DNA from: Nitrospiraceae bacterium
GTDB taxonomy: Bacteria; Nitrospirota; Nitrospiria; Nitrospirales; Nitrospiraceae
NCBI GenBank assembly: GCA_037442105.1
Contig: JBBIQV010000012.1
Coordinates: 50,067 to 70,066 of the forward strand
Length of the DNA stretch: 20,000 nt
Direction: 5' to 3'
Part shown: positions 1-20,000 of the stretch, in pieces
How the letters are laid out: each line of letters begins with the position of its first letter
Position numbering within the stretch: the first letter of the stretch is position 1
Translations under genes and position numbers: made by a program
The notes under the pieces: generated by a model
Told to the model about the DNA's origin: nothing
Seen by the model: the letters and a program-made list of their open reading frames with translations, nothing else
Databases searched by the model: none

Positions 1-1
1 C

Positions 2-538
2 AATCATGGGCTGGAAGGCCTTGGCGCCTCATCCGAGGCGTTGCAACGGGCTCGCGACACCTGCCTGGCATGGATGCACCAAGTGGAGGCGCGATGCATG
101 CCCTTGTTCACGCAGATCGGGGTGACGGTCGAGGACAAGACCTACTCCCTGGCGATCCATTACCGCACGGCCCGGTGGAAGCCTGCCGCCAAGCATGCCA
201 TCAGGCAGTTGTTACCGCTGCTCTCCCCTGCGCCGCGCGTGCTGCCGGGAAAATCGGTGTGGAATCTCCTCCCGCCTGACGCGCCGCACAAGGGCACGGC
301 GCTGCTCGCTCTCATGACTCGGCTGGGCTGCAGGGCGGCCCTGTACATCGGCGATGACGACACGGATGAAGATGTCTTCGCGCTGCCTGACAAACGTATT
401 GTGACAGTCCGGATCGGACTAAAGAGAGACTCCGCAGCCCAGTTCTTACTCCACCGACGTTCCGAGATCACCACATTGCTTCAGTACTTGACGAACGTCT
501 GCGATCAGAAAGATTGGAAAGACACGAGAGCGGGCTGA
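2..538 (+). CDS. otsB: Trehalose-6-phosphate phosphatase (HAD IIB), 5'-truncated by the window
   Basis: Frame is open from base 2 (NHGLEG). Motifs VEDKTYSLAIHYR, PGKSVWNL, HKGTAL and YIGDDDTDEDVF are typical of OtsB. Confidence 0.9.
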   Translation, partial: NHGLEGLGASSEALQRARDTCLAWMHQVEARCMPLFTQIGVTVEDKTYSLAIHYRTARWKPAAKHAIRQLLPLLSPAPRVLPGKSVWNLLPPDAPHKGTALLALMTRLGCRAALYIGDDDTDEDVFALPDKRIVTVRIGLKRDSAAQFLLHRRSEITTLLQYLTNVCDQKDWKDTRAG

Positions 539-643
539 GGTGGTTCCGGAAGATCTTTGGACAGGGTTCGACTCCGGACGCCTCCTTCGCCTGGTGACGA
601 ACTGCAACGTCGGACAGGCTTCTGGAAGCCAACTCCCTCCCCA

Positions 644-672
644 TTGACACGTTTTTCTAATGGGCGTAAGAA
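644..672 (+). promoter_or_regulatory. sigma70-like promoter of repeat unit 1
   Basis: TTGACA (644-649), N17, TAAGAA (667-672). Same architecture as 1159-1187. Confidence 0.55.
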
Positions 673-699
673 GAATGTGCGGCCCAACAATTATCGAGT

Positions 700-1103
700 T
701 GCAGGGGGACCGGACAGGCCGCGCGGCTGTCAGCTAGATCCCCTGGGATACTTGAAAAGGGAGGAGGGTAGCGATGGACGACCTGACTCCACCTGGCTTA
801 AACGGCCCGCCGACTCGATGGCGGGTTTCTGCTCGGTCGTGCTAGCCGATTCTCCACTGGCTGTGTCCTAACGGCACCATAGACCACCTGGTTATCAGCC
901 TGAGCACGTAGCGGAGAATCAGACGCTGGCGCGAGGAACACAAGCGCCTGGGACGAGTTTTTCCCCCGACCGGAATCCACGCTGTTCGTCATCGCGCGGG
1001 TCTTTTTGTTGGGCCGAGAAAAATGAACAGACCTTTCGGCGTCCTAAGCGCCACCCGCGGGCGGCCTCCCTCCACAGTCTAGACAGGCCGCCCGTGCAGT
1101 TTC
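700..1103 (+). ncRNA. Structured RNA unit, copy 1 (unknown family)
   Basis: Diverged direct repeat of 1221-1624. Multiple stems show compensatory changes between copies. Ends in a GC-rich hairpin (1056-1096). Confidence 0.7.
774..845 (+). CDS. Putative 23-aa micro-peptide MDDLTPPGLNGPPTRWRVSARSC
   Basis: AGGGAGGAGG SD at 758-767, ATG at 774, TAG at 843-845. SD, start, length and stop are conserved in copy 2. Confidence 0.4.
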   Translation: MDDLTPPGLNGPPTRWRVSARSC

Positions 1104-1158
1104 TGCTTCGAGGTCCGAAAATAAGTGATGTTCTTCTCTGACGAGCCGTGCTCCCATG

Positions 1159-1187
1159 TTGACACCTTTTTTGAAGAGGAGTAAAAA
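1159..1187 (+). promoter_or_regulatory. sigma70-like promoter of repeat unit 2
   Basis: TTGACA (1159-1164), N17, TAAAAA (1182-1187), followed by GAA as in copy 1. Confidence 0.55.
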
Positions 1188-1220
1188 GAAGTATAAGGCT
1201 CGTTGCCTTACAGTACACGA

Positions 1221-1624
1221 TGTTGGGGATCAAGCAGAGCGCGCCTGCAGAATGAAAGTGTGATCCCCGGACAACCTCCAACCAGGGAGGAGGTGGGTAA
1301 TGGAAGACCTTAGTCCACCGGACTGGAACGGCCCGCCGAGTCAGAGGCGGGCTTCTCGTCGGTCATGCTAGCCGGTTCTCCACTGGCTGCGCCTCTCGGC
1401 GCAAAAGACCAACCGGATAGAAGCCTGATTGCGTGACGGGGAACTGGACGCTGGCGTGAGGAACACAAGCGCCTGGGGTGATTTTTCCCCCCGACCAGAA
1501 GCGTGATCCTTTCTTCCTCGCACGGGTCAGCGGTGAACCTCACAATACAATAAAAAATCTTGGCGCCCTAAGCGCCATCCACGGGCGGCCTCCCTCCTAG
1601 TCGATGGGCCGCCCGTGCTGTTTC
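1221..1624 (+). ncRNA. Structured RNA unit, copy 2 (unknown family)
   Basis: Paralog of 700-1103 with the same order of stems. 3' hairpin at 1580-1617. Confidence 0.7.
1300..1371 (+). CDS. Putative 23-aa micro-peptide MEDLSPPDWNGPPSQRRASRRSC
   Basis: AGGGAGGAGG SD at 1284-1293, ATG at 1300, TAG at 1369-1371. 14/23 residues identical to the copy 1 peptide. Confidence 0.4.
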   Translation: MEDLSPPDWNGPPSQRRASRRSC

Positions 1625-1769
1625 AGAGCCAAGGGGTGCCGTTCTGCCGTGGTTGTCCGCGCGCGTAGTGGTGGCGAGTTCGTACAAACACCCCTTGCGG
1701 TTCAAGATCGATGCGGCATAAGATGGAATGCCACTTTGCCCGCTGGCTTGCAGCACGGAGGGAGTGATT

Positions 1770-3050
1770 GTGTTCTGGGAAACGCGGCAACCGTCGAATA
1801 CGCCCAACCGATCCTGTTCGTTTTGCGGAAAACGCCAAGGCGTGGTCCGTAACCTGATCCAGAGCCCCACGCCTTACAAGTGCGATTCCTGCCGGAGCGG
1901 ATCCACGCTGCTGATCTGCGAGGAGTGCATTCAGCGCTGTTCCACTTTCGTGGATAAGGAACAAAACGGGGCGAAGGGCTCGTCCTGCTCCAAGCCGTTG
2001 GTGGTTCCCAAGCCGGCGGAGATCAAAGCGACGCTCGATGACTACGTGATCGGGCAGGATCGCGCCAAGAAAGTCCTCTCGGTTGCAGTGCACAACCACT
2101 ATAAACGGATTTTGAACCGTGACCGGCTCACCCACGTCGATCTGCAGAAGGGTAATATCATGATGATTGGGTCGACGGGGACCGGCAAGACGCTCCTGTC
2201 CCAGACCCTGGCGAAGATTCTCCACGTCCCTTTCGCCATCGCCGATGCCACCACCCTGACGGAGGCCGGCTACGTGGGAGAGGACGTCGAGAACGTGGTG
2301 CTCAAGCTCCTGCAGAACTGTGACTACGACGTGAAGCGGGCCGAAACGGGAATCATTTACATCGATGAGATCGACAAGATCAGCCGGAAGTCCGAGAGCG
2401 CCTCGCTGACGCGAGATGTGTCTGGCGAAGGTGTTCAGCAGGCGCTGCTGAAACTGGTGGAGGGGACCATCTGCAACGTGCCGCCGAAGGGCGGACGCAA
2501 ACATCCGGAGCAGGACTACATCCGCGTGGATACTACGAACATCTTATTTATCTGCGGCGGGGCCTTCGTGGGACTGGACCAGATCATCGCTCAGCGTACG
2601 ACGTACAAGCGAGTAGGATTCGATGCGAGCGACCCGACGACTGAGATTGACGGCCACACCGACGCGCTCAGCCGCCTGCGCTCTGAGGACTTGCTGAAGT
2701 TCGGACTCATTCCGGAGTTTGTGGGCCGATTTCCCGTTCTGACGACCCTGTCAGACCTGGACGTTCCCGCCCTAATCCGCATCCTGACGGAACCCCGCCA
2801 TGCGCTGGTCAAGCAGTATGAGGCGCTCTTCGAGCTCGAGGGGGTCCGGCTTCAGTTTACCGACGCGGCAGTGAAAGCCGTCGCGCGTCGTGCTGCATTG
2901 ATGAAAACCGGCGCGCGGGCGCTCCGCACGATCCTGGAAGATGTCATGCTGGATCTCATGTACGATGTACCGACGATGGGCGGTGTGAAATCCGTGGTCA
3001 TCACGGAAGAGGTCATCGCCGGGATCGGGCAGCCGCAGATCATCAACTAA
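1770..3050 (+). CDS. clpX: ATP-dependent Clp protease ATP-binding subunit ClpX (stand-alone paralog)
   Basis: CSFCGK..CEEC zinc-binding domain, GSTGTGKT Walker [49 protein letters not shown]. Start is probably GTG 1770 after GGAGGG (the ORF track starts at 1728). Confidence 0.95.
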
Positions 3051-3152
3051 ATGCAGCCCTGAAACCTCTGAAGACAATAAGGCAACAGCAGACCCCGAGC
3101 AACCAGTAGTTTCCGGGCTACCCGCTGTTCGTTGCTTGCGACTTGCCGCCAA

Positions 3153-3320
3153 TTAGGCCGCCTGCCTGATCCGCCTTCCGCCCGTAGGGGCATCAGCGGA
3201 AAGATTCCCTTCGCCTAACATCGCAATCCGCCTGTGCTCGGCGTCGCTCTCTGTGCCCATTGCCCACGCCAGCAGCCATACGAGCGCACCCATCGTTCCG
3301 AGACCGATGATCTCGACCAT
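3153..3320 (-). CDS. Small single-TM protein, 55 aa (MVEIIGLGTMGALVWLLAWAMGTESDAEHRRIAMLGEGNLSADAPTGGRRIRQAA)
   Basis: Manual translation (below the track cut-off). AGGCAGGTGG upstream of ATG, hydrophobic N-terminus, co-oriented with the two upstream genes. Confidence 0.55.
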   Translation of the reverse strand: MVEIIGLGTMGALVWLLAWAMGTESDAEHRRIAMLGEGNLSADAPTGGRRIRQAA

Positions 3321-3379
3321 ATGCCACCTGCCTTTCCATCGAATCGCGCAGTCCTACGCACTCGTCGCCCGCGACAACC

Positions 3380-3589
3380 CTACGCGGCGTACCGACCGCT
3401 GGGTGGTGCCTCTCCGGCCGACTCAACCGGCTCGTCAGTCCTGTCGCCAGGGGCGCGAAGCGATCCCTTCACGTTGGAGTACAACAACTCCATGGATACG
3501 AAGAAGATCGCTACGAGCGCCACAAGGCCTGCCACGATTCCCCAGTATCCCCATGACATAAGCAACTCACTCGCTTCCGACCACAACAT
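3380..3589 (-). CDS. Small single-TM protein, 69 aa (MLWSEASELLMSWGYWGIVAGLVALVAIFFVSMELL...)
   Basis: ATG 3589 is preceded by GGGAGGG. One clear TM helix. This is the 3' part of track ORF 3380..3736. Confidence 0.65.
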   Translation of the reverse strand: MLWSEASELLMSWGYWGIVAGLVALVAIFFVSMELLYSNVKGSLRAPGDRTDEPVESAGEAPPSGRYAA

Positions 3590-3629
3590 CCGTTCCCTCC
3601 CACAGAAGACCCGCTTTCGATCTCTTTGC

Positions 3630-4589
3630 TCAGGCAGTCTTCCGGTAGACGAGTTCGGCCTCCTCAGATTTCGCTTCTCTGACCGCCTCTTCTTCCGCCC
3701 CGGCCGAAGCGAGCGAAAGTCCGCCGCAGAAGACACTCACTAAGCCCAGGACTGCTGCGAAGAGGTAGCCGAGCGGGATCTCAGGCCAGGACGCCGGTTC
3801 TGTGGAGGCCACCGGTGCTGCCCCGGCTTTTGGTTCCGCCGCAGCGAGCTGGGCCAATCGGTCCGCCAGACTTTCCGTACGAACGGCGGCGACAACCGAA
3901 CTAGCAAGTTGCTGCTGGTTTGCGGCAAGGGCTTCTTCTGAGGACGTTTGGGCTTGCGCCACATGCAGAATGGCATTGCCGATCCGTTCCTGGATCGAGC
4001 TGGCCAACCAGGCTTGTTCCTGGGCGGCTTCCACGATCGCGCGTCCGAGATTCGCCTGCCGCATGGACAAGAAATTCTGATCAAGACGCTGCCCCATTAC
4101 TTCCGTCAGCCGGATCAGACGGTCGTTGTACTCGGAGATATACCAGTCGTCCACCGGCATTCCTGTCCCGATCCCACGACGGGTGAAGTTTACGATGGCC
4201 CGTCCCATCACGGTCTGGACATGAGCCGCGTGATCGCTAGGGCCGGTCGCCGCGCGACGGATCACGAGTTCCAGCGGGCCACCGGATGTGGCTTGCAGGA
4301 CGTGATGAGCCATCGTGGCGCGGTTCAACTCCGATACCGCGTCGGCGATGGTCCGAGAAGCGTGGCGTTCGAGGAGATATGTATCGACTAGAGCCTGGCC
4401 GAGGGCGGGCTGCAACCAAGTCATTCCGGCCAGAATGCCGGAAGGTTGCTCGACCTCGACAGGGACCGGAGGCAACGTGGCTGCCTGCAAGGTTCCGTTG
4501 GCGGCTTCAAAGAGCAGGTACCCTCCGAAGATGATGACGCACAACCCGACGGCGACGATCAGGTCAACTGGTTCATACTTGCGCATCAT
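3630..4589 (-). CDS. Hypothetical membrane-anchored helical protein (N- and C-terminal TM)
   Basis: 319-aa ORF with an AGGAGG SD. Hydrophobic segments at both ends and an Ala/Gln-rich helical middle. Confidence 0.8.
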   Translation of the reverse strand: MMRKYEPVDLIVAVGLCVIIFGGYLLFEAANGTLQAATLPPVPVEVEQPSGILAGMTWLQPALGQALVDTYLLERHASRTIADAVSELNRATMAHHVLQATSGGPLELVIRRAATGPSDHAAHVQTVMGRAIVNFTRRGIGTGMPVDDWYISEYNDRLIRLTEVMGQRLDQNFLSMRQANLGRAIVEAAQEQAWLASSIQERIGNAILHVAQAQTSSEEALAANQQQLASSVVAAVRTESLADRLAQLAAAEPKAGAAPVASTEPASWPEIPLGYLFAAVLGLVSVFCGGLSLASAGAEEEAVREAKSEEAELVYRKTA

Positions 4590-5090
4590 GGGAGCCTCCT
4601 TTCGAGTTCGGGCAAGTCTTCGCGCGGCAACCGCGCCGTGCGCCGGCTTGACCGAGATGCTGTGTCAGTTGATCCTGCAGATTTCAAGCAGGATGTCGTG
4701 TTGCGGATGTCAGCGACGTGGTCGGCGTTCAGACGGGCTTCGGATAACTCGGGGTTGGCGCGGCAAGCAGGGACGAGATTGCGTAGAGGGGCTAAGCTAA
4801 AATGATTCCCTGGAAATAGGGGACTGATTGGGGCGAGGTCTGACCTGGCTCGCCAGGACCAGCGCGTCTGTTTACTACAGAAGATCATGCTACCACCTAC
4901 CGATGAGACAGGCGGCCAGCGGAGAGAATGTTAGTCTATGCTTCGGTGAGCTGCTCGTCAAGTGGGCGCCTGGCGGCTGTTTGATATCCCGTATTTGTAC
5001 TTAAGAATGCATTAATAACTTCCTGATTTTCCTTCGGTTTCATATTGTCATTAACGGTCGCACATGTTCCCTTTCCTGCCGCTGCCTGTT

Positions 5091-6077
5091 TTAGTTCTTG
5101 TGCAGCGGTTGGCGCTGGCTGGATGGTCCTCCGTCAGGGTTGGGCACCCTAGCTTGCGTTGCGCGCAAGGCTGCAAGCGCCTCCGACAACCTCGTTTCCA
5201 AAACCTGTGAGGCATCAAACTTCTTCAACTGCAAGCGGTCCTGAGTCACCTGGAACATCGCCTTTTGCGGAACCAGACCGATCACCTCGCTTTCTAGTAC
5301 CCGTATGCCGCGCGCAGCCGCTTCCTGTTTCACCGCGTCGAACGCGGTCTGGATCGAGGTCTGCTCGAAGTCCGTGAGGTTCATGGAGACTTGCACCAGG
5401 TCGCGGCTTGCCAACTTCACCCCGATGGCCTTCACGCAGGGCAACCCTCCACTTGAAAACCGGACCTTCTTCGCAATGGCCTTCGCAATGTTCAGGTCAC
5501 TCGTCATCAAGTTGACATTGAACGCGATAAGCGGTTTCCTCGCTCCCACCACCGTCACGCCGGCCGTTTGGTGCGGCGCCACAGGGCCGTAGTCAGGATG
5601 CCACGCTGGGTCCGTCCTCATGCGGTGTGTCAGCGAGACGAGTCCCCCTTTGCGGATCGCCGCCAGGCTCGTCCGCTGAGCGCGACTGGCAGCTTGTTGG
5701 TAGAGGAATACGGGGATCTCAAGTTCGGACCCGATACGACGACCAAGGCTGTGCGCCAGGGCGATGCAGTCTTCCATCGTGACTCCCCGAATCGGGATCA
5801 ACGGCACTACATCCGTCGAGCCAACTCGGGGATGCTCCCCTTGGTGCTCCCTGAGGTCGATCAGGTTCTTGGCCGTCTTCACGGCTCGAAAGGCTGCTTC
5901 AGCCACCGCCTCCGGCCTGCCGGCGAAAGTCAGCACCGCCCGGTTGTGATCCATGTCCATCGTCTGATCCAGCAGGCACACGTCTGGCACTGCGCGCACG
6001 GTTGCCGCGAGTGCCTGAATAACCTCCCGGCTCCGCCCTTCACTGAAATTGGGCACGCATTCGACGATACGGTCCAC
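5091..6077 (-). CDS. ftcD: Glutamate formiminotransferase (FTCD N-terminal-type, stand-alone)
   Basis: VECVPNFSEGR, DHNRAVLT, HPRVGSTDVVPLIP, GARKPLIAFNVNL, VQVSMNL, ESEVIGLVP. Confidence 0.92.
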   Translation of the reverse strand: MDRIVECVPNFSEGRSREVIQALAATVRAVPDVCLLDQTMDMDHNRAVLTFAGRPEAVAEAAFRAVKTAKNLIDLREHQGEHPRVGSTDVVPLIPIRGVTMEDCIALAHSLGRRIGSELEIPVFLYQQAASRAQRTSLAAIRKGGLVSLTHRMRTDPAWHPDYGPVAPHQTAGVTVVGARKPLIAFNVNLMTSDLNIAKAIAKKVRFSSGGLPCVKAIGVKLASRDLVQVSMNLTDFEQTSIQTAFDAVKQEAAARGIRVLESEVIGLVPQKAMFQVTQDRLQLKKFDASQVLETRLSEALAALRATQARVPNPDGGPSSQRQPLHKN

Positions 6078-6199
6078 GCCCTTCCCTCACCAAGTTAGGA
6101 GCCTGCGACGAACATGGCGAAAAGAAAAGCCGGAGGCATGATCTCCACGCCTCCGGCTCCATTCACGGCTTAATGCGTCGTCTGGAAAAGCCCCGCCGC

Positions 6200-6445
6200 C
6201 TATTTGGTCTTCCTCACGAAGGCCTTGTACACTCGTTTTGTCTGACTCTGCTCTTCTTCCAGTCCCAGCATCAGGTGGCCGGTTTGCTGGCACCAGGCCG
6301 GCATATCCTTCTTGATACCCTCGTCGTCGGATACCACCTCAAGCACCTGGCCCAGGGAAAGTTCCTTGATCTTCTTCGACGTCATGATGATCGGCATAGG
6401 ACAGAAGTAGCCGAGCGCATCAAGTTTCACATCGGATTGCAGCAT
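6200..6445 (-). CDS. tusA: TusA/SirA-family sulfur carrier protein
   Basis: LDALGYFCPMP motif, GQVLEVVSDDEG, DMPAWC. 81 aa. Confidence 0.9.
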   Translation of the reverse strand: MLQSDVKLDALGYFCPMPIIMTSKKIKELSLGQVLEVVSDDEGIKKDMPAWCQQTGHLMLGLEEEQSQTKRVYKAFVRKTK

Positions 6446-6499
6446 AAAAATCCTCTTCGCGAACAGAGAATCAAGAACAGCTCAGATCTGGTCTACGCT

Positions 6500-6530
6500 G
6501 CTACAAGCTGTCAGCTATTCGCTACTAGCT
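6500..6530. repeat. Short heptamer tandem repeat (GCTNNNN)
   Basis: gctacaa-gctgtca-gctattc-gctacta-gct in the dsrE-tusA spacer. Confidence 0.5.
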
Positions 6531-6531
6531 T

Positions 6532-7062
6532 CTAAATGAACAGATTGACGCTTCCCTGTTTTGCTTCGGCCAGATACGTCGTGACCCCCGCGAACTGATC
6601 GATACCCTCGATCAACGTATCTTTGGTGATCCCCATTAGCCCCATCGTCGTGGTGCAGGCGATGAATCGGACCCCCAGGTCCATCGCCGTCTGCATCAGT
6701 TCAGGCACGCCCGGCATGCGATTCTGCCGCATGACGACCTGCATCATCCTGGTCCCCAATCCCCAGAAATGGAATCGCGACAAGGGCAGAATCTCGGCCC
6801 CGCCTTTGTTCAACCACCCGAACATCCGTCGGAGCCAATCTGACGCAGCGCTCGTGGCTCCTTTCCGGCGAATGGCGTTCAATCCCCAGAAGGTAAAAAA
6901 CATCGTCACCTGCATCCCCATTGCGGCAGCACCGGTGGCGATAATGAAAGCCGCCATAGCGCGGTCCAAATCCCCGCTCAGGAGGACGATCGTCACTTTA
7001 TCCGGTTTGCTTTCTTGAAGCTCAGCCAACGCGGCGGCTGGCTCGATCTGAGTGGTATTCAT
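6532..7062 (-). CDS. DsrE/DsrE2-like (DrsE_2) sulfur-relay protein
   Basis: SGDLDRAMAAFIIATGAAAMG, MFFTFWGL, ACTTTMGLMG, AGVTTYL. Adjacent to tusA. Confidence 0.88.
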   Translation of the reverse strand: MNTTQIEPAAALAELQESKPDKVTIVLLSGDLDRAMAAFIIATGAAAMGMQVTMFFTFWGLNAIRRKGATSAASDWLRRMFGWLNKGGAEILPLSRFHFWGLGTRMMQVVMRQNRMPGVPELMQTAMDLGVRFIACTTTMGLMGITKDTLIEGIDQFAGVTTYLAEAKQGSVNLFI

Positions 7063-7191
7063 GGCTTCACCTCATTATGCGCTGGTGATCTCCGCGCGAT
7101 CCACACACCGAAACAGCATAGTATGTGGTTCTTTTTCTTGTCAAGGAACGGGGGAACAGGGCGGCAGGATAGACAGGTGTGGCTCACTGGC

Positions 7192-7220
7192 TTGACGTTC
7201 GGTCACCTAGTCGTTATAGT
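7192..7220 (+). promoter_or_regulatory. sigma70 promoter of the Rieske oxygenase gene
   Basis: TTGACG, N17, TATAGT. A divergent TTGACA lies at 7144-7139 on the minus strand toward dsrE. Confidence 0.55.
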
Positions 7221-7279
7221 CGCGCCCGGACTGTTTCGGTAGTCTTGGCCGGTCCTCTCACGCACTTCCTTCCTCATAC

Positions 7280-8371
7280 ATGAACGCTGACATCATCACC
7301 GACGTCACTCCCCTGAAAGGCGGCCCTCTGTTCGGCTTCTGGTATCCGGCCCTGCCGAGCAGCAAGTTGCGGTCTGGGACGATGCAGCCGCTCCTCATGC
7401 TCGGATTGCCGATTCTCCTGTGCCGCGATCGACAGGGCAACGTGGCCGCGATGCGGGATCTCTGCCCGCATCGCGGCATGCCGCTGTCGTTCGGAAGGTT
7501 TGACGGCGAACGTGTGGAATGCCCTTTCCATGGCTGGCAATTCGACCTGACGGGCCGCTGCCGGCACATCCCCGCCCTGGTAGGTAATGGGACGGCGCTC
7601 CAAGCCGACAAAATCGGCATCATGTCCTATCCCTGCGAAGAACAAGACCACTATATCTGGATCTACATTCCTGACAGTAAGGGAACATCCATCACCCTGC
7701 CGGAGGTGCCGAGGCTCCCACTCCTTTCAAAACCGTATCAGTTTTTTGATTTGTCTCTTACCTATCGTTGTACGGCTGATGAAGGGGTAGTGGGACTCAT
7801 CGACCCGGCCCATGTCCCGTTTGTTCACCAAAATTTCTGGTGGCGGAGACAGGCCAAAATGCACGAGAAGACGAAGGCCTTCGAGCCCATTCCCAACGGC
7901 TTTCGCATGGTCGCTCACGCCCCATCGAAAATGAGCGGCCCCTACAAACTCCTCACCATGTTCTACGGCGGCCCCTTGACCACGACGATCGATTTCGTGC
8001 TCCCGAACCTGCGGTACGAACTTATTCAATGCGGGTCTTTGTGGGTCTCGACACGCCTGTCGGCCACGCCAACTTCGGACCAAGAATGTCGGGCCGATTA
8101 TTGTGCCGCTTGGAATTGTTTCCCCTGGCTTCCCTTTGGGAGGTTTATCTTTCGCTTGTTCACAGGGATGTTTCTGTCTCAGGACAAGATCGCATTCAGA
8201 CGACAAGAGATCGGGTTTCGCTACAAGCCATCGTTGATGTTAGTCGGTGACGCCGACACGCCTGCCAAGTGGTATTACAAACTCAAAGCCGCACATCTTG
8301 CAGCGGCACAGACCGGCCAGCCCCTCGACCATCCTTTGAAGGGACCCGTAACGCTCCGCTGGCGGACTTAA
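7280..8371 (+). CDS. Rieske non-heme iron oxygenase alpha subunit (VanA/KshA-like)
   Basis: CPHRG...CPFHGW Rieske motif, DPAHVPFVH mononuclear Fe motif, and a downstream QD. Confidence 0.9.
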   Translation: MNADIITDVTPLKGGPLFGFWYPALPSSKLRSGTMQPLLMLGLPILLCRDRQGNVAAMRDLCPHRGMPLSFGRFDGERVECPFHGWQFDLTGRCRHIPALVGNGTALQADKIGIMSYPCEEQDHYIWIYIPDSKGTSITLPEVPRLPLLSKPYQFFDLSLTYRCTADEGVVGLIDPAHVPFVHQNFWWRRQAKMHEKTKAFEPIPNGFRMVAHAPSKMSGPYKLLTMFYGGPLTTTIDFVLPNLRYELIQCGSLWVSTRLSATPTSDQECRADYCAAWNCFPWLPFGRFIFRLFTGMFLSQDKIAFRRQEIGFRYKPSLMLVGDADTPAKWYYKLKAAHLAAAQTGQPLDHPLKGPVTLRWRT

Positions 8372-8481
8372 CCCGGAGACGCTGTTCCAACTGGCGTGCT
8401 CGCCACTCAGTCGGCCAACATCCTGTTCAAGGATGCCGCCTTCTTCGTGGCGGCGCTGGATCGGACCTGGATCGAGAGGAG

Positions 8482-10491
8482 TTACTCGCCGCCTGGTATG
8501 TCCGCGAGCAGTCCGATCGCGCGTCGGATCTGTGTGCGCGATCCGAGCAACACCACGACATCGCCGGCATCGAGTTTCACTTTCTCCGGGGGGTTGGATT
8601 GCGTCACGCCTTGGCGGGTCCAGGCAATCACCGATGCGCCCGTCATCGGCCGGATCGAAAGATCTGCGAGTGTTTTGCCCACCGCCGGCGAGTCGTCCTC
8701 GATCCGGCAGGTCTCGACCTCCACATCCGTCAAGGTGCCACCGCGCAAATAATGGGCGAGTTCCGGTAACTCACTTCGCCGGAGCAGGGCATAGCCTTCC
8801 CGCCTGATCTGCTCCGCCTTCTTCGACACAAACTCAGGCGGCAACCCATATGTGCGCAGGACGAGCGCGAAGATTTCGATGGACGTCTCGAATTCTTCCG
8901 GCACCACATCATCGGCGCCGAGTTCGTGCAATTCTTCCAGTTCGCGCAGATATCGAGTGCGGACGACGATGTGAATCTTGGGATTCAGCCCCCGCACGAC
9001 CTGCACGGTCCGCCTCGCGGAGAACGGATCGGAGATCGCTATGACTAGGACCCGCGCATCCTCGATTCGAACATGCCGGAGCACGTTCTGATTCGTCGCA
9101 TCTCCATAATAGATCGGCACGCCGTGCTGGGCTTCCCGCCGGACCGTGTCTCCATCGAGATCAAGCGCCACGTAGGGGATTTCCGTCTCGCTCAGCACGC
9201 GAGCAAGATTGCGGCCGTTCAGCCCGTACCCGGCGATGATCACGTGGTCTTTGATCTTCAAAAACCGACCTTCGACTTCGGCGGCATGGGACATGGTCCG
9301 CCCCGGAAGCCACCGGTGCAGCCGCTGTAAGGCCTCTGTCCGCCTCGCGAGGTGCGGCGACCACTGGATAAAGAAGGGCGTGATCATCATGGTGAGCACC
9401 GACACGGCAAGGAACAGTTGATACAGATCGCCCCTGAGCAGGCCGGCTTCCTGGCCTCCTTGCGCCAGGATAAAGCTGAACTCACCGACTTGCGCCAGCG
9501 CCACACCGGCCATGACGGCAGAGCGCGGGGGGGTGCCCATAGCCAGCACAGCACCCGCACCTGTAACAAATTTCCCAACGAGGACCGACACCAGCAGAGC
9601 CAGGATAAGGAAGGGATGGTCCACGACTACTCGCCAGTCCATCAAGATGCCGATCGACACGAAGAAGAGGCTGTTGAAACTATCGCGGAATGGGAGCACC
9701 TCAGCCATCGCCTGATGGCTATACTCGGACTCGGAAATCACGAGCCCCGCAATGAAAGCTCCGAGCGCCAGCGAGAGTCCGCCGAGCGAGGTCAGCCAGG
9801 CGATACCGAGGCACAGGACGATAATGGTCAAGAGGAACAGCTCACGGCTGCGGCTGCGGACGATAACCTCCAGCAGCATCGGTACCAGATACCATGTAGC
9901 CGCGACGATGAACCCCACGACCATGACAGACGTCCCAAGGGTAAGCAGAACGGTCATCAACGAATCCTCGTTGGAGGATGCGAGAATCGGGGTCAGCAGC
10001 ATCATGGGCACGACGGCCAGATCCTGGAAGATCAAGATACCGATTGTTGCCCGCCCGTGAATCGTGTCGCTATCGCCGCGCTCCCCCAACGCTTTCAGCA
10101 CGATCGCGGTGCTGCTCAGTGAAAGCAGAAACCCCCAGAAGATGCCTTGTCGCACTGAGAGTCCTCCGACAACCGCGCAGAGTGTGGCAAGAACCAACAC
10201 GCCCCCGACCTGGATCGGCGCCGCAATCATCAGAAGCCGCCGCGAGGCGGCAAGGCTGGTTAAGGAAAACTCGATGCCGATGGTGAAGAGCAGCAACACG
10301 ACGCCGATCTCGGCCAGGATCTGCACCTGGTCCATATTCGATACCAGATGCAGCCCGTGCGGACCGATCAGGGCCCCTGCGACGAGAAACCCGGTGATAG
10401 AGGGCAGACGAAACTGGTGGAACAGGAACACCACCGCGATCGACACGGTGAAGATGACGAGGAGATCGCCAAGGACGTTATAATCAGTCAT
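8482..10491 (-). CDS. CPA2 monovalent cation/H+ antiporter (Kef-type) with TrkA-N and TrkA-C domains
   Basis: Polytopic N-domain with LSSTAIVLK, QDLAVVP and LAQVGEFSF. GYGLNG and YGDAT RCK domain. C-terminal TrkA-C. Confidence 0.93.
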   Translation of the reverse strand: MTDYNVLGDLLVIFTVSIAVVFLFHQFRLPSITGFLVAGALIGPHGLHLVSNMDQVQILAEIGVVLLLFTIGIEFSLTSLAASRRLLMIAAPIQVGGVLVLATLCAVVGGLSVRQGIFWGFLLSLSSTAIVLKALGERGDSDTIHGRATIGILIFQDLAVVPMMLLTPILASSNEDSLMTVLLTLGTSVMVVGFIVAATWYLVPMLLEVIVRSRSRELFLLTIIVLCLGIAWLTSLGGLSLALGAFIAGLVISESEYSHQAMAEVLPFRDSFNSLFFVSIGILMDWRVVVDHPFLILALLVSVLVGKFVTGAGAVLAMGTPPRSAVMAGVALAQVGEFSFILAQGGQEAGLLRGDLYQLFLAVSVLTMMITPFFIQWSPHLARRTEALQRLHRWLPGRTMSHAAEVEGRFLKIKDHVIIAGYGLNGRNLARVLSETEIPYVALDLDGDTVRREAQHGVPIYYGDATNQNVLRHVRIEDARVLVIAISDPFSARRTVQVVRGLNPKIHIVVRTRYLRELEELHELGADDVVPEEFETSIEIFALVLRTYGLPPEFVSKKAEQIRREGYALLRRSELPELAHYLRGGTLTDVEVETCRIEDDSPAVGKTLADLSIRPMTGASVIAWTRQGVTQSNPPEKVKLDAGDVVVLLGSRTQIRRAIGLLADIPGGE

Positions 10492-10633
10492 GGAAGCGCC
10501 GGATTATCACATGCCAAAGAGGGGTTAAGCGATGCACGAGCGGAGAATACCTGAGCGACACGAAACGGACAAGTCGAAGGTGCTTGTTCGGTAACGGACA
10601 GTCGGCCACAGTGAAGCCCGGCTACACGACACC

Positions 10634-11341
10634 ATGACAGAAAGCTACCGGTTCCGAGCCATCATTTTCGATTTCAACGGCGTCATCGCCGATGACGAGA
10701 CTCCTCATTTAGTATCCTTCCAACAGGCACTGGCCGACCATGGCCTCTCCCTCACGAAAGACGAGTACTACGGCACCTACCTCGGCATGGATGAGCGGAC
10801 CTGTGCGGCAGCCCTGCTCACCCGTCGGTATGGATCAAGTGACCCGACGACGCTCCAGGCGATCATACAGCGCAAGGCGGCGTTGTTCCAGGAGTACACT
10901 GCAACGAACAAGCCGCAGTTGTTCCCGGGTGTCGTTGAATTTGTGAACCAGGCAGGACGGCGCTACCGGCTGGCCATCGCGTCGGGCGGCAGGCGGGAAC
11001 AAATCGACTACGCGCTCAGCGGCACCCCTATCGAGAAGGATTTTGCGGTGATCGTCTCGGCAGACGACATCGCCGTCGGTAAACCGGATCCGGCGATCTA
11101 TGAATTCACGTTGAAGCTCATCAACGGGACCAGGCCCATGCCGCCGCTCATCACGGCAGCGCAATGTCTGGTTATCGAAGACTCGCGGGCCGGTATCCGC
11201 TCAGCGTTGTCGGCAGGTATGAAGGTGCTGGCCCTCGCGACAACGTACCCTTCCCACGATCTCACCGAGGCGCATCTTGTCCTGCCGAATCTGGAACGTT
11301 GCACGCCGGAGGACATTGACCGAAAACTCGCCCCCCTCTAA
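10634..11341 (+). CDS. HAD-family phosphatase (beta-PGM/CbbY-like)
   Basis: FDFNGVIADDE, IASG, GKPDPAIY, VIEDSRAG. Confidence 0.9.
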   Translation: MTESYRFRAIIFDFNGVIADDETPHLVSFQQALADHGLSLTKDEYYGTYLGMDERTCAAALLTRRYGSSDPTTLQAIIQRKAALFQEYTATNKPQLFPGVVEFVNQAGRRYRLAIASGGRREQIDYALSGTPIEKDFAVIVSADDIAVGKPDPAIYEFTLKLINGTRPMPPLITAAQCLVIEDSRAGIRSALSAGMKVLALATTYPSHDLTEAHLVLPNLERCTPEDIDRKLAPL

Positions 11342-11461
11342 AGAACAATGGAATCTGAGCATCTTTACGCTGTAGCTTGTCATCACGACCGCGCCATAAA
11401 ATCTTTATAAGATGCCAAGAAGTCTCCCTGTTGTCGGTCACACTCGCGCTGGAGGTGCTCC

Positions 11462-12052
11462 ATGAAACCGATTCGCCTGTTCCTCTGTGTCCTTGCCGTA
11501 CTGCTGGCCACCTCTGCTCCCGTCCTCTCCGATGCCCCTGCGATTGCCGATATTCCTGAGACGTGGGAGTGCCCTCAAGCGGATGGCATCCTGTTATACA
11601 CCGACCGCGAACGGCCGGGCTGTCATGTCAAGGTGCTCAAGCCGCTCTCCAGCGTGCCTCCCTTCGTCGCTGGACCCTTCGAGCCACGGGTGCTCGGAAC
11701 CGCCGGCCCGCGCTATGACGTGGTGCCTCAGGGAGATTGGTATGGAAGCAACGCAGTGCCCGGGTTCGGACAGAATGAAGTGAAGAATGTCCCCGCTTGG
11801 GCGCAGGATTGGCATGCGGACAATACGTCCTCCGGCTCCGTGCAGGGAGAAATTTGCTCAATGTACCTCGAATGGATCCGACTCAACGAGAAAACCCGAG
11901 GCGGGTTCTTTTTTGGAGCCGACCCCTCTTATGGAGGCGACCTTTCCGGACGGAACCTCCGCTCCCCAAGCTATTCGTTCTACGACAATGCCCGATGGCT
12001 CACATTGTCGAGAATCTTCGGGGCCGGGTTCGTTCCCATCGGCTGCCCATGA
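11462..12052 (+). CDS. Secreted hypothetical protein
   Basis: GGAGG SD and a signal peptide. The WECPQADGILLYTDRERPGC segment is reminiscent of DUF4124-type N-termini. Confidence 0.75.
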   Translation: MKPIRLFLCVLAVLLATSAPVLSDAPAIADIPETWECPQADGILLYTDRERPGCHVKVLKPLSSVPPFVAGPFEPRVLGTAGPRYDVVPQGDWYGSNAVPGFGQNEVKNVPAWAQDWHADNTSSGSVQGEICSMYLEWIRLNEKTRGGFFFGADPSYGGDLSGRNLRSPSYSFYDNARWLTLSRIFGAGFVPIGCP

Positions 12053-12061
12053 AAGTGGGCT

Positions 12062-13438
12062 TCAGCAGTTGACGACGTTGACGGCAAGCCCGCCTTTGGA
12101 CGTTTCCTTGTACTTGGCCTGCATGTCCAAGCCGGTCTGCCGCATGGTCTCGATGACCCGGTCCAAAGGGACCCGGTGCGTGCCGTCACCGTAAAGCACG
12201 GCGAGGCGGGCTGCGTTGATGGCCTTGGCAGCCCCCATAGTGTTGCGTTCGATGCAGGGCACCTGCACCAGCCCACCCACCGGGTCACAGGTCAGGCCTA
12301 AGTTGTGCTCCATCCCGATCTCGGCGGCGTTCTCAATCTGTGCATTGCTGCCCCCCATGACAGCGGCCAGGCCGGCGGCGGCCATCGAGCAAGCTACACC
12401 GACCTCGCCCTGGCACCCCATCTCTGCCGCGGACAGCGACGCGTTCCGCTTGTACAACATGCCGATCGCGGCGGCCGTCAGGAGGAAGGTGCGCACCCCC
12501 TGATCGTCGGCTCCGGGCAGGAAACGCCGATAATAGGCGAGTACCGCCGGGATAATGCCGGCCGCACCGTTCGTTGGTGCCGTCACCACCCGGCCGCCTG
12601 CCGCATTCTCTTCGTTGACTGCCAGGGCGAATAGGCTCACCCAGTCGAGCGTGGTTAGTGGGTCTGTCGTCGCCGGTCGAGCCTGGAGGTTGCGGAAGAG
12701 AAGACCGGCCCGCCGTCGCACGTGCAGTCCGCCGGGCAGCATGCCCTCGGCTCGACAGCCTCGCTCGATACACTGCTCCATGACCCTCCAAATGTGATCC
12801 AGTCCGGCGTCGATCTCGGAAGGCGTCCGCCATACCATCTCGTTCTGTCGCACAATGGCGGCGATCGACCATCCTGTCCGCCGCCCGATGTCGAGCAACT
12901 CGGCCGCCGAGCCGAACTCATAAGACAAGCGGCCGACCGGTTCATTCCCATCCGTGCGACCCGCCTCCGCTTCGGTGTTCAGAAAACCGCCGCCGATGGA
13001 ATAATAGGTTTCGTTCGCCAGTTCTGCGCCGGCCCTGTCGAAGGCGGCCAATCGCAAGCCATTGGGGTGGCAGGGAAGGGACTCGTTATCGTGGAAGAGC
13101 AAGTCGGTGGCTTCGTGGAACGGGATAGGGAACTGTCCGGCCAACTGAAGCGCGTGCAGAGACCGCATCTGTGCTACAAGCGGGTCAACCGCGTCGGGAT
13201 CAATCGTGTCGGGTCGTTTCCCGGAGAGGCCGAGCAAAACAGCTTTGTCGGTAGCGTGTCCCCGGCCGGTCAAGGCCAGCGATCCGTACAGGTCGGCGCG
13301 CACCCGCTGCACCTGTGCAAGGACGCCTCTCGCTTCGAGCGCCTGGATAAAGCGAAGAGCCGCCCGCATCGGGCCGACCGTATGCGAGCTCGACGGCCCA
13401 ATGCCGATCTTGAAAAGGTCAAAGACACTCAACACCAT
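12062..13438 (-). CDS. sdaA: L-serine ammonia-lyase (Fe-S, single chain)
   Basis: [79 protein letters not shown]. Confidence 0.97.
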
Positions 13439-13508
13439 GCGATCAGGTCACCTGGGTGCCCCCTTTCTTTACTTCTATGGAAGAGCATGATTCGGGTAGC
13501 CAATGGCT

Positions 13509-13586
13509 GCTCAACGCAGAACCAACCTGGGAACTGCAAGGCACGAAGCGCCGACGTCGCGAGTCAGGTCGAGCGACGTGTTATGC
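13509..13586 (-). repeat. attC site 1 (terminal)
   Basis: Minus strand GCATAAC-ACGTCGCTCGACCTG...CAGGTTGGTTCTGC-GTTGAGC, 78 bp. Confidence 0.7.
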
Positions 13587-13699
13587 GTACACATTTATTG
13601 TCCTGGCATCCTGTCCACAATCATTCCTTCCTGATTGATTGTGAATCCTATCCAACCACCGGGCGAAGGCAATGCAACCATAACAGGGGGAATCAATAC

Positions 13700-14047
13700 C
13701 TATGCAGCCCGCAATAGAAACTCAACTTTCACGGCGTCGTAAGGAAATTCTATGGCACCATCCTCCGTGCGGGAAAGCAATCCAGCACCAAGAAGCGCAA
13801 CCACATCGCCGTGGACCCCTTTGACGTCCCGCTCAACCCGTCGAGCTGCTTCCCGAATTGATACGGGACCAGCACCGCAAAGGGCCTTGAGAAGTTTCCA
13901 CCGCTTGGCAGTCAGAACTTTCCAAAGCAGCTCGGGCGACGCGAAGCTGATTCGGGCCGACTTGTGTTGTTTGTTTGTATGCCATGCCTGAGCAAACTCG
14001 GACATGGCCTCTTTCGGAGACCGAACATCAAGAATCACTGTTTTCAT
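13700..14047 (-). CDS. HTH antitoxin / DNA-binding protein (HVO_A0114-like)
   Basis: True start MKTVILDVRS (14047) after GAGG. ISFASPELLWKVLTAKRW and SIREAARRVERDVKGVHGDV HTH. Overlaps the upstream toxin gene. Confidence 0.8.
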   Translation of the reverse strand: MKTVILDVRSPKEAMSEFAQAWHTNKQHKSARISFASPELLWKVLTAKRWKLLKALCGAGPVSIREAARRVERDVKGVHGDVVALLGAGLLSRTEDGAIEFPYDAVKVEFLLRAA

Positions 14048-14324
14048 GATTCCACCTCTCGATATCGTTCTGGAAATCCACCAGGAGCTGCTCCGGATTG
14101 GAGAACTCGTATGTGCGCTCCTTGCCACCCCAATGGCGGTGATCGCCTTTGCCGGCTTCATTGTCATAGCGGAGCACACATGTTTCGTTTACCACATAGG
14201 CCAAGCGGTACTTGAAGCCATGCGTCGATCCCGCTAATGGCTTTGGCAATCGCCAGAGCAACAGCTCTGCGAAGCGGTTCTCGGCGTAAACGATGCGCTG
14301 CCGGAATAACCCAGTGGCTTTCAT
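14028..14324 (-). CDS. DUF6516-family (TumE-like) toxin
   Basis: Start MKATGLF. Motifs HGFKYRLAYV and CVLRYDNEAGKGDHRH. Confidence 0.78.
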   Translation of the reverse strand: MKATGLFRQRIVYAENRFAELLLWRLPKPLAGSTHGFKYRLAYVVNETCVLRYDNEAGKGDHRHWGGKERTYEFSNPEQLLVDFQNDIERWNHENSDS

Positions 14325-14360
14325 GTTGGCGATAATGCCAACATGACGAGGCGTTGTCAA
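14322..14360 (-). promoter_or_regulatory. Cassette-internal leaderless promoter with palindromic operator
   Basis: Minus strand TTGACA, N17, CATTAT, N7, ATG. Inverted repeat CATGTTGGC-N6-GCCAACATG (14322-14345). Confidence 0.65.
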
Positions 14361-14384
14361 TTGCTACAACAATGAGGCAACGGA

Positions 14385-14450
14385 GCCCATCGCAAAGCTA
14401 ACCGGCGCGCGCCAATTTGGCGCGCGTCCGAGTTGAGCGTGTAGTTAGAG
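14385..14450 (-). repeat. attC site 2 (core GTT>GAT)
   Basis: Minus strand CTCTAAC-TACACGCTCAACTCGGACGCGCGCCAAATTGGCGCGCGCCGGTTAGCTTTGC-GATGGGC. Confidence 0.8.
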
Positions 14451-14682
14451 ATCGCGAATGATGCTCCGCATAGGTATCGAGCAGCCGCCGGATCATGCGC
14501 TGGTACTGGGTGTGATGTTTCCGAGCCTCGCCCTTGAAAAACTCGACGCTTCTCTTGCTCAACGCGATGGTGACCTTGACGCCTTCGTCCCGAAAGACGA
14601 GTTCCTCGGGCCGAGGAAGGAAGTCAGGAACGACTTTGAGGTCTCCGAGAGGTTCGTCGGTGTATTTGATTCTCGCGCTCAC
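14398..14682 (-). CDS. BrnA/CopG-like antitoxin
   Basis: DFLPRPEEL and VKVTIALSKRSVEFFK..YQRMIRRLLD RHH. Overlaps brnT. The C-terminal tail reads into attC2. Confidence 0.8.
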   Translation of the reverse strand: MSARIKYTDEPLGDLKVVPDFLPRPEELVFRDEGVKVTIALSKRSVEFFKGEARKHHTQYQRMIRRLLDTYAEHHSRSLTTRSTRTRAKLARAG

Positions 14683-14950
14683 AAATTCGCCTGCCTTTCC
14701 GCCAGTAGCCGGCCCCGAACATCCGAATGACGGCGTTGCGAAAAGTGAACCGGACGGTCAGGACACCGCCCTCGACCCAGCCGAAACAATAATGCCGCTT
14801 CTCGCTCGAGCTATGAGACAGGTCTTCCGCAATCACGCGGCGTGAATCAGCAAAAGCGAGCTGGGCCTTGGCGAAGGAGCTTCCATGTTTCTCTCGGTTT
14901 TCTTGGTCCTTCTTTGAGTCCCATTCGAATCGGGCCTTTGCCATCGGCAC
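14624..14950 (-). CDS. brnT: BrnT-family ribonuclease toxin
   Basis: FEWDSKKDQENREKHG.SF, HSSSEKR, VLTVRFTFR, IRMFGA. Confidence 0.88.
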   Translation of the reverse strand: MPMAKARFEWDSKKDQENREKHGSSFAKAQLAFADSRRVIAEDLSHSSSEKRHYCFGWVEGGVLTVRFTFRNAVIRMFGAGYWRKGRRICERENQIHRRTSRRPQSRS

Positions 14951-15015
14951 ACGCTAACACGAAGCAATCGAGATAGCCATACGCTTATATGGGTGGAGGA
15001 CAAACGGTCCGCGAC

Positions 15016-15073
15016 CGCCAACGACGAAGCTCAGCCGGCGCTGCAGGCGATCCGCTGAAGCTCTGAGTTAGCC
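15016..15073 (-). repeat. attC site 3
   Basis: Minus strand GGCTAAC-TCAGAGCTTCAGCGGATCGCCTGCAGCGCCGGCTGAGCTTCGTC-GTTGGCG. The TAA is the stop of the upstream toxin. Confidence 0.85.
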
Positions 15074-15331
15074 CTGCTGCTTGATGCGTCGCTCATACTC
15101 ATCGTGAGGGCCGACCCACACCCACACGAAATCCGTCCCATCCTCGACGGCCAGTGCCCGGTGATGAGGTCCGACCCTCACTGACCACAGCTTGCCAACC
15201 TTTTTGAAGTGCAGCGAAGGGTGTGCGTGATTTTCTTTCAGGAGGTCGAAGTTGTGTCGGGCCATTCTTTGGACAGCTTCTGGAAGGTGTGCATAGCAAG
15301 CCCAAAACCGAGCCGTCGTGCGATGTTTCAC
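15068..15331 (-). CDS. RelE/ParE/HigB-superfamily toxin
   Basis: FWACYAHLPEAVQ, HPSLHFKKVG, WSVRVG..HRALA, WVWVGPHDEY. Confidence 0.82.
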   Translation of the reverse strand: MKHRTTARFWACYAHLPEAVQRMARHNFDLLKENHAHPSLHFKKVGKLWSVRVGPHHRALAVEDGTDFVWVWVGPHDEYERRIKQQG

Positions 15332-15528
15332 AGGTCTTGGAGAGTTCCTTTTGCTTTCTCTTCGAGCGCCTCACGCATCAGGAAATCCAGCTTCCCAGCC
15401 TCAGAGTCGGCTTCGATCTGCTGGTCCCACCGCTCCCAGTCCTTTTCTGACAGCCACCGGACGAGCTCGGCGAACTCCTCTTGGGGAAGCTTCTCGATTT
15501 CCGTTTTGAGTTCGTCTACCTTCGACAT
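15328..15528 (-). CDS. Acidic antitoxin partner, 66 aa (MSKVDELKTEIEKL...WDQQIEADSEAGKLD)
   Basis: ATG 15528 follows GGAGGG. GTGA overlap with the toxin gene. Confidence 0.78.
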   Translation of the reverse strand: MSKVDELKTEIEKLPQEEFAELVRWLSEKDWERWDQQIEADSEAGKLDFLMREALEEKAKGTLQDL

Positions 15529-15633
15529 GGTTTTCCCTCCCGTCAATGCTCCGGAACACCAATTACACAAGCCTGACGCCAGGAACGGAGTCATCCTTGT
15601 TCACAGTCTCAGTATGCCACTCTTACATGTGAA

Positions 15634-15701
15634 GCACCACACCCCGCTGCGCGGCGGCGAGCGAATGCGAGCCAGCCGACCGCTCGAGCGCCATGTTGGC
15701 G
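15634..15701 (-). repeat. attC site 4 (degenerate right arm)
   Basis: Minus strand CGCCAAC-ATGGCGCTCGAGCGGTCGGCTGGCTCGCATTCGCTCGCCGCCGCGCAGCGGGGT-GTGGTGC. Confidence 0.65.
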
Positions 15702-15707
15702 AAACTA

Positions 15708-15867
15708 TGGGGTCATTGCTTGACTTTGCACTACCCAATCCCTACGCGATTCGTTTTGGCGTCTCGCCGTCACGTATTTTGAAAATCCAAGCCGGGATCG
15801 ACGCCCTGCCACTCACGCCGCACCAATAGCAAGCGATGCGGAAGTGCAAAGTCAAGCAATGACCCCA
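15708..15867. mobile_element. MITE-like element, 160 bp, perfect 25-bp terminal inverted repeats
   Basis: TGGGGTCATTGCTTGACTTTGCACT (15708-15732) and AGTGCAAAGTCAAGCAATGACCCCA (15843-15867). No convincing internal gene. Confidence 0.75.
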
Positions 15868-15900
15868 CATCTGCGCACATGGCAGAATGGACTTGCTCGC

Positions 15901-15957
15901 CACTACCCTTCAAGTCGGCGACGCAGTTTGCCGGTCCGCTTCAGCCCTTTGTGAGCC
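15901..15957 (-). repeat. attC remnant
   Basis: Minus strand GGCTCAC-AAAGGGCTGAAGCGGACCGGC resembles an R''/L'' arm. The right arm is poorly conserved. Confidence 0.4.
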
Positions 15958-16207
15958 CGTCCCGGCCCAAGGAAAAGGGTTTGCGCGGCATGGCTTTGGA
16001 TTTCGCCACCAGTGCCTGAAATTTCGGGTTGGACGCAAGCAACTCATCCACCAAGGCGTCGTCCTCCTGTGGCTCGAGTGGCTGAATTGCCAATAGCCGC
16101 TGATCGGGCATCTCGACGACGACTGTCTCGCCCGATTCCGCACATTCATTGAGCGTCTTCTTCAGGTCCGTTTCCAGGCGGCTCAACGGGATGGTCTTGA
16201 TGGCCAT
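15941..16207 (-). CDS. Phd/YefM-like antitoxin
   Basis: Start MAIKTIPLSRLETDLKKTLNECAESGETVVV. Overlaps the upstream RelE-like gene. Confidence 0.7.
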   Translation of the reverse strand: MAIKTIPLSRLETDLKKTLNECAESGETVVVEMPDQRLLAIQPLEPQEDDALVDELLASNPKFQALVAKSKAMPRKPFSLGRDGLTKG

Positions 16208-16480
16208 AGAATTCCTCCCCTTCCACAATCAGTTTGTTGCCGACTTTGCGCCCGACGATCAGGATGATGACTTCGTCTGCTTCAACATTATACAAGGCAC
16301 GCAGGTCTCCTGCCCGCAGTTCGAATTCGGCGAGCGGATTGGGGCGCAATCGTTTGATCGCTTTCGTGGGCGTCGTGGGGTGGTGCTCAAGACGAGAGGT
16401 AATGGCCGCTTCCAGGATTCGCTGCTCACGAATAGGCAACCACCGAATCGTTCACGCGTGCGCTCGATGCGGTAGGTAGG
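16146..16480 (-). pseudogene. RelE/ParE-family toxin with disrupted 5' end
   Basis: ELRAGDLRALYNVE and IILIVGRK are RelE-like. The N-terminal TYRIE lies in a different frame from IRWLPIREQR. Confidence 0.6.
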
Positions 16481-16969
16481 TCGCCGTTGATGAGCTATCA
16501 ATTCACCCAGCTCCTTTATGAACTCCATTAGTCGTCTAGCTCGACCGTCCAGCGAGCGCTCGTACTTCGATTTCTCACTTCCGGACCCGTGGAAAGTCAT
16601 GCCAGAGAAGTTACCGAACCGGACGGAGTATGCAGTGCCCAGCTGTCTTCTCAGGTACGTCTCCACTTTTTCCACCCATTGATTGTGTTCCTCCACGGGC
16701 AGGGGTACTTCGTCCTTCCTCGCGCGAAGCGCTTGAGCTTCCGTTAGGAAACTTGCTAGTTGGTCGCGATGTGGTCTGTTCCTCACGGCTGGATCGCTCT
16801 GCCGCTGAAGATAAACCGCCAGCGCGACAAACAGTGCGGCGCACACGGCCGAGCTCCAGCTACCTACCGAGCTGCCTTTGGAGAGGTAGTACCAGAAGGC
16901 ACCGGTCGCGAAGACGCCCGCAACGAACCAGGCCACGGGTGGCATCCAACCGCGAACGATCAGGCGCAT
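16259..16969 (-). CDS. Hypothetical two-TM cassette protein (C-terminus after ~16500 probably read-through)
   Basis: ATG 16969 lies just after attC5, and the track's N-terminal 20 aa are attC sequence. Two hydrophobic helices are followed by a helical domain. Confidence 0.6.
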   Translation of the reverse strand: MRLIVRGWMPPVAWFVAGVFATGAFWYYLSKGSSVGSWSSAVCAALFVALAVYLQRQSDPAVRNRPHRDQLASFLTEAQALRARKDEVPLPVEEHNQWVEKVETYLRRQLGTAYSVRFGNFSGMTFHGSGSEKSKYERSLDGRARRLMEFIKELGELIAHQRRPTYRIERTRERFGGCLFVSSESWKRPLPLVLSTTPRRPRKRSNDCAPIRSPNSNCGQETCVPCIMLKQTKSSS

Positions 16970-16976
16970 ACCTGCT

Positions 16977-17036
16977 ATCTCACGCGAAAGCTCAGCCGTC
17001 GCTGTCAGGCGATCGGTCTGAAGCGCCAAGTTAGGC
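16977..17036 (-). repeat. attC site 5 (core GTT>GTG)
   Basis: Minus strand GCCTAAC-TTGGCGCTTCAGACCGATCGCCTGACAGCGACGGCTGAGCTTTCGC-GTGAGAT. Similar to attC3. The TAA is the DUF2283 stop. Confidence 0.82.
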
Positions 17037-17249
17037 GGAAATGGTCTGTACCATCAGCGGCAGCTTGTTGAGTGTGAGCTGTTTCAGCTCAACCTTTTGG
17101 CTGGCATTGTCGATGTCGATCCCCACAAGATGGCCTTTGGCATCGTAATCAAGAACGATGCCTTCAGCGATCTCTCGACTTTCGACGCTCGGCCGTTCGG
17201 AAAGATCGATATACAGCGAATCGGTATCAGGATAATAATTGAGCTTCAT
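17031..17249 (-). CDS. DUF2283-family protein (putative antitoxin)
   Basis: YYPDTDSLYIDL and IVLDYDAKGHLVGIDI. Confidence 0.85.
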   Translation of the reverse strand: MKLNYYPDTDSLYIDLSERPSVESREIAEGIVLDYDAKGHLVGIDIDNASQKVELKQLTLNKLPLMVQTISA

Positions 17250-17488
17250 GGTTTGAACCCTCTGTCCGGAAAAGCGTTGTGTATTGTGACCTTATCGTCG
17301 AGAGTAATCACCCGCAATATCCGCCCCTCAAGCTCCTCAATCCGGTCCCAGAACCGGTACCGGTTTCCTTCTTGCGGCTCGCTTCTTAGCGCGTTCTCAA
17401 GAACCCGAATGCACCACTCTTTCTTCAGGTACGGACGCTTCCGCAAGACCTCCTTCTCGAAATATTCGGTAAAGGTGTACCGCGCCAT
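17246..17488 (-). CDS. Putative RelE-like toxin partner of DUF2283
   Basis: KRPYLKKEWC and RILRVITLDDKVTIHNAFPDR. ATGA overlap with DUF2283. Confidence 0.7.
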   Translation of the reverse strand: MARYTFTEYFEKEVLRKRPYLKKEWCIRVLENALRSEPQEGNRYRFWDRIEELEGRILRVITLDDKVTIHNAFPDRGFKP

Positions 17489-17531
17489 CAATCACACAGT
17501 AGCGCATTCCCACAGGACTAGCCAGTCTTCG

Positions 17532-17565
17532 GCCTAACGAATGAAGGTGGGGGGCGCGATTAGAC
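17532..17565 (-). repeat. Internally deleted attC site 6 (34 bp)
   Basis: Minus strand GTCTAAT (contains the stop of the upstream gene), N20, GTTAGGC. L boxes are missing. Confidence 0.55.
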
Positions 17566-17985
17566 AAGGCGCTTGCCTTTCCGATAATGCGCGGGCGAAA
17601 GCCGTTTGATGGAATCAAACGCGGATTTGTAGGCGGCCGCTTCCCAAAGCCACGCCTCTTGAACTTCGTACTGCGGGTTATAGAGAAGCCATACCAGAAA
17701 ATCCCAATTGTAATTCTTCGCCTTCGGCACTAGCGTAACAACGCTACCAGGTTTGCCGCTGGGACGATTTGCTTTGACTTGATACCGCCAGTTGTTGAAC
17801 GTGAAGTCGTAGCCCTTCTGAACTGCTGTTGCTCCACACATGGACGCGGAATAGTGCTCCGCTGAGCAACCGACCAGCATGGTGGCATCAAATTCTGAAA
17901 GCGCTGACGTAATGGAAGGCGCAATACCGAAAGTGCGTTCCCATGCGAGAGCCGCTTCCACGAGTTTTTGGCGGAGATCGTTCAT
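17560..17985 (-). CDS. Hypothetical protein, possible PD-(D/E)XK-type nuclease
   Basis: SE..KGYDF..RYQVKA motif. ATG lies 4 nt after the GTTAGGC core, as in a promoterless cassette. Confidence 0.6.
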   Translation of the reverse strand: MNDLRQKLVEAALAWERTFGIAPSITSALSEFDATMLVGCSAEHYSASMCGATAVQKGYDFTFNNWRYQVKANRPSGKPGSVVTLVPKAKNYNWDFLVWLLYNPQYEVQEAWLWEAAAYKSAFDSIKRLSPAHYRKGKRLV

Positions 17986-17996
17986 AAGCGCCTAAC

Positions 17997-19758
17997 GAGC
18001 CTGTAGAAAAACCACTTTCGAAACGCTAGCAAATGCACGCCCAGCGCGCAAACGATCGCGGGGCTGGGTTGTCGTGGAGAACGAGTGGCGTTTAGGCATA
18101 GTGGCTCCGGGTTCCCCGCATTAACTCGTCCCACAGTGGGCGATTTTCTCGATATTGTGGACCAGGGTGAACAGCTTCCATTGGGCACCCACCTTTCGTG
18201 TGCCTCGCAGCGTGAAGCGCCGCAACCCCTTGTTCTGGAGGTTCGCGAACACCGGCTCGACGATGGCAATGCGCTGGTTGTAGACGAAGCGCCCCAGGAG
18301 GGTGTCGAACTTGCGCTTCATCTTCTCGAGGGGCTTCTCCTTGCGTGATTCGGCTGCGCCGATGAAGATCGTGACCTGCTTGGTTGCTGTCTTCTGCGGC
18401 GTGGTGAGGCAGCGATGGCGTACGAGGCACGGGCCGCAGACGGATTTGGCGCCCCGGAACTTCACGCCGAGATAACCGTGGACGTCAATATTGTTGCCGT
18501 TGCGGTACAGGGGGTGACCGGCCGGACACCGGCAGGTTCGGTTCTTTTCGTCGTCGTCGAAGTCTTTGGCCGTGTAGCGGTCGCCGTTTCGACCGGCGCG
18601 TCGGCGTTTCTCTTCGCGGGAGCGCTCTTTGTAGCGATCCGCCTCGGCAAACGCGGGATCACGTTGGCGATGTTGGCGGTCGGCGATGTAGGCGTCGATG
18701 TGATGGTCTTGCGTGTACTGAACACTCGCCTGGCTGGAATAGCCGGCATCGGCGGTGAGTTTGGTTTTCCCGAAGATATCGTCGTCGATACCGGCGGATT
18801 GGCATTGCTCCCGCGTGCTTTCGATCATCGGTGCCAAGAGGTGAGCCTCCTGGCCCTCGCCGTGGGCCTGCGCATTCACCACGATTTGGTGTGTGGCATC
18901 GACCACCGCAATGCCGTTGTAGCCCTGAATCACACCGTGATGGGTCGACATCTTGGCACTGTCCGGGTCGGTGATGTTGCTCTTTCTCTCGTTGCCGCTG
19001 GGGCCCACATTCTTCTTGGCGCTTCTCAGAAAGCTCTTGATCTTGTCGATCTTGCGCTCGTAGGTGGCGCGTTTCTTCTCCTCCTGGGCAAGGATGGGGG
19101 AGAGCTTCTCCTGGGCATCTTGTGCCTGGTGCCGGGCGACGATCTTCTTGGCCGCCGCTTCGAGCTTCTTCTGCTTGCGGCGCAGATCCTGGTGCGTGCC
19201 GCTCCATTGCTTGGAGGCGTTGCCCGGCAGCTTGCAGCCGTCGATGGCCAATGTATCGCGGCCGATCAGATTGAGCTCACTGGCGTACATCAACACATCC
19301 GTGAAGACGCTCGCCACTTCCCGGGGCATCTGCGCGACAAAGTCCGCGATCGTCGTGCAGTGCGGACGGGCGTCGGCGGAAAGCGCCATACACTGCACGT
19401 GGCGCTCGCAGGCTTCGGCGAGCCGGCGACTCGACACGATGCCCTTGTCGTAGCCGTACACCACGACCTTCAGCAGCACCGCGGGATCGTAGGCCAACCG
19501 CCCGGTGTCGTCGTTCGTGTAGCGAGCTTCAAAGGGCGTCAGATCGATGTGCTGCTCGACGATCTCATCTAAGGCGTATTCGAAGGAACCCGGCAGGATC
19601 TGGTCGCGGAAGGAGAGGGGGATGAACTTGCCCTGGTCGACGTCGTAGGGCTGTAGCGGGCCATCGACACCTCCTGTCCTGAGCTGAGCGGTGCGGGATC
19701 ACCAACCAACCGACGATGGCCGGATTTTACATGAGAAGAGTAGTTTTTCTACAGGCTC
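17997..19758 (-). mobile_element. IS1182-family insertion sequence
   Basis: 20-bp terminal IRs with 19/20 match (GAGCCTGTAGAAAAACCACT at 17997-18016, AGTAGTTTTTCTACAGGCTC at 19739-19758). Flanked by an AAC duplication. Confidence 0.9.
18121..19664 (-). pseudogene. IS1182-family DDE transposase, frameshifted at codon 5
   Basis: GGAGG, then ATG GCC CGC TAC AG CCC TAC GAC (1 nt missing). Motifs AYDPAVLLK, IDGCKL, TDPDS, QGYN, ADAGY, VEPVFA, HNIEK. Confidence 0.8.
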
Positions 19759-19815
19759 AACGTTGGCGATGAGCTGCGCCGTCTTCTGGCGTCGGTCTCC
19801 ATCGCCTTGTTAGGC
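19759..19815 (-). repeat. attC site 7, split by the IS (rest of core at 17990-17996)
   Basis: Reconstructed minus strand GCCTAAC-AAGGCGATGGAGACCGACGCCAGAAGACGGCGCAGCTCATCGCCAAC-GTTAGGC, a canonical attC. Confidence 0.88.
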
Positions 19816-19843
19816 ATGGGCTCTCTCAGACACGCTCGCATCG

Positions 19844-19999
19844 TTACGAACTGCCAGTGCGGAGGAGTTCCACCACAGCATCGACGACCTGCTTCAACGA
19901 TTGCGGCTTGAGTGTGGCAACCTCCGAGACAATGAGATCCAGATTGGCGGTGAAGAGTTTGCCTGAGCGAGCGTAACTCAGGACTCGTAGCGACCCAGT
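19844..19999 (-). CDS. PemK/MazF-family toxin, C-terminal part
   Basis: Manual translation TGSLRVLSYARSGKLFTANLDLIVSEVATLKPQSLKQVVDAVVELLRTGSS*. Confidence 0.7.
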   Translation of the reverse strand, partial: TGSLRVLSYARSGKLFTANLDLIVSEVATLKPQSLKQVVDAVVELLRTGSS

Positions 20000-20000
20000 G

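What the first reader, a model, noticed from the sequence alone, without database searches (positions are those of the whole stretch)
644..1624. Tandem pair of an unrecognised ~400-nt highly structured RNA, each copy with its own promoter
Seen: two diverged units (644-1103 and 1159-1624, offset ~515-526 bp). Each begins TTGACA-N17-TAARAAGAA and keeps the same order of stems, with structure-preserving changes. The paired elements are: CAGGGGGA/TCCCCTG vs GGGGATCA/TGATCCCC; CCCGCC-N8-GGCGGG with different loops; GATTCTCC(848-855)/GGAGAATC(913-920) vs CCGGTTCTCC(1372-1381)/GGGGAACTGG(1438-1447), an A-U to G-C swap; GTGTCC-TAAC-GGCAC vs GCGCC-TCTC-GGCGC; an invariant GAGGAACACAA loop closed by GGCGY/GCGCC; a variable-length GGTC..ACC arm; GGCGY-CCTAA-GCGCC; and a 12-bp terminal hairpin. 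A 1-nt indel after the micro-ORF breaks reading-frame conservation, which points to selection on RNA structure. By eye it does not match tmRNA, RNase P, SRP, 6S, group I/II introns or the common riboswitches. Inference: a new large structured ncRNA or regulated mini-mRNA family, located next to an orphan clpX.
Basis: partly seen in the sequence, partly recalled or inferred. Interest (0 to 1): 0.9.

Follow-up and report, generated by a model that had tools for sequence, protein, structure and literature searches.

The report
Nitrospira orphan RNA with proline mini-ORF
The two repeats are copies of an uncatalogued, highly folded RNA gene of about 430 bases found only in Nitrospira-family nitrite oxidisers; each carries a tiny translated frame with two Pro-Pro motifs inside a two-state RNA helix, so it may sense how well ribosomes are translating.

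Summary
Window 644-1103 and 1159-1624 are two diverged tandem copies of one unit. No Rfam 15 family matches it.

It is a family-wide gene. By DNA search it is in 77 of 87 other genomes of the window's family and 0 of 113 genomes of three sister families. A covariance model finds it in 15 of 18 family genomes and gives no credible hit in 132 genomes of 21 other families of the phylum. Record titles name Nitrospira/Nitrospiraceae.

Flanking genes vary and the downstream gene is often convergent, so it stands alone.

Ninety-three base pairs are 92.6% canonical. Forty-three show changes on both sides, against 20.0 +/- 2.7 in shuffles.

Its first 13 codons (M-D/E-D-x-T/S-P-P-G/D-x-x-G-P-P) vary mainly at third positions; later codons follow RNA pairing.

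The G-P-P codons pair either with a local arm or with a strand 190 nt downstream, and one base covaries with both partners.

I read it as a ribosome-gated RNA switch with no gene to control. Expression, stalling and output are untested.

The parts
644..672 (+). Copy 1 promoter-like block. It holds TTGACA (644-649), a conserved spacer TTTTCTAATGGGCGTA (653-668) and TAAGAA (667-672).
   Evidence: TTGACA and G-GTA are invariant in 31 of 31 sequences. The base table of 93 sequences is. The simple sigma-70 scan did not call it. Function is inferred, not tested.
680..685 (+). 5' box CGGCCC. It is predicted to pair with GGGCCG at 1011-1016, closing helix P0.
   Evidence: Mean pair probability is about 0.36 and 81-86 of 89-92 cells are canonical, with a few UA replacements. 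In A2 it is 94.4% paired with no change on both sides (helix 1).
704..745 (+). 5' hairpin P1.
   Evidence: Covariation such as GC 47/AU 37 and AU 47/GC 28 in 93 sequences; helices 2-3.
750..769 (+). Short anti-SD:SD hairpin (750-753 with 761-764) and the Shine-Dalgarno GGGAGGAGGG.
   Evidence: Four pairs, 95.2% paired, two with changes on both sides. A GGAGG-type SD precedes the ATG in the instances listed.
774..845 (+). Copy 1 mini-ORF of 23 codons plus TAG: MDDLTPPGLNGPPTRWRVSARSC. Pro-Pro-Gly is at 789-797 and Gly-Pro-Pro at 804-812.
804..827 (+). Local hairpin H3 (804-810 with 821-827). Its 5' arm is the G-P-P codons.
   Evidence: 98.2% paired in A2; GC 86/AU 18/GU 7 at the covarying pair in 115 sequences.
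803..1003 (+). Closed 205-nt domain. Helices are LR-A (803-815 with 990-1003), LR-B (823-836 with 966-978), P3 (837-846 with 925-934, covers the stop codon), P4 (848-856 with 912-921), P5 (859-867 with 873-900) and P7 (950-953 with 962-965). The conserved unpaired GAGGAACACAAG lies at 933-944.
   Evidence: Domain length is 199-222 nt in 78 sequences under 88% identical.
1038..1052 (+). Hairpin P8, GGCGU-CCUAA-GCGCC.
   Evidence: 93 of 93 cells canonical at all 5 pairs, and the loop is near invariant.
1056..1104 (+). GC-rich terminal hairpin (1056-1096) and U-rich tail GUUUCU. A probable intrinsic terminator.
   Evidence: Pair probability 0.9-0.98 with covariation. Not called by the terminator scan, which needs 5 T in 8.
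1159..1187 (+). Copy 2 promoter-like block (TTGACA 1159-1164, TAAAAA at 1182-1187).
1300..1371 (+). Copy 2 mini-ORF of 23 codons plus TAG: MEDLSPPDWNGPPSQRRASRRSC. This is the Pro-Pro-Asp type.
1327..1531 (+). Copy 2 closed 205-nt domain.
   Evidence: R1 match of 185 bits at G000:C12:51393-51597.
1562..1624 (+). Copy 2 CCUAA hairpin (1562-1576), terminal hairpin (1580-1617) and U-rich tail.

Best explanation
Each unit is a free-standing gene for a structured RNA of about 430 nt, a family confined (as far as searched) to Nitrospiraceae.

The RNA has these parts in order: a 5' hairpin, a strong ribosome-binding site, a translated mini-ORF, a constant-length 205-nt multi-helix domain, an invariant CCUAA hairpin and a terminator-like hairpin. 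The ORF's conserved part is 13 codons with two diprolyl motifs, T/S-P-P-G/D and G-P-P.

The G-P-P codons are the shared strand of two mutually exclusive helices. One is a local hairpin. The other is a long stem that buries the ORF from codon 10 to its stop against a strand 90-190 nt downstream.

Proposed mechanism (inferred). Without a ribosome the RNA sits in the closed long-stem form. A ribosome translating the frame must open that stem, and it dwells on the Pro-Pro motifs for a time set by EF-P activity or prolyl-tRNA supply. While it dwells, the distal strand stays single-stranded; that strand includes UCGCGCGGGUC, CCCCCGA.CAGAAG and the GAGGAACACAAG junction. The RNA thus converts elongation speed at polyproline into an RNA conformation.

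The output is unknown. Candidates are pairing with or binding of a partner in trans, or control of the RNA's own decay.

The two window copies are the two paralogue types, Pro-Pro-Gly first and Pro-Pro-Asp second. The same order recurs in tandem pairs of other genomes.
For: Shown:
- Distribution and family status.
- Stand-alone gene. An APC permease gene lies downstream on the opposite strand (convergent) in 17 of 29 loci, and the other neighbours vary.
- Structure. 93 pairs are 92.6% canonical. 43 have changes on both sides, against 20.0 +/- 2.7 in 500 shuffles (0 of 500 reach it) and 12-20 when partners are slid.
- Coding signal. Summed entropies for codons 2-8 are 2.55, 3.29 and 6.97 at positions 1, 2 and 3. 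For codons 16-22 they are 5.08, 5.67 and 4.47 (sums).
- ORF presence. The ORF motif was found in 132 of 138 distinct instances. Lengths were 23 aa (96), 14 aa (19) and other lengths (17).
- Premature stops leave the downstream RNA pairing intact, for example L018 and L030.
- Two-state helix. The third base of Pro-12 and its two partners read GCC 82, AUU 15, GUC 7, GCU 4, AUC 3 and others 4 of 115. In L030 the neighbouring triple reads U/A/A.
- The hairpin-loop bases covary with the distal strand: UA 27/CG 19/GC 15 of 93.
- The long stem has mean pair probability 0.7-0.8.

From established knowledge, recalled and not looked up here: PPG and PPD are among the strongest EF-P-dependent stall motifs. 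Residue 8 is G or D only, but see the caveat in the Against line.
Against: - No evidence of transcription, 5'/3' ends or translation was obtained.
- Stalling at these motifs in Nitrospira is assumed.
- Folding with the ribosome footprint held unpaired produced no conserved new helix (none at mean probability 0.3 or more). The terminal hairpin stayed at 0.98. So no classical attenuation logic appears, and the 'output' is a guess.
- The motif filter used for the 132 sequences required CCN-CCN-G[GA]N. Pro-6, Pro-7 and G/D at residue 8 are therefore partly fixed by construction. Filter-free support is the 31-sequence alignment. Three untruncated instances (L052, L057, L077) did not match the filter and were not examined.
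- The AUU class of 15 may descend from one event.
- Alignments are MAFFT, not structure-aware.
- The promoter-like site is atypical: there is no T at the last place of the -10-like hexamer, and the spacer is conserved.
Confidence: 0.5

Rival explanations
1. It is a small-protein gene. The functional product is the 14-23 aa peptide (MDDxTPPGxxGPP...), and the long folded 3' part only stabilises the mRNA or tunes its translation.
For: There is a strong SD, ATG in 130 of 132 sequences, and third-position variation in codons 2-8 and 12. The ORF is present in nearly all copies.
Against: The C-terminal half is not kept as protein. 36 of 132 ORFs have lengths other than 23 aa, among them 19 that end at codon 14, and codons 16-21 vary least at the third position. 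The non-coding 205-nt domain has constant length and conserved unpaired motifs, and it covaries as much as the ORF is conserved. A 13-residue conserved peptide made mostly of two stall motifs is an unusual effector.
Confidence: 0.2
2. It is a cis-acting leader (ribosome-mediated attenuator) that controls read-through into the gene downstream, here the clpX paralogue at 1770-3050.
For: A tandem pair followed by clpX at a 145-147 nt gap occurs in the window, L019 and L053. A single copy lies 715 nt upstream of clpX in L050. The architecture resembles proline-codon leader ORFs.
Against: clpX follows the element at only the window and 3 of 149 other loci. In 17 of 29 loci the next gene is convergent, and elsewhere it is unrelated: CBS, GlnA or MscS on the same strand; MsrB, Kup or GDPD on the opposite strand. 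The terminal hairpin is unaffected by simulated ribosome occupancy. The clpX spacer holds its own conserved TTGCGG-N18-TAAGAT/TAATAT site in all 3 genomes aligned.
Confidence: 0.08
3. It is a purely non-coding RNA, such as a ligand-binding or protein-sequestering RNA or a CsrA/RsmY-like sponge. On this view the ORF is incidental.
For: The domain has constant length with conserved unpaired motifs (GAGGAACACAAG, CCUAA). A weak RsmY-like match covers copy 2 (19.1 bits, E 0.045, gathering score 57). A paper passage describes testing a CsrA from Nitrospira defluvii (passage seen).
Against: The three-base periodicity of variation in codons 2-8 is not expected from RNA constraints. By my own hand count from the consensus, with no tool call, the 7-8 conserved GGA motifs in 460 nt are about the number expected by chance. 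The RsmY-like match did not recur in 14 homologous loci at E up to 0.1.
Confidence: 0.12

Closest known systems
   Same: A short SD-preceded ORF rich in Pro codons sits inside an RNA that can form alternative helices. Ribosome speed at Pro codons (proline supply, EF-P) chooses the fold.
   Different: Those are 5' leaders of operons, and their output is transcription into the downstream genes. This unit has its own terminator-like end and no constant downstream gene, a 205-nt conserved domain, and no occupancy-dependent change at the terminator in silico. There is no sequence or Rfam relation.
Stalling-peptide switches that open a helix (secM-secA, ermCL-ermC); recalled
   Same: A ribosome arrested on a short ORF holds an RNA helix open.
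   Different: In those systems the opened helix frees the SD of the next gene. Here no conserved second ORF or start site follows. The apparent one in copy 2 (1478-1600) is not in frame in copy 1 (my reading).
Dual-function small RNAs with a small ORF (RNAIII/hld, SgrS/SgrT, SR1/SR1P); recalled
   Same: A free-standing, structured transcript of a few hundred nucleotides that is also translated into a tiny peptide.
   Different: In those, the ORF and the regulatory RNA part act largely independently. Here the ORF is one strand of the main stem. No target pairing is known.
tmRNA (RF00023)
   Same: A free-standing structured RNA of about 350-430 nt with a short internal reading frame, linked to stalled ribosomes.
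   Different: The genome has a normal tmRNA elsewhere (181.8 bits, G000:C12:31652-31999). This element has an SD and ATG, and it gave no tmRNA match at any threshold used.
Orphan structured RNAs with Pro-Pro mini-ORFs noted earlier in this scan in other phyla (e1-7416792, e1-6777677, e1-6683677, e1-7417353, e1-6711882, e1-6778721); AI notes, unchecked
   Same: Free-standing RNAs of 320-440 nt with an SD and a tiny frame carrying Met-Pro-Pro or Met-Thr-Pro-Pro-Asp that runs into hairpins. Some occur in tandem.
   Different: They lie in other phyla. In the Nitrospira ORF the first Pro-Pro is at codons 6-7, and there is a second one.

Membership tests
Any Rfam 15 family | Covariance-model score at or above the family's gathering score | tested here: not met
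   0 matches in the 20-kb window. The best sub-threshold matches were mir-663 at 25.4 bits against 75 and RsmY at 19.1 bits against 57. In 14 homologous loci only a tmRNA outside the element matched.
tmRNA | tRNA-like domain plus a tag frame without SD or start codon; match to RF00023 | tested here: not met
   RF00023 matches another place in the genome at 181.8 bits. The element has an SD and ATG.
Ribosome-mediated leader-peptide attenuator (mgtL/mgtP, trpL type) | Short translated ORF enriched in the sensed codons | tested here: met
   There are 4 Pro codons in the first 13, and third-position variation is seen. Translation itself was not tested.
Ribosome-mediated leader-peptide attenuator (mgtL/mgtP, trpL type) | Mutually exclusive helices that share a strand within or next to the ORF | tested here: met
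   Triple covariation of the G-P-P strand with a local and a distal partner.
Ribosome-mediated leader-peptide attenuator (mgtL/mgtP, trpL type) | A terminator (or Rho site, or SD) whose formation depends on ribosome position | tested here: not met
   The terminal hairpin has probability 0.98 with or without the simulated footprints, and no new conserved helix appears. This is in silico only.
Ribosome-mediated leader-peptide attenuator (mgtL/mgtP, trpL type) | A constant regulated gene immediately downstream on the same strand | tested here: not met
   The next gene is convergent in 17 of 29 loci, and other neighbours are heterogeneous. clpX follows at only the window and 3 other loci.
CsrB/RsmY-type protein sponge | Many GGA motifs displayed in hairpin loops, more than chance | tested here: inconclusive
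   I counted about 7-8 conserved GGA per 460 nt by hand from the consensus, close to my estimate of the chance number; no tool call made this count. Only GAGGAAC (933-939) is unpaired and conserved. The RsmY-like score is 19.1 bits against 57.
Dual-function sRNA | Demonstrated base-pairing target in addition to a translated ORF | not testable with these tools
   The complement of GAGGAACACAAG with up to 1 mismatch gave 23 sites, 2 of them the elements themselves, against 13 for the backwards control. This is not informative.
Sigma-70 promoter | TTGACA, 16-18 nt, TATAAT-like hexamer with A at place 2 and T at place 6 | tested here: inconclusive
   TTGACA is invariant in 31 of 31. The hexamer 17 nt later is TA[AG]G.., with T at its last place in 2 of 93. 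The scan called no promoter in 400-1900.

The most novel reading that the evidence does not exclude
This is one lineage of a so far undescribed, cross-phylum class of free-standing 'stall-sensor' RNAs. These would be abundant structured RNAs whose only translated part is a tiny polyproline frame built into a bistable helix. They would report ribosome elongation capacity (EF-P, prolyl-tRNA, perhaps osmotic or proline stress) to the cell through RNA conformation, not through a downstream gene. In Nitrospira the sensor has split into a Pro-Pro-Gly paralogue and a Pro-Pro-Asp paralogue with different thresholds.
Probability: 0.3. Interest if true: 0.9.

Novelty: new variant of a known kind. Interest (0 to 1): 0.78.

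Why it matters
Nitrospira are the main nitrite oxidisers and complete ammonia oxidisers of soils, waters and treatment plants. They grow slowly and are hard to manipulate. My two full-text searches found no paper describing a regulatory RNA of Nitrospira.

This would be a family-wide, multi-copy RNA gene with a clearly testable anatomy. A 13-codon polyproline frame is wired into a two-state helix, backed by an unusual three-way covariation.

If it senses elongation at Pro-Pro, it is a leader-peptide switch without a gene. That would extend ribosome-mediated sensing from cis control of operons to a stand-alone RNA.

It also gives a concrete model (R1) for annotating Nitrospira genomes and metatranscriptomes.

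Tried and rejected
- RNA evidence: the look-up of sequencing runs listed no RNA holder for window 600-1700. This says nothing about expression.
- Literature: 'Nitrospira' with 'small RNA'/'non-coding RNA' (listing and abstracts) and with 'sRNA' as a whole word (7 papers, listing and abstracts) gave nothing on such an RNA. In PMC13443453 I saw only the two passages that mention Nitrospira.
- Earlier notes of this scan: none near this place or by sequence.
- tmRNA: rejected.
- Leader of clpX: rejected as the general role.
- Mobile repeat: rejected. There are 1-4 matches per genome, and two flanking genes recur: PPK2 upstream in 11 of 29 loci and an APC permease in 17 of 29.
- Antiterminator logic: simulated footprints at the two Pro-Pro sites changed nothing at the terminal hairpin and created no conserved helix.
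- Second ORF in the 3' part: the 40-aa frame at 1478-1600 in copy 2 (MIFPPD...) is out of frame in copy 1 because of a 1-nt length difference in the T/C run (my reading). It was not pursued across the family.
- Target search with the complement of GAGGAACACAAG: uninformative. The motif is SD-like.
- Reverse-strand ORFs (798-992 and 1368-1523): not tested separately. The non-multiple-of-3 indels between copies and the structure on the + strand argue against them.
- Not done: R-scape, a structure-aware realignment, a tree-based count of independent covariation events, a scan of metagenome contigs, and a look at the three unfiltered instances L052, L057 and L077.
Full report
**What is in the window**

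Bases 644-1104 and 1159-1624 are two diverged copies of one unit in tandem on the + strand.
- They align end to end.
- blastn gives 75% identity over 340 nt.
- Repeat families have offsets of 515-526 nt.

Upstream lies the 3' end of a trehalose-phosphatase-like gene (window 2-538). Downstream lies a ClpX homologue, 1728-3050 as an open frame, with a probable GTG start at 1770.

No Rfam 15 family reaches its gathering score anywhere in the window. With permissive thresholds only sub-threshold matches appear; the best E-value is an RsmY-like match at 19.1 bits against a cut-off of 57.

**It is a conserved gene family of Nitrospiraceae**

- The window's genome holds just these two copies.
- A DNA search of 201 genomes of the order found matches in 77 of 87 other genomes of the window's family, across 11 genera. 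It found none in 113 genomes of three sister families.
Eighty were listed with titles. Seventy-three of these name Nitrospira, Nitrospiraceae, Nitrospirales, Nitrospirae or Nitrospirota. Two more carry the element by nhmmer: one titled 'uncultured bacterium' and one 'Nitrosospira sp. isolate CMX'. Five are other taxa without an nhmmer match, so I take them as chance pattern hits.
- A covariance model of the central domain (R1: 208 positions, 58 pairs) found it in 15 of 18 family genomes plus the window's own. In 132 genomes of 21 other families of the phylum the only hit was a 45-nt fragment at 21.7 bits. So it was not found outside the family in the genomes searched.
- Many genomes have two matches, either in tandem or at separate loci.

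**It stands alone**

I examined the flanks of 29 homologous loci.
- In 17 the next gene downstream is an APC amino-acid permease on the opposite strand.
- Upstream genes are PPK2 (11 loci), DUF4412 (4), an aquaporin-type MIP (4), FGE-sulfatase (2), NIR_SIR (2) or a methyltransferase (2).
- Around copies of the second type the neighbours again differ. CBS, glutamine synthetase and MscS lie on the same strand; MsrB, Tim44-like, GDPD and Kup lie opposite.
- ClpX follows on the same strand only in the window, L019 and L053 (tandem pairs, gap 145-147 nt) and L050 (gap 715 nt). That is 3 of 149 other loci searched.
- The clpX spacer carries its own conserved TTGCGG-N18-TAAGAT/TAATAT site in the three genomes aligned.

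The unit is therefore not, in general, a leader of a downstream gene.

**The fold**

RNAalifold on 31 sequences predicted 83 pairs, 39 of them with a change on both sides.

I refined the model by averaging each sequence's own pair probabilities over 115 and 93 sequences. I then tested it on the 31-sequence alignment.

| Measure | Observed | Shuffles | Slid controls |
|---|---|---|---|
| Pairs tested | 93 | | |
| Cells canonical | 92.6% | 88.4% | 39-45% |
| Pairs with changes on both sides | 43 | 20.0 +/- 2.7 (0 of 500 reach it) | 12-20 |

In copy 1 coordinates the parts are:
- a 5' hairpin (704-745)
- a 4-bp anti-SD:SD hairpin
- a long composite stem in which 803-846 pairs with 925-1003 in three segments (LR-A, LR-B, P3)
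- that stem encloses P4 (848-856 with 912-921), P5 (859-900), the conserved unpaired GAGGAACACAAG (933-944) and P7 (950-965)
- a possible closing helix between the 5' box CGGCCC (680-685) and GGGCCG (1011-1016)
- the near-invariant GGCGU-CCUAA-GCGCC hairpin (1038-1052)
- a long GC-rich terminal hairpin (1056-1096) followed by GUUUCU

The 803-1003 domain is 199-222 nt long in 78 sequences that are less than 88% identical.

- The GGCGY/GCGCC stem around GAGGAACACAA is 75.6% canonical. Its GGCGC pairs with the stop-codon region instead, with GC 61/AU 29/CG 5 at one pair.
- The GGTC..ACC arm is 46.2% canonical.

**The mini-ORF is real coding sequence, but only in its first 13 codons**

A GGAGG-type SD and an ATG (130 of 132, otherwise GTG) precede a frame found in 132 of 138 distinct instances. 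Three of the six misses are 5'-truncated loci. The other three (L052, L057, L077) I did not examine.

Frame lengths:

| Length (aa) | Instances |
|---|---|
| 23 | 96 |
| 14 | 19 |
| 20 | 5 |
| 19 | 4 |
| 15 | 2 |
| 16 | 2 |
| 40 | 2 |
| 8 | 1 |
| 37 | 1 |

The consensus is M-[D/E]-[D/E]-x-[T/S]-P-P-[G/D]-x-x-G-P-P-x.

Variation is concentrated at third positions in codons 2, 3, 5, 6, 7 and 12. In codons 16-21 the third position varies least, as expected if RNA pairing and not protein constrains them.

One caveat applies. The filter that picked the 132 required CCN-CCN-G[GA]N, so the invariance of Pro-6 and Pro-7 and the G/D choice at residue 8 are partly by construction. Filter-free support comes from the 31-sequence alignment, where the CC.CC.G columns are invariant.

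Where premature stops occur, the downstream nucleotides still keep their pairing. Examples are L018 and L030 at codon 17, and L015 and L019 at codon 15.

**A two-state helix at the Gly-Pro-Pro codons**

GGCCCGCCGA (804-813, codons 11-14) can pair in two ways.
- Locally, with GGCGGGY (821-827; hairpin H3). This is 98.2% paired.
- Distally, with UCGcGCGGGUC (992-1002; LR-A). This is 96.1% canonical in 115 sequences.

Single-sequence thermodynamics favour the long-range form, with mean probability 0.7-0.8.

The third base of Pro-12 covaries with both partners. Across 115 sequences the triple reads as follows:

| Triple | Count | Note |
|---|---|---|
| G/C/C | 82 | |
| A/U/U | 15 | |
| G/U/C | 7 | wobble intermediate |
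| G/C/U | 4 | wobble intermediate |
| A/U/C | 3 | |
| others | 4 | |

- In L030 the neighbouring triple reads U/A/A, against C/G/G in 104 sequences.
- The next pair shows U/A/A (2), U/G/A (5) and U/G/G (3).
- Bases that would be the loop of H3 covary with the distal strand: UA 27, CG 19, GC 15 of 93.

Both helices therefore appear to be under selection. They cannot coexist, and the strand they compete for is the second stall motif.

The 15 A/U/U sequences may be one clade. I did not count independent events on a tree.

**How I think it works**

Shown:
- a conserved stand-alone unit
- a covarying fold
- a coding signature on 13 codons with two diprolyl motifs
- a bistable helix on the second motif
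- burial of codons 10 to stop in a long stem

Inferred:
- The unit is transcribed from the TTGACA block to the terminal hairpin.
- Ribosomes load on the strong SD.
- Peptide-bond formation at Pro-Pro-Gly/Asp and Gly-Pro-Pro is slow and depends on EF-P and prolyl-tRNA (established for other bacteria; recalled).
- A ribosome with Pro-7 in the P site reaches the base of the G-P-P helix, and one at Pro-13 covers it. As long as it dwells, neither helix can form and the distal strand stays free.

The RNA would thus turn elongation speed at polyproline into a conformation. What reads that conformation is open.

When I held the footprint unpaired, no conserved new helix appeared and the terminal hairpin stayed at probability 0.98. 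A classical terminator/antiterminator logic is therefore not supported. The freed strand would have to act by binding something, or by exposing the RNA to decay.

**Paralogue types**

Two types exist: T-P-P-G and S/T-P-P-D, the latter often with a 14-codon frame.

In each of the tandem pairs I looked at, the Gly type comes first and the Asp type second. These pairs are the window, L019, L039, L053, L073, L075 and L094.

**Promoter**

- TTGACA is invariant in 31 of 31 sequences.
- The following 16 nt (TTTTCTAATGGGCGTA) are far more conserved than a spacer should be.
- The hexamer 17 nt after TTGACA has T at its last place in only 2 of 93 sequences.
- The simple scan called no promoter.
- GAC-N16-CGTA also resembles ECF-type promoters. 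That pattern is recalled, not tested.

I leave the sigma factor and a possible operator open.

**Comparison with known systems**

The nearest in mechanism are the proline-codon leader ORFs mgtL and mgtP, and stalling switches such as secM and ermCL (all recalled). The unit fails two of their defining features: a regulated downstream gene and an occupancy-dependent terminator or SD.

It resembles dual-function small RNAs in being free-standing and translated, but here the ORF is a strand of the main stem.

It is not tmRNA, since a normal one lies elsewhere.

Earlier notes of this scan describe orphan structured RNAs with Met-Pro-Pro or Met-Thr-Pro-Pro-Asp mini-ORFs in other phyla. These are unchecked AI notes whose sequences I could not see. 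They raise the possibility of a wider class, but they are not evidence for this reading.

**Limits**

- There are no expression data.
- Alignments are not structure-aware.
- There is no tree-based statistic.
- Supplements and subscription literature were not searched beyond.

Noticed in passing
window 653-668 and 1168-1183: The 16 nt between TTGACA and the -10-like TA (TTTTCTAATGGGCGTA in copy 1) are conserved across the family almost as strongly as TTGACA itself. This could be an operator, or the -10 region of an alternative sigma factor.
   Followed up: partly
window 1695-1724: A conserved promoter-like TTGCGG-N18-TAAGAT (TAATAT in L019 and L053) lies ahead of the clpX paralogue in all three genomes aligned.
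   Followed up: partly
window 1770-3050; G000:C51:2210-3397: The genome has two ClpX homologues at 63% identity. The one in the window lies beside the RNA pair, and I saw no clpP in the ORFs I examined up to window 4589.
   Followed up: partly
G000:C12:31652-31999; L053:281-631: The tmRNA gene lies 18.7 kb upstream of the element on the same contig. In L053 it lies only about 1.5 kb upstream of the tandem pair and clpX. This may be chance.
   Followed up: no
L004-L006, L014, L075, L095, window 2-538: Neighbours of the element are often water, ion or osmolyte genes: MIP aquaporin, MscS, Kup, Na+/H+ exchanger, trehalose phosphatase and APC permease. Enrichment was not tested.
   Followed up: no
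window 3630-4589 (-): A 319-aa open frame with no Pfam match at E up to 1e-5.
   Followed up: no
window 1478-1600 (+): In copy 2 a GTG-started 40-aa frame begins MIFPPD over the conserved UCCCCCGA stretch. It is out of frame in copy 1.
   Followed up: partly
G000:C3:23715-23726 and G000:C18:11507-11518: Two further exact copies of the 12-mer GAGGAACACAAG, or of its complement, occur elsewhere in the genome. Model R1 finds no element there.
   Followed up: no

Follow-up and report, generated by a model that had tools for sequence, protein, structure and literature searches.

An IS1182-family insertion sequence and its relatives at the crossover triplet of integron attC sites

An attC site split by an insertion sequence

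The window, that is, the whole 20,000-nucleotide stretch of DNA analysed here, is the final 20 kb of contig C12 in a 2.8-Mb assembly (62 contigs) of a Nitrospiraceae bacterium. Below 13.7 kb the genes are ordinary chromosomal ones. Between 14 and 20 kb the DNA resembles the distal end of a cassette array in decay, with small open reading frames (ORFs) of no assigned family sharing the minus strand around an attC site that is split by an insertion sequence (IS). The features are as follows:

14389-14450, minus strand, weaker attC-model match (E 1e-4)
15020-15073, minus strand, weaker attC-model match (E 2e-3)
16982-17036, minus strand, weaker attC-model match (E 5e-4)
17560-17985, minus strand, ORF of the next cassette (141 aa, without a Pfam family), its ATG 12 nt past the IS
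17990-17996, minus strand, R' core site GTTAGGC, whose GTT (17996-17994) is the second copy of the triplet
17997-18016, minus strand, inverted repeat IRR, downstream of the transposase gene
17997-19758, minus strand, IS1182-family insertion sequence, 1762 bp, assigned by its inverted repeats and transposase families
18121-19664, minus strand, transposase gene with a 1-nt frameshift near 19651
19739-19758, minus strand, inverted repeat IRL, upstream of the transposase gene, beginning GAGCCTGTAG (minus strand)
19759-19815, minus strand, 5' part of the split attC: R'' GCCTAAC (19815-19809), L'', loop, L' and the first GTT (19761-19759)
19844-20000, minus strand, 3' end of the ORF of the preceding cassette, which runs off the contig end

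The plus strand thus reads GCCTAAC (17990-17996), the IS (17997-19758), AAC (19759-19761), GTTGGCG and so on to GTTAGGC (19809-19815). In the direction of the minus strand the order is the end of the preceding ORF, with its stop at 19846-19844 (28 nt ahead of R''), then R'' GCCTAAC, the hairpin, GTT, the IS, GTTAGGC and, after 12 nt, the 141-aa ORF. A truncated R''/R' pair is seen directly behind this ORF, at about 17539-17562. Further along, a DUF2283 gene (17031-17249, minus strand, E 8.6e-20) has its stop codon within an attC-like R'' motif. Integron integrase genes are present in the assembly on contigs C39 (470.7 bits) and C1 (296.2 bits), in each case at a contig end and not on C12.

The initial annotation placed the IS exactly at the GTT crossover triplet of an attC, and the window sequence confirms both the position and its coordinates. 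It had also proposed that removal of the IS and one AAC restores a canonical attC, which proved correct: excision by script left a 61-nt site whose ends, GCCTAAC and GTTAGGC, pair at 7/7 positions, so that R'' (RYYYAAC) and R' (GTTRRRY) are mutually complementary, as the definition of an attC demands. The restored site has a predicted DNA fold of -16.1 kcal/mol (z -4.5); among 500 dinucleotide shuffles, which average -7.68 +/- 1.88, none (0/500) was equally low. The split site scored 69.6 bits with the first covariance model described below (R1), of which it was itself a seed, and 55.4 bits with the second (R2). Extrahelical bases on one arm of an attC mark its polarity, and integrases cross over in R', between G and TT. 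The restored site has two single-base bulges in its 5' arm and none in its 3' arm, hence the cassette strand is the minus strand of the window, with the IS at the R' end.

Contigs of other sequencing runs bear on the duplication of the triplet. In run X1 the depth over the attC part (19759-19815) is 84, compared with 10.9 for the neighbouring DNA, which indicates that this part belongs to a repeated attC family, and several contigs of the run hold paralogous intact sites. In one such intact paralogue RYYYAAC occurs only once ahead of GTTGGCG; AAC/GTT is thus truly duplicated in the window and, with GTT on both sides of the IS, the duplicated target is the core triplet itself, as first annotated. 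Contigs of the runs contained neither an empty copy of this exact attC nor a circle junction, as none joins across the IS, and BLAST within the assembly found no paralogues of the three attCs.

IS1182-family elements have terminal inverted repeats and are about 1.3-2 kb long. The length of the window IS and its 20-nt terminal repeats (19/20 matching, 95% complementary) fit this family, as do relatives of 1734-1890 bp. The single long minus-strand frame inside the IS encodes a protein with the Pfam domains DDE_Tnp_1_6 (C-terminal, E 2.3e-16) and DUF772 (N-terminal, E 1.4e-09); NCBIfam NF033551 (IS1182) matches it with 258.8 bits over positions 2-487/488, just below the cut-off of 270, and the runner-up family, IS5, reaches 21.9 bits. 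The Pfam domains bear out the earlier assignment to the IS1182 family with a DDE transposase. Membership of the IS1111-attC group was considered and rejected, the transposase being of the DDE IS1182 type and the repeats terminal rather than subterminal.

The main transposase frame, in which the first possible start is a TTG at 19497, does not include the ATG at 19664-19662, which lies in another frame. An additional T follows 19651 in contigs of runs X2, X3 and X4 and brings the ATG into frame (MARYKPYDVDQ...), and contigs of run X1 carry the version of the window at this position, codon 5 of the transposase; runs X2 and X3 gave identical figures and were counted as one data set. The missing base may mean that the copy is dead or that the assembly is wrong at this point, where the depth is 11. 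IRL, the upstream repeat, holds a promoter-like site (9/12 matches; 19751-19724, minus strand); a search of the other end of the window IS for an outward-facing promoter-like site found none.

Further copies and MITEs in the same genome

A second IS, on contig C28, shares 64% nucleotide and 49% amino acid identity with the window IS and has an intact transposase gene (516 aa). It interrupts a different attC (...CGTT / IS / GTTAGGC), one cassette past an intact 105-nt attC, and its transposase gene reads in the direction of the cassettes. The array on C28 consists of the 105-nt attC, a 425-aa ORF and the attC that holds the second IS, and ends beside an ORF on the opposite strand; integrase fragments with a stop (C28:23977-24817; L002 1-4520) are found upstream of these two cassettes.

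Two miniature elements (MITEs) show the same flanks. One, of 98 bp (C10:75319-75416, ccgtt / MITE / gttagcc), has the same ends as the IS and the same position in an attC, and the other, of 220 bp (C60:55-274, ggtt / MITE / gttaggc), has GTT on both sides. Both MITEs lack genes, share the IS end sequence and lie near contig ends. In the whole assembly the second covariance model (R2, E <= 0.1) scores 6 sites as attCs, and 3 of the 6 end exactly at one of these elements. Near-identical copies of the window IS in runs X2 and X4 lie in different contexts, again between AACG and CCTAAC, which points to recent mobility.

Relatives in other genomes and metagenomes

A protein-based scan, limited to one genome per species, identified 43 loci with transposases of 35-69% amino acid identity. 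By record title the hosts are Gammaproteobacteria, Rhodocyclaceae, Nitrospirota, Verrucomicrobiota, Lentisphaerota, Gemmatimonadota, Actinomycetota and Myxococcota, thus at least seven phyla. A left end could be placed in 31 loci, the remaining 12 of the 43 being contig ends, truncated copies or copies with unrecognised repeats. The triplets flanking the element were:

Left ends (n = 31): GTT 27, AAC 3, AAT 1
Right ends (n = 25): GTT 23, AAC 1, AAT 1

When locus L017, whose genome is flagged as unpublished, is left out, the counts for GTT become 26/30 left and 22/24 right ends, those for attC-model matches at the junction 16/24, and those for genomes with an integrase 25/37. With L017 included, an integron integrase above the curated cut-off was found in 26 of 38 host genomes, compared with none of 14 control genomes; the distance between integrase and IS is about 4 kb in L006 and about 7 kb in L015. 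Most of the contexts are contigs of metagenome-assembled genomes (MAGs) or metagenomes. A complete isolate genome with the element is that of Pseudoalteromonas piscicida 2515, where it lies within an array as cgtt / IS / gttatat. The best matches in plasmid records, of 38-40% identity, come from Pseudoalteromonas and Catenovulum.

The few ends without GTT follow a pattern. Locus L020 has AAT on both sides instead of GTT, and in L015 the attC is on the opposite strand and adjoins the other end of the IS, so that the target is the same and the element inverted. The AAC- or AAT-flanked loci L015, L020, L037 and L038 belong to an Alteromonadales-type subclade inserted the other way round. In a quick tree the AAC/AAT rows form a nested clade (L015 plus L020, support 100). 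Insertion orientation thus tracks lineage, which argues for mechanism rather than chance.

Metagenomes were scanned with the exact 15 bases of the IS end, giving at least 125 stretches, of which 80 loci were examined. Among the 84 matches listed, 51 adjoin AAC or GTT, where about 3% would be expected by chance; the preceding triplet is AAC in 34, GTT in 17 and scattered in 33, the last group apparently being chance hits, given the great size of the collection. Eight of the metagenome loci listed hold MITEs of about 100-220 bp. With at least 3470 protein clusters at E <= 1e-30 among 8000 candidates scored, the lineage is abundant. That the habit of inserting at attCs is a property of this lineage, as the first reading of the window had supposed, is borne out by the second IS, the MITEs and the GTT triplets of 27/31 left and 23/25 right ends elsewhere.

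The 27 transposases of the ingroup form one clade with a support of 100 (quick tree), on a long branch away from ISPmo1, ISPpu20 and ISMno38, with which they share 25-29% amino acid identity. The protein sources name them simply 'IS1182 family transposase'. The window transposase is 90% identical to that of the IS in L012 (a Rhodocyclaceae MAG) and close to a copy in a Nitrospira MAG. Near-identical transposases are also seen across phyla, in the MAGs of L018/L019 and L021/L024 (branch lengths 0.07-0.18), which suggests horizontal spread, or else mis-binning of the MAGs. The three outgroup elements, known from plasmid records, have their Pfam and NCBIfam families in common with the present clade, and the end motif of ISPpu20 (GGCTGTG..AAAA) resembles the ends of the present element. 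The flanks of two of them, each taken from one copy, are unlike those described here: those of ISPmo1 differ from GTT, and ISPpu20 (L053, on pWW53) is placed centrally in a palindrome that resembles a terminator, flanked by TTAAT on each side.

Covariance models of the targets

Simple tests for attC sites failed, and covariance models were therefore built. Strict scans for RYYYAAC...GTTRRRY were too strict: they turned up nothing further in the window, a single clear attC in the assembly and a doubtful site among the loci. A test based on minimum free energy did not discriminate, since it passed 4/19 junctions and also 96/1500 random CGTTR sites, and an anchored-stem score gave p < 0.05 in 11/25 junctions, yet missed clear attCs. 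The motif YAAC[AC]A occurred in 14/22 junctions of the genome set, compared with 5.5% of sites in the element's own genome and, within the loci, 14% of CGTTR sites, but failed in the AT-rich metagenome flanks (5/14 junctions vs 10/33 chance matches, among the matches listed). MAFFT aligned 13 sites of differing length without a consistent structure, and a search of Rfam returned nothing relevant. Model R1 was accordingly made from seven short sites, aligned with MAFFT and with the structure written by hand, and R2 from 35 matches to R1 (E <= 0.01); both models trace to seeds adjoining the IS.

Scoring the flanks of copies and homologues with attC models is a check of the kind that the initial annotation had proposed, and its outcome agrees with the proposal. 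With R2, an attC ends exactly at the left junction of the IS in 17/25 loci of the genome set (E <= 0.012, flank >= 100 nt) and exactly at the junction in 10/14 of the metagenome matches listed (flank >= 150 nt). The 17 matches of the genome set comprise 2 seeds of R1, 10 non-seeds found by R1 (E <= 0.01) and 5 sites on which neither model was trained (L017, L024, L027, L030, L031); for the 10 listed metagenome matches the corresponding counts are 3, 6 and 2, the last being L107 and L117. Four further MITEs among the metagenome loci listed have an attC match on their far side. In the genome set 45/48 of the R2 matches are on the strand of the transposase gene, the exceptions being two in L015 and one weak palindromic echo, and 22 matches are intact attCs elsewhere in the flanks, which identifies these loci as cassette arrays. 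The 35 aligned sites are 91.6% paired, compared with 29-41% in slid controls, in an alignment that was fitted to the model and so favours structure; compensatory (two-sided) changes occur at 13/16 pairs.

R2 found no match at the junction in L009, L012, L013, L016, L018, L029 and L032 of the genome set, with L028 at E 0.36, nor in L097, L099, L110 and L134 among the listed metagenome junctions. In L012, L013 and L016 other attCs lie nearby on the same strand. The target in L018 is within a 191-aa open frame, and this looks like a real insertion outside an attC. The initial annotation had named insertion of other copies at random or non-attC sites as evidence against its reading; an attC is scored at 17 of 25 junctions, and L018 appears to be a non-attC insertion of this kind.

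These data make it very probable that the DDE transposase of a deep IS1182 clade inserts the IS, together with the MITEs derived from it, at the R' GTT, the 3' foot of attC hairpins.

Fate of the occupied attC

Insertion replaces the outer letters of the R' box by the end of the IS. On the minus strand of the window the upstream junction reads GTTGAGC, which fits GTTRRRY, and the same is seen in L002; in these two copies the hybrid match pointed out in the initial annotation is real. From it that annotation had gone on to propose that the site stays usable and that the IS rides along with the next cassette. The alternative is that insertion puts the attC out of action, so that its part of the array becomes frozen, and that the IS end fits GTTRRRY by coincidence; we give this about an even chance. 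In its favour, the IS ends of relatives are GAGG, GAGA or CAGG, which puts most hybrid sites outside the GTTRRRY consensus. Across 16 junctions the mean outer R-box pairing falls from 2.6/4 in the intact site to 1.8/4 in the hybrid, the predicted lowest-energy fold of the hybrid differs from the attC fold (such DNA predictions being crude, which weakens the point), and the sites that follow downstream in the window are either weak or in decay. Against inactivation stand the AAC/GTT pairs and the L box, which insertion leaves untouched, and the tolerance of integrases for changed outer R-box letters of attC. Complementarity of the outer R box across the IS was tried as a further measure and set aside, as it was barely higher than in a mismatched-locus control (2.56 vs 2.24 of 4).

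Near-identical IS copies in other runs have different downstream flanks, which gives no sign of joint movement of the IS and the next cassette. A usable hybrid site, with the IS carried along by the next cassette, is at most weakly favoured and on balance rather unlikely. A fuller version, in which the transposase would read the folded attC hairpin, the hybrid would recombine, and the integrase would carry the IS and the MITEs with the next cassette, even across phyla, appears unlikely. If the hairpin were indeed read in this way, that would explain both the restriction of insertions to R' and their fixed orientation, and if spread were cassette-borne, the transposase gene would be read from the integron's own promoter.

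Choice of target

The position of the insertions, the duplication, the orientation and the recurrence across genomes are matters of direct observation. Transposition itself is presumed from natural insertions as they stand in the sequence. In the mechanism that we propose, a DDE transposase would insert the IS and its derived MITEs at the GTT of the R' core site, probably after cleavage with a 3-bp stagger, so that the 3-bp GTT becomes duplicated. Insertion would take place in one orientation, with the transposase gene co-directional with the cassettes in most of the clade, and the choice of target would depend both on the L'-R' sequence at the spot (RRC-GTT-R) and on the hairpin next to it, in keeping with the known taste of the IS1182 family for palindromes. 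Occupied and unoccupied attCs have the same 3' end, RRC-GTT-R, with C before GTT in 18/19 occupied and 19/22 unoccupied sites; thus no sequence preference beyond the attC consensus is seen. Recognition through 10-15 bp of sequence alone is possible.

How far the hairpin matters may be judged against an account in which the transposase reads only a short sequence, about CGTTR, and attCs are in excess because insertions in them do no harm and survive. The C before GTT in 18 of those 19 occupied targets agrees with this, as do CGTT before 14/17 GTT-type metagenome ends (among the matches listed), the 12/39 junctions that score no attC and the insertion of L018 in an open frame. It must be set against the numbers in the Nitrospiraceae assembly itself, where 8883 CGTTR sites are available in 2.8 Mb and 3 of the only 6 attC-scoring sites are occupied. 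The R'' end, which reads TGTT on the other strand, has 0 insertions among the junctions with a model match, although TGTT is tolerated at four R'-type junctions, and the non-scoring loci L012, L013 and L016 still lie in attC arrays of the same strand. A transposase guided by so short a sequence alone is therefore quite unlikely.

Very improbable is insertion of the IS by the integron integrase in the manner of a cassette, a circle recombining at G/TT and leaving GTT on both sides: the flanking triplet is indeed the crossover triplet, the orientation is fixed and integrases co-occur with the IS, but at no locus does a model match end at the right end of the IS, which thus lacks the site that a cassette needs at its 3' end, and the inverted repeats are of the terminal, DDE type, MITEs exist, one clade is inverted, L020 has AAT on both sides, and some insertions lie outside scored attCs. 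Insertion by the DDE transposase at the foot of the attC hairpin remains the preferred reading.

Relation to known attC-homing elements

Integrons rank among the main means by which bacteria gather and rearrange genes, and to our knowledge two kinds of element that home to their attC sites have been known so far, the IS1111-attC elements and the group IIC-attC introns. The former (ISPa21, ISPst6 and ISKpn4, of the IS110/IS1111 families) are described as monophyletic and as having a fixed place and orientation in attC (PMC3001079; PMC11187229), and as using a DEDD transposase guided by a seekRNA (PMC11187229). The latter are retroelements that insert in the bottom strand, against cassette transcription, and both kinds are reported to enter attC close to its 5' end and in antisense to the cassettes (PMC3001079). 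The present clade resembles the IS1111-attC elements in being an IS lineage at one position of attC and in one orientation, and differs from them in its DDE transposase, its terminal repeats, the 3-bp GTT duplication, the location at the 3' (R') end and the mostly co-directional transposase gene. The group IIC-attC introns are likewise an attC-specialised lineage with a fixed orientation.

Within the IS1182 family, IS1272/TnSha1 of staphylococci has hairpin targets; two reports give it no primary-sequence specificity and no target duplication, with part of the stem deleted and insertion in both orientations (PMC4923244; PMC5678879). Compared with IS1272/TnSha1 as portrayed there, the present clade is precise, keeps its target intact, duplicates GTT and uses one orientation per clade. 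The taste for hairpins or palindromes is one that it shares with those IS1182 members, as the attCs at its junctions attest (PMC4923244). A survey of plant microbiomes reports, with no claim of targeting, that IS5-family members make up 49% of cassette-associated transposases (PMC11089894). A search of the literature found no paper on IS1182 elements that target attC. It is well supported that the present clade joins the family's taste for hairpins with a precise, oriented and duplication-forming insertion at the crossover triplet.

If this holds, an ordinary DDE insertion sequence with MITE offspring, placed on the crossover triplet itself, would be a third kind of attC-homing element. Its existence would alter the reading and annotation of cassette arrays, and could help to account for the breaks in arrays that are met in assemblies. 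The clade would also offer a tractable system for the study of how DDE transposases recognise structured sites.
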